The translations under genes were made by a program, and so were the position numbers. DNA of 64,000 nucleotides, from contig CAWHEU010000026.1 in assembly GCA_963828465.1 (NCBI GenBank), positions 32,001 to 96,000 on the forward strand. Reading direction: 5' to 3'. Of the stretch, positions 1 to 64,000 are shown one piece after another (positions within the stretch are counted from its first letter, which is position 1; each line of letters starts with the position of its first letter). This DNA is from an uncultured Acidobacteriota bacterium. GTDB lineage: Bacteria; Actinomycetota; Acidimicrobiia; Spongiisociales; ZC4RG35. The notes below the pieces were generated by a model. That model was not told where the DNA came from, did no database searches, and saw only the letters and a program-made list of their open reading frames with translations.

Positions 1-1
1 G

Positions 2-724
2 GGTTGCTGGGCCGCCCTGCTCTCCCTACCCACCTCCGACGTATCACGGCAGGTTTGTCTCGGAGAGGACGGCATCGCCCGATCTGCGGTATCGCCACTC
101 TTTGTATACGACACCACAACGGGCCGGCCCAACGATGCCGTCGAGATCGGCGACGCATTGGCCGAGATAGGAGTCGTCTACTCCGACACCACCGTCAGCG
201 GGAACAGCGAGGTGGCCGAGAAGGGCGAGCTGGTAGTGATGATGGGCGGCTCGGAGGATGCCTATTTGCGAGGCAGGCCGATCTTCGAGGCGATCGGTCG
301 CTCCCATCATCATGTCGGGCCTGTCGGCTCCGCCTCCCGGATGAAGCTGATCGTGAACCACGCCCTCACAGTTCAAAGGATGGCGCTGGCCGAGGCTCTA
401 GTCGTTGCCGAACTCTCCGGGATGGACCTCGACATCGCTCTCGATGTGTTGAAAGACTCCCTTGCCTACTCCAAAGTCATGGACGTCTGGGGAGACCGCA
501 TGGTCGCCGGCGACCACGAGTTTCCTTACGCCCGGCTCCGGCAGAGCCACAAGGACGCCCGTCTCATCGTCGATCACGGGGTCGAGCTGGGGGCAACGAT
601 GGATCTGGCCCGGGTGGCCCGCGAAGCGCTGGCCGAGGGCGAGGTAACCGGGCTGGCCGACATGGACAATTCGTCGGTCATGGAGGTGGTCCGGCGGCGA
701 GCGGGCATTGGTCGGGTGGAGTGA
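2..724 (+). CDS. NAD(P)-dependent oxidoreductase, 3-hydroxyisobutyrate/6-phosphogluconate dehydrogenase family (5' truncated by window)
   Basis: Frame open from base 2: LLSLPTSDVSRQVCLGEDG...DTTVSG...GPVGSASRMKLIVN...KDARLI. Confidence 0.85.
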   Translation, partial: GCWAALLSLPTSDVSRQVCLGEDGIARSAVSPLFVYDTTTGRPNDAVEIGDALAEIGVVYSDTTVSGNSEVAEKGELVVMMGGSEDAYLRGRPIFEAIGRSHHHVGPVGSASRMKLIVNHALTVQRMALAEALVVAELSGMDLDIALDVLKDSLAYSKVMDVWGDRMVAGDHEFPYARLRQSHKDARLIVDHGVELGATMDLARVAREALAEGEVTGLADMDNSSVMEVVRRRAGIGRVE

Positions 725-743
725 TCCTATATTGTGCATGATA
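723..743. promoter_or_regulatory. Island operator copy 1 (GATCCTATATTGTGCATGATA), overlapping a putative -10 TATTGT and leaderless ATG
   Basis: Near-identical to sites at 7357 and 25927(rc). Confidence 0.7.
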
Positions 744-1745
744 TGAGCGGCCGGGTCATCGACATCCATTGCCATCGGGAGTGCGCCCCGGCGGCAGCAT
801 TGGTCAAACCGGAGGCAGACAAGCTGGGCCGAAAACCACTCCAGTTCGGCAACGACCTGACCAAGGAGGTGAATCGGAAGCAACTCGAAGACATCCGCCC
901 CAAGATGGAGGATGTCGAGGTCAGGCTGGCGGACATGGATTCCATGGGTGTCGACGTCCAGGCGCTCAGTCTGTCTCCATATCAGCTGTTCCATTGGGCG
1001 GAGGGCGATCTCGCCGCCCGTGCATTCGCCACCGTCAACGACGACCTCGCCACGCTCGTCGCCGGACATCCCGACCGGTTCCTCGGTCTGGGCGCTGTCC
1101 CGCTACAGGACCCCTCGGCGGCGATCGCCGAGGTGCGGCGATGCTCGGAGGAACTCGGGTTCCGGGGCATCGAGATGGCGACCCACATCGAGGGCGAGGA
1201 GCTGTCCAGCCCTCGCTTCGAGGATTTCTGGGGGGTGGTGGAGGAGCTTGGGGATGGTCGTCTTCATCCACCCCACCGGGTTCACCGACCCGGCTCGGCT
1301 CACCGACCACTATTTCTTCAACACCATCGGGCACCCCCTCGAAGAGACGATCTGCGCCGGGCGTCTCATCTTCGACGGTGTGATGGAGCGTCATCCCGGG
1401 CTGAAATTCGTCTTCGCCCACGGCGGCGGATACCTGCCCGCCTATGCCGGCCGCTTCGACCACGCCTATCACGCCCGGGCCGATGTGCGTCACGGCCTGC
1501 CCCGGCCCCCCAGCGAGTACCTGTCCAGCTTCTATTTCGACACAATGGTGTTCGAAGCCGACCAGCTGGGGTTCCTCATCGACAAGTACGGAGCGGATCA
1601 CGTCCTCCTCGGCACCGACTACCCATACGACATGGGTGAGACCGACCCGCTCGGCCTCATCAACAAGGTGAGCGGTCTCGATCCCAACGATGTCGACCTG
1701 ATCGTCGGCGGAAATGCGGCCCGTCTCCTCGGGATCGAGCGATGA
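743..1745 (+). CDS. Amidohydrolase-2 (ACMSD-like) family protein, with +1 frameshift in G-run at about 1250-1253
   Basis: IDIHCH N-terminus in ORF 734-1639; FIHP, AHGGG and LGTDYPYDM in ORF 912-1745; removing one G joins EELG-MVVFIHP. Confidence 0.85.
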
Positions 1746-2854
1746 GAGGGGAGGGCATCGGTCTCGCTGTCGTCGGCTGTGGCACAGTGGGCCGCATCCG
1801 CGCCGTCCTGGCTCGGGAGCATCCGGCGGTTGACTGGATCGGGCTCTGCGACATCGATGCCGACGTCGCCAAGACCCTGGGCGAAGACGTCGACGCCGAC
1901 CTGGTCAGTACCGACCTGGACGAGCTGCTGGGCCGACCCGAGGTGACGGCCGTGATCATCGCCACCGCCGAGAACGAGCACGTGACGCCGATCCTCTCCG
2001 CCGTCGAGTTGGGCAAGCCGCTCTTCATCGAAAAGCCCCTGGCCACCGACCCGGTGGATTCGGCTCGAGTTCTCGAGGCCATCGAGGCGGCGGGGATCGA
2101 TGCGGTCATGGGTTACACCCAACGGTTCCGCCGCCGCTTCCAAACCGTGAAGCAGCGTCTGCGGGACGGTCAGATCGGTGAGGTGACCAGCGTCGTCACC
2201 CGGGCTTTCATGAACCGGATGGTCCCCGATGCCACGCTCCGCAAGACCAGTGAGCGCTCCAACCTGACCCCGATGGTCGTGTCCGGCACCCACAGTCTCG
2301 ACATGTGCATGTGGCTGATGGAGCCCCGCGAGCCTGTGGAGGTGTACGCCCGGTCCGTCGACGCCACTCTCGGGGAGATGGGGACCAAGGACGCCACGTT
2401 CGGTCTATTCACCATGGACGACGGCGTCATCTGGAGCATGAACATCAGCTGGGCCCTGCCCACGGTCTGGCCGGGTGCCGTCTACGGTCTCGAGATCGGG
2501 ATCGTCGGGACCCAAGGAGTGATCGACATCGAGGACACACATCGCGATGTGGTGTTGGCGACGCAGATCCCACAGCCGGCGGGCTACACGTCCAAGGGAT
2601 ACGAGCCCGACTCGCAGCGATATGTCGACTTCCTCGGCAGCTACCCACCCGGAGATGTCTCCGACGGGCTGTTGTGGGGTCCGATGCGCGAAGAGACGAT
2701 GACGTGGTTCAACCGTCTCTCCACGGGCATCGCCACCCCGCATGCCACCGCTCGGGACGGGCACCGAAACCTGATCCTGACCATGGCGATGGATCATTCC
2801 GCCCGGACCGGGGGTCCGGTCGAGCTGCCTATCGCCCCCGAAGCACTCATCTGA
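1742..2854 (+). CDS. Gfo/Idh/MocA family oxidoreductase
   Basis: VVGCGTVG Rossmann motif, IEKP, H-x-x-D; ATGA overlap with upstream stop. Confidence 0.9.
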   Translation: MRGEGIGLAVVGCGTVGRIRAVLAREHPAVDWIGLCDIDADVAKTLGEDVDADLVSTDLDELLGRPEVTAVIIATAENEHVTPILSAVELGKPLFIEKPLATDPVDSARVLEAIEAAGIDAVMGYTQRFRRRFQTVKQRLRDGQIGEVTSVVTRAFMNRMVPDATLRKTSERSNLTPMVVSGTHSLDMCMWLMEPREPVEVYARSVDATLGEMGTKDATFGLFTMDDGVIWSMNISWALPTVWPGAVYGLEIGIVGTQGVIDIEDTHRDVVLATQIPQPAGYTSKGYEPDSQRYVDFLGSYPPGDVSDGLLWGPMREETMTWFNRLSTGIATPHATARDGHRNLILTMAMDHSARTGGPVELPIAPEALI

Positions 2855-2865
2855 AAGGACCGGAC

Positions 2866-3936
2866 ATGGAACCGCTCAGCATCGGGATCATCGGCACCGG
2901 ATGGTGTGGCGAGATAAGGGCAGTTGCTGCCGCGAACAGCGCTCTGGTCGGATCGCTCCACCTGGCCGAGATCAAGGAGGAGCGGCTTGCCGAGGTCGCG
3001 GCGCAGACCGGTGCCGTCACCGCCACGACCGACTGGGAGGAGCTCGTCGCTGACTCCGGGATCCAGGCCATGATCATTTCGGCGACCCCCGAGACACTCC
3101 ACTACCCGATGGCCAAGGCCGCGCTGGAGGCGGGCAAGCACGTTCTCTTGGAGAAGCCGATATCGATCACGCTCGAGGAGGCCGACGAGTTGATCCGCAT
3201 CGCCGAAGCCAAGAACCTCAAGTTCACCATTGGCTACTCGCAGCGATTCAACCCCAAGCAGGCCCTGGTCAGGCGAAGCCTGAACGACGGCACGTTGGGC
3301 GATCCCGTGAGCGTGTTGGTGAGCCGTCACATCACCCGCTCGCTCGGGGCGAAGATCGGCTCGCGGACCAAGCTCTCCCCGGCTGCCATGGAGGCAACAC
3401 ACGACATCGACTTCTCGCTGTGGTGCCTCGAGCCCCGCCGGCCGGTCCGCGTCTACTCCCAGGTGGCGTGGGGGGCTCGGCAGGATCAAGGAGTCCCGGA
3501 CACTCAGGTCATCGTCATCACGATGGACGACGGGGTCACCGTCACCATCGGCGCCGGATGGTCGTTGCCTCCTGGCTATCCCAATTTCTCGACGACGTGG
3601 ATCGAGTTCCTCGGCACCGAGGGGGCCCTGATCATGGACGCCAGCCACAAGGACATCGTCCTGAACACGATCAAGGATGGAGTCCAGTTCCCTCTCTCCA
3701 CCATGCCCGGCGAGTACGTGGACCATGTCTACGCCGGCCCGATGGAGAGAGAGACGATCCACTTCTTCGAGGCCGTTGCCTATGACCGGCCGGTGATGGT
3801 CGAGCCGCGGCTGGCCCGTCTCACGATGGAGGTCTATTTGGCGGCGGACATTTCGGTGGAAACCGGTCAGGTCGTCGAGCTGCCCCTCCCCATCGACGAG
3901 AGCCAACCAAGCCTGCTCAGCACCATCACGGGCTGA
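2866..3936 (+). CDS. Gfo/Idh/MocA family oxidoreductase (paralog of upstream gene)
   Basis: SD AAAGGA, MEPLSIGIIGTGWCG, GKHVLLEKP, ATHDID. Confidence 0.9.
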   Translation: MEPLSIGIIGTGWCGEIRAVAAANSALVGSLHLAEIKEERLAEVAAQTGAVTATTDWEELVADSGIQAMIISATPETLHYPMAKAALEAGKHVLLEKPISITLEEADELIRIAEAKNLKFTIGYSQRFNPKQALVRRSLNDGTLGDPVSVLVSRHITRSLGAKIGSRTKLSPAAMEATHDIDFSLWCLEPRRPVRVYSQVAWGARQDQGVPDTQVIVITMDDGVTVTIGAGWSLPPGYPNFSTTWIEFLGTEGALIMDASHKDIVLNTIKDGVQFPLSTMPGEYVDHVYAGPMERETIHFFEAVAYDRPVMVEPRLARLTMEVYLAADISVETGQVVELPLPIDESQPSLLSTITG

Positions 3937-3978
3937 CTCCACTGGTTACAGTCGGCTGGCATCTGAGGGAGGAACTGG

Positions 3979-4812
3979 GTGCGCAGGCGACGGGCTGGGC
4001 TTCTATCCGTGTTGGTCATCGTTGTGGCATGCGGCGGGTCGTCATCTGATGCAACTTCCAGTGCGACCGGTTCGACATCGAGTGTGTCGGTGGCCAACAC
4101 GACTACGCCGACCAATGTGACTTCGACAACCGCGAGCTCCAACCTGAGCTATGTCGCTTTTGGAGACTCATGGCCGGAGGGCGCCCATTGCAACGGGTGC
4201 ACCCCGTTCCCCGCACTGTGGCTGGGAGCCCTCGAAGAGCAGACCGGTATGGAGATCGAATACTTCGACTTCATGGGGGACCGCGAGAGGAGCACGGAGG
4301 AGAGCAAGGCGAGCGCCAGTCTCCTCGCCAGTCTTCAGACCAACGAGGAGACACGTACCGCGGTAGCTGATGCGGATGTGATCCTGATCTCCACCGGGCC
4401 TAATGAAATCGGAGATGCTGCCGAGGCGGTGAAGGCGGGTACCTGCGGCGGCGATGACGGGTTTGACTGCATCCGGGCCTTGGGGGAAATGTGGAGTACG
4501 AATTTCGAGCAGATCCTCACCGAGATCGAGACCTTGCGGGAGGGGAATCCCACCGCTATCCGGTTGGTCAACGGAGCCAATCCCTTCGTGTTGTACCCGG
4601 AGGACAACGAGGGACTACCCCCGGACTTCGCTACCACCGGCGGGACCCTCATGTTCGACCTCCTTGCAGCCGCCATGTGCGACGCCGCGGCCGCACACGA
4701 AGCCGTGTGCATCGACGCCAGACCGTTGATCCAGGTCTCCGAGGACTCCCCCGAGTCGATGCAGGCGGTTGCCGACGCCCTGGCCGCCACCGGACTGGCC
4801 GAGCTCGACTAG
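3979..4812 (+). CDS. SGNH/GDSL hydrolase lipoprotein
   Basis: Lipobox VVAC, Ser/Thr linker, YVAFGDSW block I, GPN block III. Confidence 0.75.
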   Translation: MRRRRAGLLSVLVIVVACGGSSSDATSSATGSTSSVSVANTTTPTNVTSTTASSNLSYVAFGDSWPEGAHCNGCTPFPALWLGALEEQTGMEIEYFDFMGDRERSTEESKASASLLASLQTNEETRTAVADADVILISTGPNEIGDAAEAVKAGTCGGDDGFDCIRALGEMWSTNFEQILTEIETLREGNPTAIRLVNGANPFVLYPEDNEGLPPDFATTGGTLMFDLLAAAMCDAAAAHEAVCIDARPLIQVSEDSPESMQAVADALAATGLAELD

Positions 4813-4834
4813 CAGCCCAGCCTGCGCAGCGTCA

Positions 4835-6004
4835 TCACAAACTCAGCTCGGCGCGGCTACGCATCCGGCGGCTGGCCACGAAGGCCACGCACGCGATGAC
4901 GCACATCACGGTGACGAATAGCCAGGCGCCCGGATAGTTGCCACGCCCGGCCAGCCACCCGACGACCAGCGGGCCGATCACTGTCCCCGTCAGGTTTCCC
5001 GAGAGCACCACTCCTGAGGCTCGGGCTGGTAGATGGGGGTAGCTGTGGACGACCGTGAAGAAGATGATGCCCGGCCAACCCCATGCCCCGAGCAGGGCGA
5101 TCGGCATAGCCACCAGGTAAGGGCCGGGGGTAGAGGAGATGAAGAGCACGAAAGCTCCTATCGCTCCCGCTGCCGTCATCCAGGCCATCTCGGTGAACCC
5201 GATGCTCTCGTTGCGGTCCACCAGCCATCCGGCTCCCAAGCGCACGAGCACTACCAGCAGCGAGCAGCCGGCCAGGACCGCTCCCGCCGCTGCCTCGTCG
5301 ATCCCGATGTCCACCGCCGAAGGGACCACGAACAGTGAGAGCCCATTGCCGCCCATGGCGCCGGCGATGCCGCCGATGGCGAGGAAGACGAGCGACCTCG
5401 GTGGCCGGCCGATAGGCCCTTCGTTTCTCGCCGCAGCCCGGGCCATGTCGAGGTGGGGAGCCGATACGGCCAGGGTGAGAGCGATCAATCCTGCCAGCAC
5501 AAACGCCCACCGCCACCCGAAGACCAGACCGATGACCGGGAGCGAGATGCCGGCCAGGACACTCGCCAGTGGCACCGCCGCCTGCTTGGCTCCGAACCCG
5601 ACACCCTGACGCTCTCTGGCCACCCCGTCGAAGATTGCCAGATTCGAGGCGACCTGCGTCAGCCCATTGCCCATGCCACCGATAGCTGTGGCGAGGGGTA
5701 TCACCCACCAGACGACTGCGGTCCCGGCGATGACACAGGCGGCCAATGTGAGAAGCGCCCCGATGCGAAGACTGCGTCCCGGGCCGAGTCGGGCCACAAC
5801 CCGCCCCGCCGGGTTGGCGCCGAGGGCGGCTGCGCCGAAGTAAGCGGCGGTGGCGAGGCCGAGCTGGCCAACCCGGAATCCGATGTCTTCTTCCAGCTGG
5901 AGGATCTGGGCACTGACCAGGGCCAGCGGAAGCAGACAGGTCCCGGTGTAGATGACAGCGGTGAGGAGTGGCCGCCGCGCCAGGGTGGTGGCAAGCCAGC
6001 CCAT
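4835..6004 (-). CDS. MFS transporter
   Basis: About 12 hydrophobic segments, GRVVARLG and GWLVDR motif-A-like loops. Confidence 0.85.
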   Translation of the reverse strand: MGWLATTLARRPLLTAVIYTGTCLLPLALVSAQILQLEEDIGFRVGQLGLATAAYFGAAALGANPAGRVVARLGPGRSLRIGALLTLAACVIAGTAVVWWVIPLATAIGGMGNGLTQVASNLAIFDGVARERQGVGFGAKQAAVPLASVLAGISLPVIGLVFGWRWAFVLAGLIALTLAVSAPHLDMARAAARNEGPIGRPPRSLVFLAIGGIAGAMGGNGLSLFVVPSAVDIGIDEAAAGAVLAGCSLLVVLVRLGAGWLVDRNESIGFTEMAWMTAAGAIGAFVLFISSTPGPYLVAMPIALLGAWGWPGIIFFTVVHSYPHLPARASGVVLSGNLTGTVIGPLVVGWLAGRGNYPGAWLFVTVMCVIACVAFVASRRMRSRAELSL

Positions 6005-6011
6005 CGGCCGT

Positions 6012-6389
6012 TCAGCCCAGCAGCTCGACGGTCACGAACCGCAGTGGGGAGTTGCCGACATTCTCCAGGTCGTGGATGAGGGCAGTCTCGGGAGTGTGCT
6101 CGAGGTACTTGGTCTCGCCGACCAGGTAGTCGCGCACGACGAAGGTGCCGTCGGCGAACCGCTGCAAACCCCGGCTTCCCTCGACCACTGTCCAGAAGTA
6201 GTTGGTGACATGGGAGTGGAACGCCCCGCGCTCCCCGGGATGGAGGAGGATCTCCCAGACCCTGATTCGATCGTTCTCGAACCACATCGTGGTACCCACC
6301 TCGAAGTTGAGAGGCGCCGACTCGAGCTCGTCGGCGTAATCGTTGGTGTCGAAAGCGCCTTCTTCGACGATCTCTGGTCTTGCCTCCAT
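6012..6389 (-). CDS. Cupin domain protein
   Basis: FENDRIRVWE...PGE...FHSH...IHDLENVG. Confidence 0.8.
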   Translation of the reverse strand: MEARPEIVEEGAFDTNDYADELESAPLNFEVGTTMWFENDRIRVWEILLHPGERGAFHSHVTNYFWTVVEGSRGLQRFADGTFVVRDYLVGETKYLEHTPETALIHDLENVGNSPLRFVTVELLG

Positions 6390-7330
6390 CAGTTCACCTG
6401 ATAATCGGGCTTTTCACCGGTGAGGACCTTGATCACTTGTGTCGCCGCCTTTCGTTGCGACTCGGCGAGGGCCTCCTCGGAGTAGTAGGCCATGTGCGGG
6501 GTGACGATGAGGTTGGGGACGCCGTCGATGCGGGATGCGTCGAGTGGCTCCTCGTCGAAGACATCCAGACCCGCCGCGCCGATGGTTCCCTCGATCAGAG
6601 CCTTGGCGAGGGCATCGAGATCGACCAAAGGCCCACGTGAAGTGTTGATCAGGATCGCCGTCGGCTTCATCTTGGTTAGGGCGTCGGCGCCGATGATCCC
6701 TCTCGTCTCGTCGGTGAGAGGGAGATGGAGCGAGATGATGTCGGCCCGCCCGAGCACGGTGTCGAGCTGGAGGAGAGGTGGGAAGTCTGGCCCGGGTTGC
6801 AGATAGGGGTCGTGGGCGATGATGCTCGCCCCGAGGGCTTCCAGTGGGGCGGCGATGCGACGGGCGATCCGCCCGTATCCGACGAGACCGACGGTAAGAG
6901 TGGAGAGACGGCGGATGGGGCGAAAGTTGTCGATGCTCCATGTCCCGGACCGAACCGAATCGTTGGCAATTCCCACCTTGCGAAGCGAGGCCAGGATCAG
7001 GGCGAGGGCGTGGGTGGCGACCTCCTCCACGGAGTAGTCGGGAACGTTGGTGACCACGATCCCGGCGTCGGCGGCGGCTTTCAGGTCGACGTTGTCGAAG
7101 CCGATCCCGTATCGAGCGATGATCCGGCACTTCTCGAGGCGTGCTATCGAGTCGGCGGTCCAGGGCAGGTAGGTATTGAGGATGGCGTCGGCGTCGGCCG
7201 CCGTGGCCAGGACCGACTCCACATCCCCGGTAGCAACCGTGAGCTCTGCGTCGATCTCGGCCAGAAGCTCCCTCTCGACCTCCACGGTGGGGAACACCTG
7301 GTCGCTCACCACGACCTTGTATTTCGTCAG
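6389..7330 (-). CDS. D-isomer 2-hydroxyacid dehydrogenase (CtBP-like); probable CTG start
   Basis: GLVGYGRIA, INTSRG, DVFDEEP, TPHMAY; GGAG then 5 nt then CTG ACG AAA TAC AAG GTC GTG. Confidence 0.85.
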   Translation of the reverse strand: MTKYKVVVSDQVFPTVEVERELLAEIDAELTVATGDVESVLATAADADAILNTYLPWTADSIARLEKCRIIARYGIGFDNVDLKAAADAGIVVTNVPDYSVEEVATHALALILASLRKVGIANDSVRSGTWSIDNFRPIRRLSTLTVGLVGYGRIARRIAAPLEALGASIIAHDPYLQPGPDFPPLLQLDTVLGRADIISLHLPLTDETRGIIGADALTKMKPTAILINTSRGPLVDLDALAKALIEGTIGAAGLDVFDEEPLDASRIDGVPNLIVTPHMAYYSEEALAESQRKAATQVIKVLTGEKPDYQVN

Positions 7331-7356
7331 AGCGTCTCCAGGGTGGGCACCGGGCT

Positions 7357-7377
7357 GATCCTATATCATGCACGATC
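7357..7377. promoter_or_regulatory. Island operator copy 2 (GATCCTATATCATGCACGATC) in divergent promoter region
   Basis: Pseudo-palindrome; 19/21 identical to 25927(rc). Confidence 0.75.
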
Positions 7378-7403
7378 GACCCAGAAACCCTGTGGAGGAG
7401 CAG

Positions 7404-7919
7404 ATGCCGCGTGTCCGCATGATCGAGGAGAGGGAGGACGCGTCTCCCTCGCAGGTGGAGGCTTTCGACCACATCGCGGCCAGCCGGGGTGGTCAGATGA
7501 TCCGGCCCTTCGCGGCGATGATCCACCGGCCCCAAATAGCCCGTGCCGCCGCCGACCTCGGCGCCGTGATCCGGTTCGAATCCACCCTGTCCGATCACGA
7601 TCGTGAGGTGGTGATCTGCACCACCGCCATCGAGCTGGATTGTCCGTTCGAGTGGGAGTCGCACACCCCAATCGCCCAACGGGTCGGCGTCTCGGAGGCC
7701 ACACTCCACTCGATCGAGGACGGGCAGGAGGTCGAACATGCGGACGACGCTGTGTTGGTCGAGTTCACCCGGGAGCTGTGCCGCACCGGGAAGGTCGGAG
7801 AGGCTGTCTTCGAGCGGGCATGGTCGCGTCTCGATGAGGAAGGGACAGTAGAGCTTGCGGCCATCATCGGTTACTACACGATGCTGGCGCTGTTCATGAA
7901 TGCTTGTGAGGCGTGTTGA
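7404..7919 (+). CDS. Carboxymuconolactone decarboxylase/AhpD-like protein
   Basis: SD GGAGGAG; REVVIC...FEWESH...ELAAIIGYY. Confidence 0.8.
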   Translation: MPRVRMIEEREDASPSQVEAFDHIAASRGGQMIRPFAAMIHRPQIARAAADLGAVIRFESTLSDHDREVVICTTAIELDCPFEWESHTPIAQRVGVSEATLHSIEDGQEVEHADDAVLVEFTRELCRTGKVGEAVFERAWSRLDEEGTVELAAIIGYYTMLALFMNACEAC

Positions 7920-7934
7920 GAACTAGGAGGATCG

Positions 7935-8936
7935 ATGAGTGAAAAGGTGAGATTGGCCAGCATCGGAACCGGCCGCTGGGCCGGCGAGCTGGCCGACGCT
8001 GTAGCCCGGAGCGGTCAGGCCGAGGTGGTCTCGGGCTGGGCACGTCGCCCCGAGGGCCGGGAGGCGTTCGGCGAGAAGTTCGGATGTCGGCCCGCCGGAT
8101 CGATCGAAGAGCTGTTGTCCGACCCCGAGGTGGAGGGAGTGATCATCACGACCTCCCACCAGAGCCACCGGGAAATGATCGAGAAGGCGGCGGGCGCCGG
8201 CAAGCACGTGTTCGTCGACAAACCCTTCACCAACACCGTGGAAGATGGTCTGGCGGCCATCGCCGCGGCCCGGGACGCCGGAGTGCTGCTCCAGGTGGGC
8301 CATCAGCGGCGACGTACCCCAGCCAAGCGACGGATCAAAGCCATGCTCGAGGCCGGCGAGCTGGGCGACGTGGAGACGGTGGTCACCAACCAGTCGATCC
8401 CCAACGGGTTCAAGATGCCCGAGACTGCGTGGCGTTGGGATCCGGACCAAAGCCCGCTCGGCTCGATGACTTCCCTCGGGGTGCACAAGATCGACACGAT
8501 CAACTATCTCGTGGGCCCGGTGCGCCGCGTGTTCGCCTTCACCCGCCCGGGGCGCGTCAAGCCCATAGACGAGGCCACGGTCCTGGCCCTGGAGTTGGAA
8601 AGCGGTGCCTTGGCGACCCTGACCACTTCGTTCTTCACCCCGGTGGTCAACGACACAACCGTGTTCGGCACCGACGCCGCCGCTTGGAGCACCAAGGGCG
8701 GGGCGAAGCTGAAGATCCAGGGCCGGGACGACCCGGAGCCGGTCGACGTCGAGTTGGAGCCCATCGACGAGCTCGCTGATCAGATGGCCGCTTTCGCTGC
8801 CGCAGTGCGTGGTGAGGCGCCGATCGAGGTTGATGGTGAGGCGGGTCTTGCCGTCATCGCAGTGATGGAGGCTGCGGTGGAGTCCGCGGAGTCGGGCCGG
8901 GCTGTCGATGTCGCCTCAGTCATGGCCGGGACCTGA
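7935..8936 (+). CDS. Gfo/Idh/MocA family oxidoreductase
   Basis: IGTGRWA, GKHVFVDKP, GVHKID. Confidence 0.9.
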   Translation: MSEKVRLASIGTGRWAGELADAVARSGQAEVVSGWARRPEGREAFGEKFGCRPAGSIEELLSDPEVEGVIITTSHQSHREMIEKAAGAGKHVFVDKPFTNTVEDGLAAIAAARDAGVLLQVGHQRRRTPAKRRIKAMLEAGELGDVETVVTNQSIPNGFKMPETAWRWDPDQSPLGSMTSLGVHKIDTINYLVGPVRRVFAFTRPGRVKPIDEATVLALELESGALATLTTSFFTPVVNDTTVFGTDAAAWSTKGGAKLKIQGRDDPEPVDVELEPIDELADQMAAFAAAVRGEAPIEVDGEAGLAVIAVMEAAVESAESGRAVDVASVMAGT

Positions 8937-8947
8937 AAGGAGAAGCC

Positions 8948-9814
8948 ATGGAGTACGCCGAGATCCTCTACGAGAAGCGTGACGACGCCGCCTGGATCGG
9001 GATCAACAGGCCGGAAGTGCGCAACGCCTTCCGCGAGCAGACGCTCGACGAGCTGGCCCATGCGCTCGAATCGACCCGACACGATCCCACGATCGTGGCC
9101 GCCGTGGTCTATGGCGTCGGGGGCCATTTCTCGGCCGGCGGTGACTTCCACGCCATGATGAAGCTGAACAAGGCCAACTCGTACATGTGGAACGACCGCA
9201 TGCTCAAAGTGGCGATGACCTGCCGCAACCTGCCCATCCCAGTGATCGCCATGGTGGAGGGCGCCTGTGTCGGAGGCGGCCACGAGTTGATGCTGTGGTG
9301 CGACCTGGTGATCACGGCCGATGACGCAACCTTCGGCCAGACCGGTGCCCGTGTAGGCGCCTGCCCGACCGTTGGGGCAACCCAGTACATCGCCAAGCTG
9401 ATTGGGGAGCGCCGGGCCAAGGAGATGATCTTCCTCTGCAAGCGGTACACGGGGGCGGAGGCGGCGGAGATCGGCTTGGCCAATGAGGCGTTGCCAGCCG
9501 CCGAGTTGCAAGTACGGGTCGAGGAGATCGTCCAGCAGATGAAGGGCTACTCGTCGCAGACCCTCCGGGCTACCAAGGTGTCGCTGAACTTCGAGTCCGA
9601 CGCCCTCTACCCGTCCTGGCAGCACGGCATGGAGTTGCTGGCCAACATCTGGGGCACGGAGGAGAGCCTGGAGGGCATGAACGCTTTCCTGGAGAAGCGA
9701 CCTGCCGACTTCCATCAGTTCCGTGTCCGGAACAAGAACGCCCTCGATACATATCTCGACGACTTCGATGAGGGTCGCAACCAGAGCGAGGCTTCGCAGG
9801 CCGCCCGGAAATGA
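8948..9814 (+). CDS. Crotonase-family enzyme, MenB/BadI-like (possible ring-opening beta-ketoacyl-CoA hydrolase)
   Basis: INRPEVRNAF, FSAGGD, VGGGHEL, FGQTGARVG, GERRAKEM. Confidence 0.8.
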   Translation: MEYAEILYEKRDDAAWIGINRPEVRNAFREQTLDELAHALESTRHDPTIVAAVVYGVGGHFSAGGDFHAMMKLNKANSYMWNDRMLKVAMTCRNLPIPVIAMVEGACVGGGHELMLWCDLVITADDATFGQTGARVGACPTVGATQYIAKLIGERRAKEMIFLCKRYTGAEAAEIGLANEALPAAELQVRVEEIVQQMKGYSSQTLRATKVSLNFESDALYPSWQHGMELLANIWGTEESLEGMNAFLEKRPADFHQFRVRNKNALDTYLDDFDEGRNQSEASQAARK

Positions 9815-11004
9815 CTGCTGAGGGCGCCCTGACCGGTCTCAGGGTGATCGATCTCTCCCGGGTTTTGGCCGGCCCTCTTTGCACTCAGACCCTCGGTGAC
9901 CTGGGGGCGGAGGTGATCAAGGTGGAGCGGCCGGGAGAGGGCGACGACACCCGCAACTGGGGACCGCCGTACGCCGGGCCGCTCTCCGCCTACTTCATCG
10001 GAGTGAATCGCAACAAGAGGAGCCTCGCCCTCGACCTGTCCCGACCCGAGGGGCGGGCGGTGCTCGACCGGCTGATCCGCAGCGGCGATGTGTTGGTCGA
10101 CAATTTCAAGCAAGGGACACTCGCCCGCTGGGGTTTCGACGACGCTTGGTTCGATGCGAATGCCCCTGCCGTGATCCGTTGCTCGATCACCGGCTACGGA
10201 TCGACCGGGCCGAAGTCGGAGATGCCCGGCTACGACTTCATCCTCCAGGCAGAGACCGGCCTCATGGCGATAACCGGTGAGCAAGACGGGACGCCGATGA
10301 AGTTGGGGGTGGCCATCGTGGATCTTTGCACCGGAATGCAGGCGACGATCGCGATCCTCGCCGCCCTCGAGGCGCGACGACGGAACGGTCGGGGACAGCG
10401 TTGTGAAGTGAATCTGCACGACACCGGTCTCCACCTCCTGGCCAATGTCGCTTCCAACTACCTGGTGTCGGGTGACGAGGCGGCTCGCTACGGAAACGGC
10501 CACCCGAACATCGTCCCCTACCGAACGTATGCGGCGTCAGACGGTGAGTTGGCCCTCGCCGTGGGCAACGACCGGCAGTTCGCAGTGCTGGTGGGGGAGG
10601 TCGGGCACCCGGAGTGGGCTGAAGACCCCCGTTTCGCCACCAATCCGGAACGAGTTCGAAACCGCTACCTCGTCGATGAGATGGTGGGCCGGGTCATGGC
10701 GACCAGGAGTAGGGCGGAGTGGGTCGAGACCTTCGATCGCATCGGGGTCCCGTCCGGCCCCATCAATCGAATCTCCGAAGCGCTATCCAGCCCGCAAGCC
10801 CTGGCCCGGGAGATGGTGATGGAGAACGAGCACAGCGTCGCCGGGAGGGTCAGCACTCTGGGCTTGCCCATCGAGATGGCGGAAACACCTTCCTCGGTGC
10901 GTCGCGAGCCACCGATGCTGGGGGCGGATACCGATGCGGTCTTGGGAGAGCTGGGCTACTCGGTCGAGGAGGTCGCCGGGTTGCGGTCGGCCGGCGTGGT
11001 CTGA
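9811..11004 (+). CDS. CaiB/BaiF class III CoA-transferase
   Basis: DLSRVLAGP, LGAEVIKVE, NRNKRS, PGYD. Confidence 0.92.
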   Translation: MTAEGALTGLRVIDLSRVLAGPLCTQTLGDLGAEVIKVERPGEGDDTRNWGPPYAGPLSAYFIGVNRNKRSLALDLSRPEGRAVLDRLIRSGDVLVDNFKQGTLARWGFDDAWFDANAPAVIRCSITGYGSTGPKSEMPGYDFILQAETGLMAITGEQDGTPMKLGVAIVDLCTGMQATIAILAALEARRRNGRGQRCEVNLHDTGLHLLANVASNYLVSGDEAARYGNGHPNIVPYRTYAASDGELALAVGNDRQFAVLVGEVGHPEWAEDPRFATNPERVRNRYLVDEMVGRVMATRSRAEWVETFDRIGVPSGPINRISEALSSPQALAREMVMENEHSVAGRVSTLGLPIEMAETPSSVRREPPMLGADTDAVLGELGYSVEEVAGLRSAGVV

Positions 11005-11072
11005 GCGACCTCGAAGAAATTCCTTGGATCGGGCGACGAGGGTATGGATTCTGTCACGGCGGCCTTGTAGTG

Positions 11073-11088
11073 TCGAACGTATGTTCGA
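11073..11088. promoter_or_regulatory. LexA (SOS) box TCGAAC-GTAT-GTTCGA over the DUF222 start codon
   Basis: Perfect match to the actinobacterial TCGAAC-N4-GTTCGA consensus; -10-like TAGTGT at 11068-11073. Confidence 0.85.
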
Positions 11089-12388
11089 TACTGAGATTCT
11101 GCCTTCCGATCTCGACCTCCTCGACCAGGAGTGGGCCGAAGATTCGGATGGGCTGCCGGCGGATCTGGAGTCGATTCCTCCGGGTCTGCTGCTGGGAGTG
11201 ATCCTGTCCAGTGTGGATCGGGATCGGTTGTCGGGGTTTGACCGGGTGCGGCTCTTGAAGGCTGATGCTCGGATGGTGGCTCATTTTCAGGCCCGGGTTT
11301 ATGCAGACATCCATTCGGTCTCCGAGTCGGTCACCGAGTTGCACTATCCGGAGGCCCCCAACCCGCAGGACATTTTCGAGACGGCTTCTTCGGAGGTGCA
11401 GGCCGCCTTGTCGCTGACCCGTCGGTCCGCTGATGTCCAGGTCGAACTGGCGTTTCTGCTCTGTGAACGACTTCCCGCGGTGTGGGAGGCGCTCCATGCC
11501 GGGTTGATCGACCTTCCTCGGGCTCGGGTCCTCTCTGATCTGACCATGCCCCTACCTCGGGAACTGGCTCGACAGGTGTGTGATACCGCCTTGGAACGTG
11601 CTCCTTCATTGACCACCGGACAACTACGAGCTCATCTGCAGAGGCTGATCATTTCGGTCGACCCGGCTGCTGCCATGGAACGATTTGAGCAGAAGCTGGA
11701 AGAGCGGAGAGTGTTCTCGGAACAGGGTGAGGATGGCACCGCCAATCTCTACGGTCTCAACCTGCCACCGGCAGAGACGAATCGGGCGATGAGACGGATC
11801 AACCGGCTGGCCCGTGCTCTCAAAGCGAAAGGTGACCGGCGGCGGATCGATCAGATCCGAGCCGACATCCTTCTCGACCTGCTCACCGGGAAGGGTCAAC
11901 CCGACGGATCCTCCGACAAAGGCTTTGTCGAGATTCGGGTCGATATGACCACCCTGGCTGGTATCGACGATGATCCGGCCGAGATTCCCGGATTTGGACC
12001 GGTCCTGGCCGATGTCGCCCGAAAGATCGTCGACGAAGCATCTGATTCAGAATGGCGGATCATCCCAGTCGATGAGGACGGACAGGCGGTAGGAGTTGTC
12101 ACCACCAGAAGACGGCCCACCACCGCCCAGAAACGAGTCGTGGAGACCCGGAATCCGACCTGTGTCTTCCCCGGTTGTCGGATGCCCGCCGACGAATGCG
12201 ATCTCAACCATGAGGTTCTCTGGGCGGAAGCGCATCGGACTACGGCCCGGGAGCTCGGACCACTCTGTCGACATGATCACATCAACCGTCATCGTCACCG
12301 ATGGAAACTGAAACAGATCAGACCCGGCATCTATGAGTGGACCAGCCCACTCGGCCACACCTACCTCACCGGACCCGAGCGGCCCTGA
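11081..12388 (+). CDS. DUF222 / HNH endonuclease (13E12-repeat-like) protein
   Basis: GLIDLPRARV, QIRAD, PAEIPGFGPV, CVFPGC...CDLNH...LGPLCRHDH...WTSPLGHTY. Confidence 0.9.
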   Translation: MFDTEILPSDLDLLDQEWAEDSDGLPADLESIPPGLLLGVILSSVDRDRLSGFDRVRLLKADARMVAHFQARVYADIHSVSESVTELHYPEAPNPQDIFETASSEVQAALSLTRRSADVQVELAFLLCERLPAVWEALHAGLIDLPRARVLSDLTMPLPRELARQVCDTALERAPSLTTGQLRAHLQRLIISVDPAAAMERFEQKLEERRVFSEQGEDGTANLYGLNLPPAETNRAMRRINRLARALKAKGDRRRIDQIRADILLDLLTGKGQPDGSSDKGFVEIRVDMTTLAGIDDDPAEIPGFGPVLADVARKIVDEASDSEWRIIPVDEDGQAVGVVTTRRRPTTAQKRVVETRNPTCVFPGCRMPADECDLNHEVLWAEAHRTTARELGPLCRHDHINRHRHRWKLKQIRPGIYEWTSPLGHTYLTGPERP

Positions 12389-12399
12389 CGAGGTCGGAG

Positions 12400-13401
12400 C
12401 TACCCGACCCTCATCAACACCTTGAGCGAGGACGGGTCATGGACCAGTTCGAAGGCTTTCTCCGCCTCCTCCAAGCCCAGCTCGTGGGTCACGATCGGCT
12501 CGAGCGTGAGCGCGCCGGAGGCAGCCAGATCAACCCCGTCGGCGTAATCGCCAACCACCGCAGCGCGAGGGTTGTGGAGGGTGAGTTCCTTGTGATAGAG
12601 CTGGTAATAGGGGAGCCCGTTCTCGCCTCCGGTGAGGGTGCCATAGACCAACACTTCGCCCCCGGTCCCGGCAAGCTCGATGGCCCGGGCCAAAGTGGCC
12701 TCGGTGCCTACAGCCTCGACCACTACATCCGGGCCGCGACCGGAAGTGACCTTGGCAAGCACGTCAGGTGCCTGATCGGGCGACGCGGTGTGATGGGTGC
12801 CGGTGGTGGTCGCCAGCTCTCGTTTCCACTCTGAGCGGGTGATCCCCACCACCGTCATTCCCCGTAAACGGAGGAGTTGGGTGATTAGCTGGCCGGCGAC
12901 ACCGAGGCCGACGACCGCGGCCACCTGCCCGGGGAAAGGATCGAGTGTCTTGACGGCATGGACGCAGGTGCCCAGGACCTGGAGGACTCCCGACGCCTTG
13001 TCAGAAACACTGGGTGGAACGGGAATCAGGCGGTTGAACGGGACTACGGCGTACTCGGTGAACACCCCGTCGACATCCCGGCCGAGCAAACCACCGTTCA
13101 CGCATATGTTGAAGCGACCCGCCCGGCACATGTGACACCATCCGCATGCAACACCGGGGTCGACCAGGACCCTGGTGCCGGCCTGATACGGCGACTCCGG
13201 AGGCGCGCCAACTACCTCGCCGACCATCTCATGGCCCATGATCCGTGGGTAGTCCACCGGGATCTTGCCGGCCAGGATCTTGACATCCGTGCCGCAGATC
13301 CCGACCTGGCCAACCCGGACCAGGACCGAGGGCCCGGCATCGGGCTCGGGCACATCGCCCACTTCGATGACTCCGGGCGTTTGGACACGGACCGCTCTCA
13401 A
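12400..13401 (-). CDS. Zn-dependent medium-chain alcohol/polyol dehydrogenase
   Basis: GICGTD, GHE, CGWCHMC...C, GLGVAG. Confidence 0.9.
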   Translation of the reverse strand: MRAVRVQTPGVIEVGDVPEPDAGPSVLVRVGQVGICGTDVKILAGKIPVDYPRIMGHEMVGEVVGAPPESPYQAGTRVLVDPGVACGWCHMCRAGRFNICVNGGLLGRDVDGVFTEYAVVPFNRLIPVPPSVSDKASGVLQVLGTCVHAVKTLDPFPGQVAAVVGLGVAGQLITQLLRLRGMTVVGITRSEWKRELATTTGTHHTASPDQAPDVLAKVTSGRGPDVVVEAVGTEATLARAIELAGTGGEVLVYGTLTGGENGLPYYQLYHKELTLHNPRAAVVGDYADGVDLAASGALTLEPIVTHELGLEEAEKAFELVHDPSSLKVLMRVG

Positions 13402-13469
13402 GAAACTCCTCGGATGGCTCGTGAATGGTAGGAGCCGTCCCGGTGCGCCGACTTTGTAGGCTGACGCCT

Positions 13470-14156
13470 ATGGAACAGACACCCGAGCTTCGAATCTCGC
13501 CGCCCGAGGAGGGGTTCGCCGCCACCCGGCAGACGGCGCACGAATTCGTGCGAAGCGTCCTGCGCCGCGCCATTCTCAATGGCGAGCTGGCGAGCGGGAG
13601 CCGGCTGGTTCAGGCCGAGCTGGCCGCGATGCTCGACGTGAGCACGACTCCGGTACGCGAGGCGCTGCGTGATCTGGCCACGGAGGGACTGGTCCACTTC
13701 GACCCCCATCGCGGGGCCATCGTGTCCGAGCTCAGCGATGAAGACGTACACGACATCTACGAGATACGTCGGGTGCTGGAGCCTCTTGCAATGAGACAGG
13801 CGGTGCCCAATGTGAGCGATGCCCTCCTCGGCAGGCTGCGCCGGCTCCACCAGGGGATGCTCGACGAACCTCACTCGGTCGATTGGGTCGATCGAAATCG
13901 GGTCTTTCATATGGCCGTCTATGAGACAGCTGCGTCGCCGCGGCTGGCGGCCATCATTCGCAACCTCCAGGACGCTTCCGTTATGTACATCGGGGCGTCG
14001 CTCAAGCACAAACCCGGTCTGCGCGAGGCGGCCAACCACGGTCACGCCGACATCCTCGATGCGTTGGAAAAGCGTGACGTCGAAGCCGCGGTGAAGGCGT
14101 TGGACGAGCATCTCCGCACTTCGATCGACGCCTTCGAGTCCAAAGACGAGGACTGA
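13470..14156 (+). CDS. GntR (FCD) family transcriptional regulator, leaderless
   Basis: VSTTPVREAL HTH, FCD NRVFH; TAGGCT-N7-ATG. Confidence 0.92.
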   Translation: MEQTPELRISPPEEGFAATRQTAHEFVRSVLRRAILNGELASGSRLVQAELAAMLDVSTTPVREALRDLATEGLVHFDPHRGAIVSELSDEDVHDIYEIRRVLEPLAMRQAVPNVSDALLGRLRRLHQGMLDEPHSVDWVDRNRVFHMAVYETAASPRLAAIIRNLQDASVMYIGASLKHKPGLREAANHGHADILDALEKRDVEAAVKALDEHLRTSIDAFESKDED

Positions 14157-14163
14157 GGCCCGC

Positions 14164-15093
14164 TCACGGCACCTCCTGGGGGTCGAGGATTTCTGCGGTT
14201 TCTGCGGTCTTCTGGCGATCAGACAACAGATTCAGGGCAACCCCGGCGACCACCAGTATCAGCCCGAGGAGCAGCGAGGTAGTCACGTCCTCGCCGAGGA
14301 TGATGGCCGAGGACAAGACGCCCACCACGGGCACCGCCATGAGGGTGAGGTTGGTCGAGACCGCGGAGAGATTCCGCAAGATCACGATCTGCACCCAGAA
14401 GGCGATGCCGCTGGCCAGCACGCCCTGATAAATGACTATCCAGATCAGTTGCGGCGTCCAAGCGATCACCGGAGGCCCCTCGACTGCAAAGCCGAGGACG
14501 ATGAGGATCAATGTCGCTGCCAACAGCTGCCACGGCATCGAGTCGAGAGGGGCGATGCTCCAGCGATGGGCCCGAATGTGGACCGAGGTCGCGGCGTTGG
14601 TGATCGCGGCGACGATCAGCAAGGCGTGGCCGATAGCCACACCTGGCTCCGTCCAGTCGAAACCCCAGGGCTCGAACAGCGCGAGAACTCCGGCGATGCC
14701 GAGTGACAGGCCGAGCCATCGCGCTCGAGTCATTCTTTCCCCGAGGAAGATCGCCGCGATTGGCACGGTCCACAGGCTGCTTGTCCACACCACCACCGAG
14801 GAGCGGCCCGCAGGCACCAGCTCGAGTGCGGTGAAGACAAGGACTGTCACCGCCGTGAGTCGAAACAGGGCCATGGAGGTGACGATGGGGAGGTCTCGGC
14901 GCGGTGGCACAACCAGCGTCCTCCTCGCCAGGGCCACCCCGACCATCAACGCCGTTGCCGTTCCGATGCGAAGAGCGCCCATCCAGATCGGGGCGATCGA
15001 CTTCACTCCGGTCGCCATCACGGGCCAGTTCAGGCCGAGAATGAGGACGACCAGAGTCAGCAGCGCATAGATCACCGGCCGGGACAACTTCAT
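14164..15093 (-). CDS. DMT/EamA family transporter
   Basis: About 10 TM helices, GLNWP, LGE repeats; start 15093 or 15102. Confidence 0.85.
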   Translation of the reverse strand: MKLSRPVIYALLTLVVLILGLNWPVMATGVKSIAPIWMGALRIGTATALMVGVALARRTLVVPPRRDLPIVTSMALFRLTAVTVLVFTALELVPAGRSSVVVWTSSLWTVPIAAIFLGERMTRARWLGLSLGIAGVLALFEPWGFDWTEPGVAIGHALLIVAAITNAATSVHIRAHRWSIAPLDSMPWQLLAATLILIVLGFAVEGPPVIAWTPQLIWIVIYQGVLASGIAFWVQIVILRNLSAVSTNLTLMAVPVVGVLSSAIILGEDVTTSLLLGLILVVAGVALNLLSDRQKTAETAEILDPQEVP

Positions 15094-15120
15094 GCCACGC
15101 ATCTCTCTTCGACCGTTAAC

Positions 15121-16134
15121 GTGCCCCGACCTCTTGTGACGACGATCGACATCCACTGCCATCTGGCCACCCCGGCCAGCCGAAGCCCGGTCGATGCACA
15201 TCGCAAACCAGAGCACGAGCCCTACGACTTCTATATGGGCCAGGACTCGCGGGATCACAACAAGGTGATGTACCCCGGGATCGTCGAACAGCTCACCAAC
15301 CCGGCGTCGCGCCTCCAGGACATGGACCGTATGGGCGTGGACATCCAGGGTTTGGCCACCTTCGTCTCGGAGTACCACTACTGGGCGCCCGCCGATCTCG
15401 CCGCGGAGTCGGCCCGCATCCAGAACGACAACGTGGCATCTATCGCGTCCGAGAACCCGGACCGGTTCGTCGCACTGGGGGCCACGGTCCCGCTTCAGGA
15501 TGTGGACCTGGCCATTGGCGAGATGGACCGGGCCGTCGACGAACTGGGATTCAAAGGTCTCCAGATCGGGGGCACGATCGATGGGCTCAACCTCGACGAT
15601 CCCGGCTTCCGCCCGTTTTGGGCAGCGGTCGAGGCGAAGGGGATCCCGGTCATCCTTCACCCGAGTGGCTATCCGGAAGGACAGCGTTTCGGCAGCTACT
15701 TCTTGACCAATTGCATCGGGAACCCGTTGGAGACGATGGTGGCTGCGACGAGGATGATCTTCAGCGGGCTCTTCGAGGATCACCCCGGGATCAAGCTGGT
15801 GCTCCTCCACGGCGGCGGCTATCTCCCGTTCTACAGCTCGCGGGCCGATCACACCTGGAAAGTTCGGCCCGAGACCCGTGTTGCGATCCCGGACCATCCT
15901 CCGAGCCACTACATGAAGAAGCTCTTTTACGACACCATGGTGTTCCAGCCGCTGTATCTGCGTCACCTGATCGAGATCGTCGGAGTCGACCGGGTGATGC
16001 TGGGGACGGATTACCCATTCGACATGGGTGAGACCGATCCACTCGGCCTGATCCACGCTACCGAAGGCGTGTCCGACGCGGACCGGGAAGCGATCACGGG
16101 ACTCAACGCCGCCCGTGTGTTCGACCTGGGCTGA
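15121..16134 (+). CDS. Amidohydrolase-2 (ACMSD-like) family protein
   Basis: IDIHCH, ILHP, LHGGGYLP, LGTDYPFDMG. Confidence 0.9.
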   Translation: MPRPLVTTIDIHCHLATPASRSPVDAHRKPEHEPYDFYMGQDSRDHNKVMYPGIVEQLTNPASRLQDMDRMGVDIQGLATFVSEYHYWAPADLAAESARIQNDNVASIASENPDRFVALGATVPLQDVDLAIGEMDRAVDELGFKGLQIGGTIDGLNLDDPGFRPFWAAVEAKGIPVILHPSGYPEGQRFGSYFLTNCIGNPLETMVAATRMIFSGLFEDHPGIKLVLLHGGGYLPFYSSRADHTWKVRPETRVAIPDHPPSHYMKKLFYDTMVFQPLYLRHLIEIVGVDRVMLGTDYPFDMGETDPLGLIHATEGVSDADREAITGLNAARVFDLG

Positions 16135-16142
16135 CCGGGTTC

Positions 16143-17444
16143 TCATTCCTGGGCCGGCTCGTATCGATAGTGGAAGAAGTCGGGGGCCCAGCGGGCGATG
16201 ACCAGGGCTCCGATGATGCAGGCGAGTCCGCCGGAGACGACGCTGAATCGAATCGAAGTGAGCTCGGCCACGATTCCCGCCTCGAGATCACCGAGCCTGG
16301 GCCCGCCCGCCACCACTGCTGTGTGCATCCCGGACATGCGCCCTCGCATCTCGTCAGGCGCGGTCAACTGGATGATGCTGCTCCGGAAGATCGCCGACAC
16401 GACATCGGCGGCGCCGGCGAAGCCCAACATGATGAGGGCGATGGTCAGCGAGTCGGTCAATCCGAACACCGCGATCGAGACGCCCCAGCCGATGACGGCC
16501 ATGACTGTCGCCCGCCCTTGGCGGCGCACCGATCCGACCCACCCCGAGGTGACGGCCCCGACCAACGCTCCGACCCCGGGCGCGGCATAGAGGAGCCCGA
16601 CCGTGAAAGCGTCTCCGCCAAACACCTCGGTGCCCATGGCTGGGAACAACGCGGTGGGCATCCCGAAGACCATCGCGTTGAGGTCGATTAGGAGAGCGGC
16701 CTGGATGACTCGCCGGCCCTTCAGATACCTGAAACCCTCGGTCACCGAGGAGAGCTCGAGCTTTCTCCCGCCCCCTTCCGTAGCCACATCTGGGACACGT
16801 CGCATGAGCGCGGCGCCGATCAGAAACATCACCACTTCTATCCCGTATGTGAAAGGGAGCCCCGCCGTGGAGATCAGCAGCCCGGCGACGGCTGGGAGGG
16901 CGGCGGCGGCGGCGGTGGTCAGAGTCTGGTTCAGTGCCAGCGAGGCGGGGAGGAGGGCACGCCCGACCAGACCAGGCACGATCGCATGACGGGCCGGCGA
17001 GTCGATGGCAGAAACGCCGGCGTTGATCGCAACCAGCACATAAATCAGCCAGATCATCGGTGTCTCGGCCATCGAGTTCCAGAGCAACCCGGTGGCGGTC
17101 ATCGCAAGGGTGAGCTGGGAGATGACCAGGAGCCTGCGGCGATTGATGGCGTCCGCCAGGGCCCCGCCAACCACCGATACCAGGAGCAAAGGCACCAACT
17201 GGGCCAGCCCCAGCAATCCGACGGCCAGGGTCGAGTCGGTGAGCTGGAAGATCTGGAAGGGCGCTGCGACGACGGTCATCATCCGGCCGGCGTGCACGAA
17301 GAACATCCCGGCAAAGAGCCAGCGATAACCCGGGACCTGGCGCAGTGGCGTCACGTCCACCACCGCCAACCGTCCCCAATTCCGCAGCCGATCCCTCAAC
17401 CGATCATCCTTCCCTGGCCTCGCCCGTGTGACCGTCGGGACCAC
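16143..17444 (-). CDS. MFS transporter (EntS/MFS_3-like)
   Basis: GGALADAINRRRLL, APDEMRGRM; start uncertain. Confidence 0.85.
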   Translation of the reverse strand: MVPTVTRARPGKDDRLRDRLRNWGRLAVVDVTPLRQVPGYRWLFAGMFFVHAGRMMTVVAAPFQIFQLTDSTLAVGLLGLAQLVPLLLVSVVGGALADAINRRRLLVISQLTLAMTATGLLWNSMAETPMIWLIYVLVAINAGVSAIDSPARHAIVPGLVGRALLPASLALNQTLTTAAAAALPAVAGLLISTAGLPFTYGIEVVMFLIGAALMRRVPDVATEGGGRKLELSSVTEGFRYLKGRRVIQAALLIDLNAMVFGMPTALFPAMGTEVFGGDAFTVGLLYAAPGVGALVGAVTSGWVGSVRRQGRATVMAVIGWGVSIAVFGLTDSLTIALIMLGFAGAADVVSAIFRSSIIQLTAPDEMRGRMSGMHTAVVAGGPRLGDLEAGIVAELTSIRFSVVSGGLACIIGALVIARWAPDFFHYRYEPAQE

Positions 17445-17481
17445 CCGGGAAGCTGACCTGTTGTCTGCTCATTCTATGGGA

Positions 17482-18678
17482 TCATTCGAGGTCCACCCGA
17501 AGCGTCTCCGGCACCCTCCGCCACAGCACACCTGCGCCGATGAGCCCGACGCCGGCGACGGCGATCGAGGCCGCGCCAAGCGACAAAAGCGATGTCACCG
17601 CGGCTACCAACAAGGGTCCTCCTGCCGTCCCCAGGTCGCTGACCAGACGCCACACACCGAAGAACTGGCTTCGGCCGGCTTCGGGTGATAGATCCGAGCC
17701 AAGTGTCAAGTTCACCCCCGACCCCAGTCCGTTGGCCAGCCCCAACAGGAGGCTCACCAGGAACAAGCTGGCGAAATCGGTGGTCAATGGGATGAGTGCC
17801 ATCCCCAGCGACAGCAGTATGAGACTCGGGACGGCCACCCATTTTCTCCCCTTGGAGTCCATGAGCATCCCAACCGGGTAGAAGATCAGCATCTCGATCC
17901 CCGAGGAGGCCCCGAAGACGAGCGAGATCTGGCTGGGGCTCAGACCGAGATGATCTCCCCACAGCGGGATGACCGCCTGGCGTGCCGTTCGTAACACTTG
18001 GAACGTCACTGCCACCAAACCCGCTGTCCCCAGTATCCGTCGATGGTCGCGTATCACCTGGCGCATCGAGACGGGGACCGTTGCCACAGTCGCGGCCCGC
18101 TCGGGCTCGGGGGCAAGCACGAGCGTGACCGCCGCCGCCACCGCAAGAGCCGCCTGCATGAAGAAGGGTGCTACGAGCCCGAAGGGGATGATGAGGAGGC
18201 CACCGATGAGCGGGCCGATGAACTGACCGATTCGCATCGTTCCCCCCACCATCGACATGACCCGGCCCCGATGCGGCAGAGGTGTGGCCTCGGTTGCATA
18301 GGCGAGCCGTGCCAGAGCCCATATCGACCACGCTCCCCCCATGAGAAAGACGAGGGCCGCGAACACAGGGAGCGAAGGCCCCAACCCGATCCCGAGAGCG
18401 ACGAGCCCGAGTCCCGCCGTGGCGATGAGCATCGCCCACCGCTCACCGACCCGGGCGACGAGTTGGCCGGCCGGGAGGTCGAAGAAGAGGGTGCCGATGC
18501 CGCGGAGTGCGACGATCGCGCCGGCCATCGCCGGCGAGGCTCCGAGGTCCAGGGCGACCAGGGCGATGACGGGAGTGGCCGCCCCCTGGCCGATGGCGAA
18601 GAGGATGCCGGGCAGATAGACGGTCCGGGTGAGAGAGGCGACCCGAAACTGCCTGTCGCCGTGAGGGGTCTCGCTCAC
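17482..18678 (-). CDS. MFS transporter
   Basis: PAGQLVARVGER, RGRVMS, GMLMDSKGRK; GTGA overlap with upstream stop. Confidence 0.85.
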   Translation of the reverse strand: MSETPHGDRQFRVASLTRTVYLPGILFAIGQGAATPVIALVALDLGASPAMAGAIVALRGIGTLFFDLPAGQLVARVGERWAMLIATAGLGLVALGIGLGPSLPVFAALVFLMGGAWSIWALARLAYATEATPLPHRGRVMSMVGGTMRIGQFIGPLIGGLLIIPFGLVAPFFMQAALAVAAAVTLVLAPEPERAATVATVPVSMRQVIRDHRRILGTAGLVAVTFQVLRTARQAVIPLWGDHLGLSPSQISLVFGASSGIEMLIFYPVGMLMDSKGRKWVAVPSLILLSLGMALIPLTTDFASLFLVSLLLGLANGLGSGVNLTLGSDLSPEAGRSQFFGVWRLVSDLGTAGGPLLVAAVTSLLSLGAASIAVAGVGLIGAGVLWRRVPETLRVDLE

Positions 18679-20978
18679 GCCCGAGCGGCGCCAATCGCCC
18701 CGCGCACCCACTCCGAGCTGATCGGGTGATGATTGACCACCGCGCCCGTGCCTTCGAGAGCGTGCTCGACGGCGGAGGCGACGGCAGCCGCGGCGGGGAT
18801 GGCACCTCCCTCGCCTGCCCCCTTGGCACCGAGTGGGTTGGTGGGTGACGGGGACTCGGTGTGGATCTTGGTTAGTGGAGGCATGTCGACTGCGGTCATC
18901 AGCCGGTAGTCCATGAACGAGGTCGTCAACGGTTGGCCGTCCTCGCTGTATTGGATCTGCTCCATCAAGGCGTTGCCCAACCCGTGGGCGACACCACCGT
19001 CGATCTGTCCGTTGACGATCATCGGATTGATGATCGTCCCGCAGTCGTGGACCACCACATAGTTCACGACCCTGACATGTCCGGTCTCGGGATCGACCTC
19101 CACTTCGGCGATGTGTGTCCCGTATGTGTAGGCGAGGCCGTCGAAAGGCAGAACCCGCTCCACTGACAGTCCCGGCTGCTGTTGGCCCTCGGGCAGCGAA
19201 TTGCCCTGCTTTGGCTGCAGCCCGGCGGCCAGATCGCCGAGAGGGATCTCGGATCCGGGCTGGCCTACAACCATGGCAACGCCGTCGGTGAGGACGATGT
19301 CTTCGGCTGATGCCTCGAGTCGCTGTGCGGTCAATTGCCTGATGGTCGTGGCCAGGTCCCCTGCGGCCAGATGCACGACGGACGCGGCCGTCTGGCCGGT
19401 GCGGCTGGCAACCGTGGCGATCCCATGTCCATACGCAGCGGTGTCGGCGCCCCGCACTCTCACCTGGGCCGGGCTGACTCCGAGGTGGGTGGCGCAGATC
19501 TGGGCGAAGACAGTGGCGTGTCCTTGTCCCTGGGAGCCGGTTCCAGTCTCCACGAGCACATCGCCGTTGGTCAACACCTCCACCCTTGCTCCTTCGTATG
19601 GCCCCAGCCCCGTGTCCTCGACGTAGGAGGCGAGGCCATAACCACGGAGAAATCCGTTGTCGGCGGAGGCTTTCTTTCTTGCCTCGAATCCGGCGATGTC
19701 CGCCGCCGTGATCGCGTTCTCCAAAGCCGCCTGATAGTCACCGCTGTCGTAGATGACCTTGCGGCCATCGGAGGCGAGAATGTCGACCTCGTAGGGAAGG
19801 TCGCCCGCAGGAACGAAATTGCGCTTCCGCACCTCAGCGCGGTCGATCCCCAACTCGCGGGCAATGGCGTCGACCAGGCGTTCCAGGGCGAAAGCGGCAT
19901 TGGGCCTGCCCGCACCCCTGATCGCCCCTGTTGGAGTGGCGTTGGTGAAGACCACGTCCACCGTGGCGTCCAGCGCAGCCACGGCATAAGGCCCAGAGAG
20001 GAGACGCAGGGTGGTCATCGGCACAACGATCCCGTAGGGCACGTACGCCCCGCAGTCATGTGTGAGCCGCGCTCGCAGGCCCAGGATGCGCCCCGCGCCG
20101 TCGACTGCCGCCTCGACCAGCCCGCTCTGCCCGCGTTGCTGGTTGGTGGCGACGAAGTGCTCTCTCCTTCGCTCGACCCATTTCACCGGTTGTCTCAGCT
20201 CGAGAGCGAGGGCGGCGACCACGTACTCCTCGGCGTATACGGCCGCCTTGGGGCCGAACCCGCCTCCGACATCAGGCGCCACGACTCGCACCTCGTCGGG
20301 GGAGAGACCCAAGTACGCGGCGATGTGAGCACGGACCGCATGTGGGGCTTGGCTCGAGGTCCAGACCGTGAGCCGCCGGTCGACGTCGTCCCATGCGGCG
20401 AGCACCGCCCGCCCCTCGATGGAGGCGAGGGCACCGCGATGCTGGTCGACCTCGATCGACACCACCCGTTCCGCTCGGTTGAACGCGCCGTCGATGTCTC
20501 CAAAGCCGGCGGCGAGGGTGCTCACCAGGTTCGATCCGGAGCCGTGATGCGCCGGTGCCGAGTCGGCGTCGAGCGCCTGGCGGTGATCGATGACCACCGG
20601 CAGTGAGCTGTAATCGACCTCAACGGAATCGGCGCAATCGACCGCCGCGGCCATCGTCCCGGCCACGACTACCGCGAGCGGCTCCCCGACGTAACACACC
20701 TCATCAACCGCGAGCGGAGATGCCTGGATCGATTGAGCGATGAGCGTCGACGGGTATTGGTTCGGCATCGGCCGGTCGAGGCTGAGGTCGGAAGCGGTGT
20801 ACATCCGGCCCTCGAGGTCTTCCCCGTCCATCGCGATCGAGTCGATCAAGGCGTGGGCCTCAACACTTCGCACGAACACGGCATGCACCATCCCGGCCAT
20901 AGTGATGTCGTCGACGTAGCGGCCCTGACCGGTGATCAACCTCGGGTCCTCTACCCGGCGCAGTGCGGACCCGATCAC
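18675..20978 (-). CDS. Xanthine dehydrogenase/CoxL-family molybdopterin-binding large subunit
   Basis: RRVEDPRLITGQGRYVDD, DVGGGFGPK, AIRGAGRP, QGQGH, GQIDGG, GAKGAGE. Confidence 0.92.
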   Translation of the reverse strand: MIGSALRRVEDPRLITGQGRYVDDITMAGMVHAVFVRSVEAHALIDSIAMDGEDLEGRMYTASDLSLDRPMPNQYPSTLIAQSIQASPLAVDEVCYVGEPLAVVVAGTMAAAVDCADSVEVDYSSLPVVIDHRQALDADSAPAHHGSGSNLVSTLAAGFGDIDGAFNRAERVVSIEVDQHRGALASIEGRAVLAAWDDVDRRLTVWTSSQAPHAVRAHIAAYLGLSPDEVRVVAPDVGGGFGPKAAVYAEEYVVAALALELRQPVKWVERRREHFVATNQQRGQSGLVEAAVDGAGRILGLRARLTHDCGAYVPYGIVVPMTTLRLLSGPYAVAALDATVDVVFTNATPTGAIRGAGRPNAAFALERLVDAIARELGIDRAEVRKRNFVPAGDLPYEVDILASDGRKVIYDSGDYQAALENAITAADIAGFEARKKASADNGFLRGYGLASYVEDTGLGPYEGARVEVLTNGDVLVETGTGSQGQGHATVFAQICATHLGVSPAQVRVRGADTAAYGHGIATVASRTGQTAASVVHLAAGDLATTIRQLTAQRLEASAEDIVLTDGVAMVVGQPGSEIPLGDLAAGLQPKQGNSLPEGQQQPGLSVERVLPFDGLAYTYGTHIAEVEVDPETGHVRVVNYVVVHDCGTIINPMIVNGQIDGGVAHGLGNALMEQIQYSEDGQPLTTSFMDYRLMTAVDMPPLTKIHTESPSPTNPLGAKGAGEGGAIPAAAAVASAVEHALEGTGAVVNHHPISSEWVRGAIGAARA

Positions 20979-21850
20979 CTTTCCAACCCGCCCAGGTCCT
21001 CCAGGTACCGGCACAAGGCGGCAGCGTCGAAGTCGCCGAGACCCGCCTCGCTCGACGCCTCGTAGATCGGGACCGCCGCATCGAGCAGAGGGGTCGGTGC
21101 GCCGACCGACCTCGCAAAGTCCCTTATCAATGTGGAGTCCTTGAGGAGGATGTCCAGGCGGGCGGCCGCCGGATAGTCGTCGGCGACCATCATCGGCCCG
21201 CGGATCTCGAAGATCTTCGACGATCCGACCCCGTCCTCCATCACTTCCTGGACGAGGGCCGGGTCGAGCCCGGCGGCGATGCCAAGGGCGTGCGCCTCGG
21301 CCGCGGCCAGACCGTGCACAGCCACGAGGAGGTTGGCTACATATTTCATCTTCGACCCGTTGCCGAACTCTCCCAGGTAGTGCGTGGAGCGGCCGATTGC
21401 GTCGAAGACCGGCCGAGCCTTCTCGAAACCCTCGCGGCTGCCCGAGGCGAAAACGACCAGCGTGGCGTCGGCGGCCTGGAGGCCAGTGCCCGACAGAGGT
21501 GTGTCGAGGAGGTCGACCCCTGCATCCGCCAGGACATCGCGGGCAGCGACCTTGGCCGCGAGGGGGAAGGTGCCCGTCTCGAGACAAACCAGACCGGGCC
21601 GATCTTGCTCCGCGATCTCGGCTGCTGCCGACGCCAGGGCGGCGGTGGTGGGCAGGGAGAAGATCACCAGATCAGATAGAGCGGCAATCTCGTCGGCCGA
21701 CTTCATCGGTTCGCCGCCCATGTCGGCGAAAGCGGAGACCCTGGCCGGGGCGATATCAAAGCCGAGCACCTCGTGTTCGGCCGCGATCAGGTTCCGAGCC
21801 ATCGCCGAGCCCATCACTCCGAGCCCGATGACTCCTATGGGCTCAGTCAT
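20975..21850 (-). CDS. NAD(P)-dependent beta-hydroxyacid dehydrogenase family oxidoreductase
   Basis: IGVIGLGVMGSAMA, DTPLSG, GNGSKMKYVAN. Confidence 0.9.
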   Translation of the reverse strand: MTEPIGVIGLGVMGSAMARNLIAAEHEVLGFDIAPARVSAFADMGGEPMKSADEIAALSDLVIFSLPTTAALASAAAEIAEQDRPGLVCLETGTFPLAAKVAARDVLADAGVDLLDTPLSGTGLQAADATLVVFASGSREGFEKARPVFDAIGRSTHYLGEFGNGSKMKYVANLLVAVHGLAAAEAHALGIAAGLDPALVQEVMEDGVGSSKIFEIRGPMMVADDYPAAARLDILLKDSTLIRDFARSVGAPTPLLDAAVPIYEASSEAGLGDFDAAALCRYLEDLGGLER

Positions 21851-23390
21851 CCTCGAGTCCTTGCACGAACAGGGTCGACACGATGCCGTTGTGTCCGTCC
21901 ACTGCCACGATTTGCTCACCGGGCGGGAGGCTCACCCCGCACACGGCGGGGACCCTGAGGGCGCGTGCGGACTCGAAGAGGTGGGCCGCAGAGCTACCCG
22001 ATTCCGTCACGAGGCCGGCGGCGTCCCAGAGCAAGGGGGCCAGATTGGGTATGGGCTGTGAGGCGACGATCACGGCGCGTGGCCGGTAGTTCGTGGCCAA
22101 CCCGTCGGGAGGGTATTTCCCTGCCGAGACGCCTGCCCCGAGGCCCGGGGAGGCCCCGACACCCTGTTGCCGGGTGCCGGCGCCGAGGACGACCGAGGCG
22201 ACGAATGGCTCCCATCGGCCGATCCCGCGTCTGGGGGCGGGGTCATCTCGCTCCAATCGTTGCACCAGGGCCCAGAGCGATGCGGCGGGCTCCGGATCGG
22301 GGGGCCGCAGATTCCCGACCACCTCCAGGGCAGGCAGAGGATCAGGCCCGAGCAGCGCGGTCATGCACGCTCGGGCTGCGGCCAATGCCTGTTCAGCGGG
22401 CAGCCCCCATACCTCGGAGGTCAGACTGTCACGCATCTGGTAGGCGAGGGCCATCGCATCGTGGGGAAGGTTGCCAACATGTGGCTCGGCGGTGGGAAAG
22501 CCCCCCAGGGCCCAGGGGAGGATGAGCTCGTCGCCGAGACGGCTCCCCGCCCTGACCACCACCCGGGCTATGGGCACGAGACCAGTGTCGACGGGGTAGG
22601 ACGGAGTGTCCGGAGGCTGAATCGGAGCCTCGCCTTCGGCCAGCTGCAGCAGCCAGACCCGCTCGTCCAGCCCCCATTCACAGCGGTTGGCGCCCAGTGA
22701 CGCCCGTGCGCGGTGCAACGCGTCGGCGATATCGTCGAGGGTCTCCACACCGAGAAGATCGACCAGCTCGTCGCCAATCCAATTCCCGCCCTCGCCACGT
22801 GTTGCTTCCATCCCCGCGCTCCAGCCCTGGAGGAGTGCGGCGGGTGAGCCCTTCACACCGATCACCACGATCGATCCGCTCCCCTCGATCGTGGCCGTGC
22901 CCCCAGCCACCGGATCCAAAGCAGGCTGGATGAGGACCGCCATCGGGACCGACCCTGGGTCGACTCGTGCCGCGTCCTGACGCTCTAGTGCATCGACGGA
23001 GAACGCCGAAGCCCAGCAACCGGTGACCGCCCGGGGTAAGTCCGTGGGGGACAGGTCGAGATACGAGGTGAAGGCGCCCGACCACTCCCCCGAAGATTCG
23101 ATGATCGTCGAGGAACGGGCCACCAGAACGTCGCCGAGCCGTGCCCCTCGCTCGACCAGTTCGTCAGCGAACGGGACCGGTGCCGCGGTCAACGCCAGCC
23201 GGGCCCCGCCGGAGCCGCGGGTTGCCAGTATCTCGACCCCGAGCTGCATATGGGCGAGCGAGTCGACCGCGTCGACCACGAGTCCGGGCAGGACCGGGAG
23301 CCCGGCTCGCCTGGCCATGGCGAGCCAGGCGGCCTTGGCCCCGACCCTGGCGGGGTCGAGGGCGGCCTCATGGTCGAGGTCGTGGATCAA
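21843..23390 (-). CDS. PEP-utilising enzyme (PPDK_N ATP-grasp plus phospho-His swivel domain)
   Basis: GAKAAWLAMARRAGLPVLPG, ARSS, MAVLIQ; C-terminal GASPG...GLVTESGSSAAHL...ARALRVPAV...VDG. Confidence 0.8.
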   Translation of the reverse strand: MIHDLDHEAALDPARVGAKAAWLAMARRAGLPVLPGLVVDAVDSLAHMQLGVEILATRGSGGARLALTAAPVPFADELVERGARLGDVLVARSSTIIESSGEWSGAFTSYLDLSPTDLPRAVTGCWASAFSVDALERQDAARVDPGSVPMAVLIQPALDPVAGGTATIEGSGSIVVIGVKGSPAALLQGWSAGMEATRGEGGNWIGDELVDLLGVETLDDIADALHRARASLGANRCEWGLDERVWLLQLAEGEAPIQPPDTPSYPVDTGLVPIARVVVRAGSRLGDELILPWALGGFPTAEPHVGNLPHDAMALAYQMRDSLTSEVWGLPAEQALAAARACMTALLGPDPLPALEVVGNLRPPDPEPAASLWALVQRLERDDPAPRRGIGRWEPFVASVVLGAGTRQQGVGASPGLGAGVSAGKYPPDGLATNYRPRAVIVASQPIPNLAPLLWDAAGLVTESGSSAAHLFESARALRVPAVCGVSLPPGEQIVAVDGHNGIVSTLFVQGLEDD

Positions 23391-23396
23391 ACCCGG

Positions 23397-24635
23397 TCAG
23401 ATGACCGAGATGATCTCGTGTGAGGCGTAGCTGGAGACCATCTCGATTCCCGTGTCAGTCACGTAGAGCATCTCCTCGAGACGCACGCCGTGGTCGTGGA
23501 GCTTTCCGTGTTGGGTCTCGAGGGCGAATGTCATGCCTGGCTGTATCTCGACCGGGTAGTCGAGCGACCAAATGCGGGATATGACCGGCGGGTCGTACTG
23601 AGCGAGACCGAGACCGTGTCCCCAGAAGTTCGCCGCCGCTTGGTCCTCCTCCTCGTAACCCCACACCTCCTTGGCCGAGGGCCATTTCGAGGCCACATCG
23701 GCGGTGGTGACCCCAGGCCCGGTCGCCTCGATGGAGTCCCAGAGCCATTTGTGGGCCAGGTCGTAGGTCTTCTGATGCTCGTCGGTCGGTTTGCCCCCGA
23801 CGCAATAGGTGCGATAGACGCACGACTTGAAGCCGTTCCAGGTGAGGGCGGCCAGGTCGACGATCACCAGCTCCCCGGGGCGGATCATCCGGTCCGAGAA
23901 GTTCCTCCAGTTGGGCCAGGCGTTGGGGCCCGAGGAGACAATGACATCCTCGACGTCCTCCATGCCGGGCAGGGAGTACAGCTTCTCGAAGCCGAAGGCC
24001 GCCACCTCGTTCTCGGTGAGCCCGGGTTTGATGAAGTTGGTGATCTCGTAGTGGACGTAGTCACAGATGGCGCCAACGATGGAGAACGCCTTGATCTCAT
24101 CGGGGCTCTTGATGGCCCGGGCCTCCATCATCGGGGTCATACCGTCGGTCCAACTGATCCCGCGCTCCTCGAACTGCTTGATCAGGTTGATGTCGATGAA
24201 GTCGACGCCGAGCGGCTGATCCTTGACTCCTGCCTCCTCCAGGTCGTTGAGCAGGGAGTTGACGAACTTGGTGACCTGCTGCTCGGCGGCAGGGCCGACC
24301 GCTCCCTTGATCCAGGAGTAGGAGTAGCGGATGTTCTCTTCCGGGATCCAGGGGTTGTGCACCTTGAGGTGGAAGCCGATGTCACCCTGCTCGTAGACGA
24401 TCGGGGGCTTGCCGGCGGTGAGGACGACGTAGCGGAGACCCGGCTTGAGACGGTTCCAGCCCGGGGTCAGCGTCGAGGAGACATACCTCATGTTCTCGTC
24501 ATACATGAGGAGGAGGGCTCCGAGACCGTGGCGCTCCATAGCGGCGTGGGCCCGCTTCAGCCTCCAATCACGCACCTTGGCCCAGTTGATGCCCTCTTTC
24601 CAGTCGGTGCTCAGCCCGAAGAACGCTTCTCTCAT
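23397..24635 (-). CDS. M24 (creatinase/Xaa-Pro peptidase fold) protein with atypical metal site
   Basis: ENMRY, RAIKSPDEI, VDLA...KSCVYRT, GHGLGL, ALET, GVRLEE. Confidence 0.85.
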   Translation of the reverse strand: MREAFFGLSTDWKEGINWAKVRDWRLKRAHAAMERHGLGALLLMYDENMRYVSSTLTPGWNRLKPGLRYVVLTAGKPPIVYEQGDIGFHLKVHNPWIPEENIRYSYSWIKGAVGPAAEQQVTKFVNSLLNDLEEAGVKDQPLGVDFIDINLIKQFEERGISWTDGMTPMMEARAIKSPDEIKAFSIVGAICDYVHYEITNFIKPGLTENEVAAFGFEKLYSLPGMEDVEDVIVSSGPNAWPNWRNFSDRMIRPGELVIVDLAALTWNGFKSCVYRTYCVGGKPTDEHQKTYDLAHKWLWDSIEATGPGVTTADVASKWPSAKEVWGYEEEDQAAANFWGHGLGLAQYDPPVISRIWSLDYPVEIQPGMTFALETQHGKLHDHGVRLEEMLYVTDTGIEMVSSYASHEIISVI

Positions 24636-24664
24636 CCCTAATCATGCCTCCGTGGGTTTCTTCG

Positions 24665-25897
24665 TCAGTCGACCCTATCCGGGATCACTTCGCGGACGAT
24701 CTCGAGGAACTCGTCGTCGTCGAGGAGCCCTTTCTTGGCCAGGGACCGGCCTTTGACCTCCGCCAGGATGGCCTCGATCTCCTTGGTCTCGGCATCGTGG
24801 ATCCCGTGAGCACCGAGCCATATCGCCACCGAGTCGAGGCCGGAGCCTTTGCCGAGCACGATCTTGGGGTCGGCCTGTCCGACCAGCTCGGGACGGAATG
24901 GGAAGGGCTCGAGCAGTTCGTCGCCGACGTTCTTCACCCAAGTGGCGATGATCCCCGACTCGACGTTGTAGAGCATGTCGCCGGTCACCGGCCGGTTGGC
25001 GGGCTGGGTGACTCCCGAGACGTCGGCCACCAAGCGGGCGATCTCGGTGAACTTGGTGGTGTCGATCCCGGTGTCGATGCCATACATGGTGAGGAGGGCG
25101 AGGACGGTTTCTTCGGTCGGCGCGTTTCCGGCCCGTTCCCCGATCCCGCTGACGGTGGTGTGGATCACCGAGGCGCCCTCGGCGACGGCGAGTGCGGTGT
25201 TGGCCACACCCATGCCGAAGTCCATGTGGAAATGAGTCTCGAGGGGGACAGCCATCCTCTCCCGGACCCGCTGTGTGTAGTAGCGAATGGCGTGCGGAGA
25301 GGTCACGCCGAAGGTGTCGACCAGGGCGATGTTGTCGACGTGGCCCTCGGTGGCGACCTGCTCCAGATCGTCGAGGAGCTCGGTCATCGTGGCCCTGGTG
25401 GCGTCGATCGGGAAGAACGTCACTTTCAAACCGTTGTCGTGGGCGTACTTGGTTGCCTCCACGGACGCCTCGATCGCCTTCTCCACCGGCCAGCGGTAGG
25501 CCTTCTCGATGAGGTGATGGCTGGCCGGCACCTCCATCACGACTCCGCTGACCCCGCAGTCCAGCGCCAGCTCGACGTCGGGGACCATGCAACGGCTGAA
25601 GGCATAGATCTCCGAAGGGAGGCCCTCGCCCACCATGCGTCTGATGGCATCGGCATCGGAGGGGGAGACGGCGGGGAGACCGGCCTCGATCCGATGGATC
25701 CCCGCCTCGGCCAGGGCGGTGGCGATTCTCACCTTGTCGTCAGAGGTGAACTCCACACCGGCCTGCTGCTCCCCGTCGCGGAGGGTCACATCGTGGACCT
25801 GGACATTCGATGGGATGGAGAAACCCTCGGTGACCTCGGGGAGGTAATTCCAGGGGCTGGAGAACCAGAGGTCGGTCTTCCAAGGCTCGCGGTCCAT
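24665..25897 (-). CDS. DRE-TIM metallolyase (homocitrate/isopropylmalate synthase- or HMGL-like)
   Basis: HDVTLRDGEQ, HFHMDFG, GIGERAGNA, LGKGSG. Confidence 0.88.
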   Translation of the reverse strand: MDREPWKTDLWFSSPWNYLPEVTEGFSIPSNVQVHDVTLRDGEQQAGVEFTSDDKVRIATALAEAGIHRIEAGLPAVSPSDADAIRRMVGEGLPSEIYAFSRCMVPDVELALDCGVSGVVMEVPASHHLIEKAYRWPVEKAIEASVEATKYAHDNGLKVTFFPIDATRATMTELLDDLEQVATEGHVDNIALVDTFGVTSPHAIRYYTQRVRERMAVPLETHFHMDFGMGVANTALAVAEGASVIHTTVSGIGERAGNAPTEETVLALLTMYGIDTGIDTTKFTEIARLVADVSGVTQPANRPVTGDMLYNVESGIIATWVKNVGDELLEPFPFRPELVGQADPKIVLGKGSGLDSVAIWLGAHGIHDAETKEIEAILAEVKGRSLAKKGLLDDDEFLEIVREVIPDRVD

Positions 25898-25926
25898 TTC
25901 TCTGCTCCTCACCCGTTCGACAGGAC

Positions 25927-25947
25927 GATCGTGCATCATATACGATC
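25927..25947. promoter_or_regulatory. Island operator copy 3 (GATCGTGCATCATATACGATC) in divergent promoter region
   Basis: Pseudo-palindrome matching 7357 and 723. Confidence 0.75.
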
Positions 25948-26001
25948 GATAATCGACCAGAGCAAACAGGATCGGCCCCGGCACCGGCTCCGAGTATCAG
26001 G

Positions 26002-26922
26002 ATGAGCCGGAAAACATTGTGGATTGGGGGCTACGGGCCACGTCAGAGCGCCCACGGCGACGGTCTCGACGCCTTCAAGCGGGCCGTCGAGGAGGGAACC
26101 GAGGGCGACGTCGTCGTCGACGTCACCTGGAACATCATGGACGACGGGCGGCCCAATACCGATCTGTTCGATCTGGTCGAGGCGGGGGAGATGTTCATGT
26201 GCTACTTCTCCTCCAGCTATCTCGGGGACCGGGTGCCGGAGCTGAATGTCCTGGAGACCCCTTTCCTGTTCCCCGACCTGGCCACCGCCCATCGAGCGCT
26301 CGATGGCGAGCTCGGTGACGCATTTGCCGGAGCGGTGCGGGCCAACACCGGATTCGAAGTCCTGGGATTCTGGGACAACGGGTTCCGGCACATGACCAAC
26401 CGCCACCGCCGCATAAGCAATCCTGCTGACTGTCGCGGGATGACGGTGCGCCTCCAGCCGAACGCTATCCACGAGGAGTTGATCCGATCATGGGGAGCCG
26501 TTCCGGTGGCGGTGGAGCTCAGCGAAGGAATCCAGATGATCGCCCGTCTCGAGGTGGACGCCCAGGAGAACCCGCTGGCCAACACGGTGGCCTATGGGGT
26601 CGACCGGGTCCATCGTCACATCACGATGACCGGGCATCTCTACGGGGCAAGGGGTTTGTTCGCCCACCGGCCCACCTGGGATGACTTCGACATCGACCTT
26701 CGCCGGGTGGTGTCCAAAGCGGCACGCACCGCCATCGAGGTGCAACGACGAGCCGCAGCCGAGATGGAATCGGTGCTCCGGCTGAGATTGGAGAGTGATG
26801 GAGTCGAGTTCGTGGATCTGACCGACGAGGAGCGATCCGTGTTCATCGAGGCGTCGGCCCCGGCTATCGCCCTGGCCCATGAGGGGCTGTCGGAAGACCT
26901 CTTCGAGCTGGCCCGGCCATGA
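26002..26922 (+). CDS. TRAP substrate-binding protein DctP-like, with no signal peptide
   Basis: ETPFLF, WDNGFRHMT, GMTVR, VDAQENP, TGHLY. Confidence 0.85.
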   Translation: MSRKTLWIGGYGPRQSAHGDGLDAFKRAVEEGTEGDVVVDVTWNIMDDGRPNTDLFDLVEAGEMFMCYFSSSYLGDRVPELNVLETPFLFPDLATAHRALDGELGDAFAGAVRANTGFEVLGFWDNGFRHMTNRHRRISNPADCRGMTVRLQPNAIHEELIRSWGAVPVAVELSEGIQMIARLEVDAQENPLANTVAYGVDRVHRHITMTGHLYGARGLFAHRPTWDDFDIDLRRVVSKAARTAIEVQRRAAAEMESVLRLRLESDGVEFVDLTDEERSVFIEASAPAIALAHEGLSEDLFELARP

Positions 26923-27666
26923 ACCACGACTTCGACGACCGGGTCGTGGTGGTAACCGGCGCCGCAGTCGGCATCGGTAAGGCCACGGCCGCCGCCTTCG
27001 GCAACGCCGGCGGCACCGTCTACCTCGTCGACATCGACGCAGATGCTGGGACGCGTCTCGGCCGGGGCGATCGCAGGCGCCACCTTCATCCACTGCGACC
27101 TGACTTTGGAGGACGAAGTGGCAGCTGCTATCGAGGCCATCGACCAGTCCTCCGGGCGCATCGATGTCCTGGTGAACAACGCCGGTGGTTTCCCCGAGGC
27201 GCTCGGGCTGGAGGACACCACGATCGAGGAGTGGCATCGGATTCTCGACGCCAACCTGACCTCCGTGTTTCTGATGACGCGTGCTTCTCTCCCTCTGTTG
27301 CGCCGATCCGAGGCCGGTCGCATCGTCAACCTCGGGTCCCTTGCCGGTCAGACAGCGGGTTGGCAGACGGCGCCGCCCTACGTCGCCGCCAAGGCCGGGG
27401 TACATGGTCTGACCCGCGCCCTGGCGACCGAGCTCGCCGGCGAGGGCATAACCGTGAACGCCGTTGCCCCATCGGCCGTGCTCACCGAGCGCATCTCCAG
27501 GCTTCGCGACGAATCCGAGCTCGCCGCCACCGCCGCATCCATCCCCCTCGGCCGGTATCAGTCCCCTGAGGAGGTGGCCGAGTGGGTGCTGTTCCTGTCC
27601 TCGTCCGCCGCAGGCTTCATGACCGGTCAGACCGTGTCGGTCAACGGCGGTAGGTTCATGGCATGA
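26919..27666 (+). CDS. SDR family oxidoreductase, with +1 frameshift at about 27055
   Basis: TGAAVGIG in ORF 26919; LVNNAG, YVAAK, TGQTVSVNGG in ORF 27043. Confidence 0.85.
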
Positions 27667-27682
27667 CACCTGGGAGGGGCTC

Positions 27683-28066
27683 GTGGCCGAGCTGATCCGA
27701 TTCGACGAGGCCGATCCGGTGGCACGCGGGGATGGGATCGAGAGTGTCCAGCTGACCCCGACGCCACTCGAGGGCCAGCGGTTCACGATGGGTGTCACCA
27801 GCTTTCCCCCGGGGACCAGCATCCGTCTTCACAGCCACAACACCATCGAGCAGGTGACCGTGCTCGAGGGGGAAGGTATCGCCGAGTTGAACGGTGAGCA
27901 GGTCGAGGCCAGGCCCTACGACACGACCCAAATCGCTCCCGGGGAGTGGCACCGGTTCATCAACACCGGGGCCGGGACGATGAGGATCCTCTGGGTCTAC
28001 GGGAGCACCGAGGTCACCCGAACCTTTGCCGACACCGGGGAGACCGTGGACCAATTCGAGCGGTGA
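27683..28066 (+). CDS. Cupin domain protein
   Basis: LHSHNTIEQVTVLEG...PGEWHRFIN. Confidence 0.85.
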   Translation: MAELIRFDEADPVARGDGIESVQLTPTPLEGQRFTMGVTSFPPGTSIRLHSHNTIEQVTVLEGEGIAELNGEQVEARPYDTTQIAPGEWHRFINTGAGTMRILWVYGSTEVTRTFADTGETVDQFER

Positions 28067-29100
28067 GATTCCCGTTCGAGCGTCTCGTCGCCTTCTCACG
28101 AGACGTCCTGGTCGCTGTCGATGCGCTGCCCGAGCACGCCGAGGTGACCGCCCGCCGGCTGCTCGAGGCCGATCTGAGAGGGCGGACCGGTCACGGTCTG
28201 ATCCGGGTCCCCCAGTACGTGATGAGGATCGAGGCAGGTGGCATCGATCTCCGTCCCGAGATCTCCGTCCTTCGGGAGACACCGGTGAGTGCCCTGGTCG
28301 ACGGTGACAATGGTCTGGGTCAGGTCGTGATGACCCTGGCTGCCGAGACTGCGATGGCCAAGGCCACCGAATCGGGCATGGCCTGGGTGGGCACGGTCCA
28401 TTCCAACCATGCCGGCGCTGCCGGTGTGTACACCACGATGGCGGCTCGCCGGGACCTCATCGCCCTCTACATCGCGGTAGCCAGCGCCAATGTGATGCCC
28501 CCTTGGGGCGGGCAGGAGAGGCTGCTCGGGACCAACCCGATCTCCATTGCCATTCCGGCAGGCGAGGGACATCCATACGTCCTCGACATCGCAACGACAG
28601 TCACATCACACGGCACGATCAAGGTGTTGGCCCAGGCCGGCGAGTTGATGCCCGAGGGCTGGGTGGTCGATCTCGAGGGCAACCCGATCTTGGACCCGAA
28701 TCGAGCCGACGAGGGCTTTCTCATGCCGATCGGTGGCTACAAGGGGTCCGGGCTCAACATCGGTCTCGGCTTGCTCGCCGGGGTGCTCAACGGTGCCGCG
28801 TTCGGGGACGACGTGATCGACCACCGCAAAGTGCCGGGACAACCGGCCAACACAGGCCAGGCGATGTTCGTGATGCGACCCGACCTGTTCAGCGACCTCG
28901 ACCAATTTCGTGCAGACATGGATCACCACCTGAATGACCTTCGCGCCGCCGGCCCACCGGGGTCGGTTCGCCTCCCCGGTGATATCGCTGCCGAGCTCGA
29001 AGCGGAGCGATCAGCGGAAGGGATCCCGGTCGGCGACGTCCTTCTCGGCCAGCTTCGTGATCTAGGAGCGCGCTTGGGTTTGGAGGACCGGCTCGACTGA
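28063..29100 (+). CDS. Ldh_2 (type 2 malate/L-lactate/sulfolactate dehydrogenase) family oxidoreductase
   Basis: ADLRGRTGHG, SNHAG, LGTNPI, GGYKGSGL, RLPG. Confidence 0.9.
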   Translation: MRFPFERLVAFSRDVLVAVDALPEHAEVTARRLLEADLRGRTGHGLIRVPQYVMRIEAGGIDLRPEISVLRETPVSALVDGDNGLGQVVMTLAAETAMAKATESGMAWVGTVHSNHAGAAGVYTTMAARRDLIALYIAVASANVMPPWGGQERLLGTNPISIAIPAGEGHPYVLDIATTVTSHGTIKVLAQAGELMPEGWVVDLEGNPILDPNRADEGFLMPIGGYKGSGLNIGLGLLAGVLNGAAFGDDVIDHRKVPGQPANTGQAMFVMRPDLFSDLDQFRADMDHHLNDLRAAGPPGSVRLPGDIAAELEAERSAEGIPVGDVLLGQLRDLGARLGLEDRLD

Positions 29101-29105
29101 ACAGA

Positions 29106-30191
29106 TCAGGCAGGTGGCGAGGCGATTGACCACCGGACGTGGCCCGGCGTGATATCGGCCACCGACCCACAGCCGATGTTGGCCATGGTGCTGCTGATCT
29201 CGTCTTCCAGGATCTCCAATGCACGCGAGAGTGCGTCGGCGCCCCCGACTGCCAGTCCCCAGCACTGAAGACGCCCGATGCCTACCGCCCGCGCACCCAG
29301 TGCCAAGGCCTTGCAAACCTCCGCCCCGCGGGTGAAGCCGCTGTCCACTGCCACCTCTGCGTCCGGACCGACAGCTTCGACTACCTCGGCCAGAGCTTCG
29401 ATCGTGCTGAGACCCTGGTCGATCATCCGCCCGCCGTGATTGGAGACGTAGACGGCGGCCACACCGCAATCGACAGCCTCCAAGGCGTCCTCGGCGGCCA
29501 TGACTCCTTTCACGACGACTGGCAGAGCGGTGTGGGCACAGAGCCAGGCGAGATCGGGCCAGGTGAAGGTCGCCCGATAGGCGTAGTCGAATCCATGTCG
29601 GTTCAGACTGTCTGTCCCTTCCGCCGGCACTGCCCAGCCGAAGCCGCTCTCGATGCTCCGGTCACGCCGTCCGATCACGGGCGAATCCACGGTCACGCAT
29701 ATCCCGGCGAACCCGGCCTGTTCCGCCCTGTCGGCGATTTCGCTCATCCAGGGTCGATCACCCATCGGATATATCTGGAAGAAATGACGGCCGGGCGCAG
29801 TGGACGCCACGTCCTCCCACGGGGACGCGGTGAGCATCGCGCAGAATGCCGACGTCCCGCGCGTGGTTGCTGCCTCCGCCGCAGCCAAAGCATCCCCAGG
29901 GTCGTACAACCCCAGGGCGGCCACAGGGGCGAGCATCACCGGGACAGCGAGCGGCACTCCGACGAACGACGAAGTGGTGTCGACACGGCTCACGTCCCGC
30001 AGCACCCGCGGGACCAGGGCGAGGCGGTTCAGGGCGAGCGAGTTGCGTGTCGTGGTCACGCCCTGACCGGCACCGGCGGCCCCCCATTCGTATGGCCCGG
30101 GCTCGACCGACTCACGAGCACGAGCGATGATCTGGTCGATGGTCACCAGGTCGTCGAAATTGGCGGAGCCGGTCACCGGGGCATCCCCCAT
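29106..30191 (-). CDS. FMN-dependent alpha-hydroxy acid oxidase/dehydrogenase
   Basis: PRVLRDVS, TVDSPV, VVKGV, SNHGGR, DSG, KALALGA. Confidence 0.9.
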   Translation of the reverse strand: MGDAPVTGSANFDDLVTIDQIIARARESVEPGPYEWGAAGAGQGVTTTRNSLALNRLALVPRVLRDVSRVDTTSSFVGVPLAVPVMLAPVAALGLYDPGDALAAAEAATTRGTSAFCAMLTASPWEDVASTAPGRHFFQIYPMGDRPWMSEIADRAEQAGFAGICVTVDSPVIGRRDRSIESGFGWAVPAEGTDSLNRHGFDYAYRATFTWPDLAWLCAHTALPVVVKGVMAAEDALEAVDCGVAAVYVSNHGGRMIDQGLSTIEALAEVVEAVGPDAEVAVDSGFTRGAEVCKALALGARAVGIGRLQCWGLAVGGADALSRALEILEDEISSTMANIGCGSVADITPGHVRWSIASPPA

Positions 30192-30195
30192 GTCC

Positions 30196-31257
30196 TCAAT
30201 AGACCACTTCCACCAGCCGCCGCTCCCGGGCCGATCGCTCGATGGCCTCGCAGACCTGGGCACTGCGAAGACCGTCCAGACCGGATGCGTTCGGCTCCTC
30301 CCCGCTCAGCACCGAATTGGTGAAGGCGGCGAGAGACAGCCGGTGGGCCTCGGGCGCCGGGTAACGGGTGGTGGTTTCGCCCGCATCGGTGAGGATCGCC
30401 AGCTCACCGTCACTGCGTGATCGGGTGAAGGACTTGCCCACCACACGGCCTTGGGTCCCGTAGATAACGATGTCGTTGAGAGGATCGCGCAACTTCTCGT
30501 TGGCGTCGTACTGGACCATGACGCCATTCTCGAACCGCAGCTGTATCAGCGCCAGCATCTCGACCTCACCCGAGCCGGGCACCTGATCGAACATGGCCAT
30601 CACCTCCACGGGCTCCGAATGCAGCAGGACCCTGAGGAAGTCGAGCCCGTGCACACCCACGTTGTGGACCGAGCCCAGGCCGGCCATGACCGGGTCGGCT
30701 CGCCAGTTGTCGTAATGGCGCGGCCCCGAAGCGACCTGGAGCTGGACCACCCGGACGTCGCCAATCGTCCCCTCGGCGATGAGGCGGCTCACATCTCGAA
30801 CCCAGGGGAGATGGCGGTTGTGGAAGTTGACCCCGAGCGAGACGCCCGCCGACTCACAGGCGTCGAGGGCGCGCCTCGCATCGGCGACGTTGTTGCCCAG
30901 GGGCTTGTCACACAAGACGTGCTTTCCGGCACCGGCGGCAGCCACCACCTGATCGGCGTGGAACAGGTTTGGAGTGGCGATGAAGACCGCATCGACTTCG
31001 GGGTTGGCCAGCATCTCGTCATAGTCGGTGTATGCGAAGCGAGCCCCGAACTCCCGTGCGAAGTCATCGGCCCGACCCTGGTCCCGGCTCACAGCAGCCA
31101 CGAGATCACACGCCGGCTCGACCACCATCGCCGGCGCCATCGTGGACCGGACGATGTTGCCGATACCGATGATGCCCCAGCCGAGCGTTTCTCCCCCCAG
31201 CGAAGCGTTGGGGGGAGTACCGCCGGAGGCGGGGAGGGGGGCTTCTCGCTCGGTCAC
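30196..31257 (-). CDS. Gfo/Idh/MocA family oxidoreductase with in-frame palindromic insert at N-terminus
   Basis: WGIIGIGNI, GKHVLCDKP, GVHGLD. Confidence 0.9.
   Translation of the reverse strand: MTEREAPLPASGGTPPNASLGGETLGWGIIGIGNIVRSTMAPAMVVEPACDLVAAVSRDQGRADDFAREFGARFAYTDYDEMLANPEVDAVFIATPNLFHADQVVAAAGAGKHVLCDKPLGNNVADARRALDACESAGVSLGVNFHNRHLPWVRDVSRLIAEGTIGDVRVVQLQVASGPRHYDNWRADPVMAGLGSVHNVGVHGLDFLRVLLHSEPVEVMAMFDQVPGSGEVEMLALIQLRFENGVMVQYDANEKLRDPLNDIVIYGTQGRVVGKSFTRSRSDGELAILTDAGETTTRYPAPEAHRLSLAAFTNSVLSGEEPNASGLDGLRSAQVCEAIERSARERRLVEVVY
31190..31242. repeat. REP/RPE-like double-hairpin element inside the coding sequence
   Basis: CTCCCCCCA-GCGAAGCGT-TGGGGGGAG (9-bp stem) then CCGCC-GGA-GGCGG then GGAGGGGGG. 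Confidence 0.65.
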
Positions 31258-32252
31258 GCCAAGCCCAGGATCCTGGCCGGGTTCCCGCTGAGGATTGCCT
31301 CCTTCTCTCCGGCACTCAGCTCGGGGAGGCCGTTTACCCAGTTGACCGCGTCGTGCTGGACCATGGGGGCTGGATAGTCGGTGCCCAGAACGACGCGGTC
31401 GATGCCGACCGCGTCGATGAGGAAGCGCAGGGCGGGCCCGCTGTATGTGCAGGAGTCGTAGAGGAACCGCGAGAGGTAGTCGCTGGGTGGCATCGCCTGG
31501 GCGAATCCGTCGGACTGACCAAACGGGGGGATGAACCCTTCGCCCGAATCGGGCTCCAACGCCCCGGCCACCTTGTCCATCCGGGCCACCCCAAAGGAGG
31601 TGAATCCGCCCCCGTGTGCCAGGTACGGCTTGAGCTCAGGACAGCGGTCGAGGACCCCGCCGAACACAAGCGTGGCGAAGACGAGCGCCCGCTCGGTGAG
31701 GTTGCCTACCGCATTGCCCAGCTTGTACCGACTGATGCGGTGGCTGACCACCGTGTCCCCGCCCTGATGAAAGAAGACGATCGCTCCCAGCTCCTCGGCT
31801 GCGGTGAAGAAGGGGAGGAAGTCCGGCTCGTCATAGGTCCGGCCAGCTACGTGATCGCTGATGATCACGCCTTGCAGGCCGAGGTGCGTCATGGCCCGCT
31901 CCATCTCGGCGATGGCGCTCGGCGGGTCCTGCATGGGCAACGTGGCCAAGCCGGAGAACCGGGCTGGGTTCGCTGCCACCATCTCGGCGATCTCGTCGTT
32001 GCACTCGAGGGCGATCCGCCTGGTCACATCCAGCTCGTTCCCGTATTGGTAGAAGCCGACAGTGGGGGTGACGAGTTGCATGTCGACACCGAGGGAATCC
32101 ATCTCGGCGAGACGCTGGTCGAGCATCTTGTCGAAGCCGCCCAGACCCAGCTCGCCGGCCACCGCGTCGAGGCCGTGCCACTCGCCACGCTCCCTGATCG
32201 CCTTCTTGTACCTCTCCGGGGTGACGTGGGCGTGCATGTCGATCACGGGCAT
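31254..32252 (-). CDS. Amidohydrolase-2 (ACMSD-like) family protein
   Basis: IDMHAH, FFHQ, AHGGG, LGTDYP. Confidence 0.9.
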   Translation of the reverse strand: MPVIDMHAHVTPERYKKAIRERGEWHGLDAVAGELGLGGFDKMLDQRLAEMDSLGVDMQLVTPTVGFYQYGNELDVTRRIALECNDEIAEMVAANPARFSGLATLPMQDPPSAIAEMERAMTHLGLQGVIISDHVAGRTYDEPDFLPFFTAAEELGAIVFFHQGGDTVVSHRISRYKLGNAVGNLTERALVFATLVFGGVLDRCPELKPYLAHGGGFTSFGVARMDKVAGALEPDSGEGFIPPFGQSDGFAQAMPPSDYLSRFLYDSCTYSGPALRFLIDAVGIDRVVLGTDYPAPMVQHDAVNWVNGLPELSAGEKEAILSGNPARILGLA

Positions 32253-32260
32253 TCCGGATC

Positions 32261-32281
32261 GATATTACATTATGCATTCTA
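32261..32281. promoter_or_regulatory. Degenerate island operator (GATATTACATTATGCATTCTA) in divergent promoter region
   Basis: 13/21 match to the 7357 copy; same core spacing. Confidence 0.5.
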
Positions 32282-32302
32282 CCGAACTGACTGGGAGATC
32301 CC

Positions 32303-33076
32303 ATGCCCGAGCTGATGAAACACCGTCTCCAAAGAGGGGAACGGCTGGTGGTCTTCGCCGTCGGGCGGATGTTCCATCACAACCTCGTCCATTACCTGGG
32401 GATGGCCGGCGGTTTCGACGGCTTCTGGATCGATGTCGAGCACGGCGGCCTCACCACCCAGGACATCGAGGTCGCGGCTACCGCCGGGATGGCGCACGAC
32501 CTCGATTGCTTCGTCCGGGTTCCCCCGACCGATTACGCCACGGTCACCCGCTGTTTCGAGAGTGGCGCCACCGGGGTCATGGCCGCCCAGATCAAGAGTG
32601 CCGAAGAAGCCGAGGAGTTCGTCCGCTGGGCCAAGTTCGCCCCGCGGGGCCGGCGGGGCCTGAACCCGCTCGGCTTCGACGGGAGATACGGCACGATTCC
32701 GCTGGCCGAGTTCGCCGAGCAGGCCAACCGGGACACATTCGTCGCCATTCAGATCGAGACCGCCCAGGCGGTGGAGGAGGTCGATGGCATTGCCGCAGTC
32801 GACGGGGTGGACCTCCTCTTCGTGGGACCGTCGGATCTGAGTCAGGCGGTGGGCGTGATCGGCGACTTCATGGGTGAGGCATCGATCGCCGCAGTGGACC
32901 GTGTTGCCACGGCTTGCCGGGCCCACGGCAAACAATGGGGGGCGGTGACACCGAACCCTGAGTACGCCACGATGCTCATCGACAAAGGTTGCACCCTGAT
33001 CTCGCCGGTCAACGACGTAAAACTGGTGACCACAGGCCTGGCTGCGATGAAGGAGAGCTACTCAATGCTGTGGTGA
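32303..33076 (+). CDS. HpcH/HpaI class II aldolase
   Basis: WIDVEHG, FVRVP, PRGRRG, IQIET, LFVGPSDLS. Confidence 0.9.
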   Translation: MPELMKHRLQRGERLVVFAVGRMFHHNLVHYLGMAGGFDGFWIDVEHGGLTTQDIEVAATAGMAHDLDCFVRVPPTDYATVTRCFESGATGVMAAQIKSAEEAEEFVRWAKFAPRGRRGLNPLGFDGRYGTIPLAEFAEQANRDTFVAIQIETAQAVEEVDGIAAVDGVDLLFVGPSDLSQAVGVIGDFMGEASIAAVDRVATACRAHGKQWGAVTPNPEYATMLIDKGCTLISPVNDVKLVTTGLAAMKESYSMLW

Positions 33077-33100
33077 CCGTCTAGCCGGGGCGGCCCCAAA

Positions 33101-33769
33101 TCAGGACTTGGCGTCGAGCTCGAACGCCTCCAGCGGCAGGCTGATGTGACTGTGCTGGATCTCGATGGCGCGATCGGCATCGCCGGTCTGAAACGCGTCG
33201 AGGAGTGCGAAATGATCCGCGATGGCTTTTCGCCGGATCTCGGGATGGAGTTGCTGTGCCTGGGCCACGAACACTCCACCCGCCTCTTCGAGCGAGAGCA
33301 GGACACCGCTCAAACGCCGGCTCCTGGTCGCCTTGTGGAAAATCGAGTGGAACTGGATGTTGGTCTGCACCCAGGAACCGAGGTCTTCCTCCTCGGCGAG
33401 CTCGGTCGCCACCTGCCGAGCCTCCTTCAGCTCTTCCGGGGTGATTTTCGCCAGTGCCCGGCGGACGGCCAGCCCTTCCAACGACCGACGCATCTCGACG
33501 ATCTCGACCATCTCGTCCCAATCGGGCATGCGGACCGTGCCGATCCGATGACTGTCGAGTGTGATCAGGCCCTCGCTGGCCAGATCCCGCATCGCTTCCC
33601 GGACCGGGGTGGTGCTGACGTCTAGCTGGGCGGCGATGTCGGTCTGTACCAGCCGTGACCCCCCGGGCAGGTCTCCACGAAGGATCGCAGTTCGCAGGGC
33701 ATCCCGGACCAGGTCGACAGCGGTGACGCGTCGGGAGCGCGAGATATCAAGGCGGAGCCGGTCCTCCAC
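33101..33769 (-). CDS. GntR (FCD) family transcriptional regulator, leaderless GTG start
   Basis: VSTTPVREAMRDLASEGL, NIQFH; TATAGT-N7-GTG. Confidence 0.9.
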   Translation of the reverse strand: MEDRLRLDISRSRRVTAVDLVRDALRTAILRGDLPGGSRLVQTDIAAQLDVSTTPVREAMRDLASEGLITLDSHRIGTVRMPDWDEMVEIVEMRRSLEGLAVRRALAKITPEELKEARQVATELAEEEDLGSWVQTNIQFHSIFHKATRSRRLSGVLLSLEEAGGVFVAQAQQLHPEIRRKAIADHFALLDAFQTGDADRAIEIQHSHISLPLEAFELDAKS

Positions 33770-33789
33770 GTCCTGTACTATACCGAATA
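33769..33789. promoter_or_regulatory. Degenerate island operator over the gntR -10 and start (autoregulatory candidate)
   Basis: CGTCCTGTACTATACCGAATA, 15/21 identical to 39382-39402. Confidence 0.5.
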
Positions 33790-33831
33790 TAGAGCGTATG
33801 ATCCTGACGCTTCCGGAGAGCAGGAGGAACC

Positions 33832-35052
33832 ATCTCCAGATACGCCAAAGGACCATTCGCCGTCGACTGGGAAGACCGGTACGACTTCGCCGAGCTTCGC
33901 GGGCAGCGTGTCGCCAAGGCCCATGAAGCTCTGGCCGGCTCGGATGCCGACGCTGTCCTGGTCTGGAAGGACGAGAACGTCCGCTATCTCACTTCGCTGC
34001 GGGCCCAACTGATAGCCGGCAAGACCACATCCTTGAATGGCGCCCTACTCACTGCCGATGAGGATCCAGTCCTGTTGGGATCGGGTGGCGAGATCGACAA
34101 GGCCAGATTCGGGATGAGCTGGATTGGCGAAGCGCACGCCGTTCCGATCATGGAGCAGAGGGAGCTGGTCGATGGGTTCGTCAGGGACATCCTGATCCCC
34201 CTCCTCCAGGCCCGGGGTCTGACCACAGGTCGACTTGCCGTCGATCAGGCCAACATCTCGTTCATCGACTCGATGCGAGCGCATCTGCCTGACCTGGAGC
34301 TGGTCGATGGCGACACCGTCATGCAGCAGGCACGCTGGATCAAGACCGACCTAGAGGTGGCCGTCATCGAAGAGGCATGCGCCATCGGTGACTCGGTGAC
34401 CCAACGCGCCCTGGACGAGACGCGTGCCGGACGTCGCGAGCTCGATGTCGCGGCCGATGCCATGCAGACGCTGTTCCAGCTCGGCGGGGAGATGGCTCAC
34501 GTGATCACCCCGTTCGTCGCCAGCGGCGAGCACATGTCGCCTCCCCACCGTCTCGCCACCGACAAGATCATCCGCAACCAGGACCTCTGCTTCATCGACA
34601 TCGGCGCCATGTGGAACGGGTACTTCGCCGACATCGGGAGGACCACGATCGTGGGAAAGCCGTCACGGGAGCAGCAGGACATCTACACCGCGGTCTACGA
34701 AGGGCTGATGGCCGGGCTCGCCGTGATGCGGCCGGGTAACACCAACCAGGACTGTGCCGACGCCATCATCGGCAAGATCGCCGAGCACGGCCTCGCCGAT
34801 CATCTGTTCAGTCTTTTCATCGGGCATGGGATCGGGATGGGTGCCAACGAGCCGCCATATATAGGAGAGACACTGCCCGGCGCCACCACCTACGCGTTCG
34901 AGCCCAACATGGTCTTTGCGGTCGAACCGCTGGTGTGGGTGCCCAATGTGCGCGGGGGCGGGGGAGTCCGTCTCGAGGACATGGTTCTCATCACCGAGGG
35001 TGACCCTCACCTCCTCTCCCGCGTCGAGTACGAGGATCGCCTTCTCGTCTAA
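33832..35052 (+). CDS. M24 (Xaa-Pro peptidase fold) protein; apparent ATC start
   Basis: AGGAGG-AACC-ATC; frame continues AVDWEDRYDFAELR...ENVRY; IDIG...ADIGRT, GHGIG, AVEP, VRLED. Confidence 0.85.
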   Translation: MSRYAKGPFAVDWEDRYDFAELRGQRVAKAHEALAGSDADAVLVWKDENVRYLTSLRAQLIAGKTTSLNGALLTADEDPVLLGSGGEIDKARFGMSWIGEAHAVPIMEQRELVDGFVRDILIPLLQARGLTTGRLAVDQANISFIDSMRAHLPDLELVDGDTVMQQARWIKTDLEVAVIEEACAIGDSVTQRALDETRAGRRELDVAADAMQTLFQLGGEMAHVITPFVASGEHMSPPHRLATDKIIRNQDLCFIDIGAMWNGYFADIGRTTIVGKPSREQQDIYTAVYEGLMAGLAVMRPGNTNQDCADAIIGKIAEHGLADHLFSLFIGHGIGMGANEPPYIGETLPGATTYAFEPNMVFAVEPLVWVPNVRGGGGVRLEDMVLITEGDPHLLSRVEYEDRLLV

Positions 35053-35978
35053 CCGGCCAGCGTCGTCATCACCTTCTCGACGATCGTCCTGGCCACCCGA
35101 TCGACCGATTCGCGGGTGTTGCCGGCGACGTGCGGCGTGAGGAGCAGGTTGGGGACGGTGGCGAACACCGCGGCCGGCTCTTGTCCCAGCGGTTCCGACG
35201 CGAAAACGTCGAGAGCTGCGCCCCCGAGCTTTCCGGCGAGCAGAGCCTCCGCCAGAGCGGTCTCGTCGACGATGCCGCCCCGGGATGTGTTGATGAGGAC
35301 AGCGGTCGGCTTCATGCGACCCAAGACGGATGCGTCGATGAGGTTGCGGGTTTCGTCGCTCAACGGGACATGGAGGCTGATCACATCGGAGGTGGCGAGG
35401 AGAGCCTCGAGGTCGACACGACGAACCAACGCCCAGGCCGCGTCGTCGGCGGGCACGAAGGGATCGTGGGCGATGATCTCCATGCCCAAGCCGGCGGCAC
35501 GGGTCGCCACCTGTCGTGCGATGGAGCCGTAGCCCACGAGCCCCAGGGTCTTTCCCATGAGCTCGTGTCCGAATGCATGCCCTTGCCGTGGCCACTCCCC
35601 GGCCACCATCGAAGGTGTCATCCCGTAGACGCCCCTGACAACGACGAACATCGCCCCGATGACATACTCGGCGACAGAGACCGCGTTCTCGCCGGCCGCG
35701 TGTATTACCCGCACCCCGGCCTGCTCACAGCCTTTCATATCGATGTTGTCGAGACCCACGCCGAGTCTCCCGATCACGCGAAGATCGGGCGCTGCCGCGA
35801 TCAACTCCTCGTCGACACGGGTGCGATTGCGGGTGAACAAGGCTTCGACCCCGGACATCCGATCGAGCAGCCGGCTCCGATCGGTGCAGAGGTCCGGGTC
35901 GTACACCACGTCGTGACGTGTCCGAAGGAGATCGAGCTGCTCATCGGGCAGGTACTCCGAGACCAGGATGTTGCTCAT
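35049..35978 (-). CDS. D-2-hydroxyacid dehydrogenase (resembles (S)-sulfolactate dehydrogenase SlcC clade)
   Basis: RNRTRVD, GRLGVGLDNID, SVAEYV, GEWPR, INTSRGGIVDE, TPHVAG. Confidence 0.85.
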   Translation of the reverse strand: MSNILVSEYLPDEQLDLLRTRHDVVYDPDLCTDRSRLLDRMSGVEALFTRNRTRVDEELIAAAPDLRVIGRLGVGLDNIDMKGCEQAGVRVIHAAGENAVSVAEYVIGAMFVVVRGVYGMTPSMVAGEWPRQGHAFGHELMGKTLGLVGYGSIARQVATRAAGLGMEIIAHDPFVPADDAAWALVRRVDLEALLATSDVISLHVPLSDETRNLIDASVLGRMKPTAVLINTSRGGIVDETALAEALLAGKLGGAALDVFASEPLGQEPAAVFATVPNLLLTPHVAGNTRESVDRVARTIVEKVMTTLAG

Positions 35979-35981
35979 CCG

Positions 35982-36890
35982 TTACTTGCCGGATCCGGAC
36001 ACCAGCCCGGCCACCACATATCTCTCCACCCGGGTGTAGACCAGGACGAAGGGGAGCACGGTCAGCAACGTGAAAGCTGCCTCCGCGGGGAAGTTGGCCA
36101 GACCCTCGATGCCCTGCATCAGGTAGAGCTCGAAGGGCAGGGTGCGTTTCCCGGGCGTGCTGGTGAGCACGAGCACCAGGGTGAACTCGTTCCAGGCCTC
36201 CCGGAAGGCGAGCACCCCGATGGTGATCATGGCCGGCGCGGCGAGGGGGACCACGATGTAGCGGAGACGAGTCCACAGTGTGGCCCCATCGACGTTGGCC
36301 GCCTCCTCGATGTCGCGCGGGATCTGTTGGAAGAAGCCAACCATGAGCCAAACGGCGAGCGGGAGCAGCATGCCCGTATAGACGATGATCAGCGTCGTCC
36401 TCTTGTCGAGTTGACCAGTGGCGACCGCCAACCGGTAGATCGGCACCATGATCCCGAGACTGGGCACAAGACGGGGGAGGAGCGTGAACAGCAGGAGGAG
36501 ATGGCGGCCCCGGAACCGGAAGCGGGCGAAGGCGTAGGCCGCCGGCACCCCGATCGCCAGGGTGAGGATTGTCGTGCCGACCCCGACGACAACGCTGTTG
36601 ACGAAGGAAGAGGTGAAGCTCTCGCTGGAGAGCACCTCCCTGTAAGCGTCGAGCGTGGGATCTCTCGGTATCAGGCTCGGTTCGGAGAAGACATCCCCTT
36701 TCTCCTTGAACGACACCGAGGTGGTGACAACGAATGGAGCCACGGTCCAGATGACGAGTGCGATGAGGGGGATGGCGAGGAGGAACTGCCGGATTCCCCG
36801 GCGGAACCCGCCGCCGGCCGGCCGCTTCTGCTCCCGTGTCGGACCGGTCACCGCCCCTGCGGCTGCTGCCGTCTCCGCGGCCAAGGGCAC
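35982..36890 (-). CDS. Carbohydrate ABC transporter permease (CUT1, MalG-like)
   Basis: EAA loop IPRDIEEAANVDGA, WNEF; start could be ATG 36918 with a frameshift. Confidence 0.9.
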   Translation of the reverse strand: MPLAAETAAAAGAVTGPTREQKRPAGGGFRRGIRQFLLAIPLIALVIWTVAPFVVTTSVSFKEKGDVFSEPSLIPRDPTLDAYREVLSSESFTSSFVNSVVVGVGTTILTLAIGVPAAYAFARFRFRGRHLLLLFTLLPRLVPSLGIMVPIYRLAVATGQLDKRTTLIIVYTGMLLPLAVWLMVGFFQQIPRDIEEAANVDGATLWTRLRYIVVPLAAPAMITIGVLAFREAWNEFTLVLVLTSTPGKRTLPFELYLMQGIEGLANFPAEAAFTLLTVLPFVLVYTRVERYVVAGLVSGSGK

Positions 36891-36914
36891 GCCGCCGGGT
36901 CTTGGCAGCGTCGG

Positions 36915-37872
36915 TCATTGCTCGTACTCGTAGCGTCGGGCCACGCCCACGTAAGCCAGGGTGAGCACGGCGTTGAGAATGAGGATGAAGGTGGCGTTGG
37001 CCAGGGCCTGGTTGAACTCGAGGGCGCGGAACGCGACCGTGTACATCTCCATGGCAAGGGTCTGCGTGGCAAGGAGCGGCCCCCCACCGGTCATCGCCAG
37101 GACGACCCCGAGCCCGGTCAACGTGGAGTAGCTCAGCCAGACGGTGCTGATCACGAGCTGTGGTGTCAGTAGCGGGATGGTCAGAGATCGGGCCCGGGTC
37201 CATCCGGTTGCCCCGTCGACGAGGGCGGCGTCGAGATAGGACTTGTCGATGGTCATGAGACCGCCGAGCAGGACAAGGATGGTCAGGGGGAGATCGGTCC
37301 AGACCTGAGTCACGATGACGACGAACATCGCAAGCCCCGGGTCGCTCAGCCATCCCAGGCCATCGAGACCAAAGAACTCGATCACCTGGTTCACCGCCCC
37401 GAACTGGCTGTTGAAGAGGAGTCGGAACATGACCGCGGCGGCCACATTGGAGATGATGTAGGGGGCGACGGTCACCGCCCGGAGGAAGCGGAGCTTCCCG
37501 ACGACCCGGAACAGGGCGAAGGAGAAGAACAAGCCGAGCACCGTCCCGAGGATGAGGGAGCCGAACACGAATACCGCAGTTCGGTTCGAGCGCGTGCCAG
37601 AACTCGGGCCCGGAGAACATGTCGACGTAGTTCTCGAAGCCGACGAATTCGACCGGCGCCCCGAGGCTTGGGGCCCTGAAGAAACTCTGCCAGGTCCCGT
37701 AGATGACGGGGAAGCCGAGGATGGCCGCCACCAGCAGGATGGCCGGCAGGCTGAAGATGTAGGGCGTGGCCTTGCTGTGCCCGATCAGGGCGTTGCCGTC
37801 ACGGCCTCCGTTGCCGCCCGTGTCGGGGCGTCGGATCAAGCGTCGCGCTCTGGTGATCGTGGTCGCGGTCAT
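36915..37872 (-). CDS. Carbohydrate ABC transporter permease (MalF-like), with +1 frameshift at about 37585
   Basis: FVGFENY...FWHAL in one frame; FGSLILG...YLDAALVDGA...TGGGP in the next. Confidence 0.85.
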
Positions 37873-37905
37873 TCAGACGCCTCTTCGAGACACCACTCCG
37901 AGCAT

Positions 37906-37945
37906 GGCACACCCACGTTCACGGGGTCGTGAACGTGGGTGTGCC
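37906..37945. terminator. 18-bp perfect stem-loop between SBP and permease genes (mRNA-stabilising or attenuating hairpin)
   Basis: GGCACACCCACGTTCACG-GGGT-CGTGAACGTGGGTGTGCC. Confidence 0.8.
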
Positions 37946-37966
37946 TGTCACGACACGGTGGCCGGG

Positions 37967-39322
37967 TCAGGGTGCCGTTTCGTCCAGCTGTGGCTGGTAT
38001 TCCCCTGCCAGCTCCTCGGCGGTCTTCTCTGTCCCGACGACGATCTCGCCGAACATCTGCTCGAGGATGGCCTCGACCTCCCCGGCGTTCTCGCCGACCG
38101 GGGTCGGCGTGCTGTTCAGATAGGCCTCTTTGACCTCTTCGGTGAAGAAAGGCCAGAACTCCTGGAGCCGTGGATCCTCGATCGCCTCGGTCTGGCGCAT
38201 CGGTACGGACCCATTGCCGGCCGCCGCGACCAGATTCTCGGTTTCGGCGATGTAGCGGAGGATCAAGGCAGCCGCATCCGGGTTCTCCGACCCTGCCAAA
38301 ACGGCCCAGGTACGCGCCGCGTTCAGGGCAACGCCGCCTTCCGACACCGGGACAGGAGTCAGGTTCCAGACGTCCGGGTAGGTGAAGTCGCCCACGTCGT
38401 TGAAGTCGCCGGCAGTTGTGAACCCGTCGAGGATCAACCCGGCATCACCGGAGATGAACGCGCCACGGGCCTCGTCCTCACCCCAGGCAATGGCCTCGGG
38501 CGGCAACAACTCTTCGGCCGCCGCCTGCAGGAACCAGTTGATGGTGTACAGGCCGCCTTCGGATGTGAGATCGGGGATCGGTCCTTCGAACGGTGTGCCC
38601 GAGGCGGCAAGCACCGTCTTGAGTGTCGTTACCCCGTCCCCGGCGCGGGCTTGGACGGTGAGCGGGATGCCGTCGGGCCGGGATGCCTTCATCGCCCGCA
38701 TCCCTTCGAGAACGGCGTCGAGTGAGTCGAAAGGCACGGTTACCCCGGCCTCCTCGAACCAGGCGGAGTTGTAGTAGAGGATGTCGAAGTTGGCCGTGAC
38801 CGACATGCCTGTCTTGGTGCCGTCCTCGAGCGCCGTCTCCTCCCAGACCAGGGGAAGGAGCAGTCCATAGGTGTCGGGCTCTTCCTCTTCCCACTGGGCT
38901 GCGATGTCGTCGTGAGACTCGACCAGACCGGCGTTATAGAAGGTCTCGAGGAGGAACGAGTCCTCGGCGCCGAGAATGTCCGGCAATGGTTGGCCGGCGT
39001 CTTGCATCCGAAGCATCTGTTGAAGCATGTCGTCGTTGGACTGGATGTCGAACGTGACGTTGACGCCCGTCTCCTCGGTGAAGCTGGCGAATTGGTCGGG
39101 CGGGATGTAATAGTCACGCGAGGCCCAGACCAGGAGGTCGCCGTCTCCGGCCGGCTCCTCACCTCCGGCAGCAGTGGTGTCGGTACCGCCACCGGCCGTC
39201 GTCTCGGTGCCACCTGCCGCCGTCGTGCTCGTGTCCTCGCCTTCGCTGGCGCATGCGGCCATCACGAGCCCGAGGACCAATAGAAGCGCAAGCATTCGTT
39301 GACGTCTCGGTTTGAAGATCAT
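37967..39322 (-). CDS. ABC extracellular solute-binding lipoprotein (family 1)
   Basis: Lipobox MAAC, (TTAAGG)-type repeated linker, LYYN, FISGDAG. Confidence 0.88.
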   Translation of the reverse strand: MIFKPRRQRMLALLLVLGLVMAACASEGEDTSTTAAGGTETTAGGGTDTTAAGGEEPAGDGDLLVWASRDYYIPPDQFASFTEETGVNVTFDIQSNDDMLQQMLRMQDAGQPLPDILGAEDSFLLETFYNAGLVESHDDIAAQWEEEEPDTYGLLLPLVWEETALEDGTKTGMSVTANFDILYYNSAWFEEAGVTVPFDSLDAVLEGMRAMKASRPDGIPLTVQARAGDGVTTLKTVLAASGTPFEGPIPDLTSEGGLYTINWFLQAAAEELLPPEAIAWGEDEARGAFISGDAGLILDGFTTAGDFNDVGDFTYPDVWNLTPVPVSEGGVALNAARTWAVLAGSENPDAAALILRYIAETENLVAAAGNGSVPMRQTEAIEDPRLQEFWPFFTEEVKEAYLNSTPTPVGENAGEVEAILEQMFGEIVVGTEKTAEELAGEYQPQLDETAP

Positions 39323-39381
39323 TGCCTCACTCTCCGTGTCAAAGGCTTGGTCCCCGAACCAAGCAGCAGGCACAGGGGACC

Positions 39382-39402
39382 TGTCCTGCACAATGCAAAA
39401 TA
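39382..39402. promoter_or_regulatory. Degenerate island operator upstream of ABC operon (TGTCCTGCACAATGCAAAATA)
   Basis: Same TRYAY-N-ATRCA core and spacing as the other sites. Confidence 0.55.
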
Positions 39403-39512
39403 CTTACTATTGAGTGACCGGTCAACAGAGCCACAACGGTTGCCTCGGTTCCCGTCGGAGCGGTCATGGCATGGTCTCACTGTCCTGCGATACTCACCAC
39501 TCACAACCCCGA

Positions 39513-39584
39513 TGGGGGGTGGTGTAACCGGTAGCACAGCAGGTTTTGGTCCTGTAAGAGCGGGTTCGAGTCCTGCCCCCCCAG
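39513..39584 (+). tRNA. tRNA-Gln (TTG)
   Basis: Acceptor TGGGGGG/CCCCCCA, anticodon arm GCAGG-TTTTGGT-CCTGT, T-arm GCGGG-TTCGAGT-CCTGC; usual position before glmU. Confidence 0.95.
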
Positions 39585-39603
39585 CGTCAATTCGTACAGA
39601 GAG

Positions 39604-40998
39604 GTGCCGTTGCCGATCCATGTCGTCATCCTCGCCGCCGGGCAAGGGAAGCGGATGATGTCCGACCTCCCCAAGGTGGCTCATATGGCAGCGGGGCGAA
39701 GGCTCATAGGTTGGGTACTCGAAGCCGTCCGCCCACTCCAGCCGGCGAGCACGGTTGTCGTCGTTGGCCATGGCGCCGAACAGGTGGTCTCCCATCTTCC
39801 TCCTGACGTGGTCCCTGCGTTGCAGGAAGAGCAACTGGGCACGGGCCATGCGACGCGGGTAGGACTCGATGCCCTGGATGATGTCTCGCCTGAGGACACG
39901 ATCATCGTGCTCTACGGGGACATGCCCCTGCTCACCAACGATTTGCTCGTTCGTCTCGCCGAGCGCTCCGACGACGTCGCCGCCCGGATGGTCACCTCCA
40001 TCTTCGACGATCCGACCGGCTATGGGCGGGTGATACGCGACGTCGGCGGACTGGTGGTCGAAGTCGTGGAGGAGCGTGACTGCGACGACGACCAGCGCGC
40101 CGTCGGCGAGATCAATGCCGGGGCCTACGCCTTCAGAGCCAAGGACCTGATCGATGCGCTCGGCGGCCTCTCCAACGAGAATTCCCAGGGCGAGTACTAC
40201 CTGACCGACGTCATCGGAATCCTCGTAGGAAGAGGCGAGCGACTAGAACCCGTCGAGACGACACCCGAGGAGGTGATCGGCATCAACTCTCAGGACCAAC
40301 TCACGGAGGCCAGACACCTGTTGCAGGCCCGAATCAACCAACGGCTCATGGAGTCAGGGGTATGGATGCTCGACCCGGATCGCACCTACGTCGACGACAC
40401 CGTGACGGTCGAGCCGGGAGCCCGGATCTACCCGGGGGTCCACCTCGAAGGCAAGACGACGGTCGCGGCCGGAGCCCAGGTCGGGCCTGATGTCTTCGCC
40501 GTCGACTCATCGATCGGGGCCGGAGCCACGGTTTGGTATGCGGTGCTTCGAAGCTCGGTGGTGGGGGAAGGCTGCGAGGTCGGCCCGTACGCATCGTTGC
40601 GACCGGGGACGGTCCTAGAGAAGGGCGCGAAGGTGGGAACCTTCGTCGAGACCAAGAACACGACCCTCGGTGAAGGAGCCAAGGCACCCCATCTCGCCTA
40701 TCTCGGCGACGCCACGGTTGGGGCGAGGTCCAACATCGGGGCCGGATCGATCACTTGCAACTACGACGGCTACGAAAAGTATCAAACGGTCATCGGCGAG
40801 GACGTGTTCATCGGATCCGACACGATGTTGGTCGCCCCGTTGACCATCGGTAACAACGCTGTCACCGGCGCCGGATCCGTTATCACCGAAGACGTCGAAG
40901 AAGGTGCCCTCGCCCTGGAGCGCACTGAGCAGCGTGATTTCCCCGGCTACTCTCAGCGCCGCGCAGAGAGACAGGCCGCCAAGAAAACCGAGGACTGA
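39604..40998 (+). CDS. glmU: Bifunctional UDP-GlcNAc pyrophosphorylase/glucosamine-1-P acetyltransferase
   Basis: ILAAGQGKRM..DLPKV, EQLGTGHA, YGRVIR, EYYLTD, NYDG, hexapeptide repeats. Confidence 0.97.
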   Translation: MPLPIHVVILAAGQGKRMMSDLPKVAHMAAGRRLIGWVLEAVRPLQPASTVVVVGHGAEQVVSHLPPDVVPALQEEQLGTGHATRVGLDALDDVSPEDTIIVLYGDMPLLTNDLLVRLAERSDDVAARMVTSIFDDPTGYGRVIRDVGGLVVEVVEERDCDDDQRAVGEINAGAYAFRAKDLIDALGGLSNENSQGEYYLTDVIGILVGRGERLEPVETTPEEVIGINSQDQLTEARHLLQARINQRLMESGVWMLDPDRTYVDDTVTVEPGARIYPGVHLEGKTTVAAGAQVGPDVFAVDSSIGAGATVWYAVLRSSVVGEGCEVGPYASLRPGTVLEKGAKVGTFVETKNTTLGEGAKAPHLAYLGDATVGARSNIGAGSITCNYDGYEKYQTVIGEDVFIGSDTMLVAPLTIGNNAVTGAGSVITEDVEEGALALERTEQRDFPGYSQRRAERQAAKKTED

Positions 40999-40999
40999 G

Positions 41000-41971
41000 T
41001 TGGACATTGTCTCCCGCAACCGAATGATGCTCTTCACCGGGGGGGCCAACATCCCTTTGGCCGAGGAGGTCGCCGAGGTCCTGGGTGTCTCCCTGGGCGA
41101 GCTCGAGCGTTCCCATTTCGCCAACGGCGAGATCTACGTGAGGCCGGCGGAGAGCGTCCGCGGGGCGGACTGCTACGTGATGCAGAGTCACTCTGAGCCG
41201 ATCAACGACAACATCATGGAGCAGCTGATAACGATCGACGCCCTCAACCGGGCGTCGGCGCGCCGGATCACCGCGGTCATGCCGTTCTTCGGCTATTCGA
41301 GACAGGACAAGAAGGTGAGGCCGCGGGAGCCCATCACCGCCCGACTCGTCGGCGACCTCTTCATGACCGCCGGGGCCGACCGTCTCGTTTCCGTCGATCT
41401 GCACACGGGACAGCTTCAGGGCTTCATCCACAAGCCGTTCGACTCTCTGACTGCCCTCCCCATCATCACCGACTACCTGTCACAAAAACTCAACGGGCAG
41501 ACGACGGTGGTCTCGCCTGATGCGGGCGGCGTGAAACGCGCCGAGCGCTACGCCCGTTTCCTCGACGCGTCGGTGGCCTTCGTCTACAAACGCCGCGACC
41601 CCGTCCTCCACAACGTCTCTGAGGCTCTCGAGCTGGCGGGGTCGGTCGATGGCCGGCACGTCGTCATCGTCGACGACATCATCGACACGGCGGGCACTGT
41701 CACCAACGCTGCGGAGATGGTGCGCGACCAGGGAGCGCTCAGTGTTCGAATCGCCGCTACCCACGGCGTCTTCTCGGAGCCGGCGCTCGACCTCCTCAAA
41801 AACGCTCCGGTCGAAGAGGTCATAGTCACGAACACGCTCCCGGTGGCCCCGGAGGTGCTCGAGCTGGACAAGCTCCAGGTGCTCTCGATAGCGCCGATCC
41901 TGGCCGAGACACTCCAGGCGATCTTCATGGACTCATCGGTATCGGAGATCTTCCTCGGCGAGAACGCCTGA
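41000..41971 (+). CDS. prs: Ribose-phosphate pyrophosphokinase
   Basis: FANGE, YSRQDKK, DLH, SPDAGG, DDIIDTAGT, THG; TTG start. Confidence 0.97.
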   Translation: MDIVSRNRMMLFTGGANIPLAEEVAEVLGVSLGELERSHFANGEIYVRPAESVRGADCYVMQSHSEPINDNIMEQLITIDALNRASARRITAVMPFFGYSRQDKKVRPREPITARLVGDLFMTAGADRLVSVDLHTGQLQGFIHKPFDSLTALPIITDYLSQKLNGQTTVVSPDAGGVKRAERYARFLDASVAFVYKRRDPVLHNVSEALELAGSVDGRHVVIVDDIIDTAGTVTNAAEMVRDQGALSVRIAATHGVFSEPALDLLKNAPVEEVIVTNTLPVAPEVLELDKLQVLSIAPILAETLQAIFMDSSVSEIFLGENA

Positions 41972-42011
41972 CAGGAACGAGTCGGGCCCTGCTTCCTAGA
42001 CTCCCGCCGTC

Positions 42012-43346
42012 GTGACCGCTCGCCATAGCCAACCCGCATCGACAGCCCAGGCCAGGCTCCGCGCTCTCGTCATCGCCTTGGTCGCCATCTTCGTCATCGC
42101 TTTCTTTTTTCTCCGGGGGGAGGGCGAAGGCGCCGGTCCCGCGGGCACCGAAGCACCGGTCGCCGGCGCCACGACCACCACGACACCACCCGGCACCGGG
42201 TCGACGACGCCGGGGGGATCGGTAACCACGGTCCCCGGCGGACCGACCACCACCGGGAGCAACCTGCCCGCTCTGCAAGGTGTGAGCCTGGAGACGCTCA
42301 CCGGTGACGTCAGGCAACCAACCGCCATCACCACTCCCCCGGGAGACGATCGCCTCTTCATCGTGGAGCGATTCGGCGTGATCCTCATGATGGATGCCAA
42401 CCGCGAGCTGCAGGAGACTGCGTTCCTCGATCTCACCGACCGGGTCCTCGCCGGCGGCATCGAGCAGGGTCTGCTCGGTCTCGCCTTCCACCCCGACTAC
42501 GCCAACAACGGAAGGTTCTACGTCTATTACACCGACCAGGGGGGCCGGCGTCAGCTCTCCGAGTTCCAGGTCTCGGTGTCCGATCCGAACATTGCCTCAC
42601 CCGATACCGAGAGGGTGCTGATCGAACTGGAGCAGCCACCGGACGCGACGGACATCCGTCACTACGCCGGCAACCTCGCATTCGGCCCAGACGGCTATCT
42701 GTACGTGTCGATGGGCGACGGCGCCGACTCCAGGGACCAGGGACAGGACCCGAACACCATGTTCGGCGCTGTCTCCCGCATCGACGTCGACGGCGGCGAC
42801 CCGTATGGGATCCCGCCAGAGAATCCCTTCGTCGAAGAGGGCGGGGCGGGCGAGGTGTGGGCCTACGGCCTCAGGAACCCGTGGCGGTTCTCCATAGATC
42901 CCGTGGACGGTCTCATCTATATCGCCGATGTGGGACACGCCGACCAGGAGGAGATCAACGTCCTCCCCATCGCCGAGGGCGGGTTCAACTTGGGTTGGTC
43001 GGACGTCGAGGGGACCCGATGCTTCCATGTCCAGGACTGCGACCTGGCCAACTACACCTCCCCGGTGCTCACCTATAGCCATGAAGAGGGGTGCTCGATC
43101 ACCGGCGGGTACGTCTATCGAGGGGCGGCGATCCCCGAGCTCACCGGGACGTATTTCTACAGCGACTGGTGCTCGGAATGGATCCGCTCGTTCAAGTATG
43201 TCGGTGGCCAGCTCACCGAAGAGCGGGACTGGACGGAGGACCTGGGCACGCTCGGACAGGTCAACACCTTCGGTGTCGACTCCGCAGGCGAGCTCTACCT
43301 CGGGACCCACGAGGGACTTATCGCCCGGTTCGTGGCCGACCGCTAG
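42012..43346 (+). CDS. PQQ-dependent sugar dehydrogenase (GSDH family), membrane-anchored
   Basis: N-terminal TM plus T/P linker; EQGLLGLAFHP, FGPDGYLY, YGLRNPWRFS. Confidence 0.9.
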   Translation: MTARHSQPASTAQARLRALVIALVAIFVIAFFFLRGEGEGAGPAGTEAPVAGATTTTTPPGTGSTTPGGSVTTVPGGPTTTGSNLPALQGVSLETLTGDVRQPTAITTPPGDDRLFIVERFGVILMMDANRELQETAFLDLTDRVLAGGIEQGLLGLAFHPDYANNGRFYVYYTDQGGRRQLSEFQVSVSDPNIASPDTERVLIELEQPPDATDIRHYAGNLAFGPDGYLYVSMGDGADSRDQGQDPNTMFGAVSRIDVDGGDPYGIPPENPFVEEGGAGEVWAYGLRNPWRFSIDPVDGLIYIADVGHADQEEINVLPIAEGGFNLGWSDVEGTRCFHVQDCDLANYTSPVLTYSHEEGCSITGGYVYRGAAIPELTGTYFYSDWCSEWIRSFKYVGGQLTEERDWTEDLGTLGQVNTFGVDSAGELYLGTHEGLIARFVADR

Positions 43347-43678
43347 CCGACCTGGGGGAGCTCTATCACCTCACCAGGAAAGATGAGGTCCGGATCGCCG
43401 GAAGTGAGCGAGGCCCGGTTCGTCTCGATCACGACTCGCCAATAGGGATCGATCTCCTCAGGTTCGGCGGGACGGTCGAGGATCCCTTCGAGGTGTGTGG
43501 CGCTGATCTTCCACAGATGGTCCCCGGGCTGAACGACGACGGACCCGATACGAGCCGGGCCTTCGCCGAGGGACACCGGCACGAACGTGGGGGTCCCTGC
43601 CGGCTCGGCGACCGCAGCCGAGCCAATCATGATCAGCACGGTGGCGAAAGTGAGTCGCTTCCCCCATGCCATACCCAC
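43343..43678 (-). CDS. Secreted LysM-domain protein
   Basis: Signal peptide; VVQPGDHLWKI...N...DPDLIFPGEVIELP. Confidence 0.85.
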   Translation of the reverse strand: MGMAWGKRLTFATVLIMIGSAAVAEPAGTPTFVPVSLGEGPARIGSVVVQPGDHLWKISATHLEGILDRPAEPEEIDPYWRVVIETNRASLTSGDPDLIFPGEVIELPQVG

Positions 43679-43726
43679 TGATTACGACATGGGGAGAGCG
43701 TCGAGAAGAGGGTTACAGTGCCGAAC

Positions 43727-43954
43727 ATGAAAGTTCGCATCGGGATCGCCGACACGGGCAAGGTCGTGGAGATCGAAGTCGAAGACGTGGAGGCGTTTCA
43801 GTCGGAGGTGGAGCGAGCGGTAGCCGACGGGGGCCTGGCCTGGTTCATCGACACCAAAGGCCGGACCGTGGGGGTTCCCGCCCAGTCGATTTCATTCGTC
43901 GAGATCGAGGCCGTCGAGGGCGGACCTTCCGTCGGTTTCGCCCCGGCTGTCTAG
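43727..43954 (+). CDS. DUF3107 family protein, leaderless
   Basis: MKVRIGI...DTKGRTVGVP...FVEI...VGF; TACAGT-N7-ATG. Confidence 0.85.
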   Translation: MKVRIGIADTGKVVEIEVEDVEAFQSEVERAVADGGLAWFIDTKGRTVGVPAQSISFVEIEAVEGGPSVGFAPAV

Positions 43955-44232
43955 ACGGCGCGTCTGCGTCGTTCGGCGAGCCAGCGCTTGCGTAGGCGTC
44001 TGCGGTCGTCTTCGGCGTAACCGCCCCAGACGCCGGACTCCTGATTGGTCTCGAGGGCGTACTGGAGGCAACTCTCCTGGACGGGGCAAGTCATGCAGAT
44101 GGCGATGGCGGCCTCGATCTGGTCAATTGCCGGTCCGGTGGTGCCGACCGGGAAGAACAGAGTCGGCTCCGAATCCCGGCAATCTGCGAGATCCCGCCAG
44201 TCTGTAGTGATGGTGGTTGTGGTGGTGAGCAA
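43951..44232 (-). CDS. whiB1: WhiB1-like Fe-S transcription factor
   Basis: DWRDLADC...LFFPVG.TGPA..QI..A..IC..CPV...CL..AL...Q.SGVWGG. Confidence 0.88.
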   Translation of the reverse strand: MLTTTTTITTDWRDLADCRDSEPTLFFPVGTTGPAIDQIEAAIAICMTCPVQESCLQYALETNQESGVWGGYAEDDRRRLRKRWLAERRRRAV

Positions 44233-44245
44233 GATGTTCCTCAGT

Positions 44246-44263
44246 TTGTGATCTTTTTCACAA
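44246..44263. promoter_or_regulatory. CRP/GlxR-type site TTGTGA-TCTTTT-TCACAA upstream of whiB1
   Basis: Perfect TGTGA-N6-TCACA. Confidence 0.7.
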
Positions 44264-44364
44264 GCGTTCCGTGAGAAGTGAAGTCCTTGGGAACGGTGGT
44301 TTTCCGAGGGCGAACGATACTGTCACTTTCTCCGCCTGTAAATGGTTTTCTTCGAAGGAGCCAG

Positions 44365-45060
44365 TTGAGCGACCAACCGGTGGTGATCGGCCACAGGGGC
44401 TGGCCGAGCCGATTCCCCGACAACACACTCGCCGGCTTTCTCGCCGCCGCCTCCGTTGCGAATGCGGTGGAGACCGATGTCCGGCGCAGCAGCGACGGAA
44501 AGCTCGTCCTCTCCCATGACCCAGAATTGGGTGGCCTCGGCGTCTCCGACCACCCCTGGTCGGTCCTTGGCGAGCTCGATCTGGGTGACGGCCACCGGCC
44601 GGCACTTCTCGACGAGGCGATCGCAGCGATCCCGGGTACGTTCTTCCAGTTCGAGATCAAGAACATGCCCCACGAACCCGGTTTCGAGCCTGATCACCGT
44701 CTCGCATTGGAGGCGGCGGAACGTGCTCGGCCGGGGGACATCGTGACCTCGTTCAACTGGGAGACCCTCGCCGCCGTCCGCCGGGTATTCCCCGATGTGG
44801 CGACCGGTGTCCTCATCGGCGGCCGAGGCGATATCGACATCGCCATCGACGAATGTTTCGACGTCGGGCACCCGGCACTGGTGCCCTCGGCCTTCCTCCC
44901 CACGCTCGGACTGGCCCGGGCTCTCGAGTCGGGTCTCGCCGTCTATCCATGGGTCGTCGACGATCCGGACCGCGTGATCGAGTTGGCCGGTCTCGGGGTG
45001 TCGGGCATCATTACGGACGATCCGGCCGTCGTCGCCTCGGCCCTGCGGAGAGACCCATGA
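44365..45060 (+). CDS. Glycerophosphodiester phosphodiesterase
   Basis: GHRG, PDNT, ETDV, SHD, EIK, WVVD, GIITDDP. Confidence 0.9.
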   Translation: MSDQPVVIGHRGWPSRFPDNTLAGFLAAASVANAVETDVRRSSDGKLVLSHDPELGGLGVSDHPWSVLGELDLGDGHRPALLDEAIAAIPGTFFQFEIKNMPHEPGFEPDHRLALEAAERARPGDIVTSFNWETLAAVRRVFPDVATGVLIGGRGDIDIAIDECFDVGHPALVPSAFLPTLGLARALESGLAVYPWVVDDPDRVIELAGLGVSGIITDDPAVVASALRRDP

Positions 45061-45521
45061 GCATCAGAGAAGAGCTTGCCAGCGAGCTTCGCGACGCGAT
45101 GAAGGCCCAGGATGCCCCGCGTCGGGACGTCATTCGCCAGATCGAAACCGAGATCTCGGTGGCGCGGAGCGAGCCAGGCTTCTCCGGGGAGCTGGACGAC
45201 GACTTGTACCGGCGGGTGATCGGCGCGTATGTGAAGAAGATGGACAAGACACGCCAGGAGTATCTGGATCTCGGTGAACGGGGGGCAGCCATGGCTGCCA
45301 AGCTGGGTTACGAGGTCGAATATCTGTCGCGCTGGCTTCCCCAGAAGCTGGACGAGGCACAGACGCGGGATCTGGTCAGGAAGACGATCCAGGATCTCGG
45401 GGTGGCCGGCGACGAGAAGGCGGCGGGGCGGGTGACCGGTCAACTGATGAAAGAGCAAGGCAAGGACCTGGACGGAGGGCTCGTCAACCGCCTGGTCCGC
45501 GAGGAGATCTCCGCGGGTTGA
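45057..45521 (+). CDS. GatB/YqeY domain protein
   Basis: LRDAMKAQD...LPQKL...G.VTG.LMK...DG..VN..VR. Confidence 0.88.
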   Translation: MSIREELASELRDAMKAQDAPRRDVIRQIETEISVARSEPGFSGELDDDLYRRVIGAYVKKMDKTRQEYLDLGERGAAMAAKLGYEVEYLSRWLPQKLDEAQTRDLVRKTIQDLGVAGDEKAAGRVTGQLMKEQGKDLDGGLVNRLVREEISAG

Positions 45522-46462
45522 GGGTCCCCGACATCGAGCCAATGCTGGCGACGAGGGTCGAGGTTCCATTTGACGATCCCGGCTGGTGGTTCGAGTTGAA
45601 ATGGGACGGCTATCGGGGCGTATTGGCAGCCGACAATGGGCGGATCCGGGCCCGATCTCGACGGGGGCTCGATCTGACCGGGCCGTTTCCCGAGCTGTCC
45701 ACGCTGCCCCTCCCCGATGGGGTGGCAGTCGATGGCGAGGTGGTTGCGTTCGATGAGGACGGAAAGCCCTCCTTCTCCTATCTCCAGCAGCGCACAGGTT
45801 TTGGTGGCCGGGGAACCAAGGCGGACGTCGGGGTCAATTTCGTGGTGTTCGACCTGCTGTATTCGGATGAGAGCCTGCTCGCCCGCCCCTATGAGGAGAG
45901 AGTCGGACGACTGATGGAACTCGCCCTACCTTCACCGATCGTGGTCCCGACGCCGACCCCGGAACACGGGCACGCATTGTTCGAGTTCGCCAGGACCTCG
46001 GACCTCGAGGGCATCGTCGGGAAGCGGCTCGGGTCGCCATATCTGCCAGGTCGACGATCGCCCGACTGGCGGAAAGTATCGGTGCGACGCCGGCTGCGGG
46101 CGGTGGTGGGCGGGTATCTCCCCGGCGAAGGCGGTCGGGCGTCCACCTTCGGCTCGATCCTGGTCGGTCTCTACGACGATGACGGGCTTCGCTGGATTGC
46201 CGCCGTGGGCTCGGGCTTCGACGACGCCACCCTCGGCGTCTTCGCCACCCATCTCCGCCAGATCGAGCGGCCGACATCCCCATTCCACAACAACGTCATC
46301 CTTCCCAAGCCGACCAAGCCGGTCTGGGTGGAGCCTGGGATCGTGGTCGATGTGGAATACAAGCAATGGACCCACGACTACCACCTGAGGGCGCCTGTCT
46401 ACAAGGGCGTGGAGATGGCGGATCCGTCGTCTGTGACCTGGGCAGAGGAAGGCCCAAGCTGA
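45518..46462 (+). CDS. ligD: ATP-dependent DNA ligase, stand-alone LigD ligase module (NHEJ)
   Basis: EPMLA, ELKWDGYR, DGEVV, FDLL, EGIVGKR..S.Y.PGRRS.DW, VGSGF, LRAPVYKG. Confidence 0.88.
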   Translation: MRVPDIEPMLATRVEVPFDDPGWWFELKWDGYRGVLAADNGRIRARSRRGLDLTGPFPELSTLPLPDGVAVDGEVVAFDEDGKPSFSYLQQRTGFGGRGTKADVGVNFVVFDLLYSDESLLARPYEERVGRLMELALPSPIVVPTPTPEHGHALFEFARTSDLEGIVGKRLGSPYLPGRRSPDWRKVSVRRRLRAVVGGYLPGEGGRASTFGSILVGLYDDDGLRWIAAVGSGFDDATLGVFATHLRQIERPTSPFHNNVILPKPTKPVWVEPGIVVDVEYKQWTHDYHLRAPVYKGVEMADPSSVTWAEEGPS

Positions 46463-46471
46463 TATCGCCGG

Positions 46472-47269
46472 CTAGCCCGCCTTGGCGGTCTTCGTCTCTT
46501 TGGTCTTGGTGGCCTCGACCGAAGCCTTCAGCGCTTCGAGGAGGTCGACCACCTTGGTCGGCTCGGGAGACACAGTGGCCACGATCTCCTCGCCGGCCAC
46601 CTTCTTCGCCGCCAGGCCCTCTATTGCCTCGCGGGTGCTGTCGACATAGTCCTCTGCCTCGAAAGGGCGGGTCAGGTTGTCGATGAGGGATGCAGCCATC
46701 TTGACCTCCTCCGGTCGAATCTCGACTTCGGCGTCGAGCTCTTCGAACTCGGCCTCCCGCAGCTCGTCCGGCCAATACATGGTCTCCATGACGATGACAC
46801 CGTCCTTGGCGCGGAGGGTGGCGAGCTGCTGCTTCTCCCGGATCGAAACCTTGGCGATGGCGACCCGCCCTTTGTCGTCGAGGGCCTGCTCCAGGATCTT
46901 GTAGGCCTTGATCCCGGTCTTCTCCGGCGCCAGGTAGTAGGCGGATTTGTAGAACATCGGGTCGATCTCGGACTCGTCGACGAACTGGACCACGTCGACC
47001 AGCTTGTTGCCGTCTTGATGTGTCGAGTCGAGCTCGTCGTCGGTGAACACGACGAACCGGTCCTTCTCGAACTCGTAACCCTTCACGATGTCATCCCACT
47101 CCACTTCCTTGCCGTCGGCTTCGGCGACACGCTTGTAACGGATCGGGGAGTGGTCGGTCTTGCGTAATTGCTTGAACTTCGGTGTCTTGTTGTCGGTCGC
47201 CGTGTAGAGGCCCACGGGAATCGTGACCAGCCCGAAGTTGATGGCGCCCTTCCAAATGGCTCGTGGCAT
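46472..47269 (-). CDS. ku: Ku protein (NHEJ), leaderless
   Basis: MPRAIWKGAINFGLVTIPV, IVKGYE, YYLAP, VVDLLEALKASV; TAAACT-N6-ATG. Confidence 0.96.
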   Translation of the reverse strand: MPRAIWKGAINFGLVTIPVGLYTATDNKTPKFKQLRKTDHSPIRYKRVAEADGKEVEWDDIVKGYEFEKDRFVVFTDDELDSTHQDGNKLVDVVQFVDESEIDPMFYKSAYYLAPEKTGIKAYKILEQALDDKGRVAIAKVSIREKQQLATLRAKDGVIVMETMYWPDELREAEFEELDAEVEIRPEEVKMAASLIDNLTRPFEAEDYVDSTREAIEGLAAKKVAGEEIVATVSPEPTKVVDLLEALKASVEATKTKETKTAKAG

Positions 47270-47743
47270 GAACTGAGTTTACGCCGCGGACCCGGATCGT
47301 ATGGCGGCGCGCACACGTGTCTAGCGGAGGTGGCAAGTGAGCCTTTCAAATCGAAGCGACACGGTCATCGAGGAGACACTCGACTGGCGGCCTTCTATCC
47401 GCGCTTCGCAGCGCCAGATACCTAACGGGAGCGGGAGGTCGCTCTGATGGTCGTCTGGCACCACGAGGGCGATGAAAGGGGCGTAGCCCTCGCTTGTGGC
47501 CCAGCTCGATGAGGTTTGACGGGGCGTCTCCCAACGTCGGTGAATCCCCAGTGTTCGGTGGTGACTCCTGACTGCGGTGACTGAATGATCCCGAGGCGGA
47601 TTCGACGTTTCATGGCAGGTCACTTCGGGTACCTGGTGTGTCCGATGACCTGACAAGTTCACTCGCTGGCCATCCCGGTGCAGGCAACCCGACAACTCGG
47701 GATGTGATGGTGGGTAACCACACGAGTAAGGAGGGCGAAACCA

Positions 47744-49300
47744 GTGAGAACGAAGAGATACCGGCGTCTGGTGACTTCGATGGTCGCCACCGCGATGGTC
47801 GTCTCCGTCGCGGTTCCGGCGATGGCGGCGCCAGAGCCGGAGGGGTTCCTCACCGACAAGGGCGCCTACATCACCCTTGACCCCGGTGCTCCCAATGGGG
47901 CCAAGGTGACTCCGATCGTCTCCGTCGGTGAGACGGTGGACGGCGTCCTTTTCGAGGGCATCCCTGACGGAATCGGGCTTAAGCCGGGGCCCGACAAGAA
48001 GAGCGTTGAGGTGTTCGTCAACCACGAGCAGTCGACCGTCCCCTTCTTCGGCGAGCGCGATTTCCAGGACTCCTCGGTGACGTCCTGGGTCCTGAGCACC
48101 AAGAGCGGGTCAGGTCGTCAGGCCTCGGTGCTGTCCGCCGACGAGCCGATCCCCGACTCCGCCGGCTTCATCCGCTTCTGCTCCGCCTTCATGGCCGGAC
48201 CCGCTGAGGGCTTCTCGACGTACACCTTCTTCACAGGTGAGGAGAGCAACGACGCCGGTCTCGCCGTCCCCGCAGGGGCTCCATACGGGGCGGACGTCTT
48301 CCCCGGCGATGGGACCAGGCAGGCCGGCTACACGGTGAGCTTGAACACGGAGACGGGTGAGTTCAGCCAGATCGCCCGGATGGGCCGTCTCAACCACGAG
48401 AACACGGTGGTGGTCCCGGGCGGCTGGAGCGGATTCACCGTGCTGACCACCGACGACACATTCACCGCGCCTTCGTCCCAGCTCTATATGTTCCGGGGCG
48501 ATACCGAAGAGGACGTTCGCGACGGGGACGGCACCTTCTACGCGTTCCGGGTGACCCACGTGAACGGGGTCGCTCTGACCGACCCGGCCGATGCGTTAAA
48601 CGGGGCAAACGACTATCTAGACCTGGGGATCGACGACGTTTTCAGTGGCGAATTCATCCCAGTTCCCGACGAGATCGCCGATGGGACGACACAGGCCCTC
48701 CCCCAGACGGCGTTGGAGGACTGGTCGAACGAGAACAACGTCATGCAGTTCATTCGGCTGGAGGATCTCGCGTACGACAAGAACGACGCCCGCGTCGTCT
48801 ACATCGCCGACACCGGCGCCAGCGGGGTCGCCCCCAACCCGGCGACAGGGAGGCTGCACCGGCCCGGGGGCGCGGGTCAGGCCCCAAACGGGCGAATCTT
48901 CGAATTCGTCTTCAACGCCGACAACCCGCTGGTAGTCGACAGCCTGACGGTGCTCGCAGACGGCGACGCTCCCGGCACCGATGTGTTCGTCCCTTTCACC
49001 AGCCCGGACAACATCGATACCAGCAAGAGGAGCCTGATGGTCCAGGAGGACACCGGGAACGCGCTGATCTGGCAGCACCGGCTGCAGCAGAGCGACTGGA
49101 GGGTGGTGGCCTCGGTCAACGACCCTGGCGGAGAGTCCAGCGGCATCGTGGACTCTTCCGAGTTCTTCGGGCCAGGCAGCTGGCTGCTCGACGTCCAAGC
49201 GCACACGACGGACGTCGACTTCGACACCACGTCGGAGCCCGGCATCCGGATCAAACGGGAGGACGGGCAGCTCATGCTGCTCGAGCTCCCGGGCTCGTAA
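47744..49300 (+). CDS. Secreted PhoX/DUF839-like alkaline phosphatase
   Basis: Signal peptide ending AMA; VNHE, FCSA, MGRLNHEN, RLED, SPDNI, QED, ESSG, VQAH. Confidence 0.75.
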   Translation: MRTKRYRRLVTSMVATAMVVSVAVPAMAAPEPEGFLTDKGAYITLDPGAPNGAKVTPIVSVGETVDGVLFEGIPDGIGLKPGPDKKSVEVFVNHEQSTVPFFGERDFQDSSVTSWVLSTKSGSGRQASVLSADEPIPDSAGFIRFCSAFMAGPAEGFSTYTFFTGEESNDAGLAVPAGAPYGADVFPGDGTRQAGYTVSLNTETGEFSQIARMGRLNHENTVVVPGGWSGFTVLTTDDTFTAPSSQLYMFRGDTEEDVRDGDGTFYAFRVTHVNGVALTDPADALNGANDYLDLGIDDVFSGEFIPVPDEIADGTTQALPQTALEDWSNENNVMQFIRLEDLAYDKNDARVVYIADTGASGVAPNPATGRLHRPGGAGQAPNGRIFEFVFNADNPLVVDSLTVLADGDAPGTDVFVPFTSPDNIDTSKRSLMVQEDTGNALIWQHRLQQSDWRVVASVNDPGGESSGIVDSSEFFGPGSWLLDVQAHTTDVDFDTTSEPGIRIKREDGQLMLLELPGS

Positions 49301-49310
49301 CGACCAACCC

Positions 49311-49348
49311 GAGGTTTGAGACGCTCCCTGGCGGGCGTCTCAAACCTC
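49311..49348. terminator. 14-bp stem-loop between phoX-like and EEP genes
   Basis: GAGGTTTGAGACGC...GCGTCTCAAACCTC. Confidence 0.7.
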
Positions 49349-49370
49349 TTCAAACCTCGTGGAGACCGAC

Positions 49371-50645
49371 ATGAGCAATCGACATCGGCGACACATCCTG
49401 GCCCTCGCTGTACTCCTAGCGGTCATGGCGGCCACACTCCCGGCCATGGCCGGCAACTCAGAGCGGGAGGTCCGCTTCGCCACCTTCAACGCCTCGCTCA
49501 ACCGGGCCACCGATGGTGAGCTGATCAGCGACCTCACGACGACCGCCGACATCCAGGCCCAGGCCGTGGCAGAGATCATCCAGCGCACCCGGCCCGACGT
49601 GTTGTTGATCAACGAGTTCGATTTCGACGATGGCGATGTCGCCGTCGACCTGTTCCAGGAGAACTATCTGTCGATGGGACAGAACGGGGCCGACCCGATC
49701 GACTATCCCCACCGCATGGGGTTCTCCTCGAACACCGGGATTTTGTCCGGTTTCGATCTCAACAACGACGGAATCACGGCGGCGCCGGGCGACATCGGCA
49801 CACCGAGCTATGCCAACGACTCCTGGGGCTTTGGCCTTTTCCCCGGCCAGTTCGCCTTCGCCGTCTACTCGATGTACCCGATCGCCGAAGAGGACATCCG
49901 GACCTTCCAGCACTTCCTGTGGCAGGACATGCCCGGCGCACTGCTCCCCGTCGACCCGGGTACCGGGGAGTCTTTCTACTCCGAGGAGATCCTCGCCCAG
50001 CTCCGGCTGTCATCGAAGAACCACGTTGACGTGCCGATAGAGGTCGGCGCCAAGACGGTCCACTTCCTGGTCAGTCATCCCACGCCTCCGGTCTTCGATG
50101 GCCCGGAGGATCGAAACGGGACCCGGAACCATGACGAGATCCGGTTTTGGGCCGACTACGTGGGACCGGGCGGGGACCGAGGCAGCTACATCTACGACGA
50201 CGAGGGAAACACCGGCGGCCTCGAGCCGGGCAGTCTGTTCGTGATCGCCGGAGACCAGAACTCCGATCCATTCGACGGCGACAGCGTTTCCGGTTCCGCC
50301 CAGCTTCTGCTCGAGCATCCTCGGGTCAATGCCAAGACGACACCCACAAGCCAAGGTGGGGTCGACCGGTCAGCGGCACAGCCCGGCAATGAGACCCACG
50401 TCGGTGACCCGGCGCACGACACGGCGGACTTCTCCGAGCCTCCGTTCGGACCGGGGAACCTCCGTGCCGACTACGTGCTGCCCAGCAAGAGCCTCCAGAT
50501 CCAGGACACCGCGATCTTCTGGCCCGCCGACGACGACCCGCTGAATCGGCTCACTGGCACTGGAATCTTCGGCGACCCGGTGCCTAGTTCCGACCACCGG
50601 CTGGTGTGGGTCGATGTCAGTCACGGGGGGTTCCCCAAGGGCTAG
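49371..50645 (+). CDS. Secreted endonuclease/exonuclease/phosphatase-family protein (phytase-associated type)
   Basis: Signal peptide; ATFNASL, LINEFD, SHPTPPVFDG, GDQN, RADYVLP, SDH. Confidence 0.88.
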   Translation: MSNRHRRHILALAVLLAVMAATLPAMAGNSEREVRFATFNASLNRATDGELISDLTTTADIQAQAVAEIIQRTRPDVLLINEFDFDDGDVAVDLFQENYLSMGQNGADPIDYPHRMGFSSNTGILSGFDLNNDGITAAPGDIGTPSYANDSWGFGLFPGQFAFAVYSMYPIAEEDIRTFQHFLWQDMPGALLPVDPGTGESFYSEEILAQLRLSSKNHVDVPIEVGAKTVHFLVSHPTPPVFDGPEDRNGTRNHDEIRFWADYVGPGGDRGSYIYDDEGNTGGLEPGSLFVIAGDQNSDPFDGDSVSGSAQLLLEHPRVNAKTTPTSQGGVDRSAAQPGNETHVGDPAHDTADFSEPPFGPGNLRADYVLPSKSLQIQDTAIFWPADDDPLNRLTGTGIFGDPVPSSDHRLVWVDVSHGGFPKG

Positions 50646-50826
50646 GTGGGCAGGCTGGAAGCTGTAGCGGCGGAGACGTGTCGATGACCCGGCTGGCAAG
50701 GGAGCCGCTGCCACGATCTGCTGGTGCGGGTGTGGCCGACATACCAGTAGGACGTCTCAACCAACCAAGATGTGACCAGCGAGGAGTGGGTGCGTTCACT
50801 CTCGTGACTCCCCTGCGTGTTAGGTG

Positions 50827-51699
50827 TTATCGACCCCGACCTGTGCGAAGGGCGGGGACGATCTGCTCGCCGAACAGCCTGGCCTGTCCCAGCGGGTCGT
50901 TGTTACCCGGCCAGAAGATGAAGGCATCGACACCGAACTCTGCGATGCGGGACAGCTCCTCGATCCAGTAGGAGACCGGCCCCGAGAAGTCGCCGGAATG
51001 GCTGGATTCGACGGCTCCGCTCACGTTGTAGACACAGCGGAGCGTCTTCGGGTCACGGCCGGCGTCCAGGGCGGACTGTTGGATCCGGTCCAGATATCCG
51101 GGCAGGTCGGCCGGCGACGCCCATGGCGCCGACGGGACCCAGCCGTCTGCTTTGCGGCCGATCAGGTCGAGCATCTTGGGCCTACTGGCCCCGACCCAGA
51201 TACCGATCTCGTGGGCCGGCGCAGGCCCGGTGTGGACACCAGCGAGTTGATAATGAGCCCCCTCATATCGGACTCCCCTCTCCCCGCTCCAGATGAGCCG
51301 GATGATGTCGATGGCCTCCTCGGTCGCCTCGACCGCCTCCGACGGCGTGCGCCGGGGCCCGCCCATGGCAGCGACTGCATCCCAGAAGCCGCCCGCACCC
51401 AGGCCGAGCTCGACCCGACCTCCGGTGAGGAGGTCGAGTGACGCTGCCGACTTGGCCAGGATGGCGGGGGGGCGAAGGGGAAGCACGGCCACGTCGGGGA
51501 AGAACCTGATCCGGGATGTCCGACCGGCGAGGTATGCGATCAGGGTCCACGTGTCGTAGAAGCGCCACTGATAGGGATGATCCTGGATCCCGATGAGATC
51601 GAGGCCCACCTCCTCGGCGACCTCGGCGAGGCCGATCGTCACCGGCTGGTCGGGCCACATCGGTGTGATGGATATGCCGTATTCCACCTGTTGGCTCAT
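50827..51699 (-). CDS. LLM class flavin-dependent oxidoreductase
   Basis: IQDHPY, LAKSAASLDLLTGGRVELGLGAG, ADGW. Confidence 0.9.
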   Translation of the reverse strand: MSQQVEYGISITPMWPDQPVTIGLAEVAEEVGLDLIGIQDHPYQWRFYDTWTLIAYLAGRTSRIRFFPDVAVLPLRPPAILAKSAASLDLLTGGRVELGLGAGGFWDAVAAMGGPRRTPSEAVEATEEAIDIIRLIWSGERGVRYEGAHYQLAGVHTGPAPAHEIGIWVGASRPKMLDLIGRKADGWVPSAPWASPADLPGYLDRIQQSALDAGRDPKTLRCVYNVSGAVESSHSGDFSGPVSYWIEELSRIAEFGVDAFIFWPGNNDPLGQARLFGEQIVPALRTGRGR

Positions 51700-51736
51700 G
51701 GGTGGTTCCCAACAGGCACGGAGCGGATCACCAGGT

Positions 51737-52285
51737 TCAACGGCCGGCCGGCCGGTCGAATCGGAGGATCTCGTGACGAAGCTCGTCGACCGGGTTGTCA
51801 GGCTCCAGATCTCCCTGCGCCGCCAGCCGAAACCCGGCTTTCAGCAACGCCCGCCACGACGCTTCGTTCGCCGATGAAACCGGAACCACAATGCAGGTCG
51901 CTTCCTCGTTCGTCTGCCAGATGTGGTCGGCGAACGCCGCGATAAGGCGCGAGCCCAAGCCGCGCCCGATCTGTCCAGGGTCCCCGATTAGATAGTCGAT
52001 GCTCACAGCATTGGCCGGCATATCGAGGTGCGGAGCCAGCTCCGCCAGGTATTCCGGGTAGTCCTCATATCTCGAGTACTGAACGAGGCCGATCGGGTAT
52101 CCGTCGAGGAGCACCAGGTGATCCTCGCTCGGTTCCGCGCCGTCCACGGAAGGGCCGAAATCGCGCTCTACGGCTTCGGGGGTGAATTCATGATTCCACC
52201 ACCGCGCCACATGCGGCTCTGCAAGCCATCTCCCGATGAGGGGGAAATCGTCACGTGTCACCCGACGGAAGGCGATCTCCTCCAT
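51737..52285 (-). CDS. GNAT acetyltransferase (AAC(6')-Ib/Acetyltransf_8-like)
   Basis: WLAEPHVARWW, IDYLIG...GRGLG, N.ASWRAL.KAGF. Confidence 0.85.
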   Translation of the reverse strand: MEEIAFRRVTRDDFPLIGRWLAEPHVARWWNHEFTPEAVERDFGPSVDGAEPSEDHLVLLDGYPIGLVQYSRYEDYPEYLAELAPHLDMPANAVSIDYLIGDPGQIGRGLGSRLIAAFADHIWQTNEEATCIVVPVSSANEASWRALLKAGFRLAAQGDLEPDNPVDELRHEILRFDRPAGR

Positions 52286-52527
52286 CGATCGAGCATTCGA
52301 CACCGCGAACGTCTCCAGGACTCGGCGTGTGGCCTAATCCGACCCTACCCCTGCGCTTCGAACCACCAGGCCTCGAACGGAGCCCCACCGTTCGGCGGGG
52401 CGCTGTGCTAGCGGCTTTCCCGGGATTTCGATTTCCATGTCGCAGCCGGTATCGCCACTCACACCCCGGCAGCGAAAGCGTTGAATGCACGCCAGCCCCG
52501 TGTTGACGCAAACGAGAGGAGAACCGA

Positions 52528-53100
52528 ATGGGGAGAATCGTCGTGAGCGACAATGTCTCTATTGATGGAGTTGTCCAGGACCCGGCTGGCGACGAGGGCT
52601 TCAGGGTGGGTGGCTGGGTGGGCAAGATCATGGACCGCCCAGAGCTTGCCAAGCTGACCCTCGACGAGGCGCTAGGGACCAACGCTCTGCTGCTGGGTCG
52701 GCGGAGTTATCAGTGGTTCGCTGCCCGATGGCCCTCCCGGAGCGGCGAGCTGGCGGACAGGATCAACACACTGCCTAAATACGTTGTGTCCTCGACCCTC
52801 GAAGATCCCGACTGGAACAACTCCACGGTGCTGAGGGGCGACGTTGTGAAGGAGGTCTCCAAACTGAAGCAGGAGCTCGACGGGGAAATCGTCGTCTGGG
52901 CCAGCTTCCAGCTGGTGCGTACCCTGATGGAGCACGATCTGGTCGACGAACTGCGGATGAAGATCTACCCGGTGGTGCTCGGAGCCGGCGAGCGACTGTT
53001 CGGCGAGACGAGCGACAAGAAACCCATGCATCTCATAGACACCAAGTCTGTCGATGGCGAAGTCGTTTTTCTCGTCTACGAACGGGCACGAACCGTCTAG
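52528..53100 (+). CDS. Dihydrofolate reductase-like (RibD C-terminal) protein
   Basis: VSIDGV, LLGRRSY, KYVVSSTL, LVDEL...PVVLGAG.RLF. Confidence 0.9.
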   Translation: MGRIVVSDNVSIDGVVQDPAGDEGFRVGGWVGKIMDRPELAKLTLDEALGTNALLLGRRSYQWFAARWPSRSGELADRINTLPKYVVSSTLEDPDWNNSTVLRGDVVKEVSKLKQELDGEIVVWASFQLVRTLMEHDLVDELRMKIYPVVLGAGERLFGETSDKKPMHLIDTKSVDGEVVFLVYERARTV

Positions 53101-53363
53101 CGGAGATCCGACGGCTCCACGGTTCTCTGGGGCTTGGGGGAGTACCAGGCAGGGAGCGGCTGACACGCCTTTCAGATCTCACGCTGTCTCACGCCGCTAG
53201 TGCCACAGCCGCGCCACGGACCCGTGAATGCGTGCTGTTTCTCCTGGTCAGAGTGGTTTGACCGCATCGGGCAACGACAAAGGCTCGCAGTTGGGCTTCA
53301 GTCATCCCGTAGATGCTTGATTGGTCATCGACACGACATCATTCGGGCCGTAGCGTCATCCAC

Positions 53364-53934
53364 ATATCGTCGTTCCTGATCCTCCATGGCCTGGCCAACC
53401 ATCGGCCTCCGGCGCACTGGCAGTTCTGGCTCGCCGCTCGCCTCGCCGCCGAAGGCCATTTCGTGCTTTATCCAGCCCTGCCCGATCCTGATGCTCCATC
53501 GCTCGTGGCGTGGCAGGACGACCTCCATCGCTACCTTCGGACGATGGGAGGGGGCGACCACACGGTCATCTGCCACTCGCTTGCCTGTCTGTTGTGGTTC
53601 CGCAGCGCAGATTCCGTCACGGAGGAGTTGCGTCCCGACCGGCTGTTGCTGGTAGCGCCACCCGGCTCGGATCAGGTGCCGGACTCTGGTGCCGAGTTCC
53701 GCTTTACGAGACCTTGATTCGGCAGCCGTGCGATCGAGCGTCGGCGGCGAGCTTCGGATCGTGGCCTCCGACGACGACCCGTACAACGTTCGCGGAGCTC
53801 AGGCCAGCTACGGCGACCTGCTGGGTGTCGACGTCGAGATCGTCTCGGGCGCCGGTCACATAACCCCCGACGACGGATACGGGCCTTGGCCGGAGGTGGA
53901 ATCGTGGTGTCGTTCCGGCAGGGCGAATCGATGA
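53364..53934 (+). pseudogene. RBBP9/YdeN-like alpha/beta hydrolase; ATA in place of start codon plus +1 frameshift at about 53703
   Basis: LILHG...HWQ.WL, CHSLAC, LLVAPP, then second frame VASDDDPY...GAGHI...GYGPWP. Confidence 0.7.
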
Positions 53935-54263
53935 TCTCGGTCGCGGCTGCGATGGGTTCTCTTCGATCGCATCGGAACCCTTCTCGACCTGCGCCCGGCA
54001 GGTCGGGCCTGGTGACGAACACGATTGACCTCGACGAGGAGGCCCGGGTATGGATCTCGGGCTTTGATGCGGTGAATCGCAAGCTGGGTATCAAGACCGT
54101 CTCCGACCACTCGGCGACTCCGTTCTTCCTGCGTGGCACCGGGTATTCGGAGGGAACGCTGTTCCCATCGGTGGTGTCCGAATTCTGGTTGATCGATGCC
54201 ATCGAGTCAGGAGTGGCCAAGGTGCCCGCGTCTCGGTGGCCGGGAGGAAGCGAGGGAGAAGGG

Positions 54264-54289
54264 TGCCATTTCGGCGTTCGCCGTTCGTC
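54264..54289 (+). promoter_or_regulatory. ECF42-type promoter candidate (TGCCAT-N16-CGTC)
   Basis: Sits directly upstream of the YciI(DGPF)-ECF42 operon. Confidence 0.45.
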
Positions 54290-54321
54290 TTTAGGGTGAA
54301 CATTCCACGAAGGAGGAGCTG

Positions 54322-54669
54322 ATGCAGTACGTGTTGCTGATCTACCAGGGCGACGCGCTCGCGCGACAGGCGGCGTTGCCGGATGAGGAGCAGAAGCAGG
54401 TCTACGCCGACTACGGGGCGCTCAACGAGGATCCACGGGTGACGGGAGGGGTGCCGATGGGGCTTCCGGAGAACGCGACCACGGTGCGGGTCGAAGACGG
54501 CCAGACGTTGACGACGGACGGGCCGTTCGTGGCGGTCAAGGAGGCACTCGGCGGTTACTTCGTCGTGGAGGCGGAGGACCTGGACGCGGCGATCGAGCTG
54601 GCCGCGAAGGTCCCGGCGGCCCGTTTCGGCGGCGCGATCGAGATCCGGCCGAGCGAAACTTATTGGTAG
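54322..54669 (+). CDS. YciI/DGPF-family protein
   Basis: MQYVLLIY, ATTVRV, TDGPF...KE.LGGY, IEIRP. Confidence 0.92.
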   Translation: MQYVLLIYQGDALARQAALPDEEQKQVYADYGALNEDPRVTGGVPMGLPENATTVRVEDGQTLTTDGPFVAVKEALGGYFVVEAEDLDAAIELAAKVPAARFGGAIEIRPSETYW

Positions 54670-55832
54670 GCGCGCTCGAGCAAATCTTCCGCGACGAATG
54701 GGGGCGTGTCCTCGCCAACCTGATCGGCTTCCTCGCCGACTTTGACCTCGCCGAGGAAGCCGCCCAAGAGGCGTTCGCGATCGCAGCCGAGCGCTGGCCG
54801 CGCGACGGGCCGCCAGCCAACCCCCGCGCCTGGCTAGTGGTGACGGCGCGCAACCCGCGATCGACCGCATCCGCCGCGAACGCACGCTCGCAGCCAAGAC
54901 GCCGCTGCTGGACTTGCCCAGAAGTGTGGAGGACGACGTGGACGGACGACGATCCCGGACGAGCGGCTCGAGCTGCTCTTCACCTGCTGTCACCCCGCGC
55001 TCGCCCTCGACGCCCAGGTCGCGCTCACGCTGCGAACGCTCGGCGGTCTCTCCACGGGGGAGATCGCCCGAGCCTTCCTCGTATCCGAACAAACGATGGC
55101 AAAGCGCCTCCTCCGCGCCAAGCGCAAGATCAAGGCATCCCGGATCCCGTTTCGCGTGCCGCCCGGCGAACTGCTCCCCGATCGGCTGGCCGCCGTGCTG
55201 GCCGTCGTCTACCTGATCTTCAACGAAGGCTACGGCGGCAAGGGTGAACTGGCGGCCGACGCGATATGGCTCGGCCGAGCCCTGGCCGAGTTGATGCCCA
55301 ACGAGCCCGAGGCACATGGCCTGCTCGCCCTGATGCTCCTCAACGACGCCCGCCGCGAGGCCCGCTTCGCCGAGGGCACCATCGTCCTCCTCCGCGAGCA
55401 GGACGGTCCCAGTGGGACGACACTCAGATCGCACAAGGACGGGCAGCGCTCGAGAAAGCGCTCGCACTCGGCAGCCCCGACGTCTACGTCCTCCAGGCAG
55501 AAATCGCCTCGCTTCACCTCGACGAGGAGCAGGACTGGCCGCGGCTCGCCGTCCTCTACGGCGCGCTCGCTCGCCGTACCGGCTCTCCCGTCATCGAGCT
55601 CAACTACGCCGCCGCCCTCGCGGAATCAGGCAATGTCGAAACCGCGCTCGCACTCGTCGAGCGCCTCCACCTCGACCAATACCACTACCTACACTCCACC
55701 CGGGCCGAGCTCCTCAGCAGACTCGACCGCCCTGAGGAGGCACGCGCCGCCTACCAGCGAGCGCTCGAACTAGTCCACGCCGACGCAGAACGGCGCTTCC
55801 TTCACCAACGGCTCGCCGCCCTCGACGCATAG
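54663..55832 (+). pseudogene. ECF42-type sigma factor with C-terminal TPR/DUF6596, interrupted by three -1 frameshifts (about 54856, 54946, 55405)
   Basis: DLAEEAAQEAF...P.NPRAWL; IPDERLELLFTCCHPAL; YLIFNEGY; YVLQA.IA..H; AERRFL. Confidence 0.8.
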
Positions 55833-55981
55833 ATCGATCATCCACAAAGCGCGGGCCGCGCTCTCTAAGGAGAGCACGAGTGTCGCCGGTTTTCCCGGCG
55901 ACCAGGCTGCCCTTGCCCTGCAGCCAATTGTGTAGCCGTACGTAGCGGAGGGTTGGGTCAAGGCGACCTACGATGCGGTAG

Positions 55982-57175
55982 GTGACGCAGGAGCCGTCTG
56001 ACCTAGAACGTCTTCTCGGACCAGACCGCAGACCGATCCGTCGGCCTCATGGGATGGCGTTGATCGTCGCCGTGATCGCGGTTGCGATTGCCATCGGTCT
56101 TCTCGTGCTGTGGCCGCGTGACCCGCCGTCGATCGACCGTCTTGCCTTCGGGTTTGCCAGCGCCGTGATACCGGCAACGGTCGAGTCTGTCACGGGTGCC
56201 CCGTGCAGCTACGCCGCCGAGGAAATCTGCAACACGGTCGTGTTCACGGATGGGAGCGGAACTTTCTCTCAGGAGTTTCCGGATGATCCGGGTCAGCCGC
56301 AGTTCGAGGCCGGTGATCCGGTCTACCTGTCAGTCGCGGTGGCAGAGGACGGAAGCATTTCGACCAACTATTACGACAGAAACCGAGGGCCGCTTCTCCT
56401 CGTCGTTGGCCTCCTGTTTGGCATTGCGGTTGTCGCCTTGGGCCGGTTGCGCGGGGTGGCGGCGTTGGTCGGACTTGCAATCAGTGTGGCAGTCCTGATC
56501 TGGTTCATCGTTCCAGCGATCATTGCTGGTCGGGACGCAGTATTGGTGGCGTTGGTCGGAGGCGGTGCCATCGTCCTCGTCTCGTTGTATCTCGCCCACG
56601 GCTACACCCCACTGACCCACGTAGCAGCTGTCGGCGCATTTGCAGCCCTCGCGCTGACCACGGCTTTGTCCTGGGTGGTGGTCGAGTTCGCCCACTTCAC
56701 CGGGCTGGCAAGTGAGGAGGCGTTCTACTTGCTGAATCTCCCCGACATCGACCTAAACGGACTCCTCCTCGCGGGCATCGTCTTGGGAGCGCTCGGTGCC
56801 CTAGACGATGTGACTGTCACACAGGCTTCAGCGGTGTGGGAGGTGGCGGGTGCGAACCAAGCCATTGAGCAGCGAGCCCTCTTCGACTCCGGCCTCCGAA
56901 TCGGACGGGATCACATCGCCTCCACCGTAAATACTCTGCTCCTTGCCTACGCCGGCGCGGCGATGCCGCTTCTGATCCTCTACAGCCTTTCAGGACTATC
57001 GCTTGCATCGGTGGGTAGCTCCGAAGTAATCGCAGTGGAGATCATCAGAACGTTCGTCGGCTCAATTGGGCTCGTCGCCGCAGTGCCGATTACGACCTGG
57101 CTGGCAGCGACTCAAATGCACCGTTGGATGTTGGAGCGTCAGGCAGGGAGAGCGAAAGACGTTCCCTCCTCCTAG
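55982..57175 (+). CDS. YibE/F family membrane protein
   Basis: GALGALDDVTVTQAS, GRDHIASTVNTLLLAYAG, EIIRT.VGSIGL. Confidence 0.92.
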   Translation: MTQEPSDLERLLGPDRRPIRRPHGMALIVAVIAVAIAIGLLVLWPRDPPSIDRLAFGFASAVIPATVESVTGAPCSYAAEEICNTVVFTDGSGTFSQEFPDDPGQPQFEAGDPVYLSVAVAEDGSISTNYYDRNRGPLLLVVGLLFGIAVVALGRLRGVAALVGLAISVAVLIWFIVPAIIAGRDAVLVALVGGGAIVLVSLYLAHGYTPLTHVAAVGAFAALALTTALSWVVVEFAHFTGLASEEAFYLLNLPDIDLNGLLLAGIVLGALGALDDVTVTQASAVWEVAGANQAIEQRALFDSGLRIGRDHIASTVNTLLLAYAGAAMPLLILYSLSGLSLASVGSSEVIAVEIIRTFVGSIGLVAAVPITTWLAATQMHRWMLERQAGRAKDVPSS

Positions 57176-57987
57176 CTCACCTTGGCCGTGGCGTGATCCA
57201 GGGCCCAGTTCAGGGCGTAGTCGGCGACCTCCTCCCACCCGGGGATCGCGGGTAACAGATGTGGTCCGTCGAACTCCACGACTTCGGTGACGGACTTTGA
57301 CTTGTAGTGCTTCGCGTTCGAATGCCCGACCTTGGGCGGAAAGAGGTGATCCTGCTTTCCAATGACGAATAGCAACGGGGGCCACGAGTCGTCGTGATAG
57401 TCGACGTAGTTATCGTCTTTGCCAGGGTGGATATTGGCGAGTGCGCTTCCCCAGAAGACTCTGCCGGAGGCCGGAATGTGGTATCGCTCGTAGAGCGCCA
57501 GGGACTCCTGTTCATCGAAAGTGTTTGTGAATACGTAGTGCCACTGCTCGGGAGTGAAGCCGACCGCCCGATGGCGGTTCGCAGGGTTCTTCAGGATCGG
57601 CCACCCGGATCGGATCTCCGAGAGTGGCACCACTTTGACGCCTTCCGTCGGCGCTGAGTTGATCGCCACCCCGACCGCGCCGAAGCCATGGTCGAGCAAG
57701 ATCTGGGTGAACACCCCGCCAGCTGAATGGCCCATGATGATCGGAGGACGGTCGAGCTTGCCGATGATGTTTTCGAGCATGTCGATGATCTCCGGCACCT
57801 TGAGTTGCTCGATCGGTGTCGGATCTGCGCGCAGCGACTCGACCTCGACCTCGAACCCGGGATAGGCGGGGGTGAGCACAGTGAAACCTGCTGACTCGTA
57901 GCGGGCCTTCCAGTCCTCCCAACTCCTCGGGGTGACCCAGAAACCGTGGACGAGGACAATCGTGTCGGGCTTTGTGGATTCGGACAT
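57172..57987 (-). CDS. Alpha/beta hydrolase
   Basis: IVLVHGFWVTPRSWE, MGHSAGG nucleophile elbow. Confidence 0.9.
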   Translation of the reverse strand: MSESTKPDTIVLVHGFWVTPRSWEDWKARYESAGFTVLTPAYPGFEVEVESLRADPTPIEQLKVPEIIDMLENIIGKLDRPPIIMGHSAGGVFTQILLDHGFGAVGVAINSAPTEGVKVVPLSEIRSGWPILKNPANRHRAVGFTPEQWHYVFTNTFDEQESLALYERYHIPASGRVFWGSALANIHPGKDDNYVDYHDDSWPPLLFVIGKQDHLFPPKVGHSNAKHYKSKSVTEVVEFDGPHLLPAIPGWEEVADYALNWALDHATAKVS

Positions 57988-58443
57988 AGCAGTTCCTTTT
58001 CCTAGGGGTGCCTTCGGATGTGATGACCGCCTCGGAAGGTGCGAACGAGCGAACCTACGTCCAAGGATGGCGGAGTCGACAGTTCGCGAAAAGATTCTCA
58101 AACCCAGTTATGCACAAAGCCGGATACCAACGGAGCGATTGCGATAAAAAGCCCAGGTCAGATGGACTTTCCCCCTCCATCGCGATTTGCAAGGCGGGTC
58201 AAATCACAGTGGCGCTGGTGGGGGGAGAGGCGGACCTGTCCGCGTCGAGGCCCATGTCGGGCGTCAGGGCGAGGCCCTCCCTCTGATGGGTTGACCCTGC
58301 GTTTGTCGCTCGCATTGGCAACGTTACTTGCGACGACTTCAACGTGTCAGGCCCGCCCATACCACGGGACTAACCAGACCCCGAAGTGACTTTGCAAGTT
58401 CATTTGACAACGAATGACCTAAAACGCCTGGTCAGAGAGTTTC

Positions 58444-58485
58444 GCGCTCCCGGCAGGATTCGAACCTGCGCACCCGGCTCCGGAG
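58444..58485 (-). mobile_element. tRNA-Arg(CCG) 3'-half fragment, att-site-like remnant
   Basis: Minus strand CTCCGGA-GCCGG-GTGC-GCAGG-TTCGAAT-CCTGC-CGGGAGCGC; no D-arm or 5' half. Confidence 0.75.
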
Positions 58486-58664
58486 AGAGGTCACGGTCAG
58501 CCGCTATCAGAATCGGTAAAAGCCCTGGTCAGAGGGATTTCTGGTCGCTCTATGGTTTGATTCGACCGGGTGCGTTTGGTTTGGGGATGGCTGGCCTCTC
58601 AAAGTGCGAGCTCTGAATCGAGAAGACTCACACCTGGTTTAGGAAACCTGCTTGGTCGGATGGT

Positions 58665-59150
58665 CTAGTGGAGGTCGATTCGGATCTGGACGTTGTCTTG
58701 GGCTGCCTTGGCGATGTCGCCGGGGTTTGGGTGGCGGTTCTCGTCGAGCTTCACACGGAAGAAGCGGGCGTCTCCTGGGTTGTGCCGTAGGTAGACGTCC
58801 AAGCCTGCGGCGATCTCCTCGGTGTCGGTGCACACATCGGCGACCCCGGTCAAAGTCTGACCTTTCACCACGACGGTCACCGGAGCACCACCGTGAAGAT
58901 TCCGCCACCAGGAGAAGGGTGAGTAGCAGAACACTGTTTGTCCTTGCTGCATGTAGCCGACGGGGAAGTTGTAGGTCTGTCCTGTTTGTTTGCCCTTGAA
59001 CTGGAGCATCATGAGCGTCTTGCTGCCGATCCCCCTGTTCAAGAACAGTCGCATGACGGGATTGATCGCCCAACGTGTGAGGAAATTGAATACTGGCCCG
59101 GCGAGCGTGCGCATCGAGGAGGTTGGTGTCGACTGGTTAGGTGAGGTCAT
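58665..59150 (-). CDS. Deazaflavin (F420)-dependent nitroreductase-like protein (DUF385/Ddn fold)
   Basis: NPVMR...L.FKGKQTG..Y..PV.Y...WWRNL. Confidence 0.75.
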   Translation of the reverse strand: MTSPNQSTPTSSMRTLAGPVFNFLTRWAINPVMRLFLNRGIGSKTLMMLQFKGKQTGQTYNFPVGYMQQGQTVFCYSPFSWWRNLHGGAPVTVVVKGQTLTGVADVCTDTEEIAAGLDVYLRHNPGDARFFRVKLDENRHPNPGDIAKAAQDNVQIRIDLH

Positions 59151-59175
59151 TCGGCCTCCGGAGTGCAGTGCGTGG

Positions 59176-59207
59176 TACTCAGATTATAACTAGATATACT
59201 ATGAGTA
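59176..59207. promoter_or_regulatory. 32-bp inverted repeat, probable PadR operator
   Basis: TACTCA-gat-TATA-a-CTAG-a-TATA-cta-TGAGTA between divergent genes. Confidence 0.7.
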
Positions 59208-59848
59208 TGTCAAGCTCAGCAGGTCGCCAGACACCGAAGCGGTCCTCACTCGGGTTGATGGTGCTCTGGCAGCTGATCGGTGAACCGATGCACACCTATC
59301 GCATGCAGAAACTGATCGAGGCCCAGGGAAAGCACCGTGTGGTGAATGTGCGCTCACCGGCGAGCCTGTATCAGACGATCAAGCGCCTGGAACATCATGG
59401 GCTGATTGAGGTCAAGGAGACGATCCGCGGCAGCAGCCAACCCGACCGGACGGTGTACACCATCACCGAATCCGGTCGAGACACAGCACGTGAATGGTTG
59501 CGAGAGATGCTGGTTGAAACCCGAGGCGACTATCCGGAGTTCATCGCTGCCGTATCGATCCTTTTCGTTATGTCGCCGGCAGAGGCACGAGAACTGCTCG
59601 AGGAGCGGGCGGAGCGAGTGGCGGCCGATCTCGCCGAGGCTGAAGTCGAGCTCGCTGCCAATCCGGGGCTTCCCGGGCTGTTCCTCTTAGACGAGGAGTA
59701 TCGGCGCGCCGTGCTACAAGCCGAGTTGTCGTGGCTGCGAGGCGTCTCCGCCCAGATACGAGGTGGCCGGCTCACTTGGGACGAGGACTGGATCCGGGAA
59801 GTGGGCGCCAACTTCAATCCGACCAACGAAGATGAGGCCCGTCGGTAA
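59201..59848 (+). CDS. PadR family transcriptional regulator
   Basis: EPMHTY.M, ASLYQTIKRL...GLI, PDRTVYTITESGR; start 59201 or 59207. Confidence 0.9.
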   Translation: MSMSSSAGRQTPKRSSLGLMVLWQLIGEPMHTYRMQKLIEAQGKHRVVNVRSPASLYQTIKRLEHHGLIEVKETIRGSSQPDRTVYTITESGRDTAREWLREMLVETRGDYPEFIAAVSILFVMSPAEARELLEERAERVAADLAEAEVELAANPGLPGLFLLDEEYRRAVLQAELSWLRGVSAQIRGGRLTWDEDWIREVGANFNPTNEDEARR

Positions 59849-59864
59849 AACGAAAACGAGAGAA

Positions 59865-59917
59865 TGCGCCCCCGGCTGGATTCGAACCTGCGACACCCGG
59901 TTTAAGAAACCTGCTCT
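59865..59917 (-). mobile_element. Decayed tRNA 3' fragment (most like tRNA-Arg CCT, now reading CTT), att-site-like remnant
   Basis: Minus strand AGAGCA-GGTTTCTTAAACCGGGTGTCGCAGGTTCGAATCCAGCCGGGGGCGCA; T-stem mismatch, 5' acceptor strand missing. Confidence 0.7.
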
Positions 59918-59973
59918 GTATTAGGACCTCTGAACACCCGAAAACGCCAATAAACATAGGGTTTGCGCGCTCT

Positions 59974-60887
59974 CTAGGTTTGGCTCGTTCCGGTGCTCAG
60001 TTCCTTTTGATCCTGAGTGGCCGTGGCGGTCCAGCCAAGGCGGCCCTTGGTGAAGTGCCGCGATGAGGATGGCGGGGATGATCGGGACTGCCAGGAGGAT
60101 GAGGAACTCGATGTCTTCTCCAACGGGCAGGAAGGCCTCATGGAACTGGCTCTGGGTGGTGGCGTTGTAGGAAGCATGAAAGAGCCCGACGATGAGCAGG
60201 CTGCGATGGGTGTTGTTATAGAACCAGGCCACGATGACTCGGCTGGCCAGTTGAGGGATGAAGAGGACACCGAGGAGAACAAGGCCATCGACCACAGATT
60301 CCGTTTCGACGATGAATCCGGGAATGTGGAACAGGGCGAACGGGACCGCGACGATGGCGGCGGCTCGGAGCGGCGTGAAGCGGCCTTGGAGTCTGTCGAA
60401 GAGGAACCCGGTCCACCCCACCTCTTCGGCAAAATTGGAGAGCAGGAAGGCAAAGGCCAGGCTCGGGAGGATGGAAGTGAAGAATCTCGGCCAGTTCTCC
60501 GCCACCGCGGATCGCCGGAGCTGTGCCGCCCGAGGCGATGGCGAGCACCAGGGTAAGGACTGTCGGTCCCAACGAGGCAAGCAGGTACCAGCCGATCCCA
60601 ACCCTCCAGCGCAGGCACCGTTGGACAAGGTCCCGTACCCCGCCTTTGCCGTGTACGGCCGAGGTGACGATGAAGGCCGGGACTGCGCTACCAAGGATGT
60701 GCGCGAGCAGGTCGTAGGGAGCGTGCCCATAGGGCAGCAGGTCTCGTCGGGTCAAGGCTGAGGACAGTGCGGCTGTCACGTTGACCGTGTAGACCATGAT
60801 CAGGAACGCGGCGACAGGGTGGCGTCCAATCCACCGCCAAAGCGGCGAGTACCAGGCGGCGCTCGGTTGAAGGGCGTCTTGGGACAT
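59974..60887 (-). pseudogene. CPBP/CAAX intramembrane protease, with frameshifts at about 60515 and 60053
   Basis: RHPVAAF...LRWRVG..WY; AEEVGWTGF, FHIP, LFHASYN; ends TKGRLG. Confidence 0.75.
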
Positions 60888-60970
60888 CTCAGTCCTCACG
60901 CTTCAAGCGACCAGAGGTCGGACGCTACTCGCGCATAGGAGGAGCGGGTCCTTGCGAGCTGGCGGCCCTA

Positions 60971-60998
60971 TCAACTTTTTCGCAAGATCGGCCGATGG
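60971..60998 (+). promoter_or_regulatory. Sigma28 (FliA/WhiG)-like promoter candidate TCAAC-N15-GCCGATGG
   Basis: GCCGAT -10 lies 6 nt before ATG 61005. Confidence 0.5.
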
Positions 60999-61004
60999 TC
61001 TTGC

Positions 61005-62354
61005 ATGTCTACCTGGCGCGCTAGCCGGTCGGCCCATCTCAATGGGGTATCGGCCACGGCCGATGCGCTGTCGCACGCGGCCTTATCGCCTCCGAAGGTC
61101 GAGGTCGGCGGTTGGCTGGAGAACTGGACGAACAGGGTCTCCGATCTGGCACGTCTCAGAGAGGCTCATCCCATGGTCGATGCGGTCATTGACGAGGTCG
61201 ATGTCAGGCGGATCCGGGTGGGAGACCAATGGCTTGCCGATTTTGCCTCATGCAACTACCTCGGGTTGGACTGGAACCCGGAGGTGATCGAAGCAATACC
61301 TGGCTATTTACGTCGTTGGGGTACACACCCCAGTTGGTCTCGGCTGCTGGGGAGCCCGATCATCTACGAGGAGATCGAAGAGCGGCTGACGAAGCTGTTG
61401 GCATGTGATGACGTCCTCCTCTTGCCGACGATCACCCACATCCACATGTCAGTGATCCCTCTATTGGCCGCCTCGGGAGTGGTCTTTCTCGATCAGCGGG
61501 CGCACAAGACCATCTTCGATGGATGCAGTGTCGCCCGGGGCAATGGAGCCACCATCCATCGCTTTCGACACAACGATTATGAGCACCTGGAACAGCTTTT
61601 GAAGTCAGACAAGCGTTCTCCGCGTGTCATAGCTACCGATGGTGTCAACTCGATGACCGGGAATGCGCCAGACACCCATGAACTGGCCCGCTTGGCCAGA
61701 GAGTACGACGCTTTGCTCTACATCGACGACGCCCACGGCTTTGGCATCGTCGGTCATCGGCATCCCAATGAGCTGAGCCATTACGGAATGTCGGGTGACG
61801 GTCTGATCCGACATCAGGGTGAGAGCTACGACAACGTCGTGTTCGTTGCGGGGATGTCCAAGGCGTATTCATCGCTCCTTGCTTTCCTCGCTCTCCCCAC
61901 CCCGCTCAAGAACCTGCTCAAAGTGGCGGCGCCGCCCTACCTTTTCTCAGGACCGTCGCCGATCGCAACCCTCGCCACGGCGGCGGTCGGGCTCGAGGTC
62001 AACGAACGGCAGGGCGACCAATTTCGCTATGAAATCTGGCGGAAGACCAGATCGATCCTCGATTGCCTCGATGACCTGGGCATCTATACACCCAACACAT
62101 CGGGGTTCCCCATCATCGAGATTCCACTGGCCCGTCATGAGGATATCGACGAGGTGGGCCGCTTTCTGTTTCACCAAGGTATCTATGTGACCCTCGCCGC
62201 ATACCCGCTCGTTCCCAAACATGAGGTCGGGTTCAGGATCCAGGTCACCAGCGCCAACGATGACGACCAGATCGATCGGTTGTGCGAGGTCATCGTGGAG
62301 CTGGCCAGACGTTTTGCCTTTCAGGAACCAGACACGACCAGGCAAGTGAGCTGA
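61005..62354 (+). CDS. PLP-dependent alpha-oxoamine synthase (AONS/CqsA/LqsA family)
   Basis: DFASCNYLG, DQRAHKTIFDG, FRHND, DGVNSMTG, IDDAHGFG, GMSKAY (PLP Lys). Confidence 0.88.
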   Translation: MSTWRASRSAHLNGVSATADALSHAALSPPKVEVGGWLENWTNRVSDLARLREAHPMVDAVIDEVDVRRIRVGDQWLADFASCNYLGLDWNPEVIEAIPGYLRRWGTHPSWSRLLGSPIIYEEIEERLTKLLACDDVLLLPTITHIHMSVIPLLAASGVVFLDQRAHKTIFDGCSVARGNGATIHRFRHNDYEHLEQLLKSDKRSPRVIATDGVNSMTGNAPDTHELARLAREYDALLYIDDAHGFGIVGHRHPNELSHYGMSGDGLIRHQGESYDNVVFVAGMSKAYSSLLAFLALPTPLKNLLKVAAPPYLFSGPSPIATLATAAVGLEVNERQGDQFRYEIWRKTRSILDCLDDLGIYTPNTSGFPIIEIPLARHEDIDEVGRFLFHQGIYVTLAAYPLVPKHEVGFRIQVTSANDDDQIDRLCEVIVELARRFAFQEPDTTRQVS

Positions 62355-62357
62355 ATC

Positions 62358-64000
62358 ATGGCCACCGGCGAGCTAAGGAGACTTCTCGGCACACCGGAGC
62401 CCGTGTCGCTGAGCTTTGTCCGCTCCAGGGAGTCAGGGTGGAAGATCTACTTCCTGGTCGGCTCCGTGGTGCTGGCCGGATTCCTCGTGATTCCATCATT
62501 GCGGGTTGGGCCCTTGTTCAACGTGATCGCCCTATCCGGTGCGCTCGCCATCATCTTCACGCTCAGGCGGCACCGTCCTGAGCAACGCATCCCCTGGCTT
62601 TTGGTTGCGGTAGGCCAAATCGTCTTCGTGGGTGGGGACATCATCACCTACAACTACGAGCGGTTCTTCGGTGGGGAGCCACCTTTCCCCTCGTTAGGAG
62701 ACCTCTTCTATCTGACTGTGTATCCGTTCCTGGTGGCAGGGATTCTCCTGATGATTCGCCGCCGCAGCCCGGGTCGAGATCGGGCGAGCCTGATCGACTC
62801 ACTGATCATCGGGTTCGGCGTAGGCACACTGTCGTGGGTCTTCCTCATCGCCCCATACCTCTATGACCCGACTCTGACTGTGTATCAGAAAGTGGTGGCC
62901 ATGGCCTATCCAGTCATGGACCTGGTCCTCCTCACCGTCGCCGTCCGTCTCGGCATGGGGGCAGGCAAACGATCGGCTGGCTTCTACTTGATGATGGGCT
63001 CGATCGGAGTCCTATTCATCACCGATGTCATATACGGCTGGATCGTTCTGCACGGGGGCTACGACAACTCCACAGGATACCTGGAAGCGGGTTGGGGTTT
63101 GTTCTACCTCCTGCTGGGAGCGTCGGCTCTGCACCTGACAACACCGTTGATCGAGACCCCCGAGCCCGAGTACGAGCCAACTCAGCCGCGCCTCAGGGTC
63201 CTGCTTCTGGCGTGCGCCGCCTTGATGGCTCCAGCGGTGAACATTGTTCAGTCCTTGCGCGGGGAGGCCGTTGACGTCCCGATTGTCTCGGCAGCCGGGG
63301 CTCTGATGTTCATCTTTGTGCTGGTGCGCCTCAACGGTCTTATGGTGGACATAACCCAATATCGAAGGACCGCCCGGGCGCTCACCGAGGCCGAGGCGAA
63401 GTATCGATCACTGGTGGAAGGGCTGCCCGCCGTCGTGTATGTCGCCGACTTCGGCGAGCAGGGTGATTTCACCTACGTCAGCCCGCAGATCGAGTCCGTG
63501 CTGGGTTTCAGGCCAGACGAGTTTCAGACAGCAGCGTTTTGGAAGGATCGCATCGTCCCAGAGGACAGGGCGCGTGCCGTAGACGCCGAACTGCGCCTGG
63601 CAGCTGGCAATAGCCGGCTCGAGGTCGAGTACCGGATCCTCGGAAAGGATGGCCGGGAGGTCTGGATACGAGAGGACGCTGATGCAGTCCGTGACGAAAA
63701 TGGCATTCCCCTTTATCTGCAAGGGGTGATGTACGACGTCACCGAGCAGAAGACCATCGAACAGAAATTGGTCAAAGCCCTCGAGACCGAGAAAGAGACC
63801 AACCGAATTCGCTCCGAGTTCGTTCTGATGATCAACCACGAGCTTCGCACCCCACTCACGAGCGTCGTGTCCGGCGCCGAGGTGATTGCCGACCTCGATC
63901 TGCCCGAGGACGACCGACAGATGATCATCGCGGACATGCTGCGGGACGGTAGACGACTGGATGGGCTGATCTCCCAGATGTTGACGGTCGCCCGCATAGA
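62358..64000 (+). CDS. Polytopic membrane sensor histidine kinase (about 10 TM + PAS + HisKA), 3' truncated by window
   Basis: Not in the ORF track because there is no stop. My translation: PFPSLGDLFYL, AYPVMDL, PAS YRSLVE.LP...YVSP...EYRI...W...DVTEQK, NHELRTPLT with His codon at 63837 in frame. Confidence 0.9.
   Translation, partial: MATGELRRLLGTPEPVSLSFVRSRESGWKIYFLVGSVVLAGFLVIPSLRVGPLFNVIALSGALAIIFTLRRHRPEQRIPWLLVAVGQIVFVGGDIITYNYERFFGGEPPFPSLGDLFYLTVYPFLVAGILLMIRRRSPGRDRASLIDSLIIGFGVGTLSWVFLIAPYLYDPTLTVYQKVVAMAYPVMDLVLLTVAVRLGMGAGKRSAGFYLMMGSIGVLFITDVIYGWIVLHGGYDNSTGYLEAGWGLFYLLLGASALHLTTPLIETPEPEYEPTQPRLRVLLLACAALMAPAVNIVQSLRGEAVDVPIVSAAGALMFIFVLVRLNGLMVDITQYRRTARALTEAEAKYRSLVEGLPAVVYVADFGEQGDFTYVSPQIESVLGFRPDEFQTAAFWKDRIVPEDRARAVDAELRLAAGNSRLEVEYRILGKDGREVWIREDADAVRDENGIPLYLQGVMYDVTEQKTIEQKLVKALETEKETNRIRSEFVLMINHELRTPLTSVVSGAEVIADLDLPEDDRQMIIADMLRDGRRLDGLISQMLTVARI

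What the first reader, a model, noticed from the sequence alone, without database searches (positions are those of the whole stretch)
60971..64000. AONS/CqsA-family synthase coupled to a polytopic PAS histidine kinase: candidate actinobacterial autoinducer synthase/receptor pair
Seen: a full alpha-oxoamine synthase (61005-62354) is followed 3 nt later by an ~10-TM + PAS + HisKA kinase. No bioA/bioD/bioB, tdh, ACP or lipid genes are nearby, and the pair sits in an accessory zone. The enzyme departs from BioF motifs (SCNYLG, THPSWSRLL, HKTIFDG, DGVNSMTG). Established: CqsA/LqsA/JqsA are AONS-fold PLP enzymes that make alpha-amino/hydroxyketone autoinducers and are encoded beside their cognate membrane kinases in Proteobacteria. 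Inference: this is an analogous acyl-CoA + amino acid/SAM-derived ketone signalling circuit with a non-CqsS membrane sensor. From memory, similar enzymes occur next to or fused with same-type membrane GGDEF/EAL sensors in other actinobacteria; I could not verify this.
Basis: partly seen in the sequence, partly recalled or inferred. Interest (0 to 1): 0.82.

Follow-up and report, generated by a model that had tools for sequence, protein, structure and literature searches.

The report
Aminoketone synthase, membrane sensor, exporter module
A vitamin-B6 enzyme that probably makes a lipid-like amino-ketone lies in one operon with a ten-helix membrane sensor kinase and an exporter; this trio is conserved, reshuffled and even fused across Actinomycetota, and looks like an undescribed circuit for sensing a self-made signal.

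Summary
Window 61005-62354 encodes a 449-aa alpha-oxoamine synthase (AOS). Three nt later starts a 10-helix + PAS + HisKA/HATPase kinase, 740 aa once read past the window end. An MFS_3 transporter follows with a 4-nt overlap, and no response regulator is nearby.

The AOS is not BioF, KBL, SPT or CqsA. It falls below every NCBIfam cut-off and lies outside E. coli BioF/Kbl on a tree. Its nearest relatives are C-terminal AOS domains of FAAL-ACP-AOS proteins. The genome shows no BioB or BioD.

In 74 of 80 homologous loci (57 of 59 with full flanks) the same Pfam-less membrane domain lies within 5 kb on the same strand, across at least nine arrangements. It carries PAS-GGDEF-EAL, PAS-HK or HisKA_3-HK outputs, and TM-GGDEF-EAL-AOS single-protein fusions are common. 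MFS_3 co-occurs in 46 of 80 loci.

The membrane domain is a remote homologue of that of a Streptomyces protein that is probably CdgC.

Best reading (about 0.5): a self-made aminoketone is exported and then sensed in the membrane. Against an obligate pairing, the domain is more widespread than the AOS, and sensors without an AOS exist. Chemistry and ligand are untested. I found nothing on this in the literature searched.

The parts
60900..61004 (+). Intergenic region upstream of the AOS gene. It is shared with a divergent, frame-broken CPBP gene and is the presumed promoter region.
   Evidence: Read. Nothing here passed the consensus promoter scan and there is no Rfam match. That it acts as a promoter is inferred only.
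61005..62354 (+). Alpha-oxoamine synthase (AOS), a PLP-dependent acyl-thioester:amino-acid C-acyltransferase of 449 aa. It belongs to an unnamed clade.
   Evidence: Pfam and NCBIfam hits. Catalytic H167, S216, D241, H244 and K286 are invariant in 58/58 clade sequences. The clade has 98* support on the tree.
62358..63377 (+). Ten-helix membrane sensor domain of the kinase (aa 1-340). It belongs to no Pfam family.
   Evidence: No Pfam hit at E<=10. AF2 model with pLDDT 89.5. Invariant W80, D94, Y118, Y122, R136, D147, Y184, P185, D188, D223 and W246. Homologues lie beside the AOS in 74/80 loci.
63399..63740 (+). PAS domain of the kinase (aa 348-461).
   Evidence: PAS_3 E 8e-20 and PAS E 1e-10.
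63810..64000 (+). Start of the HisKA dimerisation/phospho-acceptor domain (aa 485-549). The gene runs on to window-equivalent 64580 and includes HATPase_c (aa 592-706). The MFS_3 transporter gene follows at window-equivalent 64577-65866, outside the window.
   Evidence: L001 coordinate + 56000 = window coordinate. MFS_3 hit E 4e-43.

Best explanation
The window carries a three-gene operon: AOS, then a 10-TM/PAS histidine kinase, then an MFS_3 transporter. I read it as a self-contained 'make, export, sense' module.

- Make. The AOS condenses a fatty-acyl thioester (acyl-CoA or acyl-ACP) with an amino acid to give an alpha-amino ketone. It is shown that the enzyme is an AOS with an intact active site, is not BioF/KBL/SPT/CqsA by family models, and has acyl-ACP-fed FAAL-ACP-AOS domains as nearest relatives. 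The substrates and the product are inferred.
- Export. The MFS_3 (EntS-like) transporter exports the product. The direction of transport is inferred.
- Sense. The amphiphilic amine is recognised inside the membrane by the 10-helix domain. By predicted topology, its invariant Asp, Tyr and Trp residues (D94, D115, Y118, Y122, Y184, D188, D223, W246) lie in the outer-leaflet halves of helices 3-8. This step is inferred.
- Transduce. The signal passes through PAS to the HisKA/HATPase core and on to an unlinked response regulator.

In most other Actinomycetota the same input domain drives PAS-GGDEF-EAL, that is c-di-GMP turnover. This genome shows no GGDEF or EAL domain at all, which fits its kinase version.

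The frequent sensor-AOS fusions suggest that the sensor also controls or localises the synthase. That would resemble the RpfC/RpfF feedback of DSF signalling, which I recall from memory and did not check here.
For: Operon: the gene gaps are +3 nt and -4 nt.

Linkage:
- The TM-domain homologue lies within 5 kb of the AOS in 74/80 loci, and all 80 TM hits are on the AOS strand. The figure is 57/59 for loci with 5-kb flanks on both sides.
- In an even sample of the phylum, 30 of 34 genomes that carry the AOS clade show the adjacency.

Arrangements seen:
- AOS-TMHK-MFS
- AOS-TM.GGDEF.EAL-MFS
- AOS-TPR-MFS-TM.GGDEF.EAL
- TM.GGDEF.EAL-AOS-MFS
- MFS-AOS-TMHK
- TM.HisKA_3 kinase-AOS
- the single protein TM-PAS-GGDEF-EAL-AOS, in 17/18 Streptomyces loci
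- the single protein TM-GGDEF-EAL-AOS, 115 of the best 120 longer homologues (484 have E<=1e-60)
- a separate FAAL-ACP-AOS divergently beside a TM hybrid kinase

The input domain stays constant while the output domain changes.

AOS and MFS travel together. In one syntenic slot between leuC and GNAT-leuA, 7 loci carry AOS plus MFS beside the sensor, and 5 genomes carry the sensor alone with neither. MFS_3 is present in 46/80 loci.

Enzyme: the active-site residues are invariant. On the tree the window clade (98*) neighbours the FAAL-ACP/PKS-terminal AOS group (99*), and both are split from E. coli BioF/Kbl by a 100* branch.

Not biotin: no BioB or BioD hit in the genome.

Output matches the host: 0 GGDEF and 0 EAL tblastn hits in this genome.

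Topology: Arg/Lys are clustered in the loops at about residues 70-77, 133-141, 203-206 and 276-280, which places the N-terminus and PAS inside. This is read.
Against: - No chemistry, ligand binding or phenotype is known. Substrates and product are inferred only from relatives.
- The TM domain occurs in 133/401 sampled genomes against 34 with the AOS clade.
- Close relatives of the sensor (45-48% identity in the TM domain) exist in 5 genomes with no AOS and no MFS. A Streptomyces protein that is probably CdgC also has no AOS beside it. The domain therefore works without this enzyme. Those could be 'solo receptors', but equally the domain may sense something more general.
- A C-terminal position in the fusions is where output domains usually sit. 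This fits 'the sensor controls the enzyme' as well as 'the enzyme feeds the sensor'.
- Two Frankia/Protofrankia loci with full flanks have the AOS but no TM domain within 8 kb.
- No response regulator is linked.
- The fold search gives only a generic 7TM-bundle resemblance (best Z 11.5, below the tool's caution level for helical bundles).
- Loci from related organisms are not independent observations.
Confidence: 0.5

Rival explanations
1. Envelope-lipid homeostasis. The AOS makes a long-chain amino-ketone or sphingoid-like base that becomes a membrane or envelope lipid, and MFS_3 flips or exports it. The 10-TM domain senses the state of the membrane rather than a diffusible signal, and tunes the enzyme (directly in the fusions) together with c-di-GMP or phosphorelay outputs.
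For: - The nearest AOS relatives are fed by FAAL-ACP, so they use long acyl chains. Bacterial SPT is among the best solved-structure hits at 127 bits.
- The AOS sits at the C-terminal, output-like end of the fusions.
- The sensor family is wider than the AOS, and closely related sensors lack it. That is expected if the input is a general membrane property.
Against: - All SPT models score far below their cut-offs: 125-159 bits against 500-670.
- No ceramide, reductase or acyltransferase partner recurs in the neighbourhoods. The only families shared widely are the AOS, the sensor and MFS_3.
- The AOS+MFS cassette is present in some genomes and absent in close relatives at the same locus, and was not found in the 3 sampled genomes of this genome's own family. 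That is unusual for a core envelope lipid.
Confidence: 0.27
2. Specialised-metabolite cassette. AOS plus MFS_3 make and export a small bioactive amine or pyrazine-type compound aimed at other organisms. The sensor merely co-regulates production or confers self-protection.
For: - AOS and the exporter travel together as an accessory cassette.
- The organism is found in soil metagenomes.
- The relatives sit at the ends of PKS-like megasynthases.
Against: - A one-enzyme pathway that is 55-75% identical across several classes is unusually conserved for an antibiotic.
- Covalent fusion of the enzyme to a GGDEF-EAL sensor in hundreds of proteins is hard to explain by co-regulation alone.
Confidence: 0.13
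3. An ordinary BioF or KBL paralogue that lies next to an unrelated kinase by chance.
For: Automatic annotation of homologues calls them 8-amino-7-oxononanoate synthase. The best NCBIfam hit is the bioF model.
Against: - The bioF score is 186 bits against a cut-off of 426.
- No BioB or BioD hit in the genome.
- The clade is split from E. coli BioF/Kbl by a 100* branch.
- The adjacency recurs in 74/80 loci in many arrangements, with fusions.
Confidence: 0.02

Closest known systems
CqsA/CqsS (Vibrio), LqsA/LqsS (Legionella) and JqsA/JqsS (Janthinobacterium) alpha-hydroxyketone quorum sensing
   Same: An AOS-fold PLP enzyme is encoded beside a polytopic membrane sensor kinase that has no large extracytoplasmic domain. 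The product is expected to be an amphiphilic ketone sensed within the membrane. The general properties of these systems come from abstracts seen in the listing and from recall.
   Different: - The enzyme is not in the CqsA family: model NF005526 gives 89.6 bits against a cut-off of 428, and CqsA structures give only 62 bits, the lowest tier of AOS hits.
- The receptor has 10 helices, not the 6TM design stated for CqsS (abstract of PMC4821796, listing). It also has a PAS domain.
- The usual output elsewhere is GGDEF-EAL, not a kinase.
- An MFS_3 exporter belongs to the unit.
- Synthase-receptor fusions are common.
- The phylum is Actinomycetota.
Streptomyces CdgC (SCO5511 / SVEN_5187), a membrane-bound developmental diguanylate cyclase
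   Same: The architecture is TM-PAS-GGDEF-EAL. The membrane region of a Streptomyces protein with this architecture matches the TM-domain profile with hhalign probability 98.7%, E 1.9e-16, over 193 columns, and keeps the PSxxD, AYPxxD and D..GW motifs. That protein is the only TM-domain hit in each of the three AOS-lacking Streptomyces genomes searched, and it lies next to an ilvB-like TPP enzyme. The signals sensed by CdgC are stated to be unknown (PMC6205966, passages read). The SCO5511/SVEN_5187 orthology is from PMC7374567 (passages).
   Different: - That this protein is the CdgC orthologue is my inference. The SCO5511-ilvB adjacency is recalled, not checked.
- CdgC has a degenerate EAL domain. 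The AOS-linked sensors keep GGDEF in 59/63 and EAL in 57/63.
- CdgC has no AOS or MFS_3 neighbour in the locus examined.
- The window protein has a kinase output.
FAAL-ACP-AOS tridomain proteins and PKS-terminal AOS domains
   Same: These are the nearest sequence relatives outside the clade, at 35-44% identity. They share the motifs DFASCNYLG, HPSW(S/T)R, DGV.SM.G and YVDDAHGFG. One such protein lies divergently beside a hybrid kinase that carries the same TM domain.
   Different: The window enzyme stands alone, with no adenylation or carrier domain. It must take its acyl donor from the cellular pool. I know of no characterised member of this group to name (0 papers).
BioF, KBL, SPT and ALAS, the classical AOS enzymes
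   Same: Same fold and the same catalytic His/Ser/Asp/His/Lys set. The best solved-structure match is the Thermus AOS/KBL enzyme at 152 bits.
   Different: The window enzyme is below every equivalog cut-off and 26-28% identical to E. coli BioF/Kbl. It has a longer insert between the DDAHG motif and the catalytic Lys, and a conserved N-terminal extension. It has no pathway partners.
RpfC/RpfF of DSF signalling (recalled, not checked here)
   Same: A signal synthase physically coupled to its membrane sensor kinase, which allows feedback on synthesis. It is offered as an analogy for the sensor-AOS fusions.
   Different: The protein families are unrelated. Here the coupling is by covalent fusion in some lineages and is unproven where the genes are separate.

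Membership tests
Alpha-oxoamine synthase (AOS) family, PLP fold type I | Sequence membership: Aminotran_1_2 and homology to solved AOS enzymes | tested here: met
   Pfam E 6e-27. 49 PDB sequences match at E<=1e-8, all of them AOS-type enzymes.
Alpha-oxoamine synthase (AOS) family, PLP fold type I | Catalytic residues equivalent to E. coli BioF H133, S179, D204, H207 and K236 (numbering recalled; the residue identities were checked in the E. coli sequence) | tested here: met
   H167, S216, D241, H244 and K286 are conserved in 58/58 clade sequences.
BioF (8-amino-7-oxononanoate synthase) | Score over the TIGR00858 equivalog cut-off | tested here: not met
   186 bits against 426.45.
BioF (8-amino-7-oxononanoate synthase) | A biotin pathway (BioB, BioD) in the genome or neighbourhood | tested here: not met
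   No tblastn hit for E. coli BioB or BioD at E<=1e-5 in the 92%-complete genome.
CqsA/LqsA autoinducer synthases | Score over the NF005526 equivalog cut-off, or specific affinity to CqsA | tested here: not met
   89.6 bits against 428. CqsA structures score 62 bits, below SPT, KBL, BioF and ALAS. LqsA and CqsA could not be placed on the tree because no stored sequence was available.
CqsA/LqsA autoinducer synthases | Encoded beside a cognate polytopic membrane sensor | tested here: met
   3-nt gap in the window. 74/80 loci.
CqsS/LqsS-type receptor | 6-TM input domain | tested here: not met
   The model has ten helices. The 6TM design of CqsS comes from the abstract of PMC4821796 (listing). No direct sequence comparison with CqsS was possible.
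Serine palmitoyltransferase | Score over the NCBIfam SPT equivalog cut-offs | tested here: not met
   159, 149 and 125 bits against 500, 640 and 670.
HisKA-type sensor histidine kinase | HisKA with a phospho-acceptor His, plus HATPase_c | tested here: met
   HisKA E 2e-12 and HATPase_c E 3e-16. The H-box NHELRTPL and the DNGPG and GTGLGL boxes are visible.
HisKA-type sensor histidine kinase | A cognate response regulator encoded alongside | tested here: not met
   The next gene is MFS_3. tblastn with two REC queries gives no hit on contig C26 and a hit in only 1 of 80 related loci. Sensitivity with two queries is limited.
MFS_3 (EntS-like) transporters | Pfam PF05977 over the gathering score | tested here: met
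   148 bits against 27.
Described membrane sensor domains (MASE1-9, 7TMR-DISM, HisKA_7TM, 5TMR-LYT) | A Pfam model match over the TM region | tested here: not met
   0 families at E<=10 for the window domain. The only hits were chance-level, on a Streptomyces homologue: MASE5 E 1.6 and HlyIII E 0.02. ESM Atlas gives MASE3 and HisKA_7TM only as sub-0.9 leads.
7TM receptor-like fold (GPCR or rhodopsin type) | Structural superposition of the helical core | tested here: inconclusive
   VIA-align best Z 11.5, rmsd 3.6-4.9 A over 180-199 residues (model residues 44-264). This is below the tool's caution level of about 13 for helical bundles. Foldseek found nothing at E<=1e-3.
CdgC-type membrane input domain | Profile homology of the TM region | tested here: met
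   hhalign probability 98.7%, E 1.9e-16. That the target is CdgC is inferred.

The most novel reading that the evidence does not exclude
Actinomycetota possess a phylum-wide, so far unrecognised lipid-amine signalling system. A dedicated AOS makes a long-chain alpha-aminoketone, an MFS_3 pump releases it, and a new 10-helix intramembrane receptor domain binds it through an Asp/Tyr/Trp pocket in the outer leaflet. The same receptor domain forms the input of Streptomyces CdgC. The system feeds mostly into c-di-GMP, and so into development and biofilm decisions, or into a phosphorelay as in this genome. Strains that carry the receptor alone would listen without producing.
Probability: 0.33. Interest if true: 0.9.

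Novelty: new variant of a known kind. Interest (0 to 1): 0.8.

Why it matters
Known chemical signalling in Actinomycetota is dominated by gamma-butyrolactones and furans, which act through cytoplasmic TetR-type receptors (recalled). The inputs of the large membrane-bound c-di-GMP enzymes are stated to be unknown (PMC6205966).

This module gives a concrete, testable candidate ligand source for one widespread and unannotated membrane input domain. The AOS clade was found in 34 of 400 sampled genomes of the phylum, and the receptor domain in 132 of 400.

It offers natural experimental handles:
- fusion proteins in cultivable Streptomyces
- presence/absence variants of the synthase-exporter cassette at one locus
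- kinase and c-di-GMP versions of the same sensor

If confirmed, it would extend the CqsA/LqsA principle of an AOS-made ketone with a membrane sensor to Gram-positive bacteria, and would connect it to c-di-GMP.

Tried and rejected
- BioF/KBL reading: rejected.
- CqsA-family membership: rejected.
- Known sensor-domain families for the TM region: none by Pfam. ESM Atlas gave only unnamed actinobacterial clusters at 0.9 or above.
- Fold search: Foldseek against the PDB gave nothing at E<=1e-3. VIA-align wide gave GPCR- and rhodopsin-like 7TM bundles at Z<=11.5, which I treat as a generic helical arrangement.
- Complex prediction of the AOS (alignment A3) with the TM domain (alignment A1): 'no answer', score 0.00. 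I draw nothing from it.
- Response regulator: none found nearby.
- Promoter/terminator scan and Rfam: nothing useful at the operon.
- Expression: one rhizosphere metatranscriptome holds two contigs on the kinase gene (218 nt with 2 mismatches, 203 nt with 5) and only 35-38-nt scraps on the AOS. The tool warns that DNA can be present in such libraries, so transcription is not shown.
- Literature: 0 papers for GGDEF + EAL + 'oxoamine synthase'. 0 papers for 'oxoamine synthase' + 'fatty acyl-AMP ligase' + 'acyl carrier protein'. The 2 papers for '8-amino-7-oxononanoate synthase' + GGDEF are irrelevant by title and abstract, as are the 2 and 1 papers. Searches listed nothing on an actinobacterial AOS-sensor system. 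Subscription journals and supplementary files were not searched.
- A tree including SPT, ALAS, CqsA and LqsA could not be built because no stored sequences of these were available. Model and PDB scores stand in for it.
- The class of the window's organism was not determined.

Full report
WHAT IS THERE

Window 61005-62354 (+) is an ATG-started ORF of 449 aa (P0001). Three nt after its stop, at 62358, a second ORF starts and runs off the window. The window is G000:C26:32001-96000. Reading on in the contig (L001) shows the following.
- The second protein is 740 aa (P0003).
- A third gene, P0004 (429 aa), overlaps its stop by 4 nt.

Pfam assignments:
- P0001: Aminotran_1_2.
- P0003: PAS_3/PAS (348-461), HisKA (485-549) and HATPase_c (592-706), with nothing over residues 1-340. 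The TM region has no Pfam hit even at E<=10.
- P0004: MFS_3 (148 bits) and MFS_1.

Surrounding genes:
- Upstream: a CPBP/Rce1-like gene split over two frames on the minus strand, a PadR regulator, an alpha/beta hydrolase and a YibE/F protein.
- Downstream: two ORFs with no Pfam hit, an ECF sigma factor, a second CPBP protease and a beta-lactamase-fold protein.

No REC domain was detected on the contig with two REC queries.

THE ENZYME

P0001 matches every AOS-type NCBIfam model, but all below their cut-offs.

| Model | Score (bits) | Cut-off (bits) |
|---|---|---|
| bioF | 186 | 426 |
| BioF/Kbl subfamily | 163 | 535 |
| SPT | 159 | 500 |
| KBL | 152 | 460 |
| ALAS | 117 | 339 |
| CqsA-type | 89.6 | 428 |

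Scores against solved structures:

| Structure | Score (bits) |
|---|---|
| Thermus AOS/KBL | 152 |
| bacterial SPT | 127 |
| KBL | 117 |
| E. coli BioF | 86 |
| CqsA | 62 |

Further points on the enzyme:
- It is 26-28% identical to E. coli BioF and Kbl.
- The residues aligned with E. coli BioF H133, S179, D204, H207 and K236 are H167, S216, D241, H244 and K286. They are invariant in 58 of 58 clade sequences.
- The genome has a second AOS on contig C24 (316 bits bioF, 314 bits KBL). Its neighbours are not biotin genes.
- tblastn with E. coli BioB and BioD finds nothing in the genome.

Searching one representative per 50%-identity cluster of about 15 billion proteins gave 447 representatives at E<=1e-30.
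- After the clade itself, the nearest relatives (35-44% identity) are mostly C-terminal domains of proteins of 1050-1110 aa.
- Of 44 such proteins scanned, 35 carry AMP-binding plus PP-binding in front of the AOS. A few carry PKS domains.
- None of the 10 nearest stand-alone representatives reaches any named equivalog.

A 69-row tree (quick IQ-TREE, SH-aLRT support) gave this picture.
- The window enzyme sits in a clade of 30 rows (98*).
- The FAAL-ACP/PKS-terminal group of 27 rows (99*) neighbours it.
- A 100* branch of length 1.03 splits both from E. coli BioF, E. coli Kbl and the own-genome paralogue.

THE LINKAGE TEST

The clade is large and well conserved. Of the 8000 candidates scored, 7014 matched, and the best 120 are 65-98% identical. 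A scan of one genome per species found 418 loci. The best 80 were kept, with flanks. They come from Acidimicrobiia, Thermoleophilia/Solirubrobacterales/Gaiellaceae, Streptomyces, Actinoplanes, Frankia, Mycobacteriales and one Chloroflexota MAG.

tblastn with the separate parts of the window proteins gave these counts.
- A homologue of the TM domain lies within 5 kb of the AOS in 74 of 80 loci. All 80 such hits are on the AOS strand.
- Among the 59 loci with at least 5 kb on both sides, the figure is 57.
- The six loci without it are four short or cut contigs (L030, L048, L058, L074) and two Frankia/Protofrankia loci with full flanks (L064, L073).
- MFS_3 is within 5 kb in 46 of 80 loci (36 of 59).
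- Both the TM domain and MFS_3 are present in 43 of 80.

The domain behind the TM region varies: GGDEF-EAL in 61 loci, a kinase in 6, both kinds in 2, and unresolved at contig ends in 5. Pfam confirmed TM-PAS-GGDEF-EAL of about 1050-1090 aa and TM-PAS-HisKA-HATPase.

In 17 of 18 Streptomyces loci a single ORF of 1491-1668 aa runs from the TM domain through PAS-GGDEF-EAL into the AOS. Pfam was checked on two of these. The 18th locus is a 2.1-kb contig.

A search restricted to longer proteins found 484 with E<=1e-60. Of the best 120, 115 are TM-GGDEF-EAL-AOS, 4 are N-terminally short GGDEF-EAL-AOS, and 1 is AOS only. Many of these carry Solirubrobacterales names.

In genomes of family code f19 the upstream neighbour is TM + HisKA_3 + HATPase_c.

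In an even sample of 400 other genomes of the phylum:
- The clade (450 bits or more) is in 34 genomes, and in 0 of 3 from the window's own family.
- In 30 of the 34, a listed TM hit lies within 5 kb on the same contig. G274 has no TM hit. For G176, G228 and G241 the relevant rows were not among those listed.
- One of the 34, and one of the 30, is the unpublished genome G120.

A more distant AOS (40% identity) in G384 is the C-terminal domain of a 1165-aa FAAL-ACP-AOS protein. It lies divergently beside a protein made of the same TM domain plus HisKA-HATPase-REC-REC-Hpt. G395, of the same genus, has the same coordinates pattern.

WHAT SPEAKS AGAINST AN OBLIGATE PAIR

The TM domain is found in 133 of 401 genomes, often in several copies.

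Five genomes of family code f27 (94-97% complete) carry TM-PAS-GGDEF-EAL proteins whose TM domain is 45-48% identical to the window's. They have no AOS hit in the genome at E<=1e-60, and no AOS or MFS_3 in 13-19 kb around the sensor. These sensors sit between leuC and GNAT-leuA. Loci L008, L010, L011, L012, L015, L016 and L017 share leuC on the upstream side, and where the locus reaches that far also GNAT-leuA (L008, L010, L011, L015). They carry the AOS, a TPR protein in L008, MFS_3 and sometimes a TM kinase next to the sensor. So the AOS and MFS_3 come and go together beside a resident sensor.

G154 has MFS_3 next to a TM hybrid kinase without an AOS.

The three Streptomyces genomes without the AOS that were searched each have one distant TM-domain homologue (profile E 1e-22 to 1e-25). 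The one examined is TM-PAS-GGDEF-EAL, 1108 aa, beside an ilvB-like TPP enzyme. hhalign against the TM profile gives 98.7% probability.
- I take this protein to be the CdgC orthologue.
- Papers describe CdgC/SCO5511/SVEN_5187 as 9-10TM-PAS-GGDEF-degenerate EAL with unknown input (passages read).
- The ilvB adjacency of SCO5511 is recalled, not checked.

THE MEMBRANE DOMAIN

An alignment of 47 AOS-linked TM domains has 18 invariant positions. They include D94, Y118, Y122, R136, D147, Y184, P185, D188, D223, G245, W246, R280 and R324, and D115 is nearly invariant.

The AlphaFold2 model (pLDDT 89.5, pTM 0.86) has ten long helices. Basic residues cluster in alternate loops, which places the N-terminus and the PAS-kinase part in the cytoplasm (read). 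On that topology most of the invariant acidic and aromatic residues fall in the outer halves of helices 3-8.

Fold searches gave no specific relative.

FIT TO THE HOST

This genome gave no tblastn hit to a GGDEF or an EAL query. That fits its carrying the kinase version as its only copy of the TM domain. In the AOS-linked GGDEF-EAL sensors both motifs are mostly intact: GGDEF in 59/63 and EAL in 57/63.

Near-identical DNA occurs in soil metagenomes. Transcription is not shown.

INTERPRETATION

It is shown that the AOS, this TM input domain and, less constantly, MFS_3 form a conserved functional unit in Actinomycetota. The TM domain is the constant partner and the signalling output is exchangeable.

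The following are inferred:
- The enzyme makes a lipid-like alpha-aminoketone.
- The pump exports it.
- The TM domain senses it.

The main rival is that the sensor monitors the membrane and governs a lipid-making enzyme. The fusions and the AOS-less sensors are neutral between the two readings, or lean slightly towards the rival. The accessory, cassette-like behaviour of AOS+MFS and the outward-facing conserved pocket lean towards a secreted signal.

I found no description of this coupling in the searched literature.

Noticed in passing
window 59921-60899 (-): A CPBP/Rce1-like intramembrane protease gene is split over two overlapping frames. The N-terminal part is ORF 60216-60899 and the C-terminal part, with the Rce1-like Pfam hit, is ORF 59921-60730. 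This is a frameshift or an assembly error. A second, intact CPBP gene lies about 7 kb downstream (L001 13065-13937, minus strand).
   Followed up: partly
window 59141-59848 (+): A PadR-family regulator lies two genes upstream of the operon. It is not conserved beside the AOS in the other loci (it is not among the shared families).
   Followed up: partly
whole genome G000: No tblastn hit to GGDEF or EAL queries, and none to E. coli BioB or BioD, in this 92%-complete genome. The organism may lack c-di-GMP signalling and biotin synthesis.
   Followed up: partly
G000:C24:78887-80101 (L085 6888-8102): A second AOS paralogue, ambiguous between BioF and KBL (316 and 314 bits). It lies near a PlsY-like acyltransferase and an MprF-flippase-like protein, not near biotin genes.
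   Followed up: partly
L092 2987-9806 (G384): A FAAL-ACP-AOS tridomain protein (1165 aa) lies divergently beside a hybrid kinase made of the same TM domain plus HisKA-HATPase-REC-REC-Hpt. This is a second, independent kind of AOS paired with this sensor domain.
   Followed up: partly
L008 5865-16826 versus L097 6942-18285: Both share the leuC ... GNAT-leuA slot. One holds AOS-TPR-MFS_3-sensor and the other holds two tandem sensors with no AOS or MFS_3. This is a presence/absence polymorphism of the synthase-exporter cassette.
   Followed up: yes
L008 about 9300-9988 (+): A TPR-like protein of roughly 230 aa is encoded between the AOS and MFS_3 in this lineage. It is absent from the window. It is read from the translation only, with no family search.
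   Followed up: no
L091 3593-6919 (G306, Streptomyces-like genome): The probable CdgC orthologue carries a remote homologue of the TM domain and keeps most of its acidic and aromatic motifs. This gives a lead on what class of input CdgC might sense.
   Followed up: partly
window 39513-39584 (+): A tRNA gene is the only Rfam match in the window.
   Followed up: no
window 60900-64000: Near-identical DNA is present in several soil metagenome runs from more than one study. In run X2, 8 of 9 contigs are at least 99% alike.
   Followed up: partly
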